From Bdellovibrionales bacterium (GTDB lineage: Bacteria; Bdellovibrionota; Bdellovibrionia; Bdellovibrionales; UBA1609): a stretch of DNA of 64,000 nt. The notes below the pieces were generated by a model, which was not told where the DNA came from, ran no database searches, and saw nothing but the letters and a program-made list of their open reading frames with translations. Both the position numbers and the translations under genes were made by a program. Each line of letters opens with the position of its first letter. Positions within the stretch are counted from its first letter, which is position 1. This document shows, one piece after another, positions 1 to 64,000 of the stretch. Where the stretch lies: positions 512,001 through 576,000 of the forward strand of contig CBDBIB010000001.1 of NCBI GenBank assembly GCA_965205945.1, written 5' to 3'.

Positions 1-199
1 GCTTTTTCTCTCTTAAAGTTCTAAATGCAAATAAAACTTCTGCACTCTCTCTAATTATATGGGCTACATAAACGCAGGTTAACTCACCTTCTGGAAATAT
101 ATAACTACAATAGGCTTGATAACCTACGCCACTAGCCGTTTGAATTAAAGCTTCTTGACCATCACTAAATAAAACAGTCCCTGTTAAAACACCAATCAT
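1..199 (-). CDS. ruvA: Holliday junction branch migration protein RuvA (5' part; runs off window start)
   Basis: Not in ORF track; my translation from ATG at 199 gives MIGVLTGTVLFSDGQEALIQTASGVGYQAY...VAHIIRESAEVLFAFRTLREKK, a RuvA OB-fold N-terminus; lies directly downstream of ruvC. Confidence 0.9.
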   Translation of the reverse strand, partial: MIGVLTGTVLFSDGQEALIQTASGVGYQAYCSYIFPEGELTCVYVAHIIRESAEVLFAFRTLREKK

Positions 200-209
200 A
201 AATATCCCT

Positions 210-773
210 CTACTTTAAATGCTTAAAACTTTCCTTTAAACCCATCCCCCTAGTTTTTCTATTTCTAGATTGGCCTATTCTCCCTATAGTTCCCCTTCTA
301 AGACTATGACACAACGCTATAGCCACGGCATCACTTTCATCATGAGTCTGAGGCTTATAGTTTGGAAATACAAAGCTTAAAGATTTTTCTAAATTTTGTT
401 TAGAAGATAAGCCATAACCGGAGACTGTAGATTTGATTAAATTAGGAGAGTACTCACAAATAGAAACCATTCCTTTAAACACTGCTGAAATTATAGCGCC
501 TCTTGCTTGTGCCAGCTTTGCTAGTGAGTTCACATTCTTAACGTGAATAAGCGTCTCTAAAGATAACTCATAAGGAGGTAAGTTTTTAACTAGTTTTTTA
601 AAATAATTGCTTAAAGTACTAATTCTATTAAAAAAATCATCTTTTTGATTAAGCTTACAAGCGCCAGACTTCACTATTTCAAAATCTCTTCTAACACATT
701 TAACTAGTGCATAACCAGCACTTATAGAACCTGGGTCAATACCTAAAATAAATACTTCTTCTTTAGAGTGCAC
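210..773 (-). CDS. ruvC: Holliday junction resolvase RuvC
   Basis: ILGIDPG, LAQARG, EYSPNLIKSTVSGYG, DESDAVAIALCH motifs. Confidence 0.95.
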   Translation of the reverse strand: MHSKEEVFILGIDPGSISAGYALVKCVRRDFEIVKSGACKLNQKDDFFNRISTLSNYFKKLVKNLPPYELSLETLIHVKNVNSLAKLAQARGAIISAVFKGMVSICEYSPNLIKSTVSGYGLSSKQNLEKSLSFVFPNYKPQTHDESDAVAIALCHSLRRGTIGRIGQSRNRKTRGMGLKESFKHLK

Positions 774-1016
774 AAAGCCCTCCCTAAACTAAACTCTAAA
801 CTTATCCATATGCAAGAGCAAAGAAAACCTTTAAACAACATCTATGCCCTTTAAAAGAATCCGTATACTAAGCACTGTTGCCAGTTCATCTAGTCTAATC
901 ATAGCAACAAATAGACTAAAAGTAATGCTGACTTAAAATTTATTTTTAATTTATTATATCTTACGGCAATAGCCCTTAAACTTTTTATATACCGTTAGTA
1001 ACACCCTCATACAGGC

Positions 1017-1421
1017 TTAATTAACATCTCTCACTCCTGAAGAGTTTACACTCTCACTTTGTGTTGTAACATTCACTAAGAACAAAATCATATAAACAGC
1101 AAAGACTGGAACAAAAGCTGTTAAAATCCAAGAAACTAAAGTTATAAACCGAAGCCATGTTTCATGAATACCCAATTTTGGAGCCAACTTATGACAAACT
1201 CCTAAGAATCTAGGCTGATCCCCGAAGTTAATTGTAAACTCGCTGGGAAAAGAAATCACAACAGAAAGATAAACTAAGAATGTTACCCCAAAAGTAAATA
1301 AAAAAGAAATCAACAGGGCTATTCTTAAAATCAAAACAGGAAAGCCTAATTTTAAAGCTATTCCTCCACAAACACCACCAAAAACACCATTTTTTCGTAT
1401 AAAAATATTTTGATTTTTCAT
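1017..1421 (-). CDS. PspC domain membrane protein (two tandem PspC domains)
   Basis: GVFGGVCGGIA...LR and RFLGVCHKLA...LR repeats, each followed by a hydrophobic helix. Confidence 0.8.
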   Translation of the reverse strand: MKNQNIFIRKNGVFGGVCGGIALKLGFPVLILRIALLISFLFTFGVTFLVYLSVVISFPSEFTINFGDQPRFLGVCHKLAPKLGIHETWLRFITLVSWILTAFVPVFAVYMILFLVNVTTQSESVNSSGVRDVN

Positions 1422-1443
1422 AAAACCTTTATAACCTTAAAAC

Positions 1444-1474
1444 AAAAAAGAGGCCACTATTAAAGGGACCTCTT
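1444..1474 (-). terminator. Intrinsic terminator downstream of the 290-aa repeat protein
   Basis: Minus strand AAGAGGTCCC-TTTAATA-GTGGCCTCTT followed by a T run. Confidence 0.65.
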
Positions 1475-1509
1475 AAAAAAAATTAAACTCTTTAATCTAA
1501 AGGTTATGC

Positions 1510-2382
1510 CTACCTACGTCCCCTTCTAACAACTTGAACAAGAACCCTTTTAACCCTTATATTTCCTCTTAAATTAAGTCTTATATGCCCTAGCCCTACA
1601 ACGCCTCCACGCTCTAACTGCTCTCTAACAGTTAGTGGAGCTTGTAAAACTAGACGATGCATAGCGCCTCTTCTAAAAAAATCACCTTGATTTCCCGGAA
1701 TTATTTTCTCCTCAGAATGATACCTCCCAATTTGTAAAGAAACCCTAGCTCTACCAGCTCTAGATTTAGCATCTATAATAACAGATTTAATAGCTTTTCT
1801 GCTTAAATCCACCCCTTGTTCTATTAAACTTTTTCTTATTTGAATTATAGATTCATTTCTTAAAATCTCTCCTGGATTTACAAAAATTGAGTATGTTTGA
1901 ATTACTAATCTTTCTCTTCTAACAACTTGAACAAGAACCCTTTTAACCCTTATATTTCCTCTTAAATTAAGCCTTATATGCCCTAGCCCTACAACGCCTC
2001 CACGTTCTAACTGCTCTCTAACAGTTAGTGGAGCTTGTAAAACTAGACGATGCATAGCGCCTCTTCTAAAAAAATCACCTTGATTTCCCGGAATTATTTT
2101 CTCCTCAGAATGATACCTCCCAATTTGTAAAGAAACCCTAGCTCTACCAGCTCTAGATTTAGCATCTATAATAACAGATTTAATAGCTTTTCTGCTTAAA
2201 TCCACCCCTTGTTCTATTAAACTTTTTCTTATTTGAATTATAGATTCATTTCTTAAAATCTCTCCTGGATTTACAGAAATTGAGTATTTCTCACTTACTA
2301 ATTTTGAACTATCCCTCATTGAGTCTGCAGCAGCTCCAATAGACATAGCCAAAACGATAACTATCATTAACAATTTATTCAT
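1510..2382 (-). CDS. Secreted basic protein made of two near-identical ~124-aa domains; function unknown
   Basis: Signal peptide MNKLLMIVIVLAMSIGAAA; the domain YSI.VNPGEILRNES...RVLVQVVRR occurs twice. Confidence 0.8.
   Translation of the reverse strand: MNKLLMIVIVLAMSIGAAADSMRDSSKLVSEKYSISVNPGEILRNESIIQIRKSLIEQGVDLSRKAIKSVIIDAKSRAGRARVSLQIGRYHSEEKIIPGNQGDFFRRGAMHRLVLQAPLTVREQLERGGVVGLGHIRLNLRGNIRVKRVLVQVVRRERLVIQTYSIFVNPGEILRNESIIQIRKSLIEQGVDLSRKAIKSVIIDAKSRAGRARVSLQIGRYHSEEKIIPGNQGDFFRRGAMHRLVLQAPLTVREQLERGGVVGLGHIRLNLRGNIRVKRVLVQVVRRGRR
1523..2287. repeat. Direct repeat of 372 bp (1523-1894 and 1916-2287), period 393 bp, 3 mismatches
   Basis: Direct base-by-base comparison. Confidence 0.95.
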
Positions 2383-2757
2383 ATCCCCACCCCTTTTTCC
2401 ATTGACCCTTTAACATTAAAAAATCAAACTAGAACTAAATCTTAAACTAATGAAAAAATTACAACAAATTATATATTTTAATTTCTAATAAATAAAATTT
2501 TTATAACTTTCTTATTTAATTTAATATAAAATATATTCTTATGGGATTTAATCTTAATTTCACTTAAAATACGGCTAGATCTGTAAAATATTTTAGTTAA
2601 TCCCCTTAAGGCCTACACCTATTAAAAGCATGGTAAAAACTTTTAACACTCTTATCCAAACTCGGAGGTAAAATTATATTCAAACCCCTTTATAAGAACA
2701 TAGCGCCATTTTTTATAATTCTTTTATGTGCTGTTTTACCTTATAGTTAAAGTAGCT

Positions 2758-5229
2758 TTAAAGACCTGTTGAATAACTTTTCACACTAAAATTTTTGTAT
2801 TCAGTATCATCAAAATCATTTACTTGAATAACGTCCCAACAAGCTTTAATTGACTTTACAATTATAGTTTTTTCCTCTTGAGTAATCACGTTCTTTTCAA
2901 CTGCAAGCTTAACTAAATCTGAAACTTTTTTCTTTGGAAGTATTTTTGTTCTAACTGCTTTTTTAATTTTTCGTTCAATACCTGATGCTTGCTTTGAAAG
3001 CTTAAATGCCCACTCAAGCTTCCCTAAGCCATCTTCAGTTTCTTCAGGAATATAAATTCCAGCAGTAAGCCTCTTTCTTTGTTCAGACAAAGCCATCATC
3101 TTCGTACAAACCATATGACCCAAATCATCAGAAGGGCCAGACCCAATAGAATTTAAACGAGCCCATCTTCCAACAACACCTTTAAAAAACCATGTTAATC
3201 CTGGGATTTGAAGATTTAAACAAATACCTTCAAATCCTTTTTGAATTTCTCTATTACCATACTCTAAAGCATAATTTACAAAAGAAAGATCTTCCTTTCT
3301 AGCTCCTTCTGATTCAAACCTTCTTATAACAGCATAATTTAAGTACATCCAAGAAAGAATATCAGCAAATCTTCCTGTGATTTTTTCTTTAAACTTTAAA
3401 CTTCCACCCAAAGAACCCATAGCAACATCTGCCATGATCGCAAAACTTGCAGATGCCCAAGATAACTTTCTATAATGTGAATTAAGTACTCCACCACCAA
3501 ATCCAACAGCCAAGAATCCTCTAGTCCAACTAAGCAATATAGATCTAAAGATATTTCTTACAATATGACCTATATGCCCCCAGAAAGACAAATCAAAACC
3601 ATTTAAATCTCCTTCTTTAGCAGTTTTAATTTCCTGATAAGCATATGGATGAGCACGCAAAGCACCCTGTCCAAAAATCATAAGAGTTCTTGTTAAAATA
3701 TTTGCGCCTTCAACCGTAATTGCAATTGGAGCTGATTTATACGCATGAGCTAATGTGTTTCTAGGCCCTTCAGAAATTGCAGAACCTCCAACAATATCCA
3801 TTGCTCCATTAATTACTTTTCTAAAAGCCTCTGTAGTTTGATATTTTCCAATTGCTGTTATAATAGGAGGACTTAACCCTCTATCAATTGCACCACATGT
3901 AAAAGTACGACAAGCCTCTAGAATATAGGTAAAACCACCAATTTCAGCTAAAGGCTCTTCAACACCTTCAAATTTACCAATTGATAAACCAAATTGTTTT
4001 CTCACAGTTGCGTGAGCTGACGCAACTCTAAAGGCCATCTTAACTCCACCCGTACTTTGAGATGGAAGTGAAATTCCACGTCCAGCACCTAAACAATCCA
4101 TCAACATACTCCAGCCTCTACCAACCCCTAAAATTCCACCCACTACACACTCTTCAAGGTCTACAACAACATCTTTACCCTGTGTCGGACAATTATAAAA
4201 AGGAGCCCCTAATGGACTGTGTCTGTTTCCTTTAACAACGCCCTTAGTAGAAGATGGAATCAATGCACAAGTAATTCCCCTATCATCACCTAAAGCCTCA
4301 TCATTTTGTTTTAATAAGTTCTCAGGATCTTTTACTCTAAAGGCCAAACCAATTGTTGTTGCCACTGCCGCTAAAGTGATCCAACGCTTATTCCAATTTA
4401 TACGAAGCTTTAACCTTCCATCATCTCCTTTAAAAACAACACCTTCTGAAATTATTGACCCCGCATCACTTCCTGCTTGAGGCTCTGTAAGACCAAAACA
4501 AGGAAGCTCTTCACCAATAGCAAGCTTTGGAAGAAGCCTGTCTTTTTGTTCCTGAGTTCCATAATGATTTAAAAGTTCAGCAGGCCCTAATGAGTTTGGA
4601 ACCATTACACTAACACCTGGAACAATTGAACGTGAGGCTATTTTTTCAATAACTGCTCCATGGGCAAGAGCAGAAAAACCTAAACCCCCATAAGATTTTG
4701 GAATAATCATTCCAAAAAACTTTTCTTTTTTTAAAAATGTCCAAACTTCTTCAGGCATTTCTCTTTTTTGCCAAATCTCCCAATCATTAATCATCTTACA
4801 AACTTCTTCAACAGGGCCATCTAAAAACTCTTGCTCTTCAATTTTAAGTTTTGGGTATGGCTCTTTACTTAATTTTTTAAAATCAGGTTTTCCTGAGAAC
4901 AAGTCTTTTTCAACCCAAACAACACCTGCTTCTAATGCCGTTTTTTCTGTATCTGAAATCTCTGGCAAAGCTCTTTTCATAAGGGCCATAATAACAGATG
5001 AAACTAATATCCTTCTAATAGGCTTAATTACGAAAACTAAAAACACACCCATTAAAATATAAAGAGGCGTACCCATAAGACCACTCACTATTGCTAATAG
5101 TATAATAGTTAAAGCCCATAGAATAAATGGAGCCCCTAAGTATCCAAAGACTACAAGTAAAAACACTGATCCGAAAATAACAGCACATCTGTACTCGCTA
5201 AATAATTCAAGCACCATGTTTAAATCCAC
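2758..5229 (-). CDS. fadE: Long-chain acyl-CoA dehydrogenase, FadE type
   Basis: MVPNSLGPAELL, CFGLTEPQAGSDAGS, RKQFGLSIGKFEGV, ITVEGANILTR; N-terminal membrane helices; start moved to GTG 5229 behind SD GGAGAGG. Confidence 0.92.
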   Translation of the reverse strand: MDLNMVLELFSEYRCAVIFGSVFLLVVFGYLGAPFILWALTIILLAIVSGLMGTPLYILMGVFLVFVIKPIRRILVSSVIMALMKRALPEISDTEKTALEAGVVWVEKDLFSGKPDFKKLSKEPYPKLKIEEQEFLDGPVEEVCKMINDWEIWQKREMPEEVWTFLKKEKFFGMIIPKSYGGLGFSALAHGAVIEKIASRSIVPGVSVMVPNSLGPAELLNHYGTQEQKDRLLPKLAIGEELPCFGLTEPQAGSDAGSIISEGVVFKGDDGRLKLRINWNKRWITLAAVATTIGLAFRVKDPENLLKQNDEALGDDRGITCALIPSSTKGVVKGNRHSPLGAPFYNCPTQGKDVVVDLEECVVGGILGVGRGWSMLMDCLGAGRGISLPSQSTGGVKMAFRVASAHATVRKQFGLSIGKFEGVEEPLAEIGGFTYILEACRTFTCGAIDRGLSPPIITAIGKYQTTEAFRKVINGAMDIVGGSAISEGPRNTLAHAYKSAPIAITVEGANILTRTLMIFGQGALRAHPYAYQEIKTAKEGDLNGFDLSFWGHIGHIVRNIFRSILLSWTRGFLAVGFGGGVLNSHYRKLSWASASFAIMADVAMGSLGGSLKFKEKITGRFADILSWMYLNYAVIRRFESEGARKEDLSFVNYALEYGNREIQKGFEGICLNLQIPGLTWFFKGVVGRWARLNSIGSGPSDDLGHMVCTKMMALSEQRKRLTAGIYIPEETEDGLGKLEWAFKLSKQASGIERKIKKAVRTKILPKKKVSDLVKLAVEKNVITQEEKTIIVKSIKACWDVIQVNDFDDTEYKNFSVKSYSTGL

Positions 5230-5703
5230 TAAACCTCTCCTTGCATTACATTCTGACACTGTACTAGGTAAGCTTTATTTTTTCAATCTGTGTTACTTAT
5301 TACACAGAAACTAGACTAACGCATGATTTAGTGGTGTCTTTTAAGAATATTGCAGTCAAAGTCTTGTAACAAATACCAAAGATTTAGCCTATGTTAATAA
5401 TATTCTAGTTTAAAATAGTCACCTTTATAAAAAATCCATAACACCTTAAATTCGAACTCTTCATATAAAGGAACTACCGTGTAAGAGAAAAGATTTTAAA
5501 GCTTTAGTTATACAATTTATTTAAAACTTATCAAATCGTAAGATCAGATAAATTGTACCCCAAAAAACCTCTTCTAAAGAAGTTTGTACTTTTAACTATA
5601 TTATAAATATTCTAAAAAAACAAAGGCTATACAATAACTGTGTTATAAGGCCCTCATAAAAAAATTGTTCTTAAATTTGAGAAACTCTAAGTCTATTTTG
5701 GTA

Positions 5704-8700
5704 TTAATTACCTTCACCTCCACTATCCGGATTTAAATAAAAACTATAATAAAAACTTAAATCAGCTCCACGAGAAAGGTTTCCGGCTGCATCTTGTGCA
5801 ACACCAGAGGCAATGCTAATTGAAGCATATTTACTAGTACTAGTACTACAGCTCCGAAGTATAATCCTTGGATTAATAGTTGTTCCATTTGTTACTGAAA
5901 CTCTACAACTTGTAGCACCTCCAGTAAAGCTGACATCGCTGCTTCGTAGGTTTATACGACTACTAGGGTTTCCAATTACAATTATGGAAAAGTTTATAGA
6001 CATTGATCTACTTTCTACAGGGATTCCAATACTAACAATAGGGGGCTCAGTATCTTTTATTAGGTTTAAAACACCTGAAGTTTTAGAGTTTCCAGCAGTG
6101 TTTGTGATGCTAGCAGTTAGTGAAAGTGGGCCATCACTTAAGCTTGAAAAATCAATATCACCACTAAAGCTTTTATTAGAACAGGTAATAACGCTTGTAC
6201 CATGTGAGAATGTAACCAGCTCACCATCTTCAGAACATGTTCCTGAAACTCTAAAGGCCCCTTGGTTACTAGAGTTAATGTAATTTCCTCGTACAGGATT
6301 TGTAATAGAAATTGTTGAATCATTGTTACTTAAAACATTTATCCACGTCCACACTGTTCCATTGCAAAACTCCAGTTTTTTTTCTAAAGAATTATACCTT
6401 AAAGTACCCTCAGTTAAACTGTCACAAGGGGTTGTAACTGTTCCAATTTTTATTCCGTTTAAAAGCGTAACAGTAGATGTACTAATAGACCCTGGAGCAG
6501 AAAAGTTTCTAGAGACAAAGACATCACCACTATTATCAATAGTGATTCCCTCATCATCGCCGTCTCCACTTAAATAATTTTGATTAAGACTTATATTTAA
6601 TCGAGCTATACTATCTCCCATATTATCAGCACTGCTTGGTAAGTTTATAAGCCGACTTCCATCAACAGCAGGCAGTCTTAAAGAGCTATCAAGCTTAATA
6701 AGCTGATTGCTCCCTGTGCCAACATCTAATCTAGCTGTGCTAATGGTTCCTGAAGTGATCTTTTCTCCATTTAAATCTGGTATATCAGATTTTAATAAAC
6801 TTAAACCCTCAACCACTCTTCCTTTAACATCAACTCTAACTTTTGGGTACGTCCCTGGGGTTACACCCGTTGATGTAAGACTAGGGTTTGGGTAGGTTCC
6901 TGTAAGATCCCCTTGAGCCTGGCTTCCTAAAAGACTTGTGTCTGTCACACATGACCATAAATAAATAGGACCTTCACTCATTTGAAGTTTTTCATTGGCT
7001 TCACAACTAGGCACCCCACCAGCATCCATTGCGTTGCCTCGACTTGTGCCTAAAGAAGCTTTTAAATAACCGTTTAAAAAGTTTGAATGTGTTATTTTTT
7101 TAAGACCACTTTGAGAAACATCATACATTAAAACACTGTCTAAAGAATCAGCCGTAGTTTTTTCTGTAGTTTTGTTAATGTCTACACTTAAACTTCTATC
7201 AGTTGATAAATCTCCGCCTCCACTTAATCCACTGTTTAAAGCCGTTCTAATAGTTCTAGTTATTGGAGCTTTTCTAGATTCAAGTTCATTAAGTGCACCT
7301 TCTACATCTGTAGCCTGAATGTTTCCAAATGGAGTGTAGGTCACCGTGTTTGCCGCCAGACTTGCTAAACTCCAACCTTCAGACACATCCTTACAATTTG
7401 CTCCTCTTTCATCACAAATTTGTGTTATTCTTGCTGTTCCAGCAACGTCTAATAAAGCCTCAGGACTAGCCTTACCAACCCCAACCCTTCCACTAGCATC
7501 AATAATAATTCCCTCATTATCACCGTCTCCACTTAAATAATTTTGGTTAAGATTTATATTTAATCGAGCTATACCATCTCCCATATTATCAGCACTACTT
7601 GGTAAGTTTATAAGCCGACTTCCATCAACAGCAGGCAGTCTTAAAGAGCTATCAAGCTTAATAAGCTGATTGCTCCCTGTGCCAACATCTAATCTAGCTG
7701 TGCTAATGATTCCTGAAGTGATCTTTTCTCCATTTAAATCTGGTATATCAGATTTTAATAAACTTAAACCCTCAACCACTCTTCCTTTAACATCAACTCT
7801 AACTTTTGGGTACGCCCCTTGGGTTACACCCGTTGGTGTAAGACTAGGGTTTGGGTAGGTTCCTGTAAGATCCCCTTGAGCCTGGCTTCCTAAAAGACTT
7901 GTGTCTGTGTCCGTATCAATATCAGCCACGCAAGAATAGCTTATTATAGTACCAGGGTTTCGTTGAATCTTTTCCCCACTAGTACACACAGGAAGAGTGT
8001 CCACTTGCATGAGCTGTCCTAAACCACTTCCTATATCTGCTTCTAAACCCCTTGGCGTAATTTTTAAACCACTTCCTACTTTTACTTTTAATTTATTTAT
8101 ATTAAACTCTAAACCCCCAGAAGAATCTAAATCTAAATCTATGTTTCCACTGTTGTTGTATAAACCCCTACCAAGGTTGATGCTTATTGTTGGGTTGCTA
8201 CCACCTGAAGAAGTTAAAGGAGCATTGACTAAAACACTTAATGCACTACTTAAGGTGCTTAAAACTTCTAAGCTAACACCATTCCAATACTTAAGCGCTC
8301 CAGAGTCACTATTGTACCAAGTAGCCCCAGCATTGCTCATGTTCATAGACCCTAAAAGACTAACTTCTTCTAAATTCGTATAAGAACCTAAGGTCATGGT
8401 ACTTCCTGGGTTTTGCATAATATGACTTGTGTTTAGAATCTGATTATTATTAAAGTTAAGGTCACCTAATAAAACCCCTCCTGTAAGAGGAAGTTTTGTA
8501 TTGTCAGTTCCTGTGGGAACCACTGAGCTTGGTAGAATTCCACTTGTGATTTTATTTGCATGAATACCACTTGCAAGATGACTGTTTAAAACACCCCCTG
8601 GTGCAATTAAAATTGTACCACTGTTTGTAATGGTTCCACCACTTAAGCCACTTCCTGCTGTAATACTGGTTACAGTTCCACTACCTTTACCAACAACAGT

Positions 8701-9474
8701 GGCTGCTGATCCATTGTAGTACATGATTTGATTATTTGTAGAGTTATACCAAATATCTCCTGCCTGAGAATTAGGTGGTGGATGAGAGCTTGAAAAACTC
8801 GGTAAAGAGCTAGCTCCACTGATGCTTAATGGGGAGTATTGATTAGAGCTGCCATTAATTAAAGCCATAAGCTCCCTTTGATTGGCATCATTATCAAACA
8901 CGGTCTCTAAATTGCTTTGAGTAACACCACGACTTACTTGAATAAAATCATTAACAGCTTTTCCACCAAGTTTGCCGGCATACTGAGCATAGGGCACACT
9001 GTGAATTATATGATCATTTGTTAAAGTAAGAGGGCCGCTGCCATGATCAAAAGTTACTCTAAGCCTTCTTGTATCGTTTAAGGTTGGAGTGTATGAAGAC
9101 CCAAAGGCACAACTAAGACTTTTATTGTTTAAAAAAGAATTGTCTAAAGCTTTAGATAAATTTGTTAAGCCTCCATTTCCTGTGTTTATTCCAGACCCAA
9201 CGTTTAAGTTAAAAACTCCCTTTGATCCTATCATATTAAGATTAAAACTTTCTTCGTAAAGAAGACAATGATCCATGGAGGATAAAACTTGAACAAGAAA
9301 GCTGACATTATTTTCTTCTAAAGCGTCTCCATTGGGTTTTACAATTTGACCTTGAAAAACAAAAGAACTTGGGGTGGCTAGAGAATGGGGAGTTAATAGT
9401 AAAATTGTGAAGAAAGTTAGAGCTTTCACACCTATTTCTATGAAATTTTTTAATAAGTCATATACTCTATACAT
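5704..9474 (-). CDS. Phage-tail-fibre-like trimeric adhesin (Bdellovibrio MAT-type) with C-terminal Ig-like tip
   Basis: N-domain FQGQIVKPNGDALE..VSF...CLLYEE...SVPYAQYA; fibre repeats TGVTxGxYPKVRVDVKGRV; CDSLTEGTLRYNS..LEFCNG.W neck; Ig-like domains with TAGN/DAAGN; exact start uncertain. Confidence 0.8.
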   Translation of the reverse strand: MYRVYDLLKNFIEIGVKALTFFTILLLTPHSLATPSSFVFQGQIVKPNGDALEENNVSFLVQVLSSMDHCLLYEESFNLNMIGSKGVFNLNVGSGINTGNGGLTNLSKALDNSFLNNKSLSCAFGSSYTPTLNDTRRLRVTFDHGSGPLTLTNDHIIHSVPYAQYAGKLGGKAVNDFIQVSRGVTQSNLETVFDNDANQRELMALINGSSNQYSPLSISGASSLPSFSSSHPPPNSQAGDIWYNSTNNQIMYYNGSAATVVGKGSGTVTSITAGSGLSGGTITNSGTILIAPGGVLNSHLASGIHANKITSGILPSSVVPTGTDNTKLPLTGGVLLGDLNFNNNQILNTSHIMQNPGSTMTLGSYTNLEEVSLLGSMNMSNAGATWYNSDSGALKYWNGVSLEVLSTLSSALSVLVNAPLTSSGGSNPTISINLGRGLYNNSGNIDLDLDSSGGLEFNINKLKVKVGSGLKITPRGLEADIGSGLGQLMQVDTLPVCTSGEKIQRNPGTIISYSCVADIDTDTDTSLLGSQAQGDLTGTYPNPSLTPTGVTQGAYPKVRVDVKGRVVEGLSLLKSDIPDLNGEKITSGIISTARLDVGTGSNQLIKLDSSLRLPAVDGSRLINLPSSADNMGDGIARLNINLNQNYLSGDGDNEGIIIDASGRVGVGKASPEALLDVAGTARITQICDERGANCKDVSEGWSLASLAANTVTYTPFGNIQATDVEGALNELESRKAPITRTIRTALNSGLSGGGDLSTDRSLSVDINKTTEKTTADSLDSVLMYDVSQSGLKKITHSNFLNGYLKASLGTSRGNAMDAGGVPSCEANEKLQMSEGPIYLWSCVTDTSLLGSQAQGDLTGTYPNPSLTSTGVTPGTYPKVRVDVKGRVVEGLSLLKSDIPDLNGEKITSGTISTARLDVGTGSNQLIKLDSSLRLPAVDGSRLINLPSSADNMGDSIARLNISLNQNYLSGDGDDEGITIDNSGDVFVSRNFSAPGSISTSTVTLLNGIKIGTVTTPCDSLTEGTLRYNSLEKKLEFCNGTVWTWINVLSNNDSTISITNPVRGNYINSSNQGAFRVSGTCSEDGELVTFSHGTSVITCSNKSFSGDIDFSSLSDGPLSLTASITNTAGNSKTSGVLNLIKDTEPPIVSIGIPVESRSMSINFSIIVIGNPSSRINLRSSDVSFTGGATSCRVSVTNGTTINPRIILRSCSTSTSKYASISIASGVAQDAAGNLSRGADLSFYYSFYLNPDSGGEGN
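6545..7908. repeat. Intragenic direct repeat of ~401 bp (6545-6945 and 7508-7908), offset 963 bp, about 10 mismatches
   Basis: Direct comparison; protein block TDTSLLGSQAQGDL...YLSGDGD.EGI occurs twice. Confidence 0.95.
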
Positions 9475-9481
9475 ATTGTAT

Positions 9482-9508
9482 ATTTCGGATGAAAAGCTTA
9501 ATAATTAG
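9482..9508 (-). promoter_or_regulatory. Possible sigma28 (FliA) promoter of the fibre gene
   Basis: Minus strand CTAAT-N14-TCCGAAAT versus consensus TAAA-N15-GCCGATAA. Confidence 0.35.
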
Positions 9509-9564
9509 AGGGAATTAAATAGTTTTTTAGCTCTAATTCTACATTTTTATTTTCATTTAAAATC

Positions 9565-10105
9565 TGTGCTTTTGTATGAGATGCCGATAAGGAGGATTAT
9601 GTTACTACGTCTATTTTAAAATTATATTTAAGTTTAAAAGTATTTAATTATAAAAGTTTAGACTTTATTTTTTTAAAATTATTATTTTCAATAAAATTTT
9701 TATTATTAAAAATAAGGACTGCTTTAGAATTTACTTTAAAAATATTTAATATTTAATATTCTTTTTTTAAAGCTTAGATTTAAATATCTTTATTTATCAT
9801 AGCTGTTATTTTAACCAGCATCTAAGTTTAAAAGTTATTAAGATACAGCATATGTATTATATAAAATTAAATAATATTTAAAGCGATATTCTTTAAGGTT
9901 TTTTTAATATTTATTTGTATAGAGATATTATTTAAACAAGAAAATCTTGTTAATTAAACGTAACTATTTTGCAACATTTTTATGTCACAAAGAAATTTAC
10001 ACTTAAGCACCATAGTTAAAATCAGCAGGTCAAATCAAAAATAATGTGGTTTTAAGCAGAAATAGTAACATAATCCCCCTTATCGGCATGTTTTGTAAAA
10101 GTACA
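9565..10105. repeat. Inverted repeat pair 9565-9607 / 10063-10105 (27-bp core, 26/27 identical) containing GCCGATAA, an SD and ATG
   Basis: ATGCCGATAAGGAGGATTATGTTACTA on + at 9581-9607; ATGCCGATAAGGGGGATTATGTTACTA on - at 10089-10063. Confidence 0.85.
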
Positions 10106-10430
10106 CCATCCATATTAATAACTTTAAAAGTATTCCAACCAGAGATGTTAGGGAGTTACTAAAGCTTCATTACTCAATGCATATGGCTCATATTAGTAAC
10201 ATGTGTAGTTAAGTCGCCATTAACAAGAGTTAAGTTCTTTTACCTATTTCTTATATATTTATTCTGCTTAATCCTATCTCATTGTTAAGCAGTGACACAA
10301 TTTAATTTACAGGCCCGATTTTTTCAGAAAAATCTAACTATTTAAACGCTCTAATTCCTAAGATTACCTAGTTTTATCTGCAAAATAGATAAGACTAGAC
10401 CCTTTAAACCTAATATGCTCAAATTATCAC

Positions 10431-11897
10431 GTGTTTATAAAATCTTTTTTATTTTTATCTCTATTATATTTCACTTTAGCAAATGCTGATGTTTCCATTA
10501 AACAAGTGAACGGAGCCTCAAAAATTATCGGAATAGACCCTCCAACAGAAGTCTGGGGTGTTTTTGTGGGAACCTATAAGATTAGTGAGACTAGTACCTA
10601 TAGCAACTGTCCATTTTCCCTCCTAGATGACACCACTAATGGAACAACTGGAACACCCGACCCCCAAAACCCTAACGTTGGAACTTTTCACGGTTGTCAT
10701 GAAAATAGAGTAAACGGCAGTTCCGTTATCTCAATTCAATTTACAGAAAGCGATGAAATTTCAAACTTAAGGGCATATGCTGTTATCAACCCTCCTTTAG
10801 AAAGCACAGGCGCTACAAATAAAAAAATTAGTGAAAGCCTTAATACTGTTTCAGGCTTTAACCAAACTGAGACTGTTACTTTTACATGGAGAGAACTTTG
10901 TCAACAAATAAAAATAAACTCCTTAACATATGCAACTTTTAGAGAAGATACTCAAACTTGCAACGCAAATGGCTCTTTAACTATTGCTGTTGGGTTTGGA
11001 ACTTCACATACAGATTTAATCTCAACAAAATCTATCACCTTTAACCTATACTCCCCAAATCCTGCTCTTGGAGTTATAATAAAGCCTGCTGTTTGTGGAA
11101 GCCCTGTGGGTAATGAGTTTGGCTTTTGTGATTTAGCTATCGTACCTGGGGATGAAGGTGGGTACCTTTATGCAGATACAGACGCTGTTCATCAAAACAA
11201 GCTTCATCAAGCAAGTTTTTCTATTAATACTTTTGACTCTTATGGAAATAGCCTCACTCTTACAAATAATGTTGAAGGCATGAGAATTTTTGTCTCACCG
11301 ACTAGCTTCATAGATGCCCAGCCTAATGTTCCTTCCACCACCACTCATGATTTTACCATTTCAAATATATCTTTAAATATTGCGTCCTTTGAAAATAATA
11401 AGTTTAGTGGCCTTAAAAATAGCACTATAGAAAAACCCTTATCTTATTACGTCAGAGCTTCCACTATAGATTCAAGTGGCACTATCTCTCAACTAATGGG
11501 TGATAGCTACTGCCCAGGGGGAATTTGCAACGAATTTAAAATCTCTCCAAGTCAAGTTGCAGGAATCATCTCTGAAAACTCTTGTTTTATAACCACTGCA
11601 ACTTATGGCTCTGACCAAGCTTACCAGGTTAATTTTTTTAAAGCCTTTAGAAAGAAATTTTTGTTTACTAATAGCTTTGGTCGTAAGATTATTCTTCTTT
11701 ACAACACTTACGGCCCCATAGGAGCTGATTGGATCCGGACACACCCTTTCAGTCAAAAGTATATTCGTATACTTCTTTACCCTTTTTACGGTTTTGCTTA
11801 TTTAAGTGTTCGTTTTAGTATTTTTTTAGCACTCTTAATTTATTTGAATCTAGCTTTCCTCCTCTTTAGTTTGATAAAACGCAAGGTCTTTGAGTAA
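10431..11897 (+). CDS. Cys-rich secreted protein with C-terminal CFI-box-CTERM domain and membrane anchor
   Basis: Signal peptide; CFITTATYGS...FRKKFL...FGR...YNTYGP.GADWI; terminal TM helix plus KRK. Confidence 0.8.
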   Translation: MFIKSFLFLSLLYFTLANADVSIKQVNGASKIIGIDPPTEVWGVFVGTYKISETSTYSNCPFSLLDDTTNGTTGTPDPQNPNVGTFHGCHENRVNGSSVISIQFTESDEISNLRAYAVINPPLESTGATNKKISESLNTVSGFNQTETVTFTWRELCQQIKINSLTYATFREDTQTCNANGSLTIAVGFGTSHTDLISTKSITFNLYSPNPALGVIIKPAVCGSPVGNEFGFCDLAIVPGDEGGYLYADTDAVHQNKLHQASFSINTFDSYGNSLTLTNNVEGMRIFVSPTSFIDAQPNVPSTTTHDFTISNISLNIASFENNKFSGLKNSTIEKPLSYYVRASTIDSSGTISQLMGDSYCPGGICNEFKISPSQVAGIISENSCFITTATYGSDQAYQVNFFKAFRKKFLFTNSFGRKIILLYNTYGPIGADWIRTHPFSQKYIRILLYPFYGFAYLSVRFSIFLALLIYLNLAFLLFSLIKRKVFE

Positions 11898-11904
11898 AAT
11901 ATAA

Positions 11905-12828
11905 ATGTCTATAAAACTACTACTTATTATTTTTAACGCTTACTTAGTTTTTTCTAGTGATCTTGTTAAACCTAAAAAAGTTAGTTTGGCTAACGATAAT
12001 TTTCTAATAAAAGCTAGCAATAATAATAAATTTAAGCCCCAAAAACCTATAACTACACCCCTTAGTATAAATACCTATCTTAAAAAAACACAAAAACTAA
12101 ACACTAACACTCAAATCATCATCGCTAGAAATGAAAAATACATCTACCATCCTAATCAAGAAAAAGGCCTTTATAAAATCACTCGCGAAAATGAATACAA
12201 ATACAAGTACAAAAAGTCTCCTCTTAATGGCTTTATTCACATAAAAGGCGGAAGCCTTAGCCTTGCAAACTTTCCGGCTAAAAGTTCTAAAATAAAATTT
12301 AATGACCTTTATAATTCAAACTCTATAGCAACAGCTTACTTTGAATATGAGTGGCAGCCCTTTAAAAAACACCGTTCTTTAAGCTTAAATACCGGCCTTG
12401 GCGTTTCATACGCTCAAGGACAAGGCCGCTTTATTGGCGCAGAAAACGTTAATATTAACCATAAGGCTCAAGAAGAATACACCTTTATACTTTTTCCCCT
12501 AAGTGTGGGCTTAGTTTACAAATTTAAGTTTACAAACGATCAATTATTTCTCCCTTTTGCAATTGGAGCTATTGATTATAATTTAGCAGCTGAATTTAGA
12601 AAGAACTTTAACGCCTTTAAGTATGCTGGAATACTTGGAGCTCACTGGGGAGGAGGTGTTTTATTAAACCTAGGTTGGCTTGAAAAAGCTTCTGCACTAG
12701 AGCTCGATAAAGAGTTTGGTATCAATAACACTTACATCTCTTTAGAAGGACGATACGTTATAAGTTTTTATGATGATAAAGACATCAATGGTTTTATACT
12801 TCTTGCAGGGTTAAGCTTTGAGTACTAA
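11905..12828 (+). CDS. Outer-membrane beta-barrel protein
   Basis: Signal peptide, alternating amphipathic strands, C-terminal GLSFEY beta-signal. Confidence 0.75.
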   Translation: MSIKLLLIIFNAYLVFSSDLVKPKKVSLANDNFLIKASNNNKFKPQKPITTPLSINTYLKKTQKLNTNTQIIIARNEKYIYHPNQEKGLYKITRENEYKYKYKKSPLNGFIHIKGGSLSLANFPAKSSKIKFNDLYNSNSIATAYFEYEWQPFKKHRSLSLNTGLGVSYAQGQGRFIGAENVNINHKAQEEYTFILFPLSVGLVYKFKFTNDQLFLPFAIGAIDYNLAAEFRKNFNAFKYAGILGAHWGGGVLLNLGWLEKASALELDKEFGINNTYISLEGRYVISFYDDKDINGFILLAGLSFEY

Positions 12829-12837
12829 GTAAGTTTT

Positions 12838-13617
12838 ATGATACGAATAAGGCTTCACATTTCATATGATGGCACTAATTACCTTGGTTGGCAGAAACAA
12901 AATAAACAAGAAGGCCTCACCATTCAAGGAGAGCTTGAAAAAGCGATAATAAGCCTTACAGGAGAAACCTCTTTAACAACTGGCGCAGGAAGAACTGATG
13001 CCGGAGCCCACGCCGATGAGCAAGTTGTTCATTTTGACATTAAAAATAATCTTAACCGCTTTGACTGGGTTAGGGGTTTAAATAGATTTTTACCAGAACC
13101 CATAAGAGTTCAAACAGCTTTTTATGCCCCCCCCCATTTTCATGCTTTACATGACAGTATTTCAAAAACTTATATCTACAGCCTTCAAGACGGCTCCTCT
13201 AAAAACCCATTAACTTCAAAGTATTCCCACTGGATTTCAAGTTCTGTAAATATAACTTACTTAAATACTCTTAGCGCCTGCTTCGTTGGTGAGCATGATT
13301 TTAAATCTTTTCAAACAACAGGAACTCCTATGGCTACAACTATTCGAGAAATTTATAAATTTAAATGGACTCAAACTTCTAAAACAAGCCTTCAAGCACA
13401 TATTGTAGGAAATGGATTTTTAAAGCAGATGATTCGAAATATGGTTGGAACTCTTTTACACCAGTATTGGCTTAAACCCCTATCTCAGAAGCAAATTAAG
13501 GGGATTTTGGAAAAAAAAGACCGATCCAAAGCTTTTGGCACTGCTCCAGCCCATGGACTTCGCCTTCATAAAGTTAAATACCCTGTAGAACTTGACAAAA
13601 AGTGTATCAAATCATAA
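12838..13617 (+). CDS. truA: tRNA pseudouridine(38-40) synthase
   Basis: YDGTNYLGWQKQ, GAGRTDAGAHA, GEHDFKSF, GFLKQMIRNMVG. Confidence 0.96.
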   Translation: MIRIRLHISYDGTNYLGWQKQNKQEGLTIQGELEKAIISLTGETSLTTGAGRTDAGAHADEQVVHFDIKNNLNRFDWVRGLNRFLPEPIRVQTAFYAPPHFHALHDSISKTYIYSLQDGSSKNPLTSKYSHWISSSVNITYLNTLSACFVGEHDFKSFQTTGTPMATTIREIYKFKWTQTSKTSLQAHIVGNGFLKQMIRNMVGTLLHQYWLKPLSQKQIKGILEKKDRSKAFGTAPAHGLRLHKVKYPVELDKKCIKS

Positions 13618-13692
13618 ATCATAACTTAATTTTAACTTACAAATTTAGACTTTAAAACTATGTGTTTTAAAGCTATATAATGACAGGAACAT

Positions 13693-14130
13693 ATGAAAAC
13701 TTGGACCGCAAAACCAAATGAAATAAAAAGAAAGTGGTGGGTTGTTGATGCCACAGGAAAAACTCTAGGTAGACTTTCAACAGAAATAGCACAAACTCTT
13801 AGAGGAAAGAATAAACCTGAGTTTACACCCCATGTTGATGTAGGTGATTTTGTTGTGGTTATTAATTCTAAAAAAGTTAAAATTAATGGAAATAAGGCTG
13901 AACAAAAAACTTATTTCAGGCATACAGGATATTTTGGTGGGATTAAAGAAACTTCTTATAAAGAAATGCTTAAAAATCACCCTGATAGGATCATTATAAA
14001 CGCCGTTAAAGGCATGCTTCCAAAGAATATTCTTTCTTCACAGGTCATTAAAAAACTAAAGGTTTATGCTGACTCTAAACACCCACACTCAGCTCAAAAG
14101 CCTGAATTACTTACACTTAAGGAGCTTTAA
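13693..14130 (+). CDS. rplM: 50S ribosomal protein L13
   Basis: WWVVDA.GKTLGRL, LRGKNKPEFTPHVDVGD, HPHSAQKP. Confidence 0.98.
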   Translation: MKTWTAKPNEIKRKWWVVDATGKTLGRLSTEIAQTLRGKNKPEFTPHVDVGDFVVVINSKKVKINGNKAEQKTYFRHTGYFGGIKETSYKEMLKNHPDRIIINAVKGMLPKNILSSQVIKKLKVYADSKHPHSAQKPELLTLKEL

Positions 14131-14133
14131 TTT

Positions 14134-14523
14134 ATGTCTGAAGTTTTTTACGCAACAGGAAGAAGAAAGACTAGTGCTGCAAGAGTTTTCTTGAAAACAG
14201 GAACTGGAAAAATTACCATTAATGGCAAAAAATTAGAAGATTACGTGGTTGATCCAGTTAAAAGACAACTTGTTCTTCAGCCATTTCAAGTCACTAGCAC
14301 TAAAGATCAATTTGATGCTTTTATAACTGTTAACGGTGGTGGACTTACTGGACAAGCTGGTGCTGTAAGACACGGTATATCAAGAGCACTTTCTGGAGCT
14401 GATAAAACTCATAGACCTTCTCTTAAAGCTGTTGGTCTTCTTACTCGTGACCCAAGAATGGTTGAAAGAAAAAAGTACGGTTTACATAAGGCAAGAAAGG
14501 CCACTCAATTTTCAAAACGTTAG
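14134..14523 (+). CDS. rpsI: 30S ribosomal protein S9
   Basis: [43 protein letters not shown]. Confidence 0.98.
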
Positions 14524-14596
14524 CCTTACCCACATTTTATAAAACTGTAATGTTACACAAAATAAATATTAATAAAATATCAACTAAGGATGAAAA

Positions 14597-15598
14597 ATGT
14601 TAAATACAATAAAAATAGCAGCAATCACAATATTATTTTGCACCGGGTGCACAGACAACAGCTCAAAGGAACCTATTTTTACCATCGGCACTGGTGGAGT
14701 TTCTGCAACCTATTACCCAATTGGTGGGGTGATTGCAAATGCAATTTCTAACCCACCTGACTCTCGCCCCTGTAAGGAAGGTGGATCTTGTGGTGTACCC
14801 AACCTAATTGCATCAGCCGTATCCTCGCGTGGTTCAGTTGATAACATTAATGCCATTAGTTCCGGCCTTCGAAACTCAGGTTTTGTCCAATCAGACGTAA
14901 CCTTTTGGGCCTATACTGGAACTGGCACAATGCAAGATCAACCTCCCTCTAAAAATCTACGCGCCATTGCTTCCTTGTTTCTAGAGCACATCCACCTTAT
15001 TACCCTTAATAATAGTGGCATCGATACAATTGCTGATCTTGCAGGCAAACGTGTATCATTAGATGAACCTGGTTCAGGCACCCGAGTTGATGCTAACCTC
15101 ATCCTTAAAGCAAATAATCTAGCTGCTGATAGCTTTATTCCAAAAGCCCTAAACTCCAGTGACGCAATTAAAGCTTTAATAAACGATGAAATCGATGCTT
15201 TCTTCTTCGTTGGTGGTTATCCCATCAACTCAATTACAGAACTAGCAGAAAACAACTCCATCAAGCTTGTTCCCATTGATGGTGAAGGAGCTAATACACT
15301 GATTGATGAATATGGCTTTTTCTCAATCTCTAATATACCAGCAAATACTTATCAGGGAATTACTACTTCCACCGCTACCGTTGCCGTTGGCGCGCAATGG
15401 ATTACTAGTGACAAAGAATCTGAAGAACTCATCTATAATATCACTAAAGCTCTGTGGAATAATAATACCCGCCTACTTTTGGATAATGGCCATATTAAAG
15501 GTCGATCCATCACTCTTCAAACTGCATTAGAAGGCATCTCCATTCCTCTACACCCAGGTGCTAAAAAGTTTTACCTTGAAGTTGGTGTAACCCAATAA
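14597..15598 (+). CDS. TAXI-family TRAP solute-binding protein, probably lipid-anchored
   Basis: IGTGG..ATYYPIG, GSVDN, QSDV, GKRVSLDEPGSGT, IPLHPGAKKFY; N-terminal ILFCTGC. Confidence 0.9.
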   Translation: MLNTIKIAAITILFCTGCTDNSSKEPIFTIGTGGVSATYYPIGGVIANAISNPPDSRPCKEGGSCGVPNLIASAVSSRGSVDNINAISSGLRNSGFVQSDVTFWAYTGTGTMQDQPPSKNLRAIASLFLEHIHLITLNNSGIDTIADLAGKRVSLDEPGSGTRVDANLILKANNLAADSFIPKALNSSDAIKALINDEIDAFFFVGGYPINSITELAENNSIKLVPIDGEGANTLIDEYGFFSISNIPANTYQGITTSTATVAVGAQWITSDKESEELIYNITKALWNNNTRLLLDNGHIKGRSITLQTALEGISIPLHPGAKKFYLEVGVTQ

Positions 15599-16008
15599 CT
15601 CCTTCTTAACGCCTACTTTTAAAAAAACTATTAGTTTTTAATAATACGTTTATAATGTTCATAGCCAGTTAACTTTGAGGAGAGTTAGCTTAAAGCATAA
15701 CGAACTAAAAAAATATTGCAAAAAATGTTAGAAAGCCACTAGGGGTTTATGACAATTCTGGTAGTTATAAAACTAGCTCACGCTTACCTTTTACTAAAAC
15801 TATTCTAAATGGGATTTTTATACAACGGGAAGTACGATAAACTATAAATCAAAAGATTTTAAAATAAACAGTATAGCTGCGAATTTTGGCTTGAATTATA
15901 TTTGGCAATTGTTAAACAATTACTCTTTAAGCTTTTCTAAAATAAATATTAAATTAAAAAGAATGCCCTAAATAATCACAAAACCAAAGTTTATAAAATA
16001 AAATTTGG

Positions 16009-17013
16009 TTAATTTGATAAAATATATTTTTCTGGGTTCACAGGGATACCGTTTAAACGAACTTCATAATGTAGATGAGGACCAGAAGATCTTCCTGTAT
16101 TCCCCACTTCCGCAATCTTATCCCATCTAGAAATTTTTTGCCCAGTCTTAACATGCAACCTTGATGTATGTGCAAAGCGAGTGACTAAACCATAACCATG
16201 ATCAATAGAAACAATTTTACCGTAACCACCCTCTCTACCTGCAAAAGAAACTACCCCATCTGCAGGAGCATAAATGGGAGTTCCTATATTTGCAGCAAAA
16301 TCTAAGCCTCTATGAAATTTCCTATTTTTGGTAAATGGATCTATTCTATAGCCGAAACCTGAAGACAGCCAACCACCTGTAGGCCGTACACTTGGTGTTG
16401 CTCCCAGCAAATCCCTTTGTGATGCAATTCTTTCAAATAAAAGCATTATTTCTCTTTCAACTTTTCTCGCCCTAATAGAAGTTTTTTCAAAGCTTAATGT
16501 TAAATCAGCTTGATCTAAAGGATTCATAAATGAATACGTTGTTTTACTTGTTTTAAATACCGGAAACCATGATTTCTTTCTTTTTTTCTTTAAAACCCTA
16601 TCTTCCAAATTCTGAGTAGTCAGACTAGAAGGGTTTCGCTCATCAACTTCTTGAATCAGTGGTGTGCCTAGACTTAACTCAAGTTGATTCTTATTTTTTT
16701 CACCTGTTGCTGTAATAGCGTGAAGCTTTCTTGAAAATCTATTGATTTTTTCTAAATCAACTTGAACTGCCTCCATTTTCTCAGCATAACTCTTTACTTG
16801 GCTCTTTAGATCTTCATTTTGAACTTTTAAAAATTTACCCCTAGATTCTTTAAGCAGTAACTGAGAATAGTCAAAAACCACAAAACTTAAAAGCCCACCT
16901 CCAAGAAAACTAAGTCCTATTAGAAAAGACAACCAGACCTTAGAAAATGTAAATGAATGTGTTTGTAGCTTGTTATCTGATGTGATTACTACTGTAATTT
17001 GCTCTTGTGACAT
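16009..17013 (-). CDS. M23 family metallopeptidase with TM helix and coiled coil
   Basis: HRGLDFAA, AH, GNTGRSSGPHLHYEV. Confidence 0.93.
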   Translation of the reverse strand: MSQEQITVVITSDNKLQTHSFTFSKVWLSFLIGLSFLGGGLLSFVVFDYSQLLLKESRGKFLKVQNEDLKSQVKSYAEKMEAVQVDLEKINRFSRKLHAITATGEKNKNQLELSLGTPLIQEVDERNPSSLTTQNLEDRVLKKKRKKSWFPVFKTSKTTYSFMNPLDQADLTLSFEKTSIRARKVEREIMLLFERIASQRDLLGATPSVRPTGGWLSSGFGYRIDPFTKNRKFHRGLDFAANIGTPIYAPADGVVSFAGREGGYGKIVSIDHGYGLVTRFAHTSRLHVKTGQKISRWDKIAEVGNTGRSSGPHLHYEVRLNGIPVNPEKYILSN

Positions 17014-17033
17014 GTGCTTCTACCCTGCGCCAA

Positions 17034-17765
17034 TCATGATTCAACCTCGATAAAAAGGCAAGTCACATTGTCATCTCCCCCATTCTTATTGGCTTCTAAG
17101 ATAGCTTCATCTACAAAAGTACCTGTTGGTCTAGTCAAAAGACAATTCTGAATCCATTCATTTTTGACCAAACCATAAAGCCCATCTGAACAAAGTATAT
17201 ATTTCTCACCCACTTCAAGGTGCTTACAAAAAATATCTACATTAACCTCTAAAGCAAAGCCAATACTTCTTGTAATAACATTCTTACCCGATATGCTCTC
17301 TAAATCAACCTCTTGAATAAGCCCCGCCCTTAACTGCTCATTAACCCAAGAGTGATCTTCAGTGATCTGCCATAAGAATTCCTTTTTAAAAACATAGGCT
17401 CTAGAATCTCCAACATTTGCAATATATGCGGTTTTTTCATAAATAAAAAGAGCTACCATAGTAGTTCCCATATCATTAAGATCATCTTCACCAGGCTTAT
17501 TAGCCTCTAAATAAACAGATTTTGTTGCTTCCTTAAAACCCTTCCTTAAAAGCTCCATTGGATTACGAACACCTGAAGCTACACCCTCTTTAACTACGCT
17601 CTGAATGACCTGACAGGCTATTCTAGAGGCCACCTCTCCCCCTTTGTGTCCACCCATACCATCTGCCACAACAAAAAGCTTATTTTTTGAGTCAATCAAA
17701 ATGTTATCTTGATTGATTTTTCGTTTTTGACCAATATCAGTTTTTCCAAATACTTTTAAACGCAT
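17034..17765 (-). CDS. PP2C-type Ser/Thr protein phosphatase
   Basis: TDIG..RKINQD, VADGMGGH, NVGDSR, CSDGL, GGDDNVT; start moved to ATG 17765. Confidence 0.93.
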   Translation of the reverse strand: MRLKVFGKTDIGQKRKINQDNILIDSKNKLFVVADGMGGHKGGEVASRIACQVIQSVVKEGVASGVRNPMELLRKGFKEATKSVYLEANKPGEDDLNDMGTTMVALFIYEKTAYIANVGDSRAYVFKKEFLWQITEDHSWVNEQLRAGLIQEVDLESISGKNVITRSIGFALEVNVDIFCKHLEVGEKYILCSDGLYGLVKNEWIQNCLLTRPTGTFVDEAILEANKNGGDDNVTCLFIEVES

Positions 17766-17819
17766 AGTGTAAAGATTAGAGGAATATTGTAACCTTTCCA
17801 AGTGAGAAAAACTCGCCTT

Positions 17820-17845
17820 TAAAAGAGTTCTATTGTATCCGATAC
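17820..17845 (+). promoter_or_regulatory. Possible sigma28 promoter of the TonB-family gene
   Basis: TAAA-N14-TCCGATAC immediately before the start codon. Confidence 0.35.
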
Positions 17846-17853
17846 TATAATTG

Positions 17854-18804
17854 ATGAAAAAAGATGCCAAAAAACTGTTTTTATTAATACTAGCCTCAAT
17901 AACTCTGCATTTAAGCGTTTTCTACACTCTTGTTTTTTTAAGTGATTTTATTCTCTATAAAGAAATAAACAGGCTTCTTAATCATAAAATTGTAGATAAA
18001 ACTAAAGACCTTTCCACACAAATTCAGCTTGTAGATATAGATAAAAAACAAGTTGTCGACCAAAGCAAAAATTCTATTAATAACACCCCTCCTCTAAAAG
18101 ATACAAAGTTTTTAAGTATTAATGATCAAACTGTACAAAAAGAATCTCAAGCTCGTCAAAACGGAGCCTTTCAAAATAGCAGGCAACGACCTTTGAGTGC
18201 ATCAATAAAGAACACTGCTTTAATGATTTCAGCAGAAGAGCTTTTATTAAACTCAACTTTTTTTAAAACAACAGACACCATAAAAAAAGACCTCGCCTTA
18301 AAGGGACTTAAAAGCTCATTAAATAAAAACACCCTTGCACAACACAAAATGAAATTTATAAAAAAACTCTCCTCCCAAGACACCACTAAAGCTCTACAGA
18401 CTACAGGTCCAAGTCAAACCGATGATTTTTTAGAAAATATTAAAAAATCTGAATTTACCTTTTTAAATACTCGTAGAACACAGTATTTTTCTTTTTATTC
18501 TAGAATTAAAACTCAACTACGAAGTCATTGGAATCCGTTAATACGTGAGGAGGTCTCTTTTATTTATACAACTAAACAAAACCCTTCTTCCATTGGTAAA
18601 AAGAAAACTTCTGTGCAAATTACTCTTGATAAAGACGGCTACTTAGAAGAAATTGCTCTTTTAAAAACCTCTGGTAGCAAAGCTATTGATACCGCAGCCA
18701 TTAAAGCCCTTCGATTAGCAGCCCCTTTTCCAAACCCACCAAAAGGAATGCTTGAAAAAGATAAGAAAATTCGCATTTTTTGGGATTTCGTGTTAGAAAC
18801 ATAA
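17854..18804 (+). CDS. TonB/TolA-family energy transducer (TonB C-terminal domain)
   Basis: N-terminal TM with SxxLH motif (SITLH); C-terminal TSG..AID.AAI.AL..AAPFPNPP. Confidence 0.85.
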   Translation: MKKDAKKLFLLILASITLHLSVFYTLVFLSDFILYKEINRLLNHKIVDKTKDLSTQIQLVDIDKKQVVDQSKNSINNTPPLKDTKFLSINDQTVQKESQARQNGAFQNSRQRPLSASIKNTALMISAEELLLNSTFFKTTDTIKKDLALKGLKSSLNKNTLAQHKMKFIKKLSSQDTTKALQTTGPSQTDDFLENIKKSEFTFLNTRRTQYFSFYSRIKTQLRSHWNPLIREEVSFIYTTKQNPSSIGKKKTSVQITLDKDGYLEEIALLKTSGSKAIDTAAIKALRLAAPFPNPPKGMLEKDKKIRIFWDFVLET

Positions 18805-18931
18805 ACAGTGTTTTAAACCTTAAACTCATATAACCTTTTTTAAAAATTTTAAAGAAAAATACAAAGATTGACTTCACTACCACTTACCGTTTGGATACTT
18901 TCTTACTGGTGAAAAACATGGAGAATATAAT

Positions 18932-21700
18932 ATGGCAGCGCTAGATTTTAAAAATTCTGAGTCTATTTTAAAAAGAGTTCATTACCTTACAAACCAAATG
19001 ATTTTTATGGCCAATAATGATCGTAAAAAATCTAAAGGTGACCCTAAGGTTGGCGGTCATTCTTCTGGTAGTTCAAGTGCTCTGCATATTATGGGAGCTT
19101 TACACCTTTATGTAAAATCTGGCTTTGACCACATTGCCAACAAACCCCATGCCTCCCCAGTAGACCACTCATTCAACTATCTTTTAAATTTATTCTTAAA
19201 AGACGATCTAAGCAAAATGCCACTTTGCGACTGCAATATAGCTATGTCAAATCTTAGGGCTTTTTCACAAAAAGAAGAGCCCGTTTTTCAATCTTATCAC
19301 TCCATATTTGACCCTGATCATCATAACTTTTTTCCTTCAGGTACTGTTGGAATACCTCCAGTAAATGCTGGCTATTTAGCTCTTGCCTACAGATATGCTA
19401 AAAGTCATGGCTACAATGTGCCTGATGCACATTTTTGGTCCTTAATTGGAGATGCTGAATTTAGAGAAGGCTCTTTGTTTGAAGCCGTTCCTGATTTTGC
19501 AGAAAGAGAACTTGGAAACTTAACTTGGATTGTTGACTACAACAGACAAAGTCTTGATGGGCATAGAATAATCAACAAAGAAGTCCTTGGTGGAACAGAC
19601 GCAGCCCGTATTTCACAAACAATGAGCACTAACGGCTGGGAGGTAATTCAACTTCAACACGGCACTAAAAGACTAGAGCTTTTTAAAACAAAAAATGGCA
19701 AATCTTTTAAAGAATTCTTAGAAAATTCTTTAGATGACTACTCTTTACAATCTTTACTTTTAATTAAAGAACCAAAAAAACTTACTTCAAACTTAGAAAA
19801 AGATTTTCCAAAGCTTAAGCCTTTCTTAAAAGAAAATAACGCTAAACTTATTTGGAAAGCTCTTCGCTCCTTTGGTGGTCACGATTTAAAACAACTTACA
19901 AGTGCTCTGTTAAAGTCAAAAGCATCTACAAACCGACCTACTATAATCATTGCCCACACCCTTAAAGGCTGGGGGCTAGAGATGCAAGCACAAGCTGGAA
20001 ACCACTCAGCACTTCCATTAAGAGATGAAATGAAAACCCTTCGTATAAATTCAGGGCTAAAAGAAGATGAACTTTTTAAAAAATTTGAGGACAGTTCTCC
20101 TGAAGGAATTTTTTTAAAAAAAAGAAGTGATCAGCTCTATAAAAATATTAAAAAACAACATGAAATCAAAGAGGCAAACACTTTAAAGTTTAGAAAAGAA
20201 ATTGGTGAAAATATTCCTCATTCTTTAAATATCAACTTAAAAATGGCAAGTTACCCTCACACACAGTGGATGCTTGGACAGCTCACCTCAAAACTTACAA
20301 GAATTGCAAACACCCCTAAAAAAGATTTAAATGATTCAGAAAAACTTTGGAAAACAGCTTCTGAGTTAATGGTTTCTATGGCGCCCGATGTTGGAACCAG
20401 TACAAACCTAAGCACTTTAATGAATGGTAAAATTTTTGAAGCCTTAAACCTAACAGATAAAGAAACTGACTACGGTGTGAAAGATCAAAAATCTCCAAAT
20501 TTAATTCCAGGACAGAGCATATCCCACAGGTTTTTAAGGTTTGAAATTGCTGAAGCTAACGCTATGTCGTGCCAAGGTTCTTTTGGAAAGATAAGAGATA
20601 TTTTAGGAATACCATTGATACCTTTAATGACTATTTATGATTTTTTCTTAAAGCGCGCACATGATCAGTTTTTTTATAACCTTTATTGGAAATCTAGCTT
20701 TATAGCTGTTGGAACACCTTCTGGCGTTACACTTTCTCCTGAAGGCGCCCAGCACGGATGGAAATCTGATTTTCAAATTCCAAACCAAACAACATGGGAG
20801 CCCTTCTTCTGCCAAGAGCTTGATTGGATTCTCTGCCACTCACTTAAAGAACATTTTAACAATACAAACCATGAAAAAACTGGTGTTCTTATTAGAGGTG
20901 TTACAAGAGGAGTCGAACAAAAAGATCTTCTTAAGTACCTTAAAAAACAAAAAAGATTTAAAACTGATCAAAGCGGAGAGCTAAATTTTAAAGACTCTGG
21001 AATAAACGGCGGCCTTGATGAGGCTAAAGTTTCAACATTATCTGAAACTGAAATATTTAAAACTTTAAGACAAGAGGTTTTAGCTGGAGCATACAAACTA
21101 ATAGACTACAGTGGTTACAAAGGTTATGAGCCTGGAGATAATGTTGTAAATATCTTTTCTCTAGGCTCTTTAACAACTGAGACCATTAAAGCTTCTAACA
21201 AACTCCTTAAAAAAGGTATTTATGCAAACGTTATTGTCACCACAAACACTGACTTACTAGCAGGAAACCTTGCCCATAAAAATAACTATTATTATTTAAA
21301 ACAATACCTTAAAATCAATGGTGATCTTCACCTAACTTTAAAAAATTCAACCCTTAAAGATGACGACACTTTTACAGTTTCTGGAAGGCGTATTCCAATA
21401 GTAAGTGTTCATGACGGTGAGCCTGGTTTATTAGACAACTTAGGCTCTATCGTAGGTGTGAAGCATGAAGCTCTTGCAGTAAGAAAGCACTCTAAGTGTG
21501 GTCAGCCGGAAGATATCTACGCTTACCATGGAATTAACTCTCATTCAGTTGTTAAAGCCTGTGGAAAAGTTTTAGGAGAAACAGCACTAGAAGATGTGAA
21601 AGTTTCTAAAGAAATTTTAAAAACATTAAAAACATCTAGTGTGACAAGTGTTAAAGAAAATTGGGAAAATTTGTGGCCAAACAACACTAATAAGCATTAA
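18932..21700 (+). CDS. aceE: Pyruvate dehydrogenase E1, homodimeric AceE-like (TPP-dependent)
   Basis: VGGH.S, FQSYH, GDAE..EG, YNRQSLD, AHTLKGWG, PEGAQH. Confidence 0.75.
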   Translation: MAALDFKNSESILKRVHYLTNQMIFMANNDRKKSKGDPKVGGHSSGSSSALHIMGALHLYVKSGFDHIANKPHASPVDHSFNYLLNLFLKDDLSKMPLCDCNIAMSNLRAFSQKEEPVFQSYHSIFDPDHHNFFPSGTVGIPPVNAGYLALAYRYAKSHGYNVPDAHFWSLIGDAEFREGSLFEAVPDFAERELGNLTWIVDYNRQSLDGHRIINKEVLGGTDAARISQTMSTNGWEVIQLQHGTKRLELFKTKNGKSFKEFLENSLDDYSLQSLLLIKEPKKLTSNLEKDFPKLKPFLKENNAKLIWKALRSFGGHDLKQLTSALLKSKASTNRPTIIIAHTLKGWGLEMQAQAGNHSALPLRDEMKTLRINSGLKEDELFKKFEDSSPEGIFLKKRSDQLYKNIKKQHEIKEANTLKFRKEIGENIPHSLNINLKMASYPHTQWMLGQLTSKLTRIANTPKKDLNDSEKLWKTASELMVSMAPDVGTSTNLSTLMNGKIFEALNLTDKETDYGVKDQKSPNLIPGQSISHRFLRFEIAEANAMSCQGSFGKIRDILGIPLIPLMTIYDFFLKRAHDQFFYNLYWKSSFIAVGTPSGVTLSPEGAQHGWKSDFQIPNQTTWEPFFCQELDWILCHSLKEHFNNTNHEKTGVLIRGVTRGVEQKDLLKYLKKQKRFKTDQSGELNFKDSGINGGLDEAKVSTLSETEIFKTLRQEVLAGAYKLIDYSGYKGYEPGDNVVNIFSLGSLTTETIKASNKLLKKGIYANVIVTTNTDLLAGNLAHKNNYYYLKQYLKINGDLHLTLKNSTLKDDDTFTVSGRRIPIVSVHDGEPGLLDNLGSIVGVKHEALAVRKHSKCGQPEDIYAYHGINSHSVVKACGKVLGETALEDVKVSKEILKTLKTSSVTSVKENWENLWPNNTNKH

Positions 21701-21709
21701 AACCTAAAG

Positions 21710-22366
21710 CTAATTTTTAATCCCAATACTCATACCTTGAAGTGTTGGAAGCATCATACCTGTATACTCGCCACTTGCACCCCCTAAAATCAAATTAAAC
21801 TCTTTCATTTTAAGCCAAGTATTTTTAGAATAATTTTCCGGAGGTTTATCACTTAAAACATGGTCAAACAAAAATGTATTATCACCAACTACAACCGCTC
21901 CTTTTGATAAATAAGGCCCCGCTAATTTTAAATACTTTAAGTAGTTTCCTTTATCAGCATCTATGAATAAAAAATCTATTTTTTTTTTCTTATTCCAATT
22001 TTCTAAAAAACATGAACCACTTAAATGAACCAATTCAACTTGCCCACACTTATTGTGAGCACTAATATTATTTCTAGCTTTATCAAAGTTTTCCTTAGAG
22101 TTTTCTACAGACCAAATCTTAGTTTTAGAGCCCACTCCTTCTAAAAGCCAGTTTAAAGAATAACCGTAAAGAGTGCCTAGTTCTACAATATTTAATGGTT
22201 TAGCTAAACGTACAAGTTGACTAAGAATTTTTCCTTCATAAGAACTTACCTGTATGGCTTTATTATCCATTTCAAGTTGTTTTGCTATGTTCTTCATCAT
22301 TTCTGTTTCTATAGCAAATATATCTTCTATGTACCTAATTCTTGCTGAAACCTCAATAGACTTCAC
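21710..22366 (-). CDS. O-methyltransferase (caffeoyl-CoA/TrmR-like)
   Basis: VELGTLYGYS, FIDADKGNY, GDN. Confidence 0.9.
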   Translation of the reverse strand: MKSIEVSARIRYIEDIFAIETEMMKNIAKQLEMDNKAIQVSSYEGKILSQLVRLAKPLNIVELGTLYGYSLNWLLEGVGSKTKIWSVENSKENFDKARNNISAHNKCGQVELVHLSGSCFLENWNKKKKIDFLFIDADKGNYLKYLKLAGPYLSKGAVVVGDNTFLFDHVLSDKPPENYSKNTWLKMKEFNLILGGASGEYTGMMLPTLQGMSIGIKN

Positions 22367-22467
22367 AGCTCTCCTTACATGATAAGCTTTGTATTTTATA
22401 ATATTTTTGAATATAAAGAAACTTATTATATAAAGTTAAAATACTGCTTTAAAAAAGGGGTTAAACC

Positions 22468-24195
22468 ATGAGTGCTCAATTAGAAGTCAGAGATTTAGTG
22501 GTGAGCTTTAAAACTGATGAAACCACTATAAATGCTGTAAAAAAAATCTCATTCAATATCCCAAAAGGTAAAACAGTTGGGCTTGTTGGAGAGTCTGGCT
22601 CTGGTAAAAGCGTCACCTCATTAGCAACCATGAGACTTATCCCCACACCTCCGGGTAAAATAACAGGGGGCAAGATTTTTTTTAACGGTACAGACCTTTT
22701 AAAGCTTTCAGAGCCTGAGATGAGAAAAATTCGTGGAAAAAAGATTTCAATGATTTTCCAAGAACCTATGACAAGTTTAAACCCTGTGTTTACAGTTGGT
22801 GATCAAGTTGCAGAAACCCTCATGCTCCATGAAAACTTAAACAAAGAAGACGCTTTAAAACAAACAGCAAAACTTTTTAATCAAGTTGGAATACCTGACC
22901 CCCAAATGCGTATTGCTAGCTATCCCCATCAAATGAGTGGTGGACAAAGACAACGTGTAATGATCGCAATGGCCATTGCATGCTCTCCAGATATTCTCAT
23001 TGCTGATGAGCCCACAACAGCATTAGATGTTACGATTCAAAAACAAATTCTAGACTTAATGGCTAATATTCAAAAGAAATTTAATATGAGTATTTTATTC
23101 ATCACTCATGATCTTGGTGTAATTGCAGACATTGCTGATGAGGTGATTGTCATGTATAAAGGTGATCTTGTTGAGAAAGGAACTACTGAACAAATCTTTA
23201 CAAATCCTCAACACCCCTACACAAAGGGGCTTTTAGCCTGCCGCCCATCTTTAGAATCTAACCCTAAAAGACTTCCCATGGTTTCTGACTTCATGAATCC
23301 TGATGGCAGTGAGATTAAAAATTCTATAACCGCTAAAAAAATTGAAAAATTCACACGATCAATTAGTGAAGAAAAAAACCCTGTACTTTTAGAAGTTAAA
23401 AACCTTGAAAAACACTTTCCATTGAAAAAAAATTTTTTTGGAAAACCTCTAACATTTATAAAAGCTGTAGACGATGTGACCCTTAATGTTAGAAAAGGTC
23501 GAACACTCGGTTTAGTTGGTGAATCAGGTTGTGGAAAAACCACTTTAGGAAGAACAATCCTTAAGCTTATTGAGCCCACGTCTGGAGATATAATCTATAA
23601 AGGAAGAAATCTTGTAAACCTTCCTAAAAAAGAAATGCGTGACTTAAGACGTGACCTACAAATTATCTTTCAAGATCCCTATGCCTCCTTAAACCCGAGA
23701 ATGACCATAGGCTCTGCAATCATGGAACCTATGATTATCCACAAACTTTCTAAAAATAAAGAAGAACGAGTTCAAAGAACTAAAGAGCTTCTTGTTAAGG
23801 TTGGTCTAGATGAATCATTTATCAATAGATACCCCCACGAGTTTTCAGGAGGTCAAAGGCAAAGAATCTGTATTGCCAGGGCTTTAGCAGTTAACCCTGA
23901 ATTCATAATTTGTGATGAATCTGTTTCCGCGCTTGATGTTTCCGTACAATCACAGATTTTAAACCTTTTTTTAGATCTTCAAGAAGAAATGGGACTTACA
24001 TATATCTTTATCTCCCATGATTTAGCCGTAGTTAAATTTATTGCTGATGAGATTGCTGTTATGAACAATGGTAAGGTTGTTGAACTTGCTGATTGCATTT
24101 CAATTTATGAAAACCCACAAGAAGAATATACAAAAAAATTATTATCTGCCATTCCTAAAGGAGTTCCAAAAACTCTCACTCAGCCACATATTTAA
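22468..24195 (+). CDS. Peptide ABC transporter ATP-binding protein with two fused NBDs
   Basis: Two Walker A motifs (GESGSGKS, GESGCGKT), two SGGQRQR signatures, HPYT. Confidence 0.93.
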   Translation: MSAQLEVRDLVVSFKTDETTINAVKKISFNIPKGKTVGLVGESGSGKSVTSLATMRLIPTPPGKITGGKIFFNGTDLLKLSEPEMRKIRGKKISMIFQEPMTSLNPVFTVGDQVAETLMLHENLNKEDALKQTAKLFNQVGIPDPQMRIASYPHQMSGGQRQRVMIAMAIACSPDILIADEPTTALDVTIQKQILDLMANIQKKFNMSILFITHDLGVIADIADEVIVMYKGDLVEKGTTEQIFTNPQHPYTKGLLACRPSLESNPKRLPMVSDFMNPDGSEIKNSITAKKIEKFTRSISEEKNPVLLEVKNLEKHFPLKKNFFGKPLTFIKAVDDVTLNVRKGRTLGLVGESGCGKTTLGRTILKLIEPTSGDIIYKGRNLVNLPKKEMRDLRRDLQIIFQDPYASLNPRMTIGSAIMEPMIIHKLSKNKEERVQRTKELLVKVGLDESFINRYPHEFSGGQRQRICIARALAVNPEFIICDESVSALDVSVQSQILNLFLDLQEEMGLTYIFISHDLAVVKFIADEIAVMNNGKVVELADCISIYENPQEEYTKKLLSAIPKGVPKTLTQPHI

Positions 24196-24196
24196 A

Positions 24197-24685
24197 CTAG
24201 AGCAGCCGTTTAAGCTTCTTTCTTAAAACACTAAGCTCAAAAGGTTTTGTAAGGTAATCACTAGCACCAACTTTCTTACCTTTTGCAATATCAAGCTCGC
24301 TATTTCTACCTGATATAAAAATCAATGGAATATCTTTTAAATCTTCATTTTTCTTTAAAATTTGTGCAAGCTCATAACCATCAATCCATGGCAAGCCTAC
24401 ATCTAAAAGTATCACATCTATTGGATCTGAACCTAAAACTTCACTCAACTGTGTTCCATCTAAGGAGGCTGTAACCTTATAGCCTTCACGCTTTAAAAAT
24501 TTAACCATGGCATATCTAAAAGAATCATCATCATCAATTAAAAGAATATGAAACAGCGTTTTATTTTTTTTTATTCTTTGAAACTCACTTAAGGAAATAA
24601 CTTTTTTAGATTTTACTCTTTCTTTCGTTATTTTTTCAATTTCATCAACTAAACTTTCTACGTTAATTTTTTTTCGATCACTCAT
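24197..24685 (-). CDS. Single-domain response regulator with N-terminal extension
   Basis: ILLIDDD, LLDVGLP, FISG, YLTKPF. Confidence 0.9.
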   Translation of the reverse strand: MSDRKKINVESLVDEIEKITKERVKSKKVISLSEFQRIKKNKTLFHILLIDDDDSFRYAMVKFLKREGYKVTASLDGTQLSEVLGSDPIDVILLDVGLPWIDGYELAQILKKNEDLKDIPLIFISGRNSELDIAKGKKVGASDYLTKPFELSVLRKKLKRLL

Positions 24686-24765
24686 TTACAGTGCCCTCGC
24701 TAAAGCACATACAGTCTTATATACTTTTAAGAAAAAAACTACTTAGACCAGACCCAAGGAGTGCT

Positions 24766-25704
24766 TTAAAGGCCTTGATCCTCTAACCAACGCTCTGACT
24801 CAATTGCCGCCATACAACCAGTTCCTGCAGCCGTAACCGCCTGTCTATAATAACGATCCTGGACATCACCACAAGCGTAAACTCCCTTGACGTTAGTTTT
24901 AGTTGTCCCCGGTTTTATTACAAGATATCCAAGCTCATCTGTATCTAACTGCTTATTAAGAAAACCAGTATTGGGCTTATGCCCAATGGCAATAAAAATT
25001 CCCTCTAAAGCAATCTCTGAGTCTTTATTAGTTTTACTATTATACAGTTTTGCATGAGTAACCCCATGGTCATTACCTAAAATCTCTTTAAGCTCTGAAT
25101 TCCAATGAATTTTAATTTTTTTATGAGCCTTCACACGGCCAGCCATAATCTTTGATGCCCTAAACTCCTCCCTTCTATGAACCACATGAACTTTTGTGGC
25201 AAATCTTGTTAAAAAAAGAGCTTCCTCCATTGCCGTGTCACCACCACCAATTACAGCAACTTCTACATTTTGAAAAAAAGCTCCATCACACGTTGCACAA
25301 GCTGAAACACCTTTATTCATAAATTTTTTCTCAGACTCTAAGCCTAAATATTTTGCACTTGCCCCTGTACTAATTATCAAAACTCTAGCAAGATACTGCT
25401 CCTCATCAACCCACACTTTAAACGGCTGAGCAGATAAATCTACTTTTGTAACATTCTTTGAAATAAAACGAGTGCCAAACCTTGCAGCTTGTTTTTTTGT
25501 AACATCCATTAACTCAGGACCTGAAATTCCATTTGTAAATCCAGGATAATTTTCAACCTCTGTAGTGGTCATCAACTGACCACCTACTTCTTCACCTTCA
25601 ATCATAAGAGGGTTTAGATTTGCACGAGCTGAATAAATAGCTGCTGTTAAGCCTGCTGGCCCAGATCCAATAATTATAACATTTTCTACTTTAGCATCAT
25701 TCAT
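24766..25704 (-). CDS. trxB: Thioredoxin-disulfide reductase
   Basis: GSGPAG, SACATCDG, GGGDTA, HRR, ACGDV. Confidence 0.97.
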   Translation of the reverse strand: MNDAKVENVIIIGSGPAGLTAAIYSARANLNPLMIEGEEVGGQLMTTTEVENYPGFTNGISGPELMDVTKKQAARFGTRFISKNVTKVDLSAQPFKVWVDEEQYLARVLIISTGASAKYLGLESEKKFMNKGVSACATCDGAFFQNVEVAVIGGGDTAMEEALFLTRFATKVHVVHRREEFRASKIMAGRVKAHKKIKIHWNSELKEILGNDHGVTHAKLYNSKTNKDSEIALEGIFIAIGHKPNTGFLNKQLDTDELGYLVIKPGTTKTNVKGVYACGDVQDRYYRQAVTAAGTGCMAAIESERWLEDQGL

Positions 25705-26077
25705 AAAGTTTCCTTTTACTTAAAGTTTTTCATTTTAAATCAATATCATATTTAAAATTCTTCAATCAATGAAAATCACTTCATATTAAATTTTCCTTTT
25801 AAACTCTCTAGTTTTTTTTAAAGCCACTTTATAAGCTTATATGCAACCTCTCTAGACTTAAGTACTAGACTTAAAACCTCTTAGCCCTAGGCTAAGTTCA
25901 TATATAAAGAGCTAAATATTTAAATTTCAAGACTTTTCTTCTCCATTGATAAAAGACTTTTTTTGCCTATGAATCACTAATACTTCTGGTTAAGTGTTGA
26001 TCTTTCTAAAATGGCAAGACTAATGTAAATAAAAAATTCATTATATTTTCTTACAATCAACTCAATAGGCTTGCACC

Positions 26078-26227
26078 GTAGGGGTAAAATAATTTACTTA
26101 ATAAGCCCATTTATGACTTAAAAAAAAATTACCGTAAGGCCTGTCACCAGAAATATAAAATATGGCATCAGCCTTATGACCATAAATAAGCCCCATTACC
26201 TTTTTAACAGTGTCCTTTTACCCCCAC
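26078..26227 (-). ncRNA. Candidate ~150-nt rod-shaped structured RNA
   Basis: Nested helices found by hand: GTGGGGGTAAAA/TTTTACCCCTAC; TAATGGGGCTTATTTATGG/TCATAAATGGGCTTATTA; TAAGGC/GCCTTA; TGCCA/TGGTG; G-U pairs favour the minus strand. Confidence 0.45.
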
Positions 26228-26435
26228 TAAATTTTTAAGACTTTTTAAATATCCTAAAATATCCGGATATTGGGTTAAAAACCCAAAGCCCCAACCCTTA
26301 AAAAAACTCCTAGAGCAAAGGTTTAAAGATTGCTAAATTGCTATACAAATATGTAGTCATTTCAAAAGCTTTTTAAATGTTTGAAATTTTATAAAATTTT
26401 AACTTAATCTGAATTAAAATTATAGGGATTATATT

Positions 26436-28091
26436 ATGTATACTAAATTATTAATGTTTATCATACTGGCTCTTTTTACAGCCTGCGCGCCATCTAACTC
26501 AATAAAAGATACTTGGCCTGGAATAGATGATGAAAGCTTTAAACTAAAAAATAATATCTCTACTCTATCTAATAATAACCTCGATGTCTTTTCTTTTACA
26601 ACCCAGATTCTTTTACCGAAAATGGGTGCTGATGTCAGCTACACTATCACATCAACGTGTACACGCATTCTGCCCATAGCGTCCACAAAAAAAATGCTTT
26701 ATAGCAAAACTACTGTTTATCCTGCTACTAAATTTAAAAACCCTTTACATTTACAAACCTTTGAACATCTTCCAGAAGAAATGATTATTTTTCCAAAACA
26801 TTTTTCAAAATGTGACTTTAAATTAAATGCTAAAAATCAAAACAGCTCCACGGACTCTGCTCTTTTAAAAAACCAAGTTTTTAAAATTCTACCTAATGAG
26901 CATCATCTTTCTATAGCTAGAACTAGAAAACAACAAACTCAAAAAAAAACCGCTCTGCCTTTAAAAACAGAACTTTTTAAATTCATAGTCAGATCCTTAG
27001 ATTCTAAGCGTATAAAGAACCTAGAAACTATCTGTTATACAAACAAAATTAAGTTTAAAAAAACGCCTAAAATAAATCATTCCCAACTTAATGCCAATAG
27101 AATTTTATTTCCCAAAGAAACTAAAGATTTTCCTTTAGAGTACTGTAGGCTTAAGGCTGTCTTAATAAATACCAAAAAAATTGTGTTCTCACCTGTCTTT
27201 AAATTTATTAATAGAGAGCATCTGCCTATTATTAAAACCTCTGAAAATTTAAAAATTCCTCCCTCCCCCTCATCAAAAGTAGGAATTTCTTATAATAGCA
27301 GTTCATTTATTGACATCTTAGCATTATTTAAAATTAACTTCATAAACACTTCTAATAAAGATAGTCTTCAAATACGCATCCACGCAGAAGACAGTATACA
27401 AAATATTTTTCTAATCAATACTCTTAAATACATATCAAACACTTATAATAGATCCGTAACTAAATACTTTTACCGCCCTAACTTTAAACCCGTAAGTACT
27501 TACTTTGCCTGGGTAGTTCCTAAAACTGGAAATACAACGTCCATTATAAAACTTAAACCAAAAAAAATGCAAACATTAGAATTTAAAGCTTTTCCATCTT
27601 TTAAATGTTCGAATAACCACAAGGAGCTTGGATTTGTAATTGCCCCTGAAAAGAATAATCCTCTTTTTAATTACTCTTTAATAAACAAAAATGATTTCAT
27701 ATCAGAGGCTATATACACTAAAAACATTTTATTCAACACCAACCTTAAAATCAATGTTAATAACATACCAATTCAAATTTTAAAACCGTTCTTAAACTCC
27801 TCAGAATTTCAACTGTATTTTAGAAATCAAAACGTTCTACCTAATCGAAATATTGATTTTGTATCGACACGTCACCAATCCTATGAAAAAGTGAAAAGGG
27901 TTATATTTACAGGCCCTTTGAAAGACTATAATCTATATCCTCCACCTAAAGAATATCCTCTTGTTTTTAATGCCTATGTTAAAAAAGATACCACAAAATG
28001 CACACCTTTAAGAACCATTCAAAAAGATGGTGTATCCCCAGATGGAGAACCTATTTTACAGCCTTTAGAAAACAGATCCGTTGATCTTTAG
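26436..28091 (+). CDS. Hypothetical Lys-rich lipoprotein
   Basis: 551-aa ORF with lipobox-like LFTAC; no recognised domain. Confidence 0.7.
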   Translation: MYTKLLMFIILALFTACAPSNSIKDTWPGIDDESFKLKNNISTLSNNNLDVFSFTTQILLPKMGADVSYTITSTCTRILPIASTKKMLYSKTTVYPATKFKNPLHLQTFEHLPEEMIIFPKHFSKCDFKLNAKNQNSSTDSALLKNQVFKILPNEHHLSIARTRKQQTQKKTALPLKTELFKFIVRSLDSKRIKNLETICYTNKIKFKKTPKINHSQLNANRILFPKETKDFPLEYCRLKAVLINTKKIVFSPVFKFINREHLPIIKTSENLKIPPSPSSKVGISYNSSSFIDILALFKINFINTSNKDSLQIRIHAEDSIQNIFLINTLKYISNTYNRSVTKYFYRPNFKPVSTYFAWVVPKTGNTTSIIKLKPKKMQTLEFKAFPSFKCSNNHKELGFVIAPEKNNPLFNYSLINKNDFISEAIYTKNILFNTNLKINVNNIPIQILKPFLNSSEFQLYFRNQNVLPNRNIDFVSTRHQSYEKVKRVIFTGPLKDYNLYPPPKEYPLVFNAYVKKDTTKCTPLRTIQKDGVSPDGEPILQPLENRSVDL

Positions 28092-28743
28092 ATAAGGCTA
28101 CTTCTTCAAAATGAGTCACAAAATTTGTAATTATTTTTTCTGAATTATGTAAATCTCTTGTTACAAAGTTTACTTTAAATCTTGAATTATTAAATAAAAC
28201 CTGTGACCAATCAAAATAGTTCCTATCATCTGTTTTAAATTCTACAAATGATTCTGACTTCATAAGAGTATAAAGCTCGTCTAAAAATTGTGTTTGTATC
28301 AACCTATGTTTCCAATGTTTTTTTTTAGGCCATGGGTCTGGATGATGAATATAAACATTATTAATTTCTTCTGAATTAAAAATATCTATTATCCCACTAG
28401 CATTAAACCTGCACATGTATGCATTATTTTTAGCACCTGCCTGTAACGCTCTATTAATAGACTGAATCAAGGGTTTATACTTAATTTCAAAACCTAGAAG
28501 GCCTCTATGTAAATTTTTAGAAGAACGGTCTGCAAAGTGATAACCATTGCCTGTGCCTATTTCAATATCTAAAGGGTAATTTTCCTCCTTTTTAAACACC
28601 TTAGATCTCCATAAACCTTTAAATTCTAAAGCTTTTTCTTGATCAAAAGCTTTATCAGACATCTTTCCAAGTAGCATTTGCGCATACATATTAGGTTTTA
28701 AAAGATCCGATGTTTTAGTTAATCTTGCTCTACAACCTTTCAC
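28051..28743 (-). CDS. trmB: tRNA (guanine-N7)-methyltransferase
   Basis: IEIGTGNG, PDPWPKKKHWKHRL, FKTD, THFE. Confidence 0.95.
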   Translation of the reverse strand: MKGCRARLTKTSDLLKPNMYAQMLLGKMSDKAFDQEKALEFKGLWRSKVFKKEENYPLDIEIGTGNGYHFADRSSKNLHRGLLGFEIKYKPLIQSINRALQAGAKNNAYMCRFNASGIIDIFNSEEINNVYIHHPDPWPKKKHWKHRLIQTQFLDELYTLMKSESFVEFKTDDRNYFDWSQVLFNNSRFKVNFVTRDLHNSEKIITNFVTHFEEVALSKDQRICFLKAVK

Positions 28744-28834
28744 ACACCTTACTCCTTAACGCAGACTAGATAGCCTATACTTAAGCGATTTAACAAATTA
28801 CTTTTGAATAAACAAACTTAAATAAGGGTATTTT

Positions 28835-30487
28835 ATGAAATTTATTATTTTTTTAATCTTAACTTTAGTCTCCGCCTTAAGCTTTGCCATTCCAGAGCTT
28901 TCACAACATCTAATGGTTACCGGCCCTTCTAAGCTTGCATTAAAATCAGCTCTACGAGTGGGACGTGAACATGGTAACCCTGTTGATATTACTGTTGCTT
29001 ATGTACTTACCCTTTCTGTTACTCACCCTTACTTTGGGTCTCTTGGCGGCGGAGGCTTTGCTATGGTAAATATGAACGGCACCCCTGAGGCTCTTGATTT
29101 TAGAGAGCAGGCTCCTTTAAAAACTCACAAAAACTATTATTTAAAGGACAAAAATACTCTAAACGCCTCTTGGACCGGTGGTGCTTCAGTTGGAGTACCT
29201 GGTGTGCCCATGGGTTTATGGGCACTTCATAAAAAATATGGCTCAAAACCATGGAAGTCACTCTTTAAAGAAGCTCTTTATTATTCAAAAAAAGGATTTC
29301 CTGTATCTAGTGAGTGGCACAGAATTACAAAAAAAGAAAGTCCTCGTTTTTGGAAGCCCGGATTAAAGCACCTTCTAATCAACAATAAAACTCCGCTCCC
29401 TAAAGATTTATTAAAACAACCAGGTCTTTATAAAGCCCTTAAAAAATTACAAAAATATGGCCCTAAAGGCTTTTACCACGGTGACGTTGCAAAAGACATT
29501 GTTTCATCAGTTCAATCTACAAATGGAGATATGTCTTTAAAAGATTTAAAAACCTACTCTGTTAAATGGAGAACTCCTTTAACCACTGAGTTTAAAGGTT
29601 ATAAGATTTTTTTAATGCCTCCCCCATCTTCTGGAGGAGTTGTAATCAAAACAGCTCTTAAGCTTGTTGAAAAACAAAACTTAAAAAAATACAAACTTTT
29701 AAGTTTAACTGAACTCCACTTACTTGGCGAAATTATGTCTGCATCTTTTAAAGGTAGAGCTTTGTTAGGTGATCCTAGTTTTCATAAAAATCCATTAGAT
29801 TTTCTTTTTAGCAAAAATTATATCAACACCTTAAATAAAAGTATTTCTAAACACAAAGCAAGATACAGAAAACCTTTAGTTGAAAAAAATCTCTTTAAAG
29901 AAAGCACACAAACAACTCATTTAATTGTAATGAATAAAAGCGGCCAAGCAGTTTCTATGACTATTACTTTAAATGGAAATTATGGATCCGGTGTTATTTC
30001 AAAAAAATACGGCTTAGCTTTAAATAATGAAATGGATGACTTTACAACAAAACCTGGAAAACCTAACTTTTTTGGACTGATTCAAGGAAGTGGAAATGTG
30101 GTTGAAGCAGAAAAAAGACCTCTAAGTTCAATGTCTCCAACTATTGTATTAAATAATAAGAATGAGACCTTTTTAGCTCTAGGCGCCCCTGGAGGACCAA
30201 GAATTATTAATAGTGTTTTTCAAACTCTTTATAGAGTAATAGTTAATAATTTAAACATTGAGCAAGCTATTTTTACTCCAAGACTTCATCATCAATTTTT
30301 ACCAAGAGTTTTAAGATTTGAAACAAATAGATTCAGCCCAGAAATATTAAATGGCTTAAGAAAAAAAGGACATAAGTTAAAACCTATTCCAAGAGTAGCT
30401 GTTTCTTATGGTATTAGAAAAAACAAGCAAGGTCTTTTAGAAGGAGCTGCAGACTATCGAGGCGAAGGCCACACTGAAGGTTTATAA
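28835..30487 (+). CDS. ggt: Gamma-glutamyltransferase
   Basis: LGGGGF, DFRE.AP, PPPSSGG, TTH nucleophile, NNEMDDF, RPLSSMSP, GAPGG. Confidence 0.95.
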   Translation: MKFIIFLILTLVSALSFAIPELSQHLMVTGPSKLALKSALRVGREHGNPVDITVAYVLTLSVTHPYFGSLGGGGFAMVNMNGTPEALDFREQAPLKTHKNYYLKDKNTLNASWTGGASVGVPGVPMGLWALHKKYGSKPWKSLFKEALYYSKKGFPVSSEWHRITKKESPRFWKPGLKHLLINNKTPLPKDLLKQPGLYKALKKLQKYGPKGFYHGDVAKDIVSSVQSTNGDMSLKDLKTYSVKWRTPLTTEFKGYKIFLMPPPSSGGVVIKTALKLVEKQNLKKYKLLSLTELHLLGEIMSASFKGRALLGDPSFHKNPLDFLFSKNYINTLNKSISKHKARYRKPLVEKNLFKESTQTTHLIVMNKSGQAVSMTITLNGNYGSGVISKKYGLALNNEMDDFTTKPGKPNFFGLIQGSGNVVEAEKRPLSSMSPTIVLNNKNETFLALGAPGGPRIINSVFQTLYRVIVNNLNIEQAIFTPRLHHQFLPRVLRFETNRFSPEILNGLRKKGHKLKPIPRVAVSYGIRKNKQGLLEGAADYRGEGHTEGL

Positions 30488-30660
30488 GATTAGATCTTTA
30501 TACTTTTTAAAAATTTGACTTTAAAGCAAGAGTACGTGGTAAAGGAATACCAGTAATTTTTAACTTCTAATTTTGGATTTTAAAAATCTTAAAAACCATA
30601 GTTACACAAAATAAATTACAAACTCAAAAATTTATGCAATCAAGAATAGACTTTTAACTT

Positions 30661-30945
30661 TTAAATCTGGGTAGATTTTAATGCCCCCTCATGAAAATCA
30701 TATGCTTTAAGGTATTCTTCTTTTTTTAGATCTATATACTCCTTTAAAAAAAGTTCAACTAAATTTTCTTTTTCAAGATTAAAAAGAAGTGATATTTTTG
30801 CAAGCCTATCCATTGGAGGATAACTCTCACCTCTTTCCCAATTTGATACAAACTGACCCGAAGAATAACCTAGAGCCTTTGCCAGACTTACTTGACTATA
30901 TTTTTTTTCAATCCTTTTTGTTTTAATAATTTCTCTTAATTTCAT
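30661..30945 (-). CDS. XRE-family HTH regulator
   Basis: SQVSLAKALGYSSGQFVSNWERG. Confidence 0.88.
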   Translation of the reverse strand: MKLREIIKTKRIEKKYSQVSLAKALGYSSGQFVSNWERGESYPPMDRLAKISLLFNLEKENLVELFLKEYIDLKKEEYLKAYDFHEGALKSTQI

Positions 30946-30949
30946 AAAT

Positions 30950-31951
30950 TCACACCATACTCAACGCTGTTTTTCTTCTTGTTCCTATATCAAAATGATT
31001 ACCTTTAAACTCTTCATAAATGCAATCAATACTATTTTTTTTAAAAATTTTATGGATTTTTCTAACCCCGTACTGCAAAAGAAACTGATCAAACTCTCCC
31101 ACAGACAAAAAAATTGTTTTTAACTTCTTTAAATTCTCAGTCCTTTTTAAAAGAAAGTAGAGCGGATCTTTTTGCAACCATTTCTCCCACAAATCATTCT
31201 TAAACTCACCTTCTTTGTCAAGTGGCAGTAAGGGCATCAGGTCACTATCTACATCTGAATAACAAGCTGCCATAGCTAAAACATTAACCATTTGATGAAA
31301 GCTTTTTTGACTTGTGTTTATTTCATATTTTTTAATCGCCTTAAAAATCTCTATAGGCCCACCTTGATTAAAAATATTTGAAAATGCTTGATAAATTTCT
31401 GGCTTTAAACTAATCTCAAAGTCACAATCTGGAGCAATGGCTAGACAATGATGAAATACTTCTGGAAATTTAGAGCACAGATGTAGCGCTCCATAACCCC
31501 CACTAGAACCACCAAAAACCACATTATCAAACACTTTATAGTTAAGTTTTTTTAAAGCTTGATGCACCATAGGAACCAACTCTTTTACAATATAGTCTTC
31601 ATAACTACCACAGCCTTTACTATTGATAAACTGACTCCCTCCCCAAGTTGTCCATGCATCAACAAAAACATAAACTTTTAAACCTATAGCCTCTTGAACA
31701 GTCCATTCATCAATTTCTTGTATTAAGCTCTTACCATAAGGTTTAAAATTAAAACTCTTTTGAGCATTCCCTGTAAAGCCAGAAAGATAGAACACACAAT
31801 TGTACTCTCCGGATTCCCTAGGCAGCAAAATTGGAATATTTCTTTTAAAAGAATCCCTTAAAGAATTAGATTTTAAAAATTCACTCTTAATCTGTAAGGT
31901 TTTCATCTCAAAATTTTTAAGCATGTAGGGTTTTAAATTATCTATTAACAT
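30950..31951 (-). CDS. Alpha/beta-hydrolase esterase (Fes-like)
   Basis: GGSSGGYGA nucleophile elbow, GGSQFINS, EEFKGNH. Confidence 0.85.
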   Translation of the reverse strand: MLIDNLKPYMLKNFEMKTLQIKSEFLKSNSLRDSFKRNIPILLPRESGEYNCVFYLSGFTGNAQKSFNFKPYGKSLIQEIDEWTVQEAIGLKVYVFVDAWTTWGGSQFINSKGCGSYEDYIVKELVPMVHQALKKLNYKVFDNVVFGGSSGGYGALHLCSKFPEVFHHCLAIAPDCDFEISLKPEIYQAFSNIFNQGGPIEIFKAIKKYEINTSQKSFHQMVNVLAMAACYSDVDSDLMPLLPLDKEGEFKNDLWEKWLQKDPLYFLLKRTENLKKLKTIFLSVGEFDQFLLQYGVRKIHKIFKKNSIDCIYEEFKGNHFDIGTRRKTALSMV

Positions 31952-31953
31952 TA

Positions 31954-32913
31954 TTATGCTACTTTTTTCTTGTTCATTATTTTTTGATTTAAATTAAAAC
32001 CCCTAACTTTGTTTCGTCCTGTTTTTTTTGACTCATAAAGAGCTTTATCCGCCCATTGAACTAGTTTTTCAGCGCTTAAATTTATACTCGCATTAGGATT
32101 TAAAACAGCAAGACCTATACTCATTGTTAAATTCATTCTACGCTCACCATCATTAAAATCATAAGTTTGAATGGCTTTTCTAAGTCTTTGAGCATATTTC
32201 ATAGCACCTTCATAACCTGTACTTGTTAAAACAATCATAAATTCATCCCCACCATACCGAGCACCAAAATCCACATCACGCATTGAATTTTTAATAATTC
32301 CACCAATTTCCTTTAATACAAAACTTCCAAAAAGATGATCATGGTCATCATTCACTCTTTTAAAATGATCCATATCCATCATAATCACACAAATTCCCGA
32401 GCCAAATCTTTTATTTCTACTAATTTCTAAATTAATGCGATCATATGTACTACGCATATTATACAAACCCGTTAAATCATCAATTTGAACAAGCTCTTTA
32501 AGCCTCTTATTTGCCCAAAACAATTTGTCTGTTAAATTCTTAATTCTTAATTGAGTCTTTACCCTTGCAACTAATTCATGGGGGTTAAATGGTTTACGAA
32601 TATAATCATCGGCCCCTGCCTCAAGTCCTTTAATGACATCTTGAGTATCTGAATTACCAGAAACAAGAACAACTGGTGTATAATCCTCTTTTTTTCTAAC
32701 TATTTCTAAGGTTTCTAGCCCACTAAGCCCTGGCATATTTATATCAAGAAGAACCAGGTATGGTGCTATTTCACTAAGCCTCTTTAAAGCCTCACCCCCA
32801 GACTCAGCCACAATAACCTTATAACCACAAGATTCTAAAATCACAGTCATTAAATTTGAAACTTGAGGATCATCATCAACAATCAGAATTTTTTGTGATT
32901 TTACATTCTCCAC
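31954..32913 (-). CDS. Response-regulator diguanylate cyclase (REC-GGDEF)
   Basis: REC domain (VDDD, LDINMP, KPF); DDLTGLYN, DMDHFKRVND, RDVD I-site, RYGGDEF. Confidence 0.95.
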   Translation of the reverse strand: MENVKSQKILIVDDDPQVSNLMTVILESCGYKVIVAESGGEALKRLSEIAPYLVLLDINMPGLSGLETLEIVRKKEDYTPVVLVSGNSDTQDVIKGLEAGADDYIRKPFNPHELVARVKTQLRIKNLTDKLFWANKRLKELVQIDDLTGLYNMRSTYDRINLEISRNKRFGSGICVIMMDMDHFKRVNDDHDHLFGSFVLKEIGGIIKNSMRDVDFGARYGGDEFMIVLTSTGYEGAMKYAQRLRKAIQTYDFNDGERRMNLTMSIGLAVLNPNASINLSAEKLVQWADKALYESKKTGRNKVRGFNLNQKIMNKKKVA

Positions 32914-32936
32914 CCTCTAAACCTCCTAATACTAAC

Positions 32937-32963
32937 TTATCGAACTTTAAATCAAAAATATTA
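32937..32963 (-). promoter_or_regulatory. Possible sigma28 promoter of the dgc-esterase-XRE unit
   Basis: TAAT-N15-TTCGATAA followed by SD AGGAGG. Confidence 0.45.
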
Positions 32964-33050
32964 AGATCTAAAACTCTTTCTAAGGTGACTTTCATATCTT
33001 ACTTAGGTATTGATCTTATTCATATTTACCTATTTCTAGGAGACTTTAGT

Positions 33051-35432
33051 ATGGCCTTTAACCATTCAGAAATTGAACAAAGGTGGCAATCTATATGGGA
33101 TAAAAACAACACCTTTACAGCTAAGTTTCCATCTAAAAAACCCAAGTTTTATGCTCTAAACATGTTTCCATACCCTTCAGGGTCTGGGCTACATGTTGGA
33201 CACTTGGCCTCATACCTACCCACTGATGTTATCTCCAGATATAAAAAAGCAAACGGCTTTAATGTTCTTCATCCCATAGGATACGATGCCTTTGGACTTC
33301 CTGCCGAACAGTATGCAATACAAACTGGAGTGCACCCTCAAGTTACAACGGAGCAAGCCATCACAAATTTTAAACGCCAACTTAAATCTTTTGGCTTTAG
33401 TTTTGATTGGTCAAAAAGTTTCGCCACTACGGACCCTAGTTTTTTAAAATGGACTCAATATATTTTTACAAAGCTTTTTAATAACGGACTAGCATACCAA
33501 AAAAAAGTTCCTGTAAACTGGTGCCCAGCACTTAAAACAGTTCTAGCAAATGAAGAAGTCGTTAATGGAAAAAGCGAACGAGGCGGACACCCTGTAAAAA
33601 GACTTGCAATGAAGCAATGGATGCTTAAAATAACCCACTACACTCAAAGACTTTTAAATGACCTTGATACAGTCCAATGGCCTTACAAAACCAAAGAAGG
33701 TCAGAAAAACTGGATCGGAAAAAGTGTCGGTGCAAGCGTTGAGTTTAAAATTGAAAACTCAGATTTAAACCTTAAAGTATTTACAACACGACCTGATACT
33801 TTATTTGGCGTCACTTTTATAGTGCTTGCACCTGAGCATAGTTTTGTAAAAAAAATTACAAATCCAGCTCAAAAAGAATCTATTAATGATTATATACAAA
33901 AAACAATCTTAAAAAGCGAGGTTGCACGAAAATCTGATACCAATAAAACAGGTTCTTTCACAGGCGCTTATGCCCTGCACCCACTTACAGAAAAAAAAAT
34001 CCCCATTTGGATTTCAGACTATGTTTTAATGGATTATGGAACAGGCGCCATCATGGCTGTACCTGGACACGATGAACGTGATTTTACATTTGCTCAAAAA
34101 TTTAACCTTCCTACCCAAAGAGTTTTAGATGGTGGCAAGCTTCCTTTTACAGGCGAGGGCAGACTTATTAACTCTAAAGATTTAAACGGTCTTAAAAAAA
34201 ATGACGCCATTAAAAAAGTAATTTCAATACTTAAAGAAAAATCTGCTGGAAAAAAAGAAGTTCAATACAAACTACGTGACTGGCTTTTTAGCAGACAACG
34301 TTACTGGGGTGAGCCTATTCCAATAATTCATAAAAATGATGGCACCTTTAAAGCGCTAACATTAAATGAACTCCCGCTGCTCTTGCCTAAAATAGACAAC
34401 TACGAGCCTTGTGATACTGGTGAAGCTCCACTGGCAAAAAATAAAGATTGGCTTCATACCCCTGATGGGGTTAGAGCTTCTCACACCATGCCTGGATCAG
34501 CCGGATCTTCTTGGTATTTTTTAAGATATCCTGATACAAAAAATGAAAATGAAATCTGTAGCAAAGAAAAGCAAGACTACTGGCTTCCTGTAGACCTTTA
34601 TGTTGGAGGTTGTGAGCACACAGTTGGCCATCTTCTTTACTCAAGATTTTGGACTAAATTTTTAAAAGATCAAAAACTAATTAGTATTAATGAGCCTTTT
34701 ACAAAGCTTGCTCACCAAGGAATGATTTTAGGTCACAACGGTGAGAAAATGTCTAAGTCTCAAGGCAATATAATCAACCCTGACGAAATTAAGGAAGAAT
34801 TTGGAGCCGATGCTGTTCGAGTCTACATTTGCTTTATGGGTCCTTTTGAAAAAGATAAACCTTGGAATACAAAAGGTATTCAAGGAAGTCGTAGATTCTT
34901 AAATCGTATATGGAGACTTTGTTTAGACGATGACAACCAATCTGTTCTTTTAAAAAACTTACCCTCTAAAAATCTAGAAAAAACTCTTCATAAAACTATT
35001 AAAAAAGTTACTAACGACATTGAATCCATGAGCTTTAACACAGCAATAAGTGCAATGATGATTTTAGTAAATGAGCTTTATAAAGAAAACTCTCATTCAG
35101 ACAAAATTATTTTCCCCCTCATAAAGCTTTTAAGTCCCTTTGCTCCTCATTTCTCACAGGAACTTTGGAGCCTTACTAAAAACACCACTCTTGTTTGTGA
35201 AGAGGCTTGGCCTGAATACAATAAATCCTTATGCAAACAAGATTTAATTAAAATGGGTGTTCAGATAAACGGTAAAATGCGCGGCCTAATCAGCGTTTCA
35301 AAAGAAACTTTAAAAGAAGAAGCCTTATCTTTAGCAAAAGCATCCTCTAATATTTCCTCTCAATTAGAAAACAAAAGTATTGTAAAAGTAATTTATAAGG
35401 CCTGTAAAATTTTAAACATAATTACAAAGTAG
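33051..35432 (+). CDS. leuS: Leucine--tRNA ligase
   Basis: MFPYPSG.GLHVGH, FTTRPDT, SRQRYWG, KMSKS; start moved to ATG 33051 behind AGGAG. Confidence 0.97.
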   Translation: MAFNHSEIEQRWQSIWDKNNTFTAKFPSKKPKFYALNMFPYPSGSGLHVGHLASYLPTDVISRYKKANGFNVLHPIGYDAFGLPAEQYAIQTGVHPQVTTEQAITNFKRQLKSFGFSFDWSKSFATTDPSFLKWTQYIFTKLFNNGLAYQKKVPVNWCPALKTVLANEEVVNGKSERGGHPVKRLAMKQWMLKITHYTQRLLNDLDTVQWPYKTKEGQKNWIGKSVGASVEFKIENSDLNLKVFTTRPDTLFGVTFIVLAPEHSFVKKITNPAQKESINDYIQKTILKSEVARKSDTNKTGSFTGAYALHPLTEKKIPIWISDYVLMDYGTGAIMAVPGHDERDFTFAQKFNLPTQRVLDGGKLPFTGEGRLINSKDLNGLKKNDAIKKVISILKEKSAGKKEVQYKLRDWLFSRQRYWGEPIPIIHKNDGTFKALTLNELPLLLPKIDNYEPCDTGEAPLAKNKDWLHTPDGVRASHTMPGSAGSSWYFLRYPDTKNENEICSKEKQDYWLPVDLYVGGCEHTVGHLLYSRFWTKFLKDQKLISINEPFTKLAHQGMILGHNGEKMSKSQGNIINPDEIKEEFGADAVRVYICFMGPFEKDKPWNTKGIQGSRRFLNRIWRLCLDDDNQSVLLKNLPSKNLEKTLHKTIKKVTNDIESMSFNTAISAMMILVNELYKENSHSDKIIFPLIKLLSPFAPHFSQELWSLTKNTTLVCEEAWPEYNKSLCKQDLIKMGVQINGKMRGLISVSKETLKEEALSLAKASSNISSQLENKSIVKVIYKACKILNIITK

Positions 35433-35439
35433 GTTTATT

Positions 35440-37341
35440 ATGACTTGGACTCATGAAGACAGTAAAAAATTATATAGCATTAATAAATGGGGCAAGCCTT
35501 TTTTTAATATAAACAGTGAAGGCAATATAATAGTTTCCACAAATGTTAACGATCCAAAAGTAAAATCTTTAGACCTATTTCATCTCACTAATGATTTACA
35601 AGATAGAGGAGTTAGACTTCCTATTCTAATTAGATTTCCAGATATTTTAAAAGCACGAATAGAAAGCTTAAACACATATTTTAGTAATGCAATTTCTGAA
35701 AACAATTATACGGGTAAATTTTATGGTGTATATCCTGTTAAAGTTAATCAAGAAAAACACCTTGTTGAAGACATTGTTAAACTTGGTGCTAATTTAAATT
35801 TAGGACTTGAATGCGGAAGTAAGCCAGAACTTCTTGTTGCATTGTCTAAAATGAAAAACCCAAATGGTTTAATTATTTGCAATGGGTTTAAGGATCGCGA
35901 TTATATAGAAACAGCTCTTTTGTCTAAAAAACTTGGAAGGCAAACCATTATTGTTGTAGATCGTTTTTTAGAATTACAACTAATTATTGATTCTTCTAAA
36001 AAGTATGATATCAAACCCCTTATTGGACTACGAGGAAAACTCTCCACCCAGGGAGCCGGAAGATGGGCTGAAAGCTCTGGCAACAAATCTAAATTCGGAT
36101 TAACTCCAAATCAGATTATTCAAGCCATCACTATTTTAAAAACTGAAAACATGATAGACAGCCTAGAGCTCTTACACTTTCATATAGGATCACAAGTTCC
36201 TTCTATTCAAAATATTAAAAGCTCTCTTAAAGAAGGCGCAAGATTTTTTACTGAATTTTTTAATCTTGGAGCAACACCAAAATACTTAGATATTGGAGGT
36301 GGTCTTGGCGTTGATTACGATGGCTCTGGAAATTCAGACAGTTCTGTTGACTATTCTAATCAAGAATATGCAAACGATGTTATCTATACTGTTAAATCTA
36401 TTTGTGATGAAAAGTCTATCCCCTGCCCTGATATAATTACTGAGTCAGGAAGAGCCTTAGTTGCACACACTTCTCTTTTAATCTTTAATGTTTTAGGATC
36501 TAATAATATTCAATCAACCACAGACCTAACACATATAACTGCAAAAGATCACCAAATTTTAAAAGATCTTTTTGACATTGAAAAAAATCTTTCAACAAAA
36601 AATATAAAAGAATCCTTTAATGATCTATCACAAATAAAAAGAGACACCTTACAACTTTTTACTTATGGGGTTTTAAACCTTAAACAAAGAGCTTTAGCTG
36701 AAGCAATAATTAACAATTCATATATTAAAATAAAAGCTCTTTTATCTAAAAACTCAGAACTTCTTCCTGACCTTATTTATGAAATTAATTCCATCTTATG
36801 TGAGAGTTATTTTTGTAATTTCTCAGTGTTTCAATCTCTTCCTGATTCATGGGCTATGAATCAGCTTTTCCCTGTTGTACCTATTCATAGATTGTCTGAA
36901 GAACCTGATAGAAGGGCTGTCTTAGTTGACCTTACTTGTGATTCTGATGGGGCCATAAATCACTTCATAAACTCAACTTCAGATACACCTCAAAAGTATT
37001 TAGAGGTTCACAGTCTAAAAAAAGCAAAACCCTATTATATTGGTGTTTTCTTAATCGGCGCCTATCAAGAAATTTTAGGCGATATGCACAATCTTTTTGG
37101 AGATACAGATGCTGTCCATGTTCGTTTTACAGAAAAAGGCTATCGCATTGAAAATTTAGTTAAAGGAGATACTATCTCTGATGTTTTAAAATATGTTTCT
37201 TTTCTACCAAATCAACTCCTAGAGCAGTTACGTAATGACTGTGAGGAAGGTATTATTTCTGAAAATCTGACTTCACTTCAAGCTCGCACTTTAATGTCTA
37301 AATTCGAATCTGCTCTTAGAAGCTACACATATCTTAATTAA
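35440..37341 (+). CDS. speA: Biosynthetic arginine decarboxylase
   Basis: YPVKVNQ, GSKPEL, HFHIGSQ, DIGGGLGVDYDG, TCDSDG, GAYQEILG. Confidence 0.95.
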   Translation: MTWTHEDSKKLYSINKWGKPFFNINSEGNIIVSTNVNDPKVKSLDLFHLTNDLQDRGVRLPILIRFPDILKARIESLNTYFSNAISENNYTGKFYGVYPVKVNQEKHLVEDIVKLGANLNLGLECGSKPELLVALSKMKNPNGLIICNGFKDRDYIETALLSKKLGRQTIIVVDRFLELQLIIDSSKKYDIKPLIGLRGKLSTQGAGRWAESSGNKSKFGLTPNQIIQAITILKTENMIDSLELLHFHIGSQVPSIQNIKSSLKEGARFFTEFFNLGATPKYLDIGGGLGVDYDGSGNSDSSVDYSNQEYANDVIYTVKSICDEKSIPCPDIITESGRALVAHTSLLIFNVLGSNNIQSTTDLTHITAKDHQILKDLFDIEKNLSTKNIKESFNDLSQIKRDTLQLFTYGVLNLKQRALAEAIINNSYIKIKALLSKNSELLPDLIYEINSILCESYFCNFSVFQSLPDSWAMNQLFPVVPIHRLSEEPDRRAVLVDLTCDSDGAINHFINSTSDTPQKYLEVHSLKKAKPYYIGVFLIGAYQEILGDMHNLFGDTDAVHVRFTEKGYRIENLVKGDTISDVLKYVSFLPNQLLEQLRNDCEEGIISENLTSLQARTLMSKFESALRSYTYLN

Positions 37342-37357
37342 TTTTTAAGGAGAACCC

Positions 37358-38605
37358 ATGCACATAGCTTTAATATCTGTTGCTATACTATTTTTTACAG
37401 GCCATGCATTAAGCTGGTTTTTTGAAAAAACTAAAATCCCAGATCTTTTAATTCTTGTAATTATTGGTTATATCATGGGCCCTATTCTTGGCTACCTTTC
37501 CCCTGAAGACTTTGGAAAAGCGGGAACTCTTTTATCTACTCTAGCCCTTGTTGTTATCTTATATGAAGGGGGACTTCACTTAACTGCAAAAGATCTTAGT
37601 CAAGGATTTTTAACTTCCGCAGGGTTAGCAGTCTTAGGTTTTTTAAGCATTGCTATACTTGCAGGCCTTGTTGTCACCTCTACTGGACAACCTTTTCATA
37701 TAGCGCTTCTTTTAGGTTTAGGAATAGGAAGCACATCATCAGCTATAGTTATTCCCATGGTTAAACCTCTTTCCATTAAAAACAATACTAAAACAATTTT
37801 ATCTTTAGAGTCTGCAGTCACTGATGTTTTAGCTATTGTAATTTTCTTAGTTGTTGTAGATGGAATTGTTGCTGGAAAATTTTCTACTAAAGCCTTACTA
37901 ATGGGCCTTGGCCCTAATACTCTACTAGCTGCATTATATGGAATTGCTGGAGGCCTTATTTGGGCAGCTTTAAAGAAATATTTTAACCCTGTATTTAAAA
38001 TGGCTTTTGCAGGTGAGGCCTGGGCACTTTTAAATTATGGACTTTTAGAACTCCTAAGATTAAATGGTGCCATTGGAGTTTTAACTCTTGGCTTTATGTT
38101 GGCCAATTTAGACTTACTGCCTAACTGGATAAAAAGTAAAATAAGTTCTGTTCCCGTATCTTACAGAGACCTTTCATTTTTAAACACCTTAACATTCATG
38201 CTTAAAACGTTTTTCTTTATATACCTAGGTGTCTTAGTTAAATTTTCAGATCCAATTATTGTAGCTCTTGCTCTCTTAATTACACTCTTAATTTTTATAT
38301 CAAGATTTTTTGTTATTAAAATCACAATGAACAGTTCAACCACAAATAAACTAGATGCTATGATCACAACAGCCATGGGTCCAAGGGGCTTAGCTTGTGC
38401 AGTTCTAGCCACCATCCCTCTTCAAAAAGGAATTTCAGGAGGTCAGTGGCTCCAAGATATTATTTTTGCAATTATTCCTTTAACAATTTTATTTACTGCA
38501 TTTTTTGTTTCTATTTTTGAAAACAAGAAGACTCGCCTTAAATTTAGCCGATTTTGGTTAAAATACTCTGAAGAAAGTGAGTTTTCTAATATAAAAAATG
38601 AATGA
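37358..38605 (+). CDS. Cation:proton antiporter (CPA1/NhaP-like)
   Basis: About 12 TM helices, STSSAIV, LESAVTD, GPRGLA. Confidence 0.88.
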   Translation: MHIALISVAILFFTGHALSWFFEKTKIPDLLILVIIGYIMGPILGYLSPEDFGKAGTLLSTLALVVILYEGGLHLTAKDLSQGFLTSAGLAVLGFLSIAILAGLVVTSTGQPFHIALLLGLGIGSTSSAIVIPMVKPLSIKNNTKTILSLESAVTDVLAIVIFLVVVDGIVAGKFSTKALLMGLGPNTLLAALYGIAGGLIWAALKKYFNPVFKMAFAGEAWALLNYGLLELLRLNGAIGVLTLGFMLANLDLLPNWIKSKISSVPVSYRDLSFLNTLTFMLKTFFFIYLGVLVKFSDPIIVALALLITLLIFISRFFVIKITMNSSTTNKLDAMITTAMGPRGLACAVLATIPLQKGISGGQWLQDIIFAIIPLTILFTAFFVSIFENKKTRLKFSRFWLKYSEESEFSNIKNE

Positions 38606-38758
38606 TTTTAAATGGTATTATTAAGCTAAGGTACTCTAGCCTAGGTATCTAATCTTTTTAACGCATTAAAGTAAGGTTTTAAAAACAAGCATGCTATAAC
38701 TTTCTCCCTTTTAAATAAAATTTTATCTCTTAATTCATTAGCAATTTAATAAAATCAC

Positions 38759-40951
38759 CTATCTCATAAACAATAAATCAAAGTATGTTGGAAGTGGCCA
38801 AAGCTCATCAGTAATATTTTTTTCTAAATAAATAATATCATTAGCAATTTCTTCTGATAAAGGAAGCAATGTTTGAGCTATTTTATCAGCATCCGCAATA
38901 TTATGGTTTAGTCCTACAAGTCCCTGCTGCAAACTTTGTACTTTTTCATAAAGCCCTAAAATATGAGTATCAATATTCTTAAGTAACATTAAATCTATCT
39001 TCGCCTCAATTCCTACACTTTTTTGATGTTTAATCCCTTGAGCAAGTAAGCCTTTATATCTTATTGCAACAGGTAAAATATCCCTATGAATCATACTTAT
39101 AAAGGTTTTAAATTCAATTTCTCTATAAAGGCAATACCTCTCTACCCTAACATTAAAGCGCATCTTTAACTCAGCCTCAGAATAAATTTTAAGCTTAGTT
39201 AAAAACTCATTTGCTTTTGAATTTGTTAAAAGCCTTAACGCCTCAGGCGTTGTTTTCATATTAGGTAAGCCTCTTTTTTTTGCTTCATCTTGCCACTCTT
39301 TAGAATAGCCATCACCATTAAAAACAATCTTAGAACAATTATTATAAAGATCTTTTATAATTTTTATTAAAATATCATCAACCTTTTTACCCGTTTCTAA
39401 CTCTTTTTTAATACGTAAATTCACATCATTAAAAACATCTGTAACAGCTGCGTTTAAAATAGTTAAAGCAACTCCAACATTAGCAATCGAGCCCACCGCT
39501 CTAAATTCAAACCTATTGCCTGTAAAAGCAAAGGGCGATGTTCTATTACGATCTGTATTGTCTTTTTGAAGGGGTGCTAATTGATCCGTTCCTAAATTAA
39601 GAGTTTTTATCTTTTTTTCCGTATAAGTTTTCCCTGCAGCATAAGCCTCTAAAATTTCTGTTAATGTATCTCCTAAAAAAACAGAGATAATACTAGGGGG
39701 GGCTTCATTTGCTCCAAGACGGTGATCATTAGAATGACTTGCCACCGCAGTTCTTAAAGAACCTCCTCTTTTATAAACGGCCTCACAAATTATAGCAACT
39801 ATAGCAAGGAAGCGATAGTTATTATGAGGGGTTGGCGTCGGCTCTAATAAATTCCCAGTTTCTGCTGATCCCATAGACCAGTTTAAGTGCTTGCCTGAAC
39901 CGTTGATTCCTACAAAAGGTCTTTCATGAAGCAAACAAAAAAAACCATGTTTATCAGCAATATCCTTTAAAATCGTCATAATTATTTGATTCTGATCAAC
40001 AGCAATATTTGCTTCATCAAAAATAGGTGCAAGTTCAAACTGACCTGGAGCCACTTCGTTATGCCTTGTTTTAGCTGGAATCCCTAATCGATAAAGCTCA
40101 ACTTCAACTTCTTGCATATAGGCTAAAACTCTCTCCGGTACAGTTCCAAAATAATGATCCTCTAACTGCTGATTTTTAGATGGGGCTTGGCCAAATAAAG
40201 CTCTCCCTGTCATCATTAAATCAGGTCTTTGTAAATAAAGACCCTTATCAATAAGAAAATACTCTTGTTCACAACCACAACTAACATTAACTTTGTCATG
40301 CTTTTTTGAATCAGATTCCTCTAGTAAATTAAGAAATTCTGTTACTGATTTAGAAAGCTGGGTTATTGATCTAAGTAAAGGGGTTTTAATATCTAAAGCT
40401 TCTCCATAATAAGATACAAAAGCCGCTGGAATACATAAAGTTTTTCCATTAGTATGACTCTTTAAAAAAATAGGAGATGAAAAGTCCCATGAAGTATAGC
40501 CTCTTGCCTGAAAAGTTGATCTTGCCCCTCCATTAGGAAATGAGGATGCATCTGGTTCTCCTTGAATAAGCTGAGAGGCTTTAAATTTCTCAATGGGTTT
40601 ACCCTTTTCAATGGACAAAAAAGCATCATGTTTTTCAGCAGTAGCCTCTGTCATAGGCTGAAATAGGTGAATAAAATGTGTAGCGCCTTTACTTGTGGCC
40701 CAGTTAAGAACAGCAGCAGCAAACTTTTCAGCAAGGATCTTACTCAACTCTTTTTTCTTTTGAAAAACATCTTTTATTTCTTGCTTATCCGCTTTAGTTA
40801 AAATCTGTGATTCCATAAAGTTAAAAACATTTTCCCCATAATATTCACTCACTTTAAGTGGGTTCTTTTTTACGTCAGAAGGAAGATCAAACCTTCTAAT
40901 TGAAGTTTTAAAAAGATTTGATTGGGCTTTTAAGCGTAAACTTCTTATCAT
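38759..40951 (-). CDS. Glutamine synthetase type III
   Basis: AEKHDAF, QGEPDASSFPNGG.RSTF.ARGY, EQEYF, HNEVAPGQFE, NGSGKH, DRNRTSPFAFTGNRFEFR; 730 aa. Confidence 0.95.
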   Translation of the reverse strand: MIRSLRLKAQSNLFKTSIRRFDLPSDVKKNPLKVSEYYGENVFNFMESQILTKADKQEIKDVFQKKKELSKILAEKFAAAVLNWATSKGATHFIHLFQPMTEATAEKHDAFLSIEKGKPIEKFKASQLIQGEPDASSFPNGGARSTFQARGYTSWDFSSPIFLKSHTNGKTLCIPAAFVSYYGEALDIKTPLLRSITQLSKSVTEFLNLLEESDSKKHDKVNVSCGCEQEYFLIDKGLYLQRPDLMMTGRALFGQAPSKNQQLEDHYFGTVPERVLAYMQEVEVELYRLGIPAKTRHNEVAPGQFELAPIFDEANIAVDQNQIIMTILKDIADKHGFFCLLHERPFVGINGSGKHLNWSMGSAETGNLLEPTPTPHNNYRFLAIVAIICEAVYKRGGSLRTAVASHSNDHRLGANEAPPSIISVFLGDTLTEILEAYAAGKTYTEKKIKTLNLGTDQLAPLQKDNTDRNRTSPFAFTGNRFEFRAVGSIANVGVALTILNAAVTDVFNDVNLRIKKELETGKKVDDILIKIIKDLYNNCSKIVFNGDGYSKEWQDEAKKRGLPNMKTTPEALRLLTNSKANEFLTKLKIYSEAELKMRFNVRVERYCLYREIEFKTFISMIHRDILPVAIRYKGLLAQGIKHQKSVGIEAKIDLMLLKNIDTHILGLYEKVQSLQQGLVGLNHNIADADKIAQTLLPLSEEIANDIIYLEKNITDELWPLPTYFDLLFMR

Positions 40952-41031
40952 TTTATCTTTCCTTATTTTTTAATATTGCTAAAACTCTTAAAATAATTAC
41001 TTTTTTTTACCATAATAATCACTACTTTTCC

Positions 41032-42591
41032 TTAAGCTTTAAAGCTTTCTAACAAATTAATTATTGCCCGATGACCTTCTCTTCTTGCGTTATCAAGAGC
41101 AGTTTCTCCTCTACGATCTTTTATCTCTTTATCTGCTCCATTTTCTATTAAAAACTGAGCTATTTTTAAATGACCATGACCCGATGCGATATGAAGTGGC
41201 GTTCGTCCATCATAATCTCCCTTAGAAAGGTCTGCTCCTTGGGCCATTAACTGTTTTAACTCAAAAATATCGTTTTGAGCAGCCGACATACAAAGGGCCA
41301 CTGTATTGTGAAAAATCTTTTTATTCTTTCTAAGTCTTGGATCAACTTTTTCACTATCTGTTGCACTAAGATTGCTGTAAGGATGAAAATTAAAAATTTC
41401 TACTAACCATCTACAAAACTCAATTCCCCGCACAGAGTTTCCATTATTATCTAAAGGAGGGGACCAAATACAAACCCCCATAACGTTAGGAATAATAAGA
41501 ATAAGCCCCCCTCCCACTCCAGATTTAGCTGGCAGCCCAACAGAAAAAGCAAACTCTCCTGAGTAATTATACATTCCTGATGAATACATGAGAGACAAGC
41601 AATTCTTAATATTCTCAGATTCAAAAATCTTCTTTCCAGAAAAAGGATTCTGTCCTGATTTTGCCAATGTTGCTGCTGCAATGGCAAAATCATCTGTTGT
41701 AAGCTCTACAGAACAACACTGCATATAAAACTCTAATGTTTTTAAAAGATTTGTATTCTTAGGAAAAGAGTCATGCTCATTCATAAAATAGGCAAGAGCA
41801 AAGTTACGATTTGCTGTTTCCTTTTCTGAAAGATAAACCTCATTATTAAAATAAGGCTCCATTCCCCCTGTCATCTCTTTCCACATATTAAGAATATAAT
41901 CAAACCTCTTTACTAAACTCATCTTCGTCTTAATAAGAGAGGCCGACATAATAGCTCCAGCATTAATCATTGGATTATGCGGTCTTTTCATATAATCTAA
42001 AGTAATTTCATCAAAACTATGCCCACTAGGTTCTCTTCCAATATATTTATGAACAATATTTTCTCCATGTTCCTCTAAAGCAAAAAGATAATTAAAAGGT
42101 TTAAAACAAGATTGAATACTAAAGTACTCCTTACAATCACCAAGAGAAAAACGTTGACCATCAACAGTGCAAATAGAGACTCCAAATTTATCAGGAACGA
42201 TTTTTTTAAGCTGAGGAATGTTTTCTGTAACATTTCCTTTTTTAATTTTTTTTACTTCATCATAAATAGGCGTAATTAAGTTAGTAAAATCTTTAAAATG
42301 AGGAATTACAAGTTTCCCCACTACGGCACGGTCAATTAAAGTTTTCGCACCCACCTCGTTCTTTAAACAATCTAAAAAATATTTTTTATCAATCCTGCCC
42401 TCTACACTAAAGGCATAAAAACGCTTAAAAAATTCTTTTAAACGCGGGTCATCTTTTTTTAAACCCCTTTTACCTAACTCTTCTTCTACAACTTTAACAT
42501 TGATAAAATCTAAATCGTTTTTTCCATCACCTTTAAGATTAAAAAATTTTTCACTAGAAGAAAATATTTCCGCTATATTTTCATGCTCCAC
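41032..42591 (-). CDS. glsA: Glutaminase with N-terminal helical extension and C-terminal ankyrin repeats (animal GLS-like architecture)
   Basis: GL..DDPRLKE, QSCFKP (SxxK), HNPMINAGA, SGMYNYSGEF, PAKSGVGG; ankyrin DYDGRTPLHIAS.HGH, DRRGETALD. Confidence 0.93.
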   Translation of the reverse strand: MEHENIAEIFSSSEKFFNLKGDGKNDLDFINVKVVEEELGKRGLKKDDPRLKEFFKRFYAFSVEGRIDKKYFLDCLKNEVGAKTLIDRAVVGKLVIPHFKDFTNLITPIYDEVKKIKKGNVTENIPQLKKIVPDKFGVSICTVDGQRFSLGDCKEYFSIQSCFKPFNYLFALEEHGENIVHKYIGREPSGHSFDEITLDYMKRPHNPMINAGAIMSASLIKTKMSLVKRFDYILNMWKEMTGGMEPYFNNEVYLSEKETANRNFALAYFMNEHDSFPKNTNLLKTLEFYMQCCSVELTTDDFAIAAATLAKSGQNPFSGKKIFESENIKNCLSLMYSSGMYNYSGEFAFSVGLPAKSGVGGGLILIIPNVMGVCIWSPPLDNNGNSVRGIEFCRWLVEIFNFHPYSNLSATDSEKVDPRLRKNKKIFHNTVALCMSAAQNDIFELKQLMAQGADLSKGDYDGRTPLHIASGHGHLKIAQFLIENGADKEIKDRRGETALDNARREGHRAIINLLESFKA

Positions 42592-42603
42592 ACTCCCCCC
42601 TAC

Positions 42604-42626
42604 TTGATTAAACGCTGTTTAATCAA
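42604..42626. promoter_or_regulatory. Perfect 10-bp inverted repeat just upstream of the glutaminase SD
   Basis: TTGATTAAAC-GCT-GTTTAATCAA. Confidence 0.5.
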
Positions 42627-42673
42627 AAAAAATATCTAACGACTCTTAAACAGTCAAGTTCCCTGTCCTTTTC

Positions 42674-45238
42674 TTATAAGTACTTAAAACTTACAATTGT
42701 GATGTCATCAAACTGATTAGCTCCGTCAGTAAAGACATCAATATCATTTACAATAGCATCCACTATTTTAAAATTATCACTATTTTGTAGTAAACTATGC
42801 AAACGAACATCTCCATAAAAATCTTTTTTCTTATTTTGAGATTCAACAACTCCGTCAGTATAAAGCACTAACGTATCTCCTGAATCTATTTTAATTTCTT
42901 GTTGAGAAAATTTAGCATCACTAAAAGTTCCGACTAATGGTCCATCAATTTTTGATAACTCTATAAAAGTACCTTTTTTACGTTTAAGATAAGGGGCATT
43001 ATGCCCGGCATTAGTGATCTGCATAACACCTGTTTTTAAATTCACAATACAAACAATTAAAGTTAAAAACATACAGTTATCATTATTATGTGAGAGCTCT
43101 TTATTTACACTAGCCACTAGTTCACTTACTTGAGTTTTAGCATTAAGCCCTTTACTTAAATGAATTTTTGCCATTGACATAAAAAGAGCAGCGGCAACAC
43201 CTTTTCCAGAAACATCGCCAATAGAAAAATAAACTATATCTTCTGTTATAAAGGAATAATCATAAAAATCTCCTGAAACAATCATAGCTGGTTGCAAATA
43301 AGCTTGCAGATCAAAATAATCACTGCTCAAAGGGGCCGGCAGCATTTCTATTTGTACTTTTTGTCCTAAAATTAAGTCATTTTCCATTTGCTCTTTTTGT
43401 TTCTTAATCGTTTCATAAGTTAAATTCAGCTCTTCATTAATAGTAAGAATTTTTAAACGATTCCAAATAAAAACAATCGTAAGAGCAATAATTAAAAAAA
43501 GAGCTAATAAAACTCCAATTAGATTTTGCCTCTCATAGAATTTAATAAAACTACGCGCTTCTTTTTCATGAGACTCTACAACAACCCCAAAACCATAAGT
43601 ATTATCCCACCTCCAAACTCCTAAAACATACTCCCCTAGATAGTTTTGATACCGTCTTAGTTTATCACTAGATTTTGCCTGTTTAACCGCAAGCGCAGGT
43701 TTTGTAAGCTCCCCTTTAAACTCAACCCTCCCCCCTAAAATTGTTTTCTTCTCTTTACCTACTTTCCTTAAAACTTGTTCTCTCCACCTTCCTTTAGTAA
43801 CAAATTCTCCGAAAAGATTTATCATATAAACATCGCCACTCTTTCCAAAGAAATTTCTTTTAAAAATTTGATTTAATCTTTTTTTAGATGAAATTAAAAA
43901 ATAAACAAACCCACTTCCTTCTGGCAGAGGAGAACGAAATACAATTTTATTTAAAAAAGCCTCCCTCCCAACTCCTTTACTGTTTGGAATATGAATGTCT
44001 TTGTGCAAAAAACTATCTTCCTGATTAGTTATACTAAGAGAGTTAATATTCTTACCTATAAGATTCGTTAGATTACTAGAGGCAATAATTCCCTGAGAAT
44101 TTGTTAAGAAATAATCTGTAAAAAGATCTTTTTTTAATAATTCACTGCTTTGTAATTTTTGGTGAAAAGAGGTGAAAATATTTTTTTCAATCTCAACAAA
44201 ATACTTAGAGGCAATGTGTAATTTTATTACTTTAGAAACATGTCTTATTTCAGAGCGCACCTCTTCTAGCCAATCATAAACACTATAATAAACTTTATTT
44301 AATGTTGATTCATGAACAAGTTCAACATTTTGATTTGCTGCTGCTTTTATATCTTTTAAAAAATACCAAGAAGAACCCATTATCATAAAAATGATAACAA
44401 AAGAAGACATCATAAATGGCCACTCTTTCCACACTCGATTTGTAAAAAAATATAAAAAAGGCCGATTTTTTGTTTTTTTTGATCCAAAAGAAATGAGAAA
44501 GAAAGAAAGAAAAATAAGTACAATAGAGACAATCATTGTCACCAACAAAACAAAACTTAATCTTTTTCGTTTTTCATAATGAAAAAGAATGTCCTTTTTT
44601 GTTCTTTTTTCAATGGATTCAAAAAACTCATTTAAAGGCTGCATGATTTTTTCTTTAGCAACATGGTAATCTAAACCGTGCAAAATCTTTCTTGCATAGG
44701 ACTGATCCGCCTCTTTTTTTATGTTATACTCTCCAGACGGTCCCTTATAAAGCCCCACCATAGCATTCATTGCCTCTGTCTCAAGAGATACAAGCTCATT
44801 GGAAAGTCGCTCCGCATTTTCAAGTAAAAGAAACTCCTCTGTAGTAAACCCTGCTTTTTTCATCAAGGTTTTTAATGGCACAAACTCATTTCCTTTAATA
44901 CTTTCTTTCCCTCTTGCAAGAACAAAATCCCAATAAATGCGATGATAGTTTTTAGGTCTTGCTTTTTTTCCGTCTCTAATGTCTAAAATTTCTTGAAAAT
45001 AATCTTTAAAGAGCCTATTACCCGTTACAGTATAAGTCCTTGCCATGCGAGTAAGCTCATCAGAGCTTTGCTTTAATTCACTAGCAAGTAAATAAGACTC
45101 ATATCTTTGGGATTCTTTTTTTACTGTCTCTTGTTCATTTTTAAGGATTTGATAAAATAGACCTAAATTAAATAACGTCAGCAGTATTAAGGAAATAAAA
45201 ATAGCGTAAAGACTTTTTTTAGAAAATGCATTATTCAT
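42674..45238 (-). CDS. Membrane sensor RsbU/SpoIIE-type PP2C phosphatase with two extracytoplasmic domains
   Basis: Four TM helices; VSGDFYD, GDVSGKG, NAGH, YTDG, DDIT. Confidence 0.92.
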   Translation of the reverse strand: MNNAFSKKSLYAIFISLILLTLFNLGLFYQILKNEQETVKKESQRYESYLLASELKQSSDELTRMARTYTVTGNRLFKDYFQEILDIRDGKKARPKNYHRIYWDFVLARGKESIKGNEFVPLKTLMKKAGFTTEEFLLLENAERLSNELVSLETEAMNAMVGLYKGPSGEYNIKKEADQSYARKILHGLDYHVAKEKIMQPLNEFFESIEKRTKKDILFHYEKRKRLSFVLLVTMIVSIVLIFLSFFLISFGSKKTKNRPFLYFFTNRVWKEWPFMMSSFVIIFMIMGSSWYFLKDIKAAANQNVELVHESTLNKVYYSVYDWLEEVRSEIRHVSKVIKLHIASKYFVEIEKNIFTSFHQKLQSSELLKKDLFTDYFLTNSQGIIASSNLTNLIGKNINSLSITNQEDSFLHKDIHIPNSKGVGREAFLNKIVFRSPLPEGSGFVYFLISSKKRLNQIFKRNFFGKSGDVYMINLFGEFVTKGRWREQVLRKVGKEKKTILGGRVEFKGELTKPALAVKQAKSSDKLRRYQNYLGEYVLGVWRWDNTYGFGVVVESHEKEARSFIKFYERQNLIGVLLALFLIIALTIVFIWNRLKILTINEELNLTYETIKKQKEQMENDLILGQKVQIEMLPAPLSSDYFDLQAYLQPAMIVSGDFYDYSFITEDIVYFSIGDVSGKGVAAALFMSMAKIHLSKGLNAKTQVSELVASVNKELSHNNDNCMFLTLIVCIVNLKTGVMQITNAGHNAPYLKRKKGTFIELSKIDGPLVGTFSDAKFSQQEIKIDSGDTLVLYTDGVVESQNKKKDFYGDVRLHSLLQNSDNFKIVDAIVNDIDVFTDGANQFDDITIVSFKYL

Positions 45239-45466
45239 ATTTTATTTTTTTACCTGAAAAAATTTATTTTTTTATAATAACTAAAAAATTTTGCCTAGCT
45301 TTATACGCAAAGTTTAATTTTTAAAATCCTAATAATAACCTTTTCTACCTATTTACAAAAAAAGAGAAATCCTCATAATAAAAAGCACTTTTAATATGAG
45401 CCAGCATCAGTCCTCTTTAAACCTGTCTTATTTAACTAGCTTCTCTATTTTCTTTAAAAAAACCCC

Positions 45467-45826
45467 TCATAAAGACAATACTTTAAGGGCGGCTTCTTTA
45501 TCATCATAAATTTGTAATACGTTTGCTAAAGAGGCAAGGTCTAATATTCGCTTAACATTCTGACTCGGAGAACAAAGCCCTACTTCTCCATTTTTTAATT
45601 TCATTTTCTTTGCTGAAAATAAGAAAATTCTTAAACCAGCACTGGATATATAAGAAAGTTCACCTAAATCAAAAACCAGTTTTTTACTCTTACCTTCTAA
45701 GATAGATCCTATTTCACCATTAAGATTACTCACCATGCTTGCATCAAGATGACCACTCAAGTAACAAATTGTAACGCCCTTTATTTCCTCTATTTTTAGC
45801 ATTTTATTTTCTGCCATATTTCCCAC
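45467..45826 (-). CDS. STAS anti-sigma-factor antagonist (RsbV-like)
   Basis: GHLDA, FDL..LSYISSAGLR phospho-Ser motif. Confidence 0.93.
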   Translation of the reverse strand: MGNMAENKMLKIEEIKGVTICYLSGHLDASMVSNLNGEIGSILEGKSKKLVFDLGELSYISSAGLRIFLFSAKKMKLKNGEVGLCSPSQNVKRILDLASLANVLQIYDDKEAALKVLSL

Positions 45827-45850
45827 TCTTGTTTTATTGTTTACTTCTAA

Positions 45851-46273
45851 TTAATAATTTTTATGCAATATAATTTTGTTGCCATTTTCCATTGGATAGT
45901 AATTAAATTTATCAGATAAATTCTTTATTAAATGAATTCCAATTCCTCCAATCTTACAACTTTCTAAATTTGCGGCTAAAACTGGATCATAAGTTTGTGT
46001 TAATGGATTAAATGGAGTTGCGTTATCTGTAATTGTAACCACATAATTATTACAATCCTTTTCAATAAGAATAGCCACATCAGGTGTTCTTTTAATTCTC
46101 TTAAAACCATAATCAAATATATTAATAACTAACTCTTCTAAACAAACATTAAGATCAAAATACTTATCATCTAAATCACCACTACAACTTTTATAATAAT
46201 CTTTAAAAACTTCACAAAAAGTTTTAAAATCTTCTTTTTTTGTAAGAGAATGAGTCAAACTATTTTTTTTCAT
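45851..46273 (-). CDS. Anti-sigma factor / Ser kinase (RsbW-like HATPase)
   Basis: LEELVINIFDYG N-box, ITDNATPFNP, IGGIGIHLIK G-box. Confidence 0.9.
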   Translation of the reverse strand: MKKNSLTHSLTKKEDFKTFCEVFKDYYKSCSGDLDDKYFDLNVCLEELVINIFDYGFKRIKRTPDVAILIEKDCNNYVVTITDNATPFNPLTQTYDPVLAANLESCKIGGIGIHLIKNLSDKFNYYPMENGNKIILHKNY

Positions 46274-46285
46274 AAAAACCTCCCT

Positions 46286-47653
46286 TTATTTATCCTGCAT
46301 ATTATCTAAATTAAGAAATTCAGGGTAAGCTTCTACTCCTAACTCAACTAAATCTTGCCCTAAAAACTCTTCATCTTCAGAGATTCTAATTCCAAAAAGC
46401 CTTTCTAACAACAACCACAATAAAGTAGAAGTTATAAGGGTGAAAGCTGCAACACTTAAAACCCCTATAAGCTGAGTTTTAAAAGAAGCCTCAGTAAAAA
46501 TCCCAACAGCTAATGTCCCCCATACCCCTCCAACTAAATGCACTGGAATAGCACCAACAACATCATCTATTTTTAATTTTTCTAATAAAGGAATTGAAAG
46601 GGTTGCAAAAAGACCTCCAATAGCTCCAATTAAAAGGGCTAATCCAGGATTTGTAATGTCTGGTCCAGCAGTGATGGAAACAAGACCTGCAAGTGCTCCA
46701 TTTAATACAGTCATAATTCTCATTTTCTTATAATAAAAAAAACAAAAAGCAACAGTACTACAGATTCCCGCTGCTGCTGCAAGATTTGTATTAAAAAAAA
46801 CAATTCCCATATTCACTGCATCTAAACCCCTAGCATAACTTAAAACAGAGCCTCCATTAAAACCTAACCAACCAAACCATAAAATAAAAACTCCTAAGGT
46901 AACCAAAGGAACATTAGACGGTGGCGTAGGAACTACTTCACCATTTTCTTTAAACTTTCCTTTTCTAGCCCCTAAAAAAATAGCTCCAGTAAGTGAAGCC
47001 CAACCTCCAAGAGAATGAACAATGGTTGATCCAGCAAAATCTTTAAACCCTAGCTGTCCAAGCCACCCATTCCCCCAAGTCCATGCACCCACAGTTGGAT
47101 AAATAAAAATAGAAAGAACCCCAACGAAAATAAGAAACGGCCATAGCTTTACTCTCTCAGCTAGAGCCCCCGATATAACTGAAGCCGTTGTTGCTACAAA
47201 AACACTCTGAAAAAGAACCCCTGCTAGAGAAAAATAACCCCCTTCTACAAGTGAACTCACAGCCCCTATTTGCTTTGAATCTGCTAGAAACTGGAGCTCT
47301 TCTGGTTTTAAATCTACAAGAAACTTAAAAGTTCCTATCCATGTTCCCACATCTTCAAACATAAGGTTATAACCCAAAAAATAATAGCAAAGACAAGCAA
47401 GAGCATAAATAGTAATGTTTTTAAGACAAATAATACTCACACTTTTTGAGCGAACAAGGCCACTTTCTAGCATACAAAAACCTGCGGCCATAAACATAAC
47501 CAAGGCGCTTGCTAGTAAAAGCACGAGTGTTGTAAGCATATAAGAAAACTCTTGCTGCTGCATTTGAACAAAACCCTGACTTGCTAAGGCAGGGCTTAAA
47601 TAACAAAATAAAAAAGCACTTAATGCAACAATCTTAATACAGGTAGCTTTCAT
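46286..47653 (-). CDS. amtB: Ammonium transporter
   Basis: GF.MLESG, SGALAER, DFAGSTIVH, WFGW.GFNGGS, NG.LAGLV.IT, DD.VGAIPVH (twin His intact). Confidence 0.96.
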   Translation of the reverse strand: MKATCIKIVALSAFLFCYLSPALASQGFVQMQQQEFSYMLTTLVLLLASALVMFMAAGFCMLESGLVRSKSVSIICLKNITIYALACLCYYFLGYNLMFEDVGTWIGTFKFLVDLKPEELQFLADSKQIGAVSSLVEGGYFSLAGVLFQSVFVATTASVISGALAERVKLWPFLIFVGVLSIFIYPTVGAWTWGNGWLGQLGFKDFAGSTIVHSLGGWASLTGAIFLGARKGKFKENGEVVPTPPSNVPLVTLGVFILWFGWLGFNGGSVLSYARGLDAVNMGIVFFNTNLAAAAGICSTVAFCFFYYKKMRIMTVLNGALAGLVSITAGPDITNPGLALLIGAIGGLFATLSIPLLEKLKIDDVVGAIPVHLVGGVWGTLAVGIFTEASFKTQLIGVLSVAAFTLITSTLLWLLLERLFGIRISEDEEFLGQDLVELGVEAYPEFLNLDNMQDK

Positions 47654-47939
47654 AAATAATAACCTCTTTTATACACAAACAGGTAACAGTTTTAATTAAG
47701 TTAATCAATTATATTGAAGCCAAATAATAAACCCTAAGATCATTGCGCGACGCAGTGAAACCAATGACACAAAACCTTTATAAAGGCTAAAACCTCTTAG
47801 AAGAGCCCTACTAGAAAAAATAATAATAGCTTTTTTATAACACATTAAAAAAGGACTTAACTACCTTCAATTTTCATTCTAAAACTCTAAATATACCAAA
47901 TAACTTAGCTTTAAAAAACAATAGAGCAAATCACCTAAA

Positions 47940-49385
47940 CTAAGTTAATGAAATACAAACTGCCTTTGACTCTGTAAAAAACTTAATAGAGTCCTCTCCT
48001 CCTTCTCGCCCAAGCCCTGAGTCTTTCATTCCACCAAAAGGCATTCTTAAGTCTCTTTTTAACCACGTGTTCACCCATACAGTTCCAACATCTAACTGAG
48101 ATGCTATCTTATGAGCTCTCTTAAGGTCGTTAGTCCAAATGGATGCCGACAAACCATATGGTGTAGTGTTAGTCCGTTTTACGACGTCTTTTAAATACTT
48201 AAAAGATGATATTATTACAACAGGTCCAAAAATTTCAACTTGCTGTAAAATCGAGCAATCTGAAAGATCGCTAATAATTGTGGGTCTTATAAAATATCCA
48301 TTTTTAAGATCATCAGAAAGGTTTAAATCTTCATCACCTGCAAGTAACACTCCCTTATCTTTTCTAGCCATTTGAATATATGATTTAATCTTTTCACAGT
48401 GTTCTTTTGAAACCACTGGGCCACAAAAGGTTTCCTCTCTCATAGGATTGCCAAGAACTAAAGCCTTTGTGCGCTTTACAAACTCTGATTTAAACTCTTT
48501 AAATATCTGCTCTTGAACAAAAATTCTAGAACCACAAAGACAAATCTCACCTTGATTTAAAAATGAAGATTTAATTGTAGTATTTAAAGCTTTTTCTAAG
48601 TCAGCATCTTTAAAAATTATATTTGCGTTCTTACCACCTAGCTCTAAACTAAGTTTCTTAAACTGTGCAGCTGCTTTTGACGCAATAACAGATCCTGTTT
48701 TAGTTCCCCCAGTAAATGAAACAAGGCTTACTCCAGGATGAGTTACAAGTGCATCTCCTACAGTAGCACCTAAGCCAAAAACTATATTACAAACAGCTTT
48801 TGGTAAACCCACTTCATCCATAATCTGAGAAAGCATAAATGCCGTCATTGGTGTTATTTCTGAAGGCTTACAAACCACTGTATTACCTGCAGCTAAAGCA
48901 GGAGCAATCTTCCAAGTTAAAAGATACAAAGGTAAATTCCAAGGCGTGATCAATGCCGCCACACCAATAGGCTGCCTAAGCTCATAGTTTAAAGAACCAT
49001 CCGCCATTGTTGTTGACCTTTCTTTTTTATGAAGAATCTCTGTAGCAAAAAATCTAAAATTATGAATAGCCCTATTAATATCCATTTTCTTAGACAACCA
49101 TAACGGCTTTCCAACATCTTTTGTTTCCGCTTTAGCAAAAGAATCGGCTTTTTCTTCTAACTTACCTGCAATCTTATAAAGCCAATCAGAACGTTCTTTA
49201 ACAGAAGTCTGGCTCCACTTTAAAAAAGCTTTTTTAGCTGAAACTACCGCTGAAATAACATCCATAGCACCTGAATCCGGTTGCATAGCATAGACTTGAG
49301 CCTTTGCAGGATTATAAACATCTAAAGTCTTACCTGAAATCGCTTTTTCAAACTTACCATTTATATAATTTTTAATTTCATTCAT
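47940..49385 (-). CDS. Aldehyde dehydrogenase, 2-aminomuconate-semialdehyde (ALDH8)-like
   Basis: PWNLPLYLLTWKIAPA, LELGGKN, NQGEICLCGSR, WL.RDLR.PFGG; start moved to ATG 49385. Confidence 0.9.
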   Translation of the reverse strand: MNEIKNYINGKFEKAISGKTLDVYNPAKAQVYAMQPDSGAMDVISAVVSAKKAFLKWSQTSVKERSDWLYKIAGKLEEKADSFAKAETKDVGKPLWLSKKMDINRAIHNFRFFATEILHKKERSTTMADGSLNYELRQPIGVAALITPWNLPLYLLTWKIAPALAAGNTVVCKPSEITPMTAFMLSQIMDEVGLPKAVCNIVFGLGATVGDALVTHPGVSLVSFTGGTKTGSVIASKAAAQFKKLSLELGGKNANIIFKDADLEKALNTTIKSSFLNQGEICLCGSRIFVQEQIFKEFKSEFVKRTKALVLGNPMREETFCGPVVSKEHCEKIKSYIQMARKDKGVLLAGDEDLNLSDDLKNGYFIRPTIISDLSDCSILQQVEIFGPVVIISSFKYLKDVVKRTNTTPYGLSASIWTNDLKRAHKIASQLDVGTVWVNTWLKRDLRMPFGGMKDSGLGREGGEDSIKFFTESKAVCISLT

Positions 49386-49398
49386 CTTAACCTTCCTC

Positions 49399-50625
49399 CT
49401 AAGACTCAATAAGAGGAACAACTTTTTCTCTAAATAACACCATAGATTTTTTAATATCTTTGTTCTCATGATTATTAAAATCAAACCACAACATTAGTCT
49501 GTCATGGGAGTGATACTTAAAACATATCTTTTGAGCAACTTGTTCAGGAGATCCAAAAACAGTATTGTCTACAGCCTCTTTAACTTTTTTTTGATCTATT
49601 GTTCCCGCCATAGCTTTCCAATAATTTTCCCAAGCAGAATGAGCTTTAAGTTTAGCCTTTTCGTTCTTTTGCTCTACACTAAACCCCTTTGTGTCGTCCA
49701 TAAAAATCATGACTGTTCGTGGCATAAACCACCTTTGCCATGAACCCCCATCTTGATGATAGATTTTTTTCATTCTAACGTGAGTCTCCTCTATAATATG
49801 AGGAGGTGTTATAGATAAATTAAAAACTCTAGTTGGAAAAAATCTATTACAGCTCTCTTGCACCTTTGGGTCATGTGTTCCCACTATGAACTGTAATTTT
49901 GACATATCCGTATCCATTGGAATTAGTGATAACATTTCAAAATCGTAAAACTTTTTAATCTTAATTTTAAAAGACTCAAAACTCCCTTGAACTCTTGCAA
50001 GATCTAAAGCTTTCTCCCAATCTTTTTTAGTTCTAAAGTCTGACTCCGTTAAGTATTTTTGAGAAACCATTAATGAACTTAATTCTTCACCAGCTAAAAG
50101 TCTCATAAAAATCTCAGAAGCTTCTTGTAATACTGATGATTTAACCAAATGCCAAAACAATGTTTCAAATTTATTTCTAGGCCTTACTCCGTATGGGGCA
50201 TTAGTAAAATCAAATCTTCCTGCTGCAAAACCTAGTTCTAACTCTCGATCCTGATGCTTAGTAAATTGTTTAAACGTAAGAAAAGTTTTTAAAGCTTCTG
50301 CATGAGCTATAGGGCCTCCATTACAAAGAATATTCCTAATAGCAGATCCAATTTTTATTTTTTTAGTTTGATCATAAACAGCATTTGCAATTTGTAAAAT
50401 ATCAGTATTTAAACCAACCTCACCCTTAAAATCTGGAACTACTTTTAGTGAAGTTTTTTTCTGTGTCTGGCAGGAAAGATGCGTTTCAGCAACCCAAGCT
50501 GTTCCAAATTCAAGTTCATCGGCTAATTTTACTTGATCAAAAAAGTTAGAAAATATCTGATTTGTTGTTGGTATAAAACCATTTACTTTAGTCTGTGATA
50601 TAGAAAAAAAAATGTCATATTTCAT
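49399..50625 (-). CDS. Luciferase-like (LLM) flavin-dependent oxidoreductase
   Basis: LADELEF.TAWVAETH, TKKIKIGSA, LELGFAAG, FGSPEQV. Confidence 0.82.
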   Translation of the reverse strand: MKYDIFFSISQTKVNGFIPTTNQIFSNFFDQVKLADELEFGTAWVAETHLSCQTQKKTSLKVVPDFKGEVGLNTDILQIANAVYDQTKKIKIGSAIRNILCNGGPIAHAEALKTFLTFKQFTKHQDRELELGFAAGRFDFTNAPYGVRPRNKFETLFWHLVKSSVLQEASEIFMRLLAGEELSSLMVSQKYLTESDFRTKKDWEKALDLARVQGSFESFKIKIKKFYDFEMLSLIPMDTDMSKLQFIVGTHDPKVQESCNRFFPTRVFNLSITPPHIIEETHVRMKKIYHQDGGSWQRWFMPRTVMIFMDDTKGFSVEQKNEKAKLKAHSAWENYWKAMAGTIDQKKVKEAVDNTVFGSPEQVAQKICFKYHSHDRLMLWFDFNNHENKDIKKSMVLFREKVVPLIES

Positions 50626-50638
50626 TAAAAACTACCTT

Positions 50639-51409
50639 TTAAATTGAGCCTGTTCGACCACCATCAACCGGTAGGCTTACTCCATTAACATATGAAGCCT
50701 CATCACTAGCTAAAAAACACACAATATTTGCAACCTCTACAGGTTTAGCAAACCTACCCATAGGAACTCTTGCCTTCCAAAGCCTATGAATTTGCTCAAT
50801 ACTTACTCCTTGTTTCTTACTTGCTGCAACAACTAACTCTTTAAGCCTACCTGTTTCAGTATAGCCTGGTAAAACATTATTCACTGTAATATTGTCCTTG
50901 CCTAGTTCTATGGATAATGTTTTTGCCCATGAGGCTACAGCCCCTCTTACAGTATTTGACACACCTAAATTAGGAATCGAAATTTTAACCGATGTTGAGA
51001 TTATATTTACTAGACGCCCTTTTCCCTCAAATTTCATCTGTGGAACTAAAACCTTTAAAATCTCTTGGGCTGAAAGAACATGAGCTTTAAAACTTTCTTT
51101 AAAACTTTCAGCCTCAGCATCTAATAATGGCCCTGCCTTAGGCCCTCCTGAATTATTAATAAAAACTGTATAAGGCCCCGTACTCTTTAAATGGTTACAC
51201 AAATTTTGAACAGACTGCGTATTTGTCATATCAACACAAAAATATGAATTCTCCCCTTCTAAAGAATTTAAGACGTTTTTAAGTTTACTCTGAGTTCTTG
51301 CTGCTAATGTTACATGAACACCACTTGTTGCCATTTTTTTAGCAACAGCCTCGCCTATTCCTTCGGAGGCTCCTAATATAAGAGCTTTAGTATTTTTTGA
51401 AAATTTCAT
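50639..51409 (-). CDS. Short-chain dehydrogenase/reductase
   Basis: GASEGIG, NNSGGP, SN.VRGAVASWAK, NNVLPG, VDGG. Confidence 0.92.
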   Translation of the reverse strand: MKFSKNTKALILGASEGIGEAVAKKMATSGVHVTLAARTQSKLKNVLNSLEGENSYFCVDMTNTQSVQNLCNHLKSTGPYTVFINNSGGPKAGPLLDAEAESFKESFKAHVLSAQEILKVLVPQMKFEGKGRLVNIISTSVKISIPNLGVSNTVRGAVASWAKTLSIELGKDNITVNNVLPGYTETGRLKELVVAASKKQGVSIEQIHRLWKARVPMGRFAKPVEVANIVCFLASDEASYVNGVSLPVDGGRTGSI

Positions 51410-51664
51410 AAATTAACTATACCATGGAGAATTCCATGTTTTACGACAAGGCGCGTCTCTATATAGTTCCTGTTAAAAAAAGTTTTCCTCCACAGTTTTA
51501 TTATAAGCACTACGATTCTTATTCAATCTTAAAAAGCTTCACCATCTAAGATGTTCATCTATATTTTTAATTTGAGTCAGACTTAACTCTCTTATAATTA
51601 TTAGCTAACATACTTACTAAGGAATCAAACTACAATACGCTAGATTATCCCCTAGGAGGACTTT

Positions 51665-52183
51665 GTGAGTAAAATACATACTAAATATTTATGGATTGAT
51701 CTAGAAATGACAGGGCTTAATGTTGAAAAAGAGCGTATTATTGAAATTGGAGCAATCATTACAGATACCGACCTTAAGCAAATCTCTACCTATGAAACAG
51801 CTATAAAGCAGCCCTTAAAACTCATTAAAAACATGGATGAGTGGAACACTAAAAATCATAAAAAATCAGGCTTAATTGCTAAAATACCTTATGGTAAAAC
51901 CGAGGAACAGGCCGAACAAGAGCTTAGCCTGTGGTGTAAAAAATATTTTAATGAACCTATTATTATTGCTGGAAACTCTATTGCTCAAGATCGCTTATTT
52001 TTAGAAAAATACTTTAAAAGGTTTTCTAAACTTTTACACTATAGACAACTTGATGTTACAGCATTTAAACTAGCTTTTGCCCCTAAAGGTATTGAGTTTA
52101 AAAAACAGAATTCACATCGCGCAATTAATGATATAAAAGAAAGTATTGCTGAATTTAAGTTCTTTATGAGCAATTTTAATTAA
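51665..52183 (+). CDS. orn: Oligoribonuclease
   Basis: WIDLEMTGL, GNSI.QDR.FL, HYR.LDV, HRA..DI.ESI. Confidence 0.96.
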   Translation: MSKIHTKYLWIDLEMTGLNVEKERIIEIGAIITDTDLKQISTYETAIKQPLKLIKNMDEWNTKNHKKSGLIAKIPYGKTEEQAEQELSLWCKKYFNEPIIIAGNSIAQDRLFLEKYFKRFSKLLHYRQLDVTAFKLAFAPKGIEFKKQNSHRAINDIKESIAEFKFFMSNFN

Positions 52184-52586
52184 TAGCTTTTATACCAACA
52201 AACTTTTTTATGTATTTTAATAAATATGACCCACATTCTTATAAAAAAATGCAGATGTTGCTCTTAAAGTTTCTTTTCTGAAGATATTTTTTTAGCAAAG
52301 ATTTAATCATCTTTAGACCTATAATAATCACTAATTGCTTTTTTGCTATAAAATTGATTTGTTCTACGTCTTTTTGTGATTTTTATAATAACACCAGATA
52401 GATCTCCTTTAAAAATAACCTTCATATCAGCGTTATTAATAACAACTAAAGACTTATGATAAATAAAAATCTGTTAAATTTATGAAAATACTTTTTTATT
52501 TAAATAACTCATTAAGTATTAAATTTAAATCTTATTTTTAAAGCTCAAATAAATTATGAACAACCCTTAATTAAGCAACTCACCCC

Positions 52587-53948
52587 TTAATATCTATAAT
52601 ATTCAGGTTTATATGGACCTTCAGGCTTAAGACCTAAGTACGCTGATTGTCTATGAGAAAGCTTTGTAAGCCTTGCCCCCACTTTTTTTAAATGAAGGTC
52701 TGCCACCTTTTCATCTAAGTTTTTAGGAAGTCTATAAACACCAATCTTATATTTATTTGGATTCGTATAAAGCTCAATCTGCGCCATTACTTGATTTGTA
52801 AATGATGCACTCATTACAAAAGATGGATGACCTGTAGCACAACCAAGATTTACTAATCGACCTTTTGCTAACACAATGACTCTATTTCCATTTTTAAGCC
52901 TATGAAGATCAACCTGAGGCTTTATCTCAACAACCTTAGAGTTCTTACCAAGCCAGGCCATATCAATTTCAATGTCAAAGTGACCAATATTACAAACAAT
53001 TGCACCATCTTTCATTTTCTCAAAGTGCTCCTTTGTAATAATATCGCAACAGCCTGTGGCTGTAACAAAAATATCCGCACAAGATGCTGCCTCCTCCATT
53101 GTTATAACTTGATAACCTTCCATTGAAGCCTGAAGGGCACAAATTGGATCAATCTCTGTAACTAAAATTTTAGCTCCAAGCCCCTTTAAAGATTGAACAG
53201 AGCCTTTACCTACATCTCCATAACCGGCAACACAAGCAACCTTTCCTGCTATCATCACATCTGTTGCTCGCTTAATAGCGTCTACAAGTGATTCTCTACA
53301 ACCATACATATTATCAAATTTAGATTTTGTTACTGAGTCATTTACGTTTATTGCCGGAATTTTTAATTTCCCTTCTTTAAACATTTTCTCTAAATTATGA
53401 ACTCCTGTTGTAGTCTCTTCCGTAACACCAATTACATTTTTAAGCATTGGAGCAAAAAGATCTTCATGGATCATACCTGTTAAGTCCCCACCATCATCTA
53501 AGATCATATTACAACCCCCGTCACCCCAGCCAATAATAGTCTGCTTTAAACACCATTCATACTCTTCTTGAGTTTCACCTTTCCAAGCAAATACTGGAAT
53601 TCCTGCAGCAGCAATTGCACAAGCTGCATGGTCTTGAGTTGAATAAATATTACAAGAACTCCACCTAACATCAGCTCCAAGATCAACTAAAGTTTCAATC
53701 AAAACTGCTGTCTGAATTGTCATATGAATGCAGCCTGTAATCTTAGCTCCTTTTAAAGGAAATTTACCTTTGTACTCTAAACGTAGAGCCATAAGACCTG
53801 GCATTTCAGTTTCAGCAATATTAATTTCTTCTCTTCCCCATTTAACTAAGCGGGTAAATTCTTTTTCTGAATTCATTGCTGCTGCACATACTTTATAATC
53901 TGTAAATCCCATACCTTTCCCTGTTTGACTGGTTGTTTCTAACTCCAT
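52587..53948 (-). CDS. ahcY: Adenosylhomocysteinase
   Basis: [43 protein letters not shown]. Confidence 0.97.
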
Positions 53949-54360
53949 AACCCTCTCCTAATTAATTCTTAAAAAAGATCATATTAAGGAATAAGAGTTT
54001 GAGAGTCCAGCTACAGACTTATTTTTTTACTTGTTTTAGCCCACCTTTTTAAAGAAAATTTTATAAAAGTCTTATCTTTGATGACATTTTGATCAGCTCT
54101 ATGAAAGATTTTGCATTTTCTTTATTAAAATAGCTTTTATAACCTATTACATAGTTTTAAAAAACCAAAAACTCTAACTAATTTGACTATTGTGTATTCT
54201 AAATTACACAAAAGTTTTTTTTAAAATGTAAGCCTTATTGTATACATACAGTTTTACCTAAAATTTCTTAATTTAAAAGAATAATTAAAAATAAAGTACA
54301 TAACCACTTAAATCTTGCCCACAAAGCCTTTAAGGGCTACCTTCTTTTAAAGGAAAACTT

Positions 54361-54819
54361 ATGAACTACTGGTTAATGAAATCTGAGCCTAGTACTTATT
54401 CCATTGATACTTTGAAAAAAGACAAGTTTACTCTCTGGGATGGGGTAAGAAACTATCAAGCTAGAAATTTTATGATGAAAGATATGAAAGTTGGTGATCA
54501 AGTTCTTTTTTATCATTCAAACACTAAGCCGCCTGGAATTGCAGGTCTTGCTACCATATCAAAAACTGCAGCACCTGACCTTACAGCTTTTGATAAAAAG
54601 TCAGAATACTTTTGTAAAAAATCAGACGAAAAAAACCCAAGGTGGTTTTGTGTAGAAATAATGTATAAAAAAAAATTTAAAAACTATATTTCCTTAGAGG
54701 AAATAAAAAATATCAAAGAACTTAAAAACATGATGGTAATTCGTAAAGGATTAAGACTGTCTATTCAACCAGTAACTCAAGTAGAATACAATATAATCTG
54801 TAAAATAGGCACTACATGA
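54361..54819 (+). CDS. EVE domain protein
   Basis: YWLMKSEP, WDGVRNYQARN, FYHS, RLSIQPV. Confidence 0.95.
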   Translation: MNYWLMKSEPSTYSIDTLKKDKFTLWDGVRNYQARNFMMKDMKVGDQVLFYHSNTKPPGIAGLATISKTAAPDLTAFDKKSEYFCKKSDEKNPRWFCVEIMYKKKFKNYISLEEIKNIKELKNMMVIRKGLRLSIQPVTQVEYNIICKIGTT

Positions 54820-55763
54820 TCATTGGTTTAGCTCCTATGGAGGGTGTTTTAGACCCTCTTATGAGAAAATTTATTACTAAAGTAAGCCATGTAAACTATT
54901 GCTCAACAGAGTTTGTTAGAGTTACGAATAAAGTACTCCCTAAGCATACTTTTTTTCATTATGCCCCCGAGCTAAACAATAACTCTAAAACTGAATCAGG
55001 AACCCCTGTGCTTGTACAATTACTAGGGGGGCAACCTGAATGTATGGCTGAAAATGCTTACTTAGCACTCTCTCTTGGAGCATATGGTATTGATATAAAC
55101 TTTGGCTGCCCGGCTAAAACCGTAAACCGTCATGATGGAGGGGCCTCTTTACTTAAATCCCCACAAAGACTTTTTAACACTATTTCAACTATAAGAAAAA
55201 AAATTGGTAATAACATACACCTTTCAGCAAAAGTTCGCCTAGGGTTTTCTGATAAAAGTAAGATTCTAGATATTTCAAAAGCCTGTTCTGATGCTGGGGC
55301 GAGTTGGCTTACCATTCACGCTAGAACAAAAGATGAAGCTTATAGACCTCCTGCTCACTGGCATTTAATAAAAAAAATGAAAGAGGTTTCAAATATACCT
55401 GTTTTTGCAAATGGTGACATTTGGGACCTTAAGGCTTATAAAAAATGTGTACTCGAATCAAGCTGCACTAATGTGATGATTGGACGAGGTCTTATAAGAA
55501 ATCCGTTTCTTGCATCTGAAATAAAAGAAAATATTGAACTTGATGCTGATTTAAAAAACCAAAACACTCTTAAGCTTATCCTTGCTTATTTAAATGAGGC
55601 TCAATTTTTATATGGTGAAAAAACCGCATTAGGCCGCATTAAACAATGGGTAAAAATATGCTCTCACCCTACAAACCTGTTTTTTAAAAATCTATTTGAA
55701 GAAATAAAAAAAATTCGTACTGCAAAAGAAATTATTAAACTTATGTCAAAGAAATTTATTTAA
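54816..55763 (+). CDS. tRNA-dihydrouridine synthase (DusC-like)
   Basis: LAPMEG, INFGCPAKTVNRHDGGA, HART, ANGD, MIGRG. Confidence 0.92.
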   Translation: MIIGLAPMEGVLDPLMRKFITKVSHVNYCSTEFVRVTNKVLPKHTFFHYAPELNNNSKTESGTPVLVQLLGGQPECMAENAYLALSLGAYGIDINFGCPAKTVNRHDGGASLLKSPQRLFNTISTIRKKIGNNIHLSAKVRLGFSDKSKILDISKACSDAGASWLTIHARTKDEAYRPPAHWHLIKKMKEVSNIPVFANGDIWDLKAYKKCVLESSCTNVMIGRGLIRNPFLASEIKENIELDADLKNQNTLKLILAYLNEAQFLYGEKTALGRIKQWVKICSHPTNLFFKNLFEEIKKIRTAKEIIKLMSKKFI

Positions 55764-56332
55764 AGAAAAACTCCTGCGCCGAAAGTTAGATCCATTGAGG
55801 AATAAGTTTTTCCACCTAAAAGATATTTTAAATTTCCTGAAAAAAACATTCTAGAATTCCAAATATAACGACCACCAAACCTTACAAAGGGGCCACCACG
55901 AATTTCACTATCAAGCTCTACAGATTTTAAAAACCTTTCCTCAACTCCAAACCCATAAAAATATGCTGTTTGGCCCACACCGTTAATATATACATTCCTA
56001 GCTTTAAACTCTGACTTAACAGGGCTCCCTTTAAAATAAAAATTTATAAAACCACCTAAACCAAAACTTAAATTTTCTTGACTAATTAAACTGGTTTGAG
56101 CTCCACCAAAAACCCCCATGGCAATTTTAGTAGAAAAATTTATTTCATACTCTGCACCAACAGCGCCCAATGCAATTCTTTTTATATCTTTACCACTATC
56201 GGCTTGAAATGTTTCATGCTGTAAGGCCATTGAAAACACTAGTGAATCCGCATAAGATTCGCTAATAATCATAAATAAAGCTATCAGCACTAATAAAAAT
56301 TTATTAGCTTGCTTTAAAAATTGTCTCATCAT
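55760..56332 (-). CDS. Small outer-membrane beta-barrel protein
   Basis: From ATG 56332: signal peptide ending SYA, about 8 amphipathic strands, C-terminal LTFGAGVFL; overlaps the upstream gene by 29 bp. Confidence 0.72.
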   Translation of the reverse strand: MMRQFLKQANKFLLVLIALFMIISESYADSLVFSMALQHETFQADSGKDIKRIALGAVGAEYEINFSTKIAMGVFGGAQTSLISQENLSFGLGGFINFYFKGSPVKSEFKARNVYINGVGQTAYFYGFGVEERFLKSVELDSEIRGGPFVRFGGRYIWNSRMFFSGNLKYLLGGKTYSSMDLTFGAGVFL

Positions 56333-57986
56333 AATTCTGCGCGCCTTTATAGCTGTAGACTTTTTTGATCTTATTTCTAAAAACTCTCCAGTTAATATTT
56401 GTCTCTTTATTCTTAGAAATTTTTTCTTGAATTCTAAACTGTGTTCTTTCATCTAAAAGATTTATGGCTTCCTTATGATCAATACTGTGTTCTTTAAACC
56501 ATTTTATCTCAGACCCTGACAAATTAGTAAGAAATACTTTAAGTTTAGTTATATCTTCTAAATCAATCCAAGACATACAAGGTATTTCAGCTCTTAAAAC
56601 ATCATTACTTTTCATAGCATCAACTTTAGAAAGTTCACCTTCTGACAATCCATAAATCATATGCACTACTTTAGCATTAACAGATTTTTTCTCTGTGCCT
56701 GATACTTTAAAAGAGTCAGCATTAAGAAAATTTACAAAGCTTTTATACTGTTTATCGGTTGCATGATCTCTTAATGGATCAAACATCAATAAGTCATTAA
56801 TCTTATCTAAAACATTTGAGTCTGTAGATTCTGAAACAAAATTCATAAATTGATCTTTAAATAATTTATATAAAACAATATAATGCTCATTTAAACCATT
56901 TTTAAAAACCTCACTTAAATTATCAGCCTTAGTAGGATACATTGCACTAAATGCTTCTTCAACTAATGCATGAGGCTTAGCATACCTAAGCCTTGCAAGC
57001 GCTACAGAAATAACCGAAAGAGTATTTTTATTAAACCCTTTAGATCTTTGATTGTGCAAAACACTTGAAGCTCTTTTTTCAAAATTATAGACTTCATGAA
57101 TAACCTTATAAGTTTCGTTTAAAATAATTTCAGAAATTTGATTCTGAATTCGAATGATTTCATAAAATTGAATTTGTGTTTGAAGATCCGGCATATGTGC
57201 CCATAAAATATGAGCTGTAGATCCTGGAGATTTCTTATAAGCATCATTTATATTCTGACACAAAGATCCAAAATTAAAGGTTTCAAATTCATGACTATTT
57301 AACGAAATATCTGTGCCATTCTCTAATTCATTATTTTCTCTTTGAGTCTGAGCAACCTGTATACCTTCACCGCCACCAGACATAGTAACCTCACCATCAC
57401 CTTCAGATCTAGATTTCCAAACTCTTGCTAAAAACCACAATGCTACAATAAAACCAATGGAGAAAATTAAAATCCATAAAAATTGACCATTTTTTACTAA
57501 GGTTTTATATGCACCAAAAATAAAATCAGATTTAATATTGTTAACAGCATCTCCTAATTTTGGAGTATCATCTAAGACTGTAAATGCTGTATCTTCTGGA
57601 AGAAAAAGTCTTTCTTTAAGGGAGGATTTTACAAGGGCCATCTCTTCTTTAGAAATCTCTCTTTTTTGAATAAAAACAACTTTTCTTTCATAAAGATTTA
57701 AAACATTTTGTATTTTTGAATCATGTGCATTACCAGTTTTTTGATATAAACCAGGAAGGTTAACTATCAACTCTTCATCTAGCTTAGAATCTTGCCTCTT
57801 TAATTCAATACGAATAGTCAAACTGTCTTCTAATGTATAATCTTTTAAAAGCTGCTCGATTTCAATTTTATGATATTTACTAACAGTTTCATAATCTGAC
57901 TTTATACCAAAGGCATTAGACAGTATAAAAAATAACAATGCCAACACTAATACCGTCTTTTTAATTAAGTTTTTAACTAAACCCAC
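56304..57986 (-). CDS. Single-pass membrane protein; putative FliF-like periplasmic domain plus FliG-like cytoplasmic domains
   Basis: Signal peptide, ~140-aa exported domain, TM FLWILIFSIGFIVALWFLA, helical cytoplasmic part; SD GGAGGGAG. The CDS is solid, the fold call is tentative. Confidence 0.55.
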   Translation of the reverse strand: MGLVKNLIKKTVLVLALLFFILSNAFGIKSDYETVSKYHKIEIEQLLKDYTLEDSLTIRIELKRQDSKLDEELIVNLPGLYQKTGNAHDSKIQNVLNLYERKVVFIQKREISKEEMALVKSSLKERLFLPEDTAFTVLDDTPKLGDAVNNIKSDFIFGAYKTLVKNGQFLWILIFSIGFIVALWFLARVWKSRSEGDGEVTMSGGGEGIQVAQTQRENNELENGTDISLNSHEFETFNFGSLCQNINDAYKKSPGSTAHILWAHMPDLQTQIQFYEIIRIQNQISEIILNETYKVIHEVYNFEKRASSVLHNQRSKGFNKNTLSVISVALARLRYAKPHALVEEAFSAMYPTKADNLSEVFKNGLNEHYIVLYKLFKDQFMNFVSESTDSNVLDKINDLLMFDPLRDHATDKQYKSFVNFLNADSFKVSGTEKKSVNAKVVHMIYGLSEGELSKVDAMKSNDVLRAEIPCMSWIDLEDITKLKVFLTNLSGSEIKWFKEHSIDHKEAINLLDERTQFRIQEKISKNKETNINWRVFRNKIKKVYSYKGAQNYDETIFKAS

Positions 57987-58007
57987 AACACTCCCCTCCT
58001 TCTACTA

Positions 58008-58763
58008 TTATAATACTAAATCTACAAAACTATTTGCTTTATCATCTGCGATCTGCACTCTGACCTCTATACGTCTATTTTTTAAGCCTTTGATTGGAAT
58101 ATACTTATCACTCGAAGGACTTCTATCATTCACTAGCGGCAATGCTGAACCATATCCAACAACCCTAATCCTAGATTCTAACAGTTGATTAGAAATTAAA
58201 ACATTCGCTGCCTGAGATGCTCTTAAAGAACTTAAGTTTAAATTTGTTTTATACGAAGACATTGGATTAACAGCTAAACTGTCTGAATGCCCCTCTACCT
58301 TAATCAAGATTTTATCTTGATAAGGTTTTAGCAAGCCTGCAACTCCTTTTAAAACTTTATGACCATTTGGTTTTAAAATAAAACTCCCTATATGAAAAAA
58401 ATCTCTCTCATATAATCTTAAAAGAATTTCTCTTCTCCTTCTGTTAATACTCATATTAATTTTTTTAATTTCAAATTGAGCTAACTCAGATCTTACCTCT
58501 GCTTCGATTTTTGATAACATCTGAGCACGCATTCTATTCTTACCTTCATTTTTAGTGTTCTCACCTTGTGATTGATGCATATTTTTTCCAAGCTCAATAA
58601 GCATATCCTCATCAGCTTTTTTACTATGCTCATTTAAAAAAGTGATAAAAAAACATAACAGTAATGTAACCGTATCCGCATAAGAAATAACCCACATACT
58701 GCTACTATCTTTCCCATCGCCCTCAAAAATTGATACCTTACTCCTACCTAAATTATGCCGCAC
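58008..58763 (-). CDS. MotB/PomB-family stator subunit with OmpA-like domain
   Basis: WVISYADTVTLLLCFF (ion-binding Asp); VEGHSD, NLNLSSLRA, VGYG, NRRIEV. Confidence 0.92.
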   Translation of the reverse strand: MRHNLGRSKVSIFEGDGKDSSSMWVISYADTVTLLLCFFITFLNEHSKKADEDMLIELGKNMHQSQGENTKNEGKNRMRAQMLSKIEAEVRSELAQFEIKKINMSINRRRREILLRLYERDFFHIGSFILKPNGHKVLKGVAGLLKPYQDKILIKVEGHSDSLAVNPMSSYKTNLNLSSLRASQAANVLISNQLLESRIRVVGYGSALPLVNDRSPSSDKYIPIKGLKNRRIEVRVQIADDKANSFVDLVL

Positions 58764-59553
58764 TCTTAGCTCCTAAACTACCACCAATATAATTAACGGC
58801 CTCTCTTGGCGGCATTAATGAGTTTATTGTGTCCTGAATAACTACTAAAGAGGCCCCATTTTTAACCAAAAGAGCCGTTTCCATAATCAACTGACGCATT
58901 TTAAAACTTTTCTTAGCTCCAATTTCTAAATTGTCTGAAATTGGACTAAAAATAAAATTTGAAATCATTAAACCATAAAGTGTTGTTGTTAAGGCAATAG
59001 CCATATACTGGCCCATTTCACCCATATTAATAGATTCACCCCCTATTGATGACATTAAAGCAATCAAACCGACAACAGTACCAACCATCCCAAAGGCAGG
59101 GGGATACTTTGACATTGATTTGATAATTCCTACTTCATACTTTTCATTATCAAATGTAGACATAATCCTTTGCTCAAGCATTTCTTTTATCTCTTGATCA
59201 TTATAGCCATCATTAATAAGAACTAAACAATCATTTAAAAAAGGATGTACAGTACCTATTGCGTCTGTAGGGGCCCCTTTAAATAAAGACATCTCTGCAA
59301 ACTTCATAAGATCCATACCCATTTTATGAAAACTCTTATCTTTTCTTAAAAAGATTTTCCCTATTACTGATATAACCCTTGTAACATCTGTCATAGAGTA
59401 AGAAAGAAGTACTGCTGAGATAGTCCCTCCTATAACAATTCCTAAACCTAATATATTAACAAAAAATTTTACATCCACACCAGATGTTAAAAATGTCATT
59501 GTCGCCACTGACAAAGCTAAACCTGCACCTATAATTGCGGATATTTTTCTCAT
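58753..59553 (-). CDS. MotA/PomA-family stator subunit
   Basis: IVIGGT, PAFGMVGTVVGLI, MAIALTTTLYG, N..F.P; four TM helices. Confidence 0.93.
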   Translation of the reverse strand: MRKISAIIGAGLALSVATMTFLTSGVDVKFFVNILGLGIVIGGTISAVLLSYSMTDVTRVISVIGKIFLRKDKSFHKMGMDLMKFAEMSLFKGAPTDAIGTVHPFLNDCLVLINDGYNDQEIKEMLEQRIMSTFDNEKYEVGIIKSMSKYPPAFGMVGTVVGLIALMSSIGGESINMGEMGQYMAIALTTTLYGLMISNFIFSPISDNLEIGAKKSFKMRQLIMETALLVKNGASLVVIQDTINSLMPPREAVNYIGGSLGAKSAA

Positions 59554-59556
59554 TTC

Positions 59557-60195
59557 CTATCTCCCTATTTCTTTTTCTAACTGCTCAATAACTGATTTAA
59601 TTTCATAATTTTTAGAATATAAACTAAAGGATCTCTTATAAGAGTTTAAAGCACTTTTCTTATTACCTTTTAAATAACTTAAATTTCCTTCTAAAAGACT
59701 CACCACAGCTCCAGGTGTTTTTAGTCTCTTTAAATTTATAACTTCTGCTCCAGCTTTACTAAACTCACCCCGTAAAAGCTGCTTTTGAAACGCTAGGACA
59801 CTTAAAATTTGAGAGGTGTTTAAATTCTGCATTTTTTCAACCATTTTTTCTTCAACTTCTAACGGAAGAAGCTTCTCTTTTCTTTTAAGCTTTACATTTA
59901 ACTCTCCTTGTTTCCAATCAGAAGGAAGAATCATTTGGTAATCCTCATATTTATCCGAAATAAATTTTAAATAAATAAAATCACCTTTTGCAATCTGTGT
60001 AAAATTCACTTCTAAGGGAGTTCTTCCTATTGAATTACCCAGGTCATGACTCCCATCTCCAAGAATGACCTCAGCTCCAGGGTTAGAGTTTATTTTAATA
60101 ACTTTACCCTTTTTAGGTAAGACTCCACACCCCACAAGGCTTAATATAAATACAGCACTTAAAATTTGAAACAATATTTTCTTATCTATATACAT
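59557..60195 (-). CDS. Lipoprotein with PEGA-like domain and C-terminal TPR
   Basis: Lipobox LVGC; INSNPGAEV...IGRTPL; LEGNLSYLKG...ALNSYKRS. Confidence 0.75.
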   Translation of the reverse strand: MYIDKKILFQILSAVFILSLVGCGVLPKKGKVIKINSNPGAEVILGDGSHDLGNSIGRTPLEVNFTQIAKGDFIYLKFISDKYEDYQMILPSDWKQGELNVKLKRKEKLLPLEVEEKMVEKMQNLNTSQILSVLAFQKQLLRGEFSKAGAEVINLKRLKTPGAVVSLLEGNLSYLKGNKKSALNSYKRSFSLYSKNYEIKSVIEQLEKEIGR

Positions 60196-60217
60196 TTTTA
60201 AAACTCCATTAATAAAC

Positions 60218-60245
60218 TTATCGTCTCAATACATAATCACCTTTA
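60218..60245 (-). promoter_or_regulatory. Possible sigma28 promoter of the lipoprotein-motA-motB operon
   Basis: TAAAG-N15-GACGATAA followed by GGAG and ATG. Confidence 0.45.
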
Positions 60246-60405
60246 CAAAACTCTTATTAAACTGGATTAAAGAATGGCCTTTGATCAAAATCAATTTTCA
60301 ATTCTTAGCTTTAAATAAAACTAAGCCTACATAATTCTACCTAAAAGGTATTAATACCAAAAAAAAGTCTAGGCCTATAAAACTAATTACATAGCAGCTA
60401 CGTAA

Positions 60406-63400
60406 TTAGTTTATAAACCTTAGTTGAGGATATCCATTAACAGGAACAATCCAAATTGTTATAAAATCCCAGCCTGTATAAATTGAATTGTCATAATCTT
60501 GCATTTCCATAGTCGTATGGCCTGAAACACTGCTGCCTATTGTAATAGAGCCATTACCAGTTGCAAATGCTTTAGTTGAAACCTCTTTATCCCAAAAAGA
60601 ATTATTAATTGTATAAAAATTCCCATCCGACTTACCCAAAACACCACCACGATTAGTTGGACCACCTAAAACAGCTGAGGCTGAATAACAATTGTTAATA
60701 ATAATCGAACCCCCTATAAAATCATAACCACCAATAAGACCACCTGCTTGAGACCCTGCATAAACAGCTCCTAATGAGTAACAGTTTAAGATGTTCACAC
60801 TAGAGCCAGAACTTGCATTGATTTTACCTACTAACCCACCATACTGTAGGTTTTGGACAGCAAAATTTGTTCCCACCTGTGAAGTTGAAAAAACTTCAGA
60901 AATACTAAGCGTAGAATTAGACGCTCCATCAATAGAACCAATTAAGCCACCAACACCGCTAAATGACGTATCCACCAAACCTTTAGAATATGATTTTGAA
61001 ATTAACGATGTCTCTAATTCACCAACAGAAACCTTACCTATGAGTCCACCAACCTCACTACCTCCAGAAACTAAACCTCCAGTTGCGTAAGAATTACTAA
61101 GTGTAGAATTTAACATCTCACCAATTAGTCCACCTGATGAATTCATAACATTATGATTTGCTGTAGAATATACATTTGAAATACTTGCATTACTTGCATA
61201 ACCGATGACTCCACCAGCTCTCCTTCCTGTAGAAGTAACCGGTATTTTTGAATATACATTTATAACTGTACCCTCTAAGGTTCCAGCAATACCACCAACA
61301 TTATCTACTGCTAAAACAGCTCCATTTTCTGTATATGAATTTGTAATTGATGCTCCAGATTTAACTTCACCAACTAATCCACCTGCAGTATTGCCAGTTG
61401 CCTGAACTACAGCTCTTGAAAAAGAGCTCTTAAGTTGTTTATTTTCTCCTAGGTTTCCAAACAATCCACCAATATTATTCGTACCCGTAACCATTCCTTC
61501 AGAATAAATTGAACTAAAAACCCCTCCTAAATTAGGCCCCGATAATCCAACAATACCCCCTCCGTACCCAGTAAGGCCACTTGCAGTAACCGTTCCAATA
61601 AAATAAGATTCTGTTACTTCAAAATTTAGATGTTCACCTGACTTTCTTCCAATCAAGCCACCAACATAATCCTCTGCCGTAATATTACCTGTAACAAAAA
61701 CATTTGAAATAAGACCTGTTTTGTTATTTCCACCTTCAGCCACACCAATAATACCACCAACTGATTGAGTAGCCGTAATATCAACATTAACAAGTCCTAA
61801 ATTAGAGACTTGAAAATCTCCAATTACATGACCCAAGAATCCAACATTAAATTGAGCATTGTTATACGTCCAATTTAAAATAATATGCCCATCCCCATCA
61901 AAGTTTCCTGAAAATTTTTGAGTTGTATTTCCCAGAGGATCAAAACTAATATTCATTAAATCAATATTTTTGCCAAGTTTATAGTACTTTCCTGAATCTG
62001 AATTCTGCCTAACATTAGCTAAATGTGTTTCATCACAAATAATATAAGGATCAGCTATACTTTCCCCTGAACCTGCAGCAAAATGTGTATCCCAAGAATT
62101 CGTATCTTCGCACAATGTTGGACTAAAACTATAGGTATATCCATTTGACAAGGTATCTTCTGATTTAACTATATTTCCTAAGAAGGCCGGATTGTTAACC
62201 TTAGTTCTAACCCTAACCTCAACACCACCCGGAGCTTGAGCTTGCGGCGTTATACAAGTCAATGCTTTTTCACTAAGCACATTAACATTGGTACAGGTTT
62301 TACCAGAAATAAGAACCTCAGTATCTTCTCCCACGCCGTTATCATTATCTGAGCTAAACCCTGTTCCATAAACAACAATAAGTTGGTTACCTTGAACAGG
62401 TCCAGCCGTTCCTTTAACGCTTGTAATCGTTAAGATGTTATTAATATCTACGGTAACATTTGCTCTAGACTCATTTCCTTGCTCATCTCTTACTATCAGT
62501 AAATAGTTAATTTTTCTATTTAAATCTGGAGGACCGCTTAGTGGATCCAAATTTAAAGCGTTAGCTGTTGAGATTGTTCCGTTAGTAATTAATGTTGATC
62601 CAAGCCCTCTATAAACAACTTCATCTGTATTTGCTGCAAGGTCCCCCATCTCTGAAACCCTTCTTCTAATTTCAACTTGTAAATCTGCATTATCTGAAGT
62701 GTTATCACTCATCTCCCACTCTAACTCCCACACTTTTGATTTAATAGTTTTTGTAGAAACTAAATTTATAATACTAGGGGGTGTTACGTCAGGAACATTA
62801 AGGTTTCTAGTCAACTGATCACACGTGGTATTGTTTGAGGCATCCTTTGCACAAACAGTATAGTAATATATTTGTGCCTCAATAAGACCACTGTCTTGAA
62901 AAGATAGCATTGTAGTTGATGTTTTTAAATTCCCACTTGGCCTAGATGGATTTAAAAAGTCAAAAGGAGCATTGTTGCTATAAATCTCATATCTAATTTC
63001 AGCTCCAGGCTCTGATGCGTACTGATTATCTATAGCAGAATCCCAAGATAAAACAAACGTTGGCGAAGCTCCAATAGTTAACTTAGAATCAAATATGGGA
63101 GCTGTACTATCAATAGTTCTTTTATCTGAATAGTTACTTACAGGATCTAAATACAGTGTTTCATTATTAACATTATCATATGCTCTTACGTGAAGTCTAT
63201 ACGTTCTATAAGAATCTAATCCATTTACTGTACATTGAGTAATGTTATCCGAACAACCATAGTCAGCACAAGGACATGTCCTCATTAAGGTTAATACATT
63301 AGTTAAAGGATCCACTTGATACACTCTAAACCCTCTATAATCTGTCCAATCTGCTGGTGCATTCCATTTAACCGTAAATTCACCTTCTCTAGGTGTTAAA

Positions 63401-64000
63401 ATTTCTGAAGGTCCTTTAATACCAATAAAATTAGGAGGAGGTGTCACGTCAAAAACTGTTGTCGATCTAAAAACCCCTGTTGTTGAGCAATTCTGTACAC
63501 CAAATGGGGACTCTGTCATGTCACATGCTTCTACTAAAGCATAAACATCATCATTATCTAAAATTGAAAATTCAGTATTGGAAATTGATGCACCCGTTGA
63601 CGACACTGCATGGCTTTTTAATAAAACTACAGGGTTTTGAGGAAGTTCGGATTGATTTGCCCATAATGTTATTTTATACTCTTTAATATCAGAAGCCGTG
63701 CTTGCATTCCATGAAAGGTCTAAAAATTGGCTCTGATCATTAAAAGCTATTCCTTGAATACCAATAAAATCTGGAGGCGTGATGTCTAATGTGTTTAGTT
63801 GTAATGAATTGTTATTTGTTGAAATATTCCCTGCTAAATCAACAACCTTAATACATACGGAATGATATAATTTTTCACTTAAACCTATTAAATCAAAATT
63901 TACGACTGCTTGAGCCGTATAGTTTGAAACATTAAGCTCTTCTTGTTGTACTCCAGAGACACACGAATTACTTGTAATCGGAGATGGACTAGATAATAAA
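60406..64000 (-). CDS. Giant surface protein (FN3-like repeats, IPT/TIG domain, GLUG beta-helix); 5' end lies beyond the window
   Basis: Frame is open from 63999 with no stop (LLSSPSP...VDLAGN...DITPPDF); D.TPP.F and RAYD..N FN3 motifs; GP.QG...G.GF IPT; many VGGL.G GLUG repeats; ends WDF..IW....GYPQL. Confidence 0.88.
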   Translation of the reverse strand, partial: LLSSPSPITSNSCVSGVQQEELNVSNYTAQAVVNFDLIGLSEKLYHSVCIKVVDLAGNISTNNNSLQLNTLDITPPDFIGIQGIAFNDQSQFLDLSWNASTASDIKEYKITLWANQSELPQNPVVLLKSHAVSSTGASISNTEFSILDNDDVYALVEACDMTESPFGVQNCSTTGVFRSTTVFDVTPPPNFIGIKGPSEILTPREGEFTVKWNAPADWTDYRGFRVYQVDPLTNVLTLMRTCPCADYGCSDNITQCTVNGLDSYRTYRLHVRAYDNVNNETLYLDPVSNYSDKRTIDSTAPIFDSKLTIGASPTFVLSWDSAIDNQYASEPGAEIRYEIYSNNAPFDFLNPSRPSGNLKTSTTMLSFQDSGLIEAQIYYYTVCAKDASNNTTCDQLTRNLNVPDVTPPSIINLVSTKTIKSKVWELEWEMSDNTSDNADLQVEIRRRVSEMGDLAANTDEVVYRGLGSTLITNGTISTANALNLDPLSGPPDLNRKINYLLIVRDEQGNESRANVTVDINNILTITSVKGTAGPVQGNQLIVVYGTGFSSDNDNGVGEDTEVLISGKTCTNVNVLSEKALTCITPQAQAPGGVEVRVRTKVNNPAFLGNIVKSEDTLSNGYTYSFSPTLCEDTNSWDTHFAAGSGESIADPYIICDETHLANVRQNSDSGKYYKLGKNIDLMNISFDPLGNTTQKFSGNFDGDGHIILNWTYNNAQFNVGFLGHVIGDFQVSNLGLVNVDITATQSVGGIIGVAEGGNNKTGLISNVFVTGNITAEDYVGGLIGRKSGEHLNFEVTESYFIGTVTASGLTGYGGGIVGLSGPNLGGVFSSIYSEGMVTGTNNIGGLFGNLGENKQLKSSFSRAVVQATGNTAGGLVGEVKSGASITNSYTENGAVLAVDNVGGIAGTLEGTVINVYSKIPVTSTGRRAGGVIGYASNASISNVYSTANHNVMNSSGGLIGEMLNSTLSNSYATGGLVSGGSEVGGLIGKVSVGELETSLISKSYSKGLVDTSFSGVGGLIGSIDGASNSTLSISEVFSTSQVGTNFAVQNLQYGGLVGKINASSGSSVNILNCYSLGAVYAGSQAGGLIGGYDFIGGSIIINNCYSASAVLGGPTNRGGVLGKSDGNFYTINNSFWDKEVSTKAFATGNGSITIGSSVSGHTTMEMQDYDNSIYTGWDFITIWIVPVNGYPQLRFIN

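Follow-up and report, generated by a model that had tools for sequence, protein, structure and literature searches.

A conserved operon joining a flagellar-type MotAB stator to a rotor-like membrane protein points to an undescribed envelope motor in Bdellovibrionales

Among the described systems with which the locus reported here can be compared, the first is the flagellar motor's core, consisting of FliF, FliG and the MotA5B2 or PomA5B2 stator. FliF carries the domains RBM1, RBM2 and RBM3 together with a beta-collar between two transmembrane helices, FliG belongs to the FliG-FliM-FliN switch, and a flagellum comprises roughly 40 further genes beyond the rotor-stator core. The interface between MotAB and FliG is treated as specific to flagella. 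Residues R281, D288 and D289 are cited as the charged residues of the torque helix of E. coli FliG, and R90 and E98 as conserved charged rotor-contact residues of E. coli MotA, in a 2025 survey (PMC12505986), sections of which group MotA/PomA with MotB/PomB stators as ‘FIT’ and diagnose flagellar motility by the plug, the OmpA domain and an expanded cytoplasmic interface. Engineered fusions of FliF and FliG are described as still forming rings (PMC11481574; PDB 8z4d).

Outside the flagellum, the GldLM (PorLM) motor of Bacteroidota gliding and T9SS is an ion-driven inner-membrane unit of the 5:2 type, which is coupled via periplasm and outer membrane to the very large adhesin SprB; in a section of a 2026 review, it is said to resemble MotAB in architecture without being homologous (PMC13104615). 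The same section deals with Myxococcus Agl-Glt and the gliding motor of Bdellovibrio, which are envelope-spanning, ion-driven and non-flagellar and come from a related predatory lineage, and calls the Bdellovibrio-like gliding motor unidentified (PMC13104615). AglRQS is of the TolQ/TolR type and is grouped in the 2025 survey with ‘generic ion transporters’ (PMC12505986). In Salmonella SPI-4, the MotAB-like pair SiiAB is genetically linked to the giant non-fimbrial surface protein SiiE (bioRxiv 10.1101/641415), and Zorya contains ZorAB, another MotAB-related 5:2 unit outside the flagellum. In the literature searched, with subscription journals mostly beyond its scope and a list of 379 homologues in PMC12505986 that might include such stators, no natural case was found of MotAB being paired, outside flagella, with a membrane-anchored FliG-like protein.

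Here, we analyzed a window of 64,000 nucleotides, i.e. the whole stretch of DNA under study, from a Bdellovibrionales bacterium. At its end lies a co-directional set of six minus-strand genes encoding a 1594-aa lipoprotein, a small lipoprotein, MotA, MotB, a 560-aa membrane protein (hereafter P560) and an outer-membrane barrel candidate (Table 1). On the genome sequence, the ATG of the giant gene is found at window-equivalent 65190. A gap of 210 nt separates this gene from the small lipoprotein gene, which is followed after 3 nt by the MotA gene; the MotA and MotB genes share an 11 nt overlap, 21 nt lie between the MotB and P560 genes, and the P560 gene overlaps the last ORF. These coordinates agree with the initial annotation, which had described six same-strand genes, five of them overlapping or at most 21 bp apart. 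The lipoprotein, MotA, MotB, P560 and barrel genes are the five tightly packed core genes. The last ORF probably starts at the Met at 56332, since the last ORFs of relatives are 190–215 aa long and align only from residue 34–41 onward. A promoter and terminator scan of positions 55500–60700 gave counts as in shuffled sequences (25 versus 22 and 2 versus 1.9, respectively) and speaks neither for nor against an operon. We favor the reading that the five genes probably form a rotor-stator module that derives from the flagellar motor but does not depend on a flagellum, with the giant lipoprotein as its likely output in the P560 subfamily.

Table 1 Features of the six-gene set, with positions counted from the first nucleotide of the window.
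Feature	Position	Strand	Evidence
Giant surface lipoprotein gene	60406..64000, continuing past the window end to ~65190 (window-equivalent)	-	ORF; 1594 aa
212-aa lipoprotein	59557..60195	-	ORF; lipobox
MotA/PomA-type stator A subunit, 266 aa	58753..59553	-	ORF; Pfam MotA_ExbB
MotB-type stator B subunit, 251 aa	58008..58763	-	ORF; Pfam MotB_plug + OmpA
P560, 560 aa	56304..57986	-	ORF, AF2 models, structure searches, profile comparisons, alignments
Small outer-membrane beta-barrel candidate, ~190 aa	55760..56332 (longest ORF 55760-56452, 230 aa)	-	ORF; position, weak profile matches

The giant protein is composed of an N-terminal lipobox Cys, a Gly/Ser-rich linker, several FN3 domains, one IPT/TIG domain and a C-terminal region of GLUG repeats, and all 5 orthologues have a lipobox-type N-terminus. 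From the FN3/IPT/GLUG composition given in the initial annotation, Pfam recovered TIG (1.4e-10) and fn3 (2.1e-08 and 4.8e-15), and the match to GLUG was weak (0.0059, below cut-off). The 212-aa lipoprotein has its lipobox at residue 20, a PEGA-like domain at the N-terminus and a TPR-like part at the C-terminus, and had no Pfam match; homologues that take its place in sister cassettes match TPR families, its nearest Atlas clusters are ~200-aa TPR/PEGA proteins of Bdellovibrionota (score 0.98), and by BLASTP it is 25–85% identical to the gene at this position in each of 12 other loci. The barrel candidate combines a signal peptide with an aromatic residue close to its C-terminus, and no Pfam match was obtained for its 230-aa ORF. 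Genes at the same position in sister cassettes gave sub-threshold OMP_b-brl/MipA/Opacity matches (1.6e-4 to 9e-3), the nearest Atlas clusters are labelled outer-membrane beta-barrel, OMP_b-brl and DUF2715 (score 0.97), and the candidate is kept at its position in 7 other P560-type loci.

The order of the six genes is the same in 5/5 orthologous loci, with P560 identities of 46–83%, and divergent cassettes again contain the five-gene core, so that the gene order, proposed earlier as a check, proved to be conserved. A related-locus search with one alignment (A1) yielded 5 loci, all from MAGs labelled Bdellovibrionales, and P560 has 38 close homologues, with only 22 clusters among 1.84 billion representatives. 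The giant gene is located directly upstream of the cassette in 5/5 orthologous loci, and large lipoprotein genes adjoin 7/7 sister-type cassettes. However, the giant gene is absent from 3/3 divergent P560-type cassettes, one of which also lacks MotA; it is not part of the universal core.

The recurrent large neighbor also speaks for an alternative, namely an ion-motive-force-dependent device for export, anchoring or retention, in which MotAB would energise release, retention or folding of the giant lipoprotein in the way SiiAB does for SiiE, the SPI-4 system serving as a precedent (bioRxiv 10.1101/641415). We regard this alternative as unlikely, since genes for ABC transporters, membrane-fusion proteins or TolC-like proteins are absent from the operon, the signal of the giant protein is of the Sec/lipoprotein type and does not fit a T1SS design, and cassettes without a large neighbor exist. 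Furthermore, secretion-energising 5:2 motors are not known to have a FliG-like partner. A T1SS/SiiAB-like system was rejected because the operon has no T1SS gene and its giant protein carries a lipoprotein signal. SiiAB accompanies a T1SS (SiiCDF), and the cassette also differs from it by its FliG-like partner.

MotA has four transmembrane helices with a cytoplasmic domain and matches Pfam MotA_ExbB at 6.2e-19; its residues 6–255 align with the solved MotA 6ysf (E 2.2e-25) and with PomA 8brd. Among the NCBIfam models, PomA matched at 1.9e-33 versus 0.0034 for TolQ, with all equivalog models far below their curated cut-offs (e.g. 115.9 versus 341 bits). MotB carries a plug region (Pfam MotB_plug, 31.9 bits, cut-off 24) and an OmpA-like peptidoglycan-binding domain (OmpA, 55.3 bits, cut-off 27.2), matches the NCBIfam MotB family at 6.6e-27, and has in its transmembrane helix an Asp30 that aligns to the pore Asp of PomB. 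These matches bear out the earlier claim of a true MotA/MotB pair with the conserved Asp and a peptidoglycan-binding domain and establish, at the level of predicted protein sequence, a flagellar-type stator that retains its pore Asp and has a peptidoglycan anchor. In the P560-type MotAs, the PPAFG and FSPISDNL blocks still have their conserved prolines. In a MAFFT alignment, the aR[RK]E..l.lE block of putative flagellar MotAs, which we take to correspond to R90 and E98 of the E. coli protein, has no conserved charged counterpart in seven P560-type MotAs. In the MotA tree, the cassette proteins group by the type of partner encoded next to them: the P560 type forms a clade (100/100), which is sister, at 100/97, to the type with a 601-aa partner and stands apart from the putative flagellar MotAs.

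In kind, these parts are alike to those of Tol-Pal (a 5:2 motor, a peptidoglycan-binding domain, a TPR protein like CpoB and an outer-membrane protein), and together with the cassettes lacking the giant gene they would suit an envelope tethering or maintenance system, in which an ion gradient would serve outer-membrane stability or constriction and the giant gene would be a mere neighbor. This explanation appears improbable, because MotA is of the PomA/MotA and not the TolQ type, six other MotA_ExbB-family genes of the genome could serve Tol/Exb functions, and the narrow distribution of the cassette (3/401 genomes sampled across the phylum) is unlike that of a housekeeping system. Tol-Pal, ExbBD and AglRQS combine a TolQ/ExbB-type A subunit, with a condensed cytoplasmic domain, with a B subunit devoid of plug and OmpA domain, whereas the cassette B subunit has both; in contrast to AglRQS, the MotA/PomA-type stator is also paired with a FliG-like protein. 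Such a partner is likewise missing from GldLM, where it is GldM that takes up the torque in the periplasm, and no T9SS features were detected in this system. Zorya or another defence system was rejected as well: PADLOC gave no match for MotA, P560, the lipoprotein or the barrel, and MotB matched ZorB at a generic level (3.2e-13, versus 6.6e-27 for flagellar MotB models). Besides that, ZorA has a long cytoplasmic tail and is accompanied by ZorC/D or ZorE, whereas the cassette MotA has no ZorA match and no ZorC/D-like genes are present.

The partner of the stator, P560, starts with a signal peptide or a first transmembrane helix, followed by a single periplasmic alpha/beta domain of ~115 aa (residues 30–145), which is RBM3-like in the AF2 model, a transmembrane helix at ~169–193, a disordered linker (190–230) and an all-helical, FliG-like cytoplasmic domain of 330 aa (231–560; AF2 model pLDDT 82.4). 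No match was found for P560 in Pfam, including PF01514 (YscJ/FliF), in NCBIfam or, at E<=10, among PDB sequences; FliG_N/M/C domains are not recognisable by sequence, and 16 distant family members had no Pfam match at E<=1. The structure prediction and Foldseek search proposed in the initial annotation returned FliG in all top four ranks for the cytoplasmic domain, with weak scores (best 8umx_B, E 0.021, probability 0.95). An independent structure search of 48,161 chains placed FliG in the top three ranks and in 8 of the top 14, and the matches are colinear, model positions 124–197 pairing with FliG_M 113–186 and 238–317 with FliG_C 235–321. For the periplasmic domain, the best structural match was RBM3 of FliF, which ranked first among the 48,161 chains, above the T3SS ring proteins CdsD, PrgK, EscJ and PrgH and SpoIIIAG/AH. 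For both domains the structural scores are in what the tool terms a middling range, and the two likenesses follow each other on one chain in the order FliF, then FliG.

Profile comparisons suggest a remote, stepwise link from P560 to FliG. Against the 601-aa family at the same position in sister cassettes, the P560-family profile reached 96.8% in hhalign (E 2.4e-10 over 511 columns; reversed control E 0.0034), and when taken domain by domain this dropped to 51% (E 1.5e-4) for the cytoplasmic and 25% (E 7.8e-4) for the periplasmic part. BLASTP between P560 and the 601-aa sister protein gave no match; with plain HMMER, one member of the 601-aa family matches the P560 profile at 6.8e-8, and a further cross-family HMMER match reached 7.9e-10. 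Members of the 601-aa family match Pfam FliG_C (L032, 24.6 bits, cut-off 23.3; L052, 26.4 bits), and the family matches a third, clear-FliG cassette type at 89% (E 2e-6). This third type, whose alignment retrieved at least three proteins in a homologue search, matches solved FliG at E 2.5e-20 and the true FliG of relatives at 97.4% in hhalign and 1e-13 to 2e-16 in HMMER. Direct comparisons of the P560 domains with the clear-FliG type gave only 0.8% (cytoplasmic) and 3% (periplasmic), and against the true FliG of relatives, a thin profile of 3 sequences, hhalign gave 0.2% for the P560 family and 2.4–3.2% for the 601-aa family. In a merged alignment, P560 and its sister families have an LPG motif in common as well as an Arg...(+7) acidic pair. 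Arg514 and Glu521 of P560, two of only 7 residues invariant across 30 family members, share columns with the R...DD of FliG_C-positive members, with a register relative to true FliG that is uncertain by one residue and a Lys at the second acidic position.

The failure of direct P560-FliG comparisons and the middling structural scores would also fit a P560 unrelated to FliF and FliG, whose likeness would stem from common folds (an alpha-beta sandwich and helical repeats), with MotAB driving an unrelated transducer as TonB or GldM is driven. There is little probability in this view, since two independent P560 domains each rank the matching flagellar rotor protein first, all five cassette genes are homologous and co-ordered with those of cassettes whose partner carries FliG_C, and the MotA tree places the two cassette types as sisters. 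Altogether, the data support well, if indirectly, that P560 is a one-polypeptide ‘mini FliF-FliG’, predicted to have a single RBM3-like domain, one transmembrane helix and a FliG-colinear cytoplasmic domain. The FliF/FliG likeness postulated in the initial annotation was upheld in this way, by remote and partly transitive evidence only. In contrast to FliF, P560 has one RBM-like domain, lacks RBM1 and RBM2, and has no long beta-collar.

Searches for FliG_C, FHIPEP, Flagellin_N, YscJ_FliF, FliP, FliMN_C and Flg_bb_rod gave 0 matches each in the 97.3%-complete genome, and all seven gave matches in flagellated control genomes; FliG_C was found in 0/4 P560-bearing genomes searched for it (G000, G078, G082, G161). 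The earlier observation that flagellar genes are missing nearby holds, for these seven families, across the whole genome, and MotAB cannot be an ordinary flagellar stator. A separate flagellar motAB/fliFG set, which the initial annotation had proposed to verify, was not found: at E<=1e-10 the cassette MotA gene is the only MotA-type gene of the genome. Compared with the flagellar motor core, the cassette shares the stator with pore Asp, plug and OmpA-like anchor, and the best matches of the two P560 domains come in the order FliF, then FliG; it differs in a genome without matches for the export gate, rod, hook, filament and FliM/FliN families, in a P560 diverged beyond Pfam detection, in a MotA rotor-contact block that is not conserved, and in its partners, i.e. 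a TPR/PEGA lipoprotein, a small outer-membrane barrel and a giant lipoprotein. As FliG is present in 39/61 sampled genomes of the family, flagella were probably lost in this lineage, but a decaying, functionless remnant of that loss is highly improbable, with six ORFs intact and ordered in five genomes down to 46% identity, many invariant residues, and cassettes of the same kind coexisting with flagella in 19/61 relatives’ genomes, which marks the cassette as a separate machine and not a leftover.

The conserved operon with its flagellar-type stator, rotor-like protein and outer-membrane partners points to an undescribed envelope motor. In the favored rotor-stator module, ion flow through MotB would turn the MotA pentamer, which would push the C-terminal FliG-like domain of P560 at the helix with the invariant Arg514...Glu521. 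P560, either forming a ring via its RBM3-like domain or acting as a mobile unit, would transmit this motion through the inner membrane to the periplasm, from where the PEGA/TPR lipoprotein and the small barrel may relay it to the outer membrane. At the surface, the giant FN3/TIG/GLUG lipoprotein would then be set in motion, put under tension or exposed, serving gliding or attachment to prey or substrate. We infer that P560 may form a ring, that parts of the module may rotate, and that moving or tensioning the giant protein would be the output. A more specific version, in which a ring of FliF-RBM3/FliG fusions spun by MotAB propels giant lipoprotein adhesins via the TPR lipoprotein and the barrel, as a free-standing rotary or track-running engine and a third, independently evolved adhesin-conveyor gliding system, is possible but rather doubtful.

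In these genomes, a stator type whose interface with FliG is considered flagellar persists and is conserved where no flagellar genes were detected, and its neighbor is in every case a membrane-anchored protein for which a remote, partly transitive line of evidence leads back to FliG. If this reading is true, the rotor-stator pair would be a portable module, redeployed by evolution within the cell envelope, and the five genes would offer a compact minimal system for the study of torque generation. It would also bear on the origin of the flagellar motor and, for Bdellovibrio-like bacteria, provide a concrete candidate for the machine behind attachment to prey or motility on surfaces.

The candidate motor genes occupy the minus strand from position 55760 to the end of the window, where six ORFs follow one another (see table). 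They belong to a genome of 1.87 Mb with 32.5% G+C, assembled in five contigs at a completeness of 97.3%. Only 3 nt separate the gene of the 212-aa protein from MotA, MotA and MotB overlap by 11 nt, 21 nt lie between MotB and the gene of the 560-aa membrane protein (P560), and the latter overlaps the last ORF; the giant gene is located 210 nt upstream of the 212-aa lipoprotein gene. Since the versions of the last ORF in relatives (190-215 aa) align from residue 34-41, its true start is probably at 56332. In a consensus scan, promoter- and terminator-like sites were not in excess of shuffled sequences.

Features of the motor gene cassette and of the P560 model (positions beyond 64000 continue the window numbering into the contig; genes in order of transcription)
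Feature	Position	Strand	Remark
Giant gene	60406 to beyond window; ATG at 65190	-	first; 1594 aa
212-aa gene	59557-60195	-	second
MotA	58753-59553	-	third
MotB	58008-58763	-	fourth
P560, 560-aa gene	56304-57986	-	fifth
Last ORF	55760-56452	-	sixth
N-terminal hydrophobic helix	P560 N-terminus		AlphaFold model
Alpha/beta domain	P560 32-139		AlphaFold model
TM helix	P560 ~169-193		AlphaFold model
Disordered linker	P560, between TM helix and cytoplasmic domain		AlphaFold model
All-helical cytoplasmic domain	P560 231-548		AlphaFold model, pLDDT ~90

Past the window end, genes for a thioredoxin/AhpC-like protein and an SLT lytic transglycosylase lie divergently and directly upstream of the giant gene (L001:2595-4195, +; L001 being the adjoining stretch of the same genome). 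Lytic transglycosylases are frequent companions of envelope-spanning machines. Two very large ORFs lie ~4 kb upstream from the giant gene (genome C1:579631-595000): one of 1229 aa (L001:4631-8320, -), whose sole match was a weak one to the beta-barrel porin BBP2_2 (0.015), and one of more than 3906 aa (L001:8280-20000, -), which runs off the fetched stretch.

The 212-aa protein carries a lipobox and is homologous to the TPR lipoproteins found at the same position in related cassettes; among Atlas clusters, it is closest to TPR/PEGA proteins of Bdellovibrionota. For the last ORF, no Pfam match was obtained for the protein itself, while its positional homologues gave sub-threshold matches to outer-membrane beta-barrels and its nearest Atlas clusters are outer-membrane beta-barrel families. 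In the giant protein, a lipobox Cys precedes a linker rich in Gly and Ser; FN3 domains, a TIG domain and GLUG repeats are also present, and the N-terminus is common to 5/5 orthologues. Eight large genes (~1000 aa) adjoin seven cassettes of the sister type described below; in all eight products a hydrophobic N-terminal stretch is terminated by Cys, and five match the strict lipobox pattern. One rival explanation for a stator next to such proteins is an energiser of secretion or retention, as SiiAB for SiiE.

Next, we examined the stator. MotA matches Pfam MotA_ExbB (6.2e-19), its residues 6-255 can be aligned to solved flagellar MotA and PomA (E ~2e-25), and TM3 and TM4 retain their proline-containing blocks. 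MotB shows a MotB_plug match above the cut-off together with an OmpA domain (Pfam), and its Asp30 is aligned to the pore Asp of PomB. The stator is therefore of the flagellar type, and a 2025 stator survey takes the plug, the OmpA domain and an expanded cytoplasmic interface to indicate flagellar motility (PMC12505986). A second rival, a Tol-Pal-like tether, has to be weighed against the model preference of MotA, which is 1.9e-33 for PomA/MotP/MotA versus 0.0034 for TolQ, the scores being far under all curated equivalog cut-offs. PADLOC gave no ZorA match for MotA and only a generic ZorB match. At E<=1e-10, the window MotA is the sole MotA-type gene of the genome; six other MotA_ExbB-family matches are frames of other lengths (175-449 aa).

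Searches of the whole genome (97.3% complete) for FliG_C, FHIPEP, Flagellin_N, YscJ_FliF, FliP, FliMN_C and Flg_bb_rod returned no match, and every flagellar-family search matched in Escherichia coli, Bacillus subtilis, Caulobacter vibrioides and Thermotoga maritima (among 14 controls). As these seven families are without a match, there is no flagellum for the stator to drive. The genome also encodes six T2SSE-family ATPases. Across the taxonomic family, FliG_C is present in 39/61 sampled genomes, with 0/3 in the window's own genus and 0/3 in a second P560-bearing genus. It is absent from 11/35 sampled genera (22/61 genomes), and most of those genomes measure 1.2-2.2 Mb, which suggests that lineages with small genomes in this Bdellovibrio-like family lost flagella repeatedly or long ago. 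Besides the true FliG, flagellated relatives have extra frames (~230-290 aa) that match FliG_C at 1e-8 to 1e-15.

Sequence searches with P560 itself gave no match in Pfam, NCBIfam or PDB, and the same holds for 16 distant members. Its AlphaFold model has a mean pLDDT of 74.9 (82.4 for the cytoplasmic domain modelled alone). In Foldseek, the best four PDB matches of the cytoplasmic domain are all FliG, each with a weak score (top E 0.021, probability 0.95, TM 0.24) and none reaching E 0.001. The matching is colinear, with model 124-197 corresponding to FliG_M 113-186 and model 238-317 to FliG_C 235-321, the scores again being individually weak; the lengths are similar (330 residues versus 345-353 aa in the true FliG of relatives).

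A FliG_C search of relatives yielded additional matches in frames of ~570-610 aa, and the fetched loci showed these in cassettes of the same kind as that of the window. In one of them (L032) the order is identical, namely TPR lipoprotein, MotA, MotB, a 601-aa protein and an outer-membrane barrel, and the 601-aa protein matches Pfam FliG_C at 24.6 bits (cut-off 23.3). A third type (L029-L031) shows FliG_N/M/C matches, aligns to solved Aquifex FliG at 2.5e-20 over FliG 115-327 and to the relatives' true FliG at 97.4% over 278 columns in hhalign (HMMER 1e-13 to 2e-16). The three types are linked by hhalign: P560 family and 601-aa family at 96.8% (E 2.4e-10, 511 colinear columns), P560 family and third type at 84.5% (E 7e-6), 601-aa family and third type at 89.4% (E 2e-6); plain HMMER matches across families reach 6.8e-8 and 7.9e-10. 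These links are tempered, because a reversed 601-aa alignment still gave E 0.0034 over the TM region and per-domain comparisons were weaker (P560 versus 601-aa family: cytoplasmic 51%, E 1.5e-4, periplasmic 25%, E 7.8e-4; versus third type: down to 0.8% and 3%). A direct profile comparison of P560 with true FliG gave 0.2%, and across the cassette proteins Pfam FliG_C fades gradually (45.6, 26.4, 24.6, 19.0 and 17.7 bits, then none). A third rival holds that P560 is a non-FliG transducer.

Features common to all 21 proteins of a merged alignment across the three types are an N-terminus resembling a signal peptide, an LPG motif within the periplasmic domain, a helix with an Arg and an acidic residue seven positions on, and a C-terminal Ala-Ala or Ala-Ser. 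Arg514 and Glu521 of P560 share columns with the R...DD of FliG_C-positive members and are two of only seven invariant residues among 30 P560-family sequences; the register of the cassette proteins against true FliG has an uncertainty of one residue. In FliG, R281 and D288/D289 are contacted by MotA E98 and R90, according to the stator survey (PMC12505986). The MotA-FliG-like interface, if it exists, has been rewired, because P560-type MotAs are without conserved charges at the block that bears conserved Arg and Glu in putative flagellar MotAs. With few exceptions, members of the three FliG-like membrane families end in Ala-Ala or Ala-Ser (P560 558-560), as do the cassette MotAs (MotA 264-266); these ends are reminiscent of C-terminal protease-recognition tags. 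P560 is a probable fusion-like descendant of FliF RBM3 and FliG, on good though indirect evidence.

A maximum-likelihood tree of 30 MotAs, labelled by neighbour family, placed the P560-type MotAs in one clade (100/100) with the 601-aa-type MotAs as sister (100/97), and put the putative flagellar MotAs, which have long branches, in other parts of the tree. Cassettes of the 601-aa type are present in 19/61 family genomes, all of genera also bearing FliG; therefore, the cassette is a separate machine, coexisting with flagella.

P560 is rare: its 38 close homologues (identity at least 44%) are nameless or annotated as hypothetical, one being labelled Bdellovibrionales, its profile retrieved only 22 clusters from 1.84 billion cluster representatives, and it is present in 6/201 genomes sampled in the order and 3/401 in the phylum. 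The weakest rival, a relic cassette, has to be read beside the gene order, which is identical for all six genes in 5/5 orthologous loci (the window and L019-L022). Three divergent P560-type cassettes (L023-L025) keep lipoprotein, MotB, P560-like and barrel genes and are without the giant gene; MotA is kept in L023 and L025. The MotA-less cassette (L024:7218-10900, genome G170), in which the MotB-like protein (201 aa) gave no plug match, is either a decaying copy or a borrower of the main cassette's stator in the same genome.

Among 20 further MotA loci fetched from relatives, a P560-superfamily gene adjoins MotAB in nine; the other 11 comprise three probable flagellar stators, five with another neighbour set and three that reach the contig end. 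In L043, L045, L039, L038 and L044 (non-flagellated relatives including the window's genus), MotA/MotB are followed by a ~500-aa protein with a GYF_2 domain, a ~1140-aa protein and a LysM protein. The MotAs of these loci constitute a separate clade (99/97), and the gene set may represent a further type of stator system outside the flagellum.

A flagellar-type stator and a conserved five-gene core are thus found in a genome without detectable flagellar genes. In the preferred reading, that of a rotor-like P560, the peptidoglycan-anchored MotA5B2 would be turned by ion flow and push the FliG-like C-terminal domain of P560, which, as a ring or mobile unit, would convey the movement to the periplasm. 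Lipoprotein and barrel would connect it to the outer membrane, and the giant lipoprotein would be the output, moved or tensioned. No published account of a cassette of this kind emerged from our literature search, and a 2026 review describes the gliding motor of Bdellovibrio as unidentified (PMC13104615). The present analysis contributes a cassette member diverged past Pfam recognition of FliG, a demonstration at genome scale that flagellar families are undetectable, three co-diverging cassette types inside one bacterial family, and their recurrent association with large surface lipoproteins.

Follow-up and report, generated by a model that had tools for sequence, protein, structure and literature searches.

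A diverged FliF-FliG-like protein encoded beside its own MotA and MotB in a Bdellovibrionales genome, a candidate rotor-stator cassette

The gene cassette and its conservation

The window analysed here is a 64,000-nucleotide stretch of a Bdellovibrionales genome (GenBank assembly GCA_965205945.1, contig CBDBIB010000001.1), and on its minus strand five genes follow one another in the order TPR-family lipoprotein, MotA, MotB, a 560-residue protein with fused FliF-like and FliG-like parts, and a putative outer-membrane protein (Table 1). The 560-residue ORF is real. A strong ribosome-binding site (AAGGAGG) lies 8-9 nt 5' of its GTG, 38 homologues share 44-100% identity with its product, and comparison with the closest orthologue gave a dN/dS of 0.21 at a dS of 0.43. 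An earlier note on this DNA had read the ORF as a FliF ring domain fused to the FliG middle and C-terminal domains, and all of the strings that it quoted are present in the translation. Searches of the protein against Pfam and NCBIfam returned no family at E <= 1, FliG or FliF models matched none of its 33 family members at E <= 0.1, and a PDB sequence-profile search gave no match at E <= 10.

Table 1. Features of the cassette and of the fusion protein, in positions of the window
Feature	Position	Strand	Basis or remark
Exported protein, ~190 aa, putative small outer-membrane beta-barrel	55760..56332	minus	signal-peptide-like N-terminus, alternating pattern
FliF(RBM3-to-C-tail)-FliG-like fusion protein, 560 aa	56304..57986	minus	whole ORF including stop codon, GTG start
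N-terminal hydrophobic helix, residues 1-27, probable cleaved signal peptide or TM1	57906..57986	minus	model helix 2-23
Periplasmic RBM-like domain, residues 28-143	57558..57905	minus	AlphaFold model, VIA, collinear hhalign via sister family
Transmembrane helix, residues 169-193, FliF TM2 equivalent	57408..57482	minus	model helix; alignment to FliF TM2 via sister family
Segment aligned with FliF C-terminal FliG-binding tail, residues 235-265	57192..57284	minus	transitive alignment
All-alpha FliG-like region with N-, M- and C-like parts, residues 266-545	56352..57191	minus	model pLDDT 87.7, Foldseek, VIA, hhalign chain
Putative torque helix LLDERTQFRIQEKI, residues 510-525	56412..56459	minus	alignment to E. 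coli FliG
MotB-like stator subunit, 251 aa	58008..58763	minus	plug, channel Asp, OmpA-type peptidoglycan-binding domain
MotA/PomA-like stator subunit, 266 aa	58753..59553	minus	Pfam MotA_ExbB 6.2e-19
Lipoprotein, 212 aa, lipobox LVGC	59557..60195	minus	homologous to same-position TPR lipoproteins in sister clusters
Giant surface lipoprotein, 1594 aa in full, cut off by the end of the window	60406..64000	minus	fn3, IPT/TIG and GLUG motifs

Judged by their sequences, the neighbouring MotA and MotB are a flagellar-type stator that keeps the plug, the channel aspartate, the two prolines and the OmpA domain. The MotB-like protein matched Pfam OmpA (8.8e-15) and MotB_plug (9.9e-8), as well as NCBIfam MotB families below their equivalog cut-offs, and the equivalent of E. 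coli MotB D32 is conserved. For the MotA-like protein, in which the P173 and P222 equivalents are conserved, the best NCBIfam matches were PomA (1.9e-33), MotP and MotA, again below the equivalog cut-offs, and TolQ matched at 0.0034. It is the sole flagellar type among the seven MotA_ExbB genes of the genome, the other six being TolQ/ExbB-like, and the MotAs that lie beside blocks of lipoprotein, MotAB and fusion genes group into a single clade (9 rows, support 95/89). Zorya and other defence systems were also considered and rejected: PADLOC gave no match for MotA, the lipoprotein or the putative outer-membrane protein, a generic MotB/ZorB similarity for MotB and a chance AbiEi match (0.0026) for the fusion protein.

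The remaining partners are predicted envelope proteins. The 212-residue lipoprotein is related to a protein of the sister locus L026 (phmmer E 4.9e-15; leave-own-out HMM 4.5e-18); Pfam found TPR matches in the sister lipoproteins and none in this one. The ORF listed for the ~190-residue exported protein extends to 56452, with MMRQ at 56332 as the likely start. Its counterparts by position in sister clusters match OMP_b-brl below the cut-off, and the protein itself gave no Pfam match and no detectable similarity to those counterparts; we assign it as a putative outer-membrane barrel. Directly upstream of the cassette lies the gene for the giant surface lipoprotein, which is present in all five close-family loci at 55-82% identity. 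The giant proteins beside the cassettes of other subfamilies are unrelated to it, and so a common 'cargo' is unsupported.

This arrangement is conserved. The block of six genes is complete in five out of five close relatives (MAG loci) and is kept down to 46% identity, and the five-gene cassette stays together, with no other flagellar gene nearby, in the window, in those five relatives and in sister families. Across the wider set, MotA and MotB lie within 1.5 kb of the fusion gene in 11 of 30 loci and within 7 kb in nine of the ten loci of a re-examined subset. All three genomes of the genus carry the cassette, and no FliG_C was found in the two of them designated G000 and G172. The genome under study, which is 97% complete, gave no match to the flagellar models FliG_C, YscJ_FliF, FHIPEP (FlhA) or flagellin.

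Domain layout of the fusion protein and its links to FliF and FliG

In the AlphaFold model, the exported part folds as an alpha-beta-[loop]-beta-alpha-beta domain at residues 32-139 (a1 32-49, b1 56-64, b2 99-107, a2 113-127, b3 135-139), with low confidence in the loop at 67-87, within which P78-G79 is invariant. The family consensus AFA before residue ~26 suggests that a signal peptide is cleaved there. The model and the alignments contain a single exported domain of ~115 residues, with neither RBM1 nor RBM2, and between b1 and b2 there is no beta-collar insertion; a loop of ~25 residues with a conserved LPG motif occupies that place. The transmembrane helix carries an invariant GQFLWI motif in the family alignment and is followed in the model by a disordered linker (residues 194-231) and an all-alpha cytoplasmic part (residues 239-543).

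To relate this protein to FliF and FliG, the earlier note had proposed a profile-profile search. Direct hhalign comparison of its family with FliG or FliF was insignificant (0.2-0.7%), and the links emerged through two syntenic Bdellovibrionota sister families that align with it end to end: 96.3% for the L026-type family (E 1.8e-9, 518 columns) and 93.5% for the L023-type family (E 2.4e-7, 487 columns) in local hhalign. The L023-type family in turn reached FliG at 98.1% (E 6.8e-14, spanning FliG 18-337). It reached FliF at 48.7% (E 1.8e-4, residues 25-279 against FliF 227-549), which is weak even for the best intermediate, in an alignment that is collinear across a1, the PG loop, b2, a2, b3, TM2 and the C-terminal tail. 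The merged families gave 43% to FliG (E 2.5e-4; P0001 253-541 against E. coli FliG 17-316) and 19% to FliF, and in a scan of the phylum their profile also matched canonical FliG-sized ORFs (E 1e-13 to 1e-16). In these profile comparisons, the resemblance of the 560-residue protein to FliG and FliF is thus beyond chance only by way of intermediate families; the HMM of its own family found weak collinear pieces in the sister protein sequences. The intermediates themselves are recognizable: seven of nine sister proteins of 557-601 residues match Pfam FliG_C over the cut-off (best 1.5e-12) and the other two below it, and three of the nine match FliG_M (3.2e-7) and one FliG_N over the cut-off. Among 41 genomes of the taxonomic family, the FliF Pfam model YscJ_FliF_C matched only canonical FliF-sized ORFs. 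The nearest clusters in the ESM Atlas, taken as no more than a lead, bear FliG_C and FliG_M, with YscJ_FliF_C in addition on 22% and 55% of the members of two clusters. Taken together, these alignments suggest that the protein is a highly diverged member of a natural FliF-FliG fusion family.

We compared the predicted structure with known folds. VIA aligned the periplasmic domain with FliF RBM3 in 8z5v_A (Z 7.3, rmsd 3.3, 90 aligned) and 8zdt_A (Z 7.0, rmsd 3.7, 94 aligned), which are Z values of a size (below 8, or below ~13 for helical repeats) that is common among unrelated chains. Other RBM rings followed at Z 5.8-6.8, with MxiG, PrgH, PrgK, EscJ, SpoIIIAG and SpoIIIAF among the matches, and the RBM3 values of 7.0-7.3 tie with the non-RBM folds uS3, OsmC and CzrB at 6.3-6.9. 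These comparisons of the model weakly support an RBM3-type alpha-beta-beta-alpha-beta fold. With the cytoplasmic model, for which Foldseek and VIA searched 350,542 and 48,161 chains, the top eight Foldseek matches were all FliG, but at E values of 0.05-1.3, and the 560-residue model gave no Foldseek match at E <= 1e-3. FliG entries likewise made up 8 of the 15 best rows in VIA, in which the highest FliG value, for FliG-M, was Z 5.3 (rmsd 3.3, 70 aligned), full-length FliG gave Z 4.8-5.0 and FliG-C gave Z 4.4 (rmsd 3.9, 80 aligned), all within the same range. Of the two kinds of fold that the earlier note had named for a predicted structure, the RBM fold appears in the periplasmic domain, and in the cytoplasmic part FliG leads the matches but stays at Z 5.3 or less.

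The alignments also locate individual motifs. The RBM3 pattern that the note had picked out by eye in the exported part (RKVVFI, then ISKEEMALVKSSLKERL, then FTV) is borne out by the alignments through the sister family. The motif after the transmembrane helix has a different identity from the one proposed for it: SPGSTAHILWAHM, taken for FliG-M, aligns with the FliF C-terminal tail DPRVVALVIRQWI and not with the EHPQ segment, and in these alignments it is the junction of FliF C-tail and FliG-N. Within this segment, which holds a nearly invariant W262, SPGSTAHILW is matched with the FliF tail DPRVVALVIRQW by transitive alignment (P0001 to P0066 to E. coli FliF 512-552). The EHPQ position itself falls on ESTD by the sequence chain and on NEHY by the structural ranges, two registers that lie ~19 residues apart; the EHPQR motif is numbered as in T. 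maritima. The proposed fusion thus keeps its RBM3-like domain, its transmembrane helix and its FliG-like part, the last of which spans the whole length of FliG rather than the M and C domains alone. This fusion architecture is supported because the profile-profile chains, the fold searches and the MotA/MotB neighbours all bear on it.

At the C-terminal end, where a torque helix had been proposed, the hhalign-based alignment places LLDERTQFRIQEKI on E. coli FliG NMSQRAADILRDDL. R514 corresponds to R281 of E. coli FliG and E521 to D288, and both are invariant in 33 of 33 rows, including relatives at 19-27% identity. K522 takes the place of D289, which puts a lysine where FliG has an aspartate, the K264 equivalent is F497, and R297 falls in a gap. 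Only seven columns are invariant over the 33 rows, and four of them are charged and lie within the last 50 residues (R514, E521, R537 and K539); E493, just ahead of this group, is a fifth charged invariant residue. According to PMC12505986, R281 and D288 of E. coli FliG pair with E98 and R90 of MotA. The cytoplasmic loop of the neighbouring MotA is unalignable with E. coli MotA at R90/E98.

Proposed working of the cassette and alternative readings

We lean towards the reading that the protein is a diverged, ring-forming FliF-FliG fusion on which its own MotAB acts, the work being passed to envelope proteins. Through its RBM domains the protein would form a ring in the inner membrane, which bears a cytoplasmic FliG-like ring (the FliF ring has about 34 subunits). 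Peptidoglycan-anchored MotA5B2 units would couple ion flow to a push on the torque helix, and so turn the ring or at least do work on it. From the periplasmic face, this work would reach the lipoprotein and the outer-membrane protein, and perhaps also the surface protein, in place of a rod and filament. A bolder form of this proposal, which we offer tentatively as possible rather than probable, takes the cassette for a rotary motor complete in itself, driven by ions and persisting in non-flagellated bacteria. It would consist of a single-polypeptide MS-ring/FliG ring with its own MotAB lineage, and torque would travel by way of the lipoprotein and the outer-membrane protein to the giant surface protein. 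Together with the flagellum and the motor of Bacteroidetes gliding and T9SS, such a motor would make three kinds of surface machine driven by a stator, and it would either have descended from the flagellar motor by loss of parts or have survived from a rotor that predates the flagellum. The label 'C-ring', which the earlier note had attached to the rotor, was overstated, as no FliM or FliN (FliMN_C) was found over the cut-off in the genome, the best score being 14.6 bits.

The protein may instead be a FliF/FliG homologue that is static or a partner in few copies, in an energy transducer driven by MotAB and of the TonB/TolA or GldM kind whose output would be a conformational change in the lipoprotein, the outer-membrane protein or the surface protein. 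We regard this as rather unlikely. The lack of a beta-collar, RBM1 and RBM2, with no export gate found in the genome, would fit a transducer, as would the nature of the cassette partners, envelope proteins like those of Tol-Pal or Ton systems, and a torque-helix charge set that is only partly kept. Yet the best-matching RBM chains are ring builders (FliF, MxiG, PrgH, PrgK, EscJ and SpoIIIAG), R514 and E521, which align with charges that contact the stator in FliG, are invariant throughout the family, and the stator, with its plug, is of the flagellar and not the TolQR/ExbBD type.

It is improbable, in our judgement, that the cassette is an accessory of the flagellar motor, such as a stator reservoir or brake, or a decaying relic that has no independent function in a lineage without flagella. 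Many of the cassette-bearing relatives have flagella, all motAB pairs of Bdellovibrio bacteriovorus are treated as flagellar stators in PMC11323537, and in a paralogous cassette of genome G241 the MotA carries in-frame stops. Against this, all genes of the present cassette are intact, and the fusion gene shows the low dN/dS given above; the cassette occurs throughout a genus in which both genomes searched gave no FliG_C match, its MotAs form a clade of their own, and the six-gene block persists at 46% identity. Least probable of all is that convergence or chance explains the resemblance to FliF and FliG, in an unrelated bitopic membrane protein with an alpha/beta sandwich and helical repeats, as the absence of a direct significant sequence or structure match and Z values in the range of unrelated chains would allow, since three independent profile links above 93% over ~500 columns lead on to FliG at 98%, the synteny with MotAB is identical, FliG tops both fold searches and the invariant charges R514 and E521 fall on charged residues of FliG.

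To our knowledge, the rotor proteins FliF and FliG and the stator MotAB are regarded as parts of the flagellum only. Here, a conserved operon under selection retains rotor and stator parts, the former fused, together with envelope proteins, in a genome that yielded no further flagellar gene. If the cassette is indeed a motor, its rotor and stator would form a minimal pair, with a single rotor protein and neither switch nor export gate nor rod, which would recommend it for studies of torque generation by structural and single-molecule methods. Such a motor would bear on the origin or re-use of the flagellar motor, and some motAB pairs of Bdellovibrio-like predators that are now assigned to the flagellum as its stators may then serve another machine.

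Comparison with known systems

By the alignments, the order of the parts follows the flagellar motor core, with an RBM3-like domain, segments that align with FliF TM2 and C-tail and then a FliG-like part, but in one polypeptide rather than two. The cassette further differs from the flagellar motor in having envelope proteins as partners (the lipoprotein, the putative outer-membrane protein and the giant surface protein), and in a fusion protein that no curated model recognizes. Named relatives are proteins of Bdellovibrio bacteriovorus that NCBI calls 'FliG C-terminal domain-containing protein' (P0068 and P0069), which have 576-579 residues and the same architecture; in hhalign, proteins of this kind align with the family of the 560-residue protein at 93.5%. 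Loci of this type (L078-L086) share MotA, MotB, the TPR lipoprotein and proteins that match the OMP profile. They differ in that their fusion proteins are recognized by Pfam FliG_N/M/C, whereas the 560-residue protein is not, and in a different gene order, an extra gene of ~320 residues and hosts that are mostly flagellated; the giant surface protein is specific to the subfamily of the 560-residue protein.

Within the literature covered, which did not extend to subscription journals, no publication turned up that describes a naturally occurring FliF-FliG fusion accompanied by a MotAB of its own, and the nearest case was the fusion of the Chlamydiaceae. As described in PMC4768692 (Bergeron 2016), this is a natural protein of ~330 residues that joins a shortened FliF (signal sequence, RBM domains and transmembrane segment) to a FliG-like cytosolic domain, in a host not thought to be flagellated. 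The same text assigns it RBM2, one unassigned RBM-like domain and a FliG-M-like region only, and proposes that it works with the injectisome (SctQ) and not with MotAB. Set against that account, the 560-residue protein combines an RBM3-like domain with a FliG-like part that corresponds to all of FliG and includes a putative torque helix, and it is accompanied by a stator of its own. Rings can still assemble when FliF and FliG of Salmonella or Vibrio are joined by engineering, according to PMC6079021 and PMC11481574; as presented there, these are laboratory constructs of full-length FliF and FliG in the flagellar motor, and so neither natural nor truncated nor independent of a flagellum.

In its proposed working, the cassette resembles GldLM of Bacteroidetes gliding and type IX secretion, an ion-driven inner-membrane motor whose work passes across the periplasm to outer-membrane and surface adhesins, as outlined in PMC8986121. 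The two differ in their parts: the rotor or transducer GldM is not FliF/FliG, and the GldLM stator is not of the flagellar type that accompanies the 560-residue protein.

Probable homology of the fusion protein to FliG and FliF

The 560-aa ORF, which we call the fusion gene, is a real gene under selection, with AAGGAGG 8-9 nt 5' of its GTG and a dN/dS of 0.21 at a dS of 0.43 relative to the closest orthologue. A word-indexed protein search returned 38 homologues at 44-100% identity, all unnamed or named 'hypothetical' and with Bdellovibrionales as the sole organism name given, and phmmer, run exhaustively against 1.84 billion cluster representatives, matched only 20 clusters, some of them full-length relatives that are equally long and 22-30% identical. 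In a genome scan, this narrow family was confined to the host genus (3 of 301 genomes). Neither Pfam nor NCBIfam gave a match at E <= 1 for the 560-aa protein, no FliG or FliF model matched at E <= 0.1 among 33 family members, and a profile search of PDB sequences gave 0 matches.

The decisive evidence for the proposed FliG homology came from sister-family relatives. Scanning 41 genomes of the host's taxonomic family with Pfam FliG_C, we found canonical FliG (~345 aa) in 28 and also ORFs of 570-610 aa. Nine of these long ORFs were fetched, and their clusters resemble that of the fusion gene, with a lipoprotein, MotA, MotB, the long ORF and then a small outer-membrane-type protein. FliG_C exceeded the Pfam cut-off in seven of the nine (up to 1.5e-12, protein residues 461-553), FliG_M in three and FliG_N in one; two sister members carry the NCBI name 'FliG C-terminal domain-containing protein [Bdellovibrio bacteriovorus]'. 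In local hhalign comparisons, the narrow family aligned end to end with one syntenic Bdellovibrionota sister family, L026-type (96.3%, E 1.8e-9, 518 columns), and also with a second, L023-type (93.5%, E 2.4e-7, 487 columns), and the two sister families aligned with each other (97.2%, E 3.7e-11, 538 columns). L023-type residues 274-570 matched residues 18-337 of 11 FliG sequences including that of E. coli (98.1%, E 6.8e-14). The three families merged matched FliG at 43% (E 2.5e-4), pairing residues 253-541 of the 560-aa protein with E. coli FliG 17-316; the narrow family alone was not significant (0.6%). In a phylum scan, the merged profile also matched ORFs as long as canonical FliG (339-371 aa) at E 1e-13 to 1e-16, at profile positions of about 340-557.

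The family scan with FliG_C also picked up an MgtE magnesium transporter (L032:4863-6218, 2.9e-6) through a cross-match of its N domain; in any tally of FliG this hit is a false positive. In most flagellated relatives, canonical FliG and the long fusion proteins are accompanied by short ORFs of ~230-270 aa that exceed the Pfam cut-off for FliG_C (E 1e-13 to 1e-7); examples of such stand-alone FliG_C-domain proteins are G040:C1:181076-181387 and G016:C1:70142-70450.

The case for the FliF half is weaker than that for the FliG half, yet consistent. L023-type residues 25-279 matched residues 227-549 of 13 FliF sequences at 48.7% (E 1.8e-4), the merged families matched the same span at 19% (E 1.2e-3) and the narrow family alone reached 0.2-0.7%. 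The L023-type alignment is collinear through RBM3 helix 1, a Pro-Gly loop, strand 2, helix 2, strand 3, TM2 and the C-terminal tail, with the short Pro-Gly loop at the position of the FliF beta-collar (~100 residues). Transferred to the 560-aa protein, it places RKVVFIQKR on strand 2 and ISKEEMALVKSSLKERL...FTV on helix 2 and strand 3. The remnant of the collar loop is LPGLYQKTG, whose P78 and G79 are invariant, and SPGSTAHILW (254-262) falls on DPRVVALVIRQW of the FliF tail. In the 41 genomes, Pfam YscJ_FliF_C matched canonical FliF alone. Among the nearest ESM Atlas clusters, two from other phyla (about 500 and 620 aa) have YscJ_FliF_C on 55% and 22% of their members, alongside FliG_M and FliG_C; we treat this as no more than a lead.

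Predicted fold and the putative torque helix

The protein combines an RBM3-like domain, a TM helix, a FliF-tail-like segment and a FliG-like domain. An AlphaFold2 model built from a 33-row alignment had a mean pLDDT of 73.5, and the cytoplasmic part modelled by itself reached 87.7. The family consensus AFA directly follows the first helix, which suggests a cleaved N-terminal signal peptide.

Features of the fusion protein (AlphaFold2 model) and of its gene neighbourhood
Feature	Position	Strand	Remarks
Fusion ORF, 560 aa	56304..57986	-	GTG start
N-terminal hydrophobic helix	residues 2-23		
Exported domain	helix 32-49, strand 56-64, loop 67-87, short helix 89-96, strand 99-107, helix 113-127, strand 135-139		loop of low confidence
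TM helix	residues 169-193		preceded by amphipathic helix
Disordered linker	residues 194-231		
Cytoplasmic part	residues 239-543		helices only
Lipoprotein, 212 aa	upstream of fusion gene	-	lipobox LVGC
MotA, 266 aa	upstream of fusion gene	-	Pfam MotA_ExbB 6.2e-19
MotB, 251 aa	upstream of fusion gene	-	MotB_plug 9.9e-8, OmpA 8.8e-15
Exported protein, ~190 aa	55760-56452 as listed	-	overlaps fusion gene end
Giant lipoprotein, 1594 aa	upstream of 212-aa lipoprotein		fn3, IPT/TIG, GLUG motifs

A Foldseek search with the whole model gave nothing at E <= 1e-3; the top of its list held chains of FliG (E 0.06-0.17) as well as RBM3 rings of FliF (probability 0.97-0.99). With VIA-align, residues 28-143 matched FliF RBM3 in 8z5v_A (Z 7.3, rmsd 3.3, 90 aligned) and 8zdt_A (Z 7.0, rmsd 3.7, 94 aligned). 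Other ring-building domains (MxiG, PrgH, PrgK, EscJ, SpoIIIAG and SpoIIIAF) scored Z 5.8-6.8, and ribosomal uS3, OsmC and CzrB Z 6.3-6.9. The predicted exported domain is thus RBM-like, but its Z score by itself does not point to FliF in particular. With the cytoplasmic model as query, FliG filled the best eight Foldseek rows among 350,542 chains (E 0.05-1.3). A Foldseek-independent search of 48,161 chains gave the FliG middle domain 3soh_B as its best row (Z 5.3, rmsd 3.3, 70/80 residues, model 123-196 against chain 113-186), with FliG entries in 8 of the 15 best rows; these included full-length FliG, with 211 residues aligned at Z 4.8, and the C-terminal domain of FliG, with 80/89 residues at Z 4.4. 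These scores are low in absolute terms, and for the modelled fold it is collinearity and ranking alone that favour FliG.

The C-terminal region contains a putative torque helix with conserved charges. The segment LLDERTQFRIQEKI aligns onto NMSQRAADILRDDL of E. coli FliG (reference sequence from NC_000913), so that R514 corresponds to R281, E521 to D288 and K522 to D289; in the literature, MotA R90 is described as pairing with FliG D288/D289 and MotA E98 with R281 (PMC12505986). R514 and E521 are invariant in 33/33 rows, including relatives at 19-27% identity, and are among only seven invariant columns in that alignment (L127, P469, E493, R514, E521, R537 and K539). For FliG K264 and R297 there is no conserved equivalent, and the MotA R90/E98 region did not align. 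The equivalent of the EHPQ motif falls on ESTD (386-389) through the sequence chain or, by structural ranges instead, near NEHY (366-369), a segment whose H368 is invariant among 33 closer relatives.

A conserved cassette with its own stator lineage

The envelope partners of the fusion protein are conserved. The 212-aa lipoprotein is homologous to TPR lipoproteins of the sister clusters (E 4.9e-15). The last gene, downstream of the fusion gene, was listed as a 230-aa ORF overlapping it by 149 nt; since a signal-peptide-like N-terminus (MMRQFLKQ...) begins at residue 41, its start is probably at 56332, which would leave a 29-nt overlap. From its sequence pattern and position we take the product to be a putative small outer-membrane barrel. 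It has no Pfam match and no detectable similarity to its sister-cluster counterparts, which match OMP_b-brl below the cut-off. The order giant protein, lipoprotein, MotA, MotB, fusion protein and small exported protein recurs in 5/5 close-family MAG loci (46-83% identity), with giants 55-82% identical to the 1594-aa lipoprotein; the giants that accompany cassettes of other subfamilies bear no relation to it. MotA/MotB were present in 11 of the best 30 phylum-scan loci (1.5-kb flanks) and a small outer-membrane-type gene in 24, and with 9-kb flanks MotA and MotB lay within 7 kb in nine of ten loci, the tenth being near a contig end. The merged profile matches 131 of 401 phylum genomes, part of these matches being canonical FliG.

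Just outside the window (G000:C1:579631-591700, host genome), two more giant ORFs (1229 and 2806 aa) lie on the strand of the 1594-aa lipoprotein, ~2.4 kb further upstream, and could be part of one surface-protein region with it. One close-family MAG holds a second, partial cassette copy ~3.4 kb downstream of the first (L089:11043-13685), comprising a lipoprotein of 264 aa, an ORF of 187 aa and a fusion-type ORF truncated where the locus ends, and another genome of the host genus (G232) has two matches to the merged profile.

The adjoining stator is of flagellar type and forms its own lineage. The best NCBIfam match of MotA was PomA (1.9e-33, versus 0.0034 for TolQ; all below equivalog cut-offs), and all cassette copies compared keep the equivalents of MotB D32 and MotA P173 and P222. 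A maximum-likelihood tree was built from 29 MotA sequences of the host's taxonomic family plus E. coli, with labels taken from 1.5-kb flanks, a midpoint root only and one broken copy omitted. In it, the nine MotAs in lipoprotein-MotAB-fusion blocks formed a single clade (support 95/89; recovered in 94% of bootstrap trees), and five without a cassette gene within 1.5 kb grouped with E. coli. In one flagellated relative, the MotA gene of an additional cassette (L122, G241:C1:395412-398978) is interrupted by two in-frame stops (1 TGA, 1 TAA) beside intact MotB and fusion genes; this looks like a decaying paralogue.

Detectable flagellar genes are absent from the host genome (1.87 Mb, 97.3% complete): FliG_C, YscJ_FliF, FHIPEP and Flagellin_N gave no match there, and FliMN_C one sub-threshold match only (14.6 bits). 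Six of its seven MotA_ExbB genes, all but the cassette MotA, are TolQ/ExbB-like. FliG_C is absent from 13 of the 41 sampled family genomes, 12 of which measure 1.2-2.4 Mb (carriers, 2.1-4.5 Mb); flagella loss goes with genome reduction in this family. Most of the 13 also lack the cassette MotA, so the cassette is not a general trait of flagellum-less lineages. One 2.4-Mb genome with neither FliG_C nor FliF_C (G312) still has a cassette-like MotA.

Proposed function and precedents

We propose that the fusion protein would assemble into a ring, that MotAB would turn this ring and that the output would pass to the outer membrane or a surface protein. The main rival explanation is that the fusion protein acts as a non-rotating energy transducer. 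It is unlikely that the cassette is a relic or that the likeness arose by chance.

For a MotAB-driven FliF-FliG fusion of the proposed kind, our full-text literature searches found no description. Bdellovibrio-like genomes are described as having 1-4 motAB pairs, which are treated as flagellar stators, and passages of that paper make no mention of a FliG-like neighbour of motAB (PMC11323537). The nearest precedent is the chlamydial FliF-FliG fusion, which differs in its length of ~330 aa, in its domains (RBM2, one further RBM-like domain and, of FliG, just an M-like region) and in its proposed partner, the injectisome (PMC4768692).
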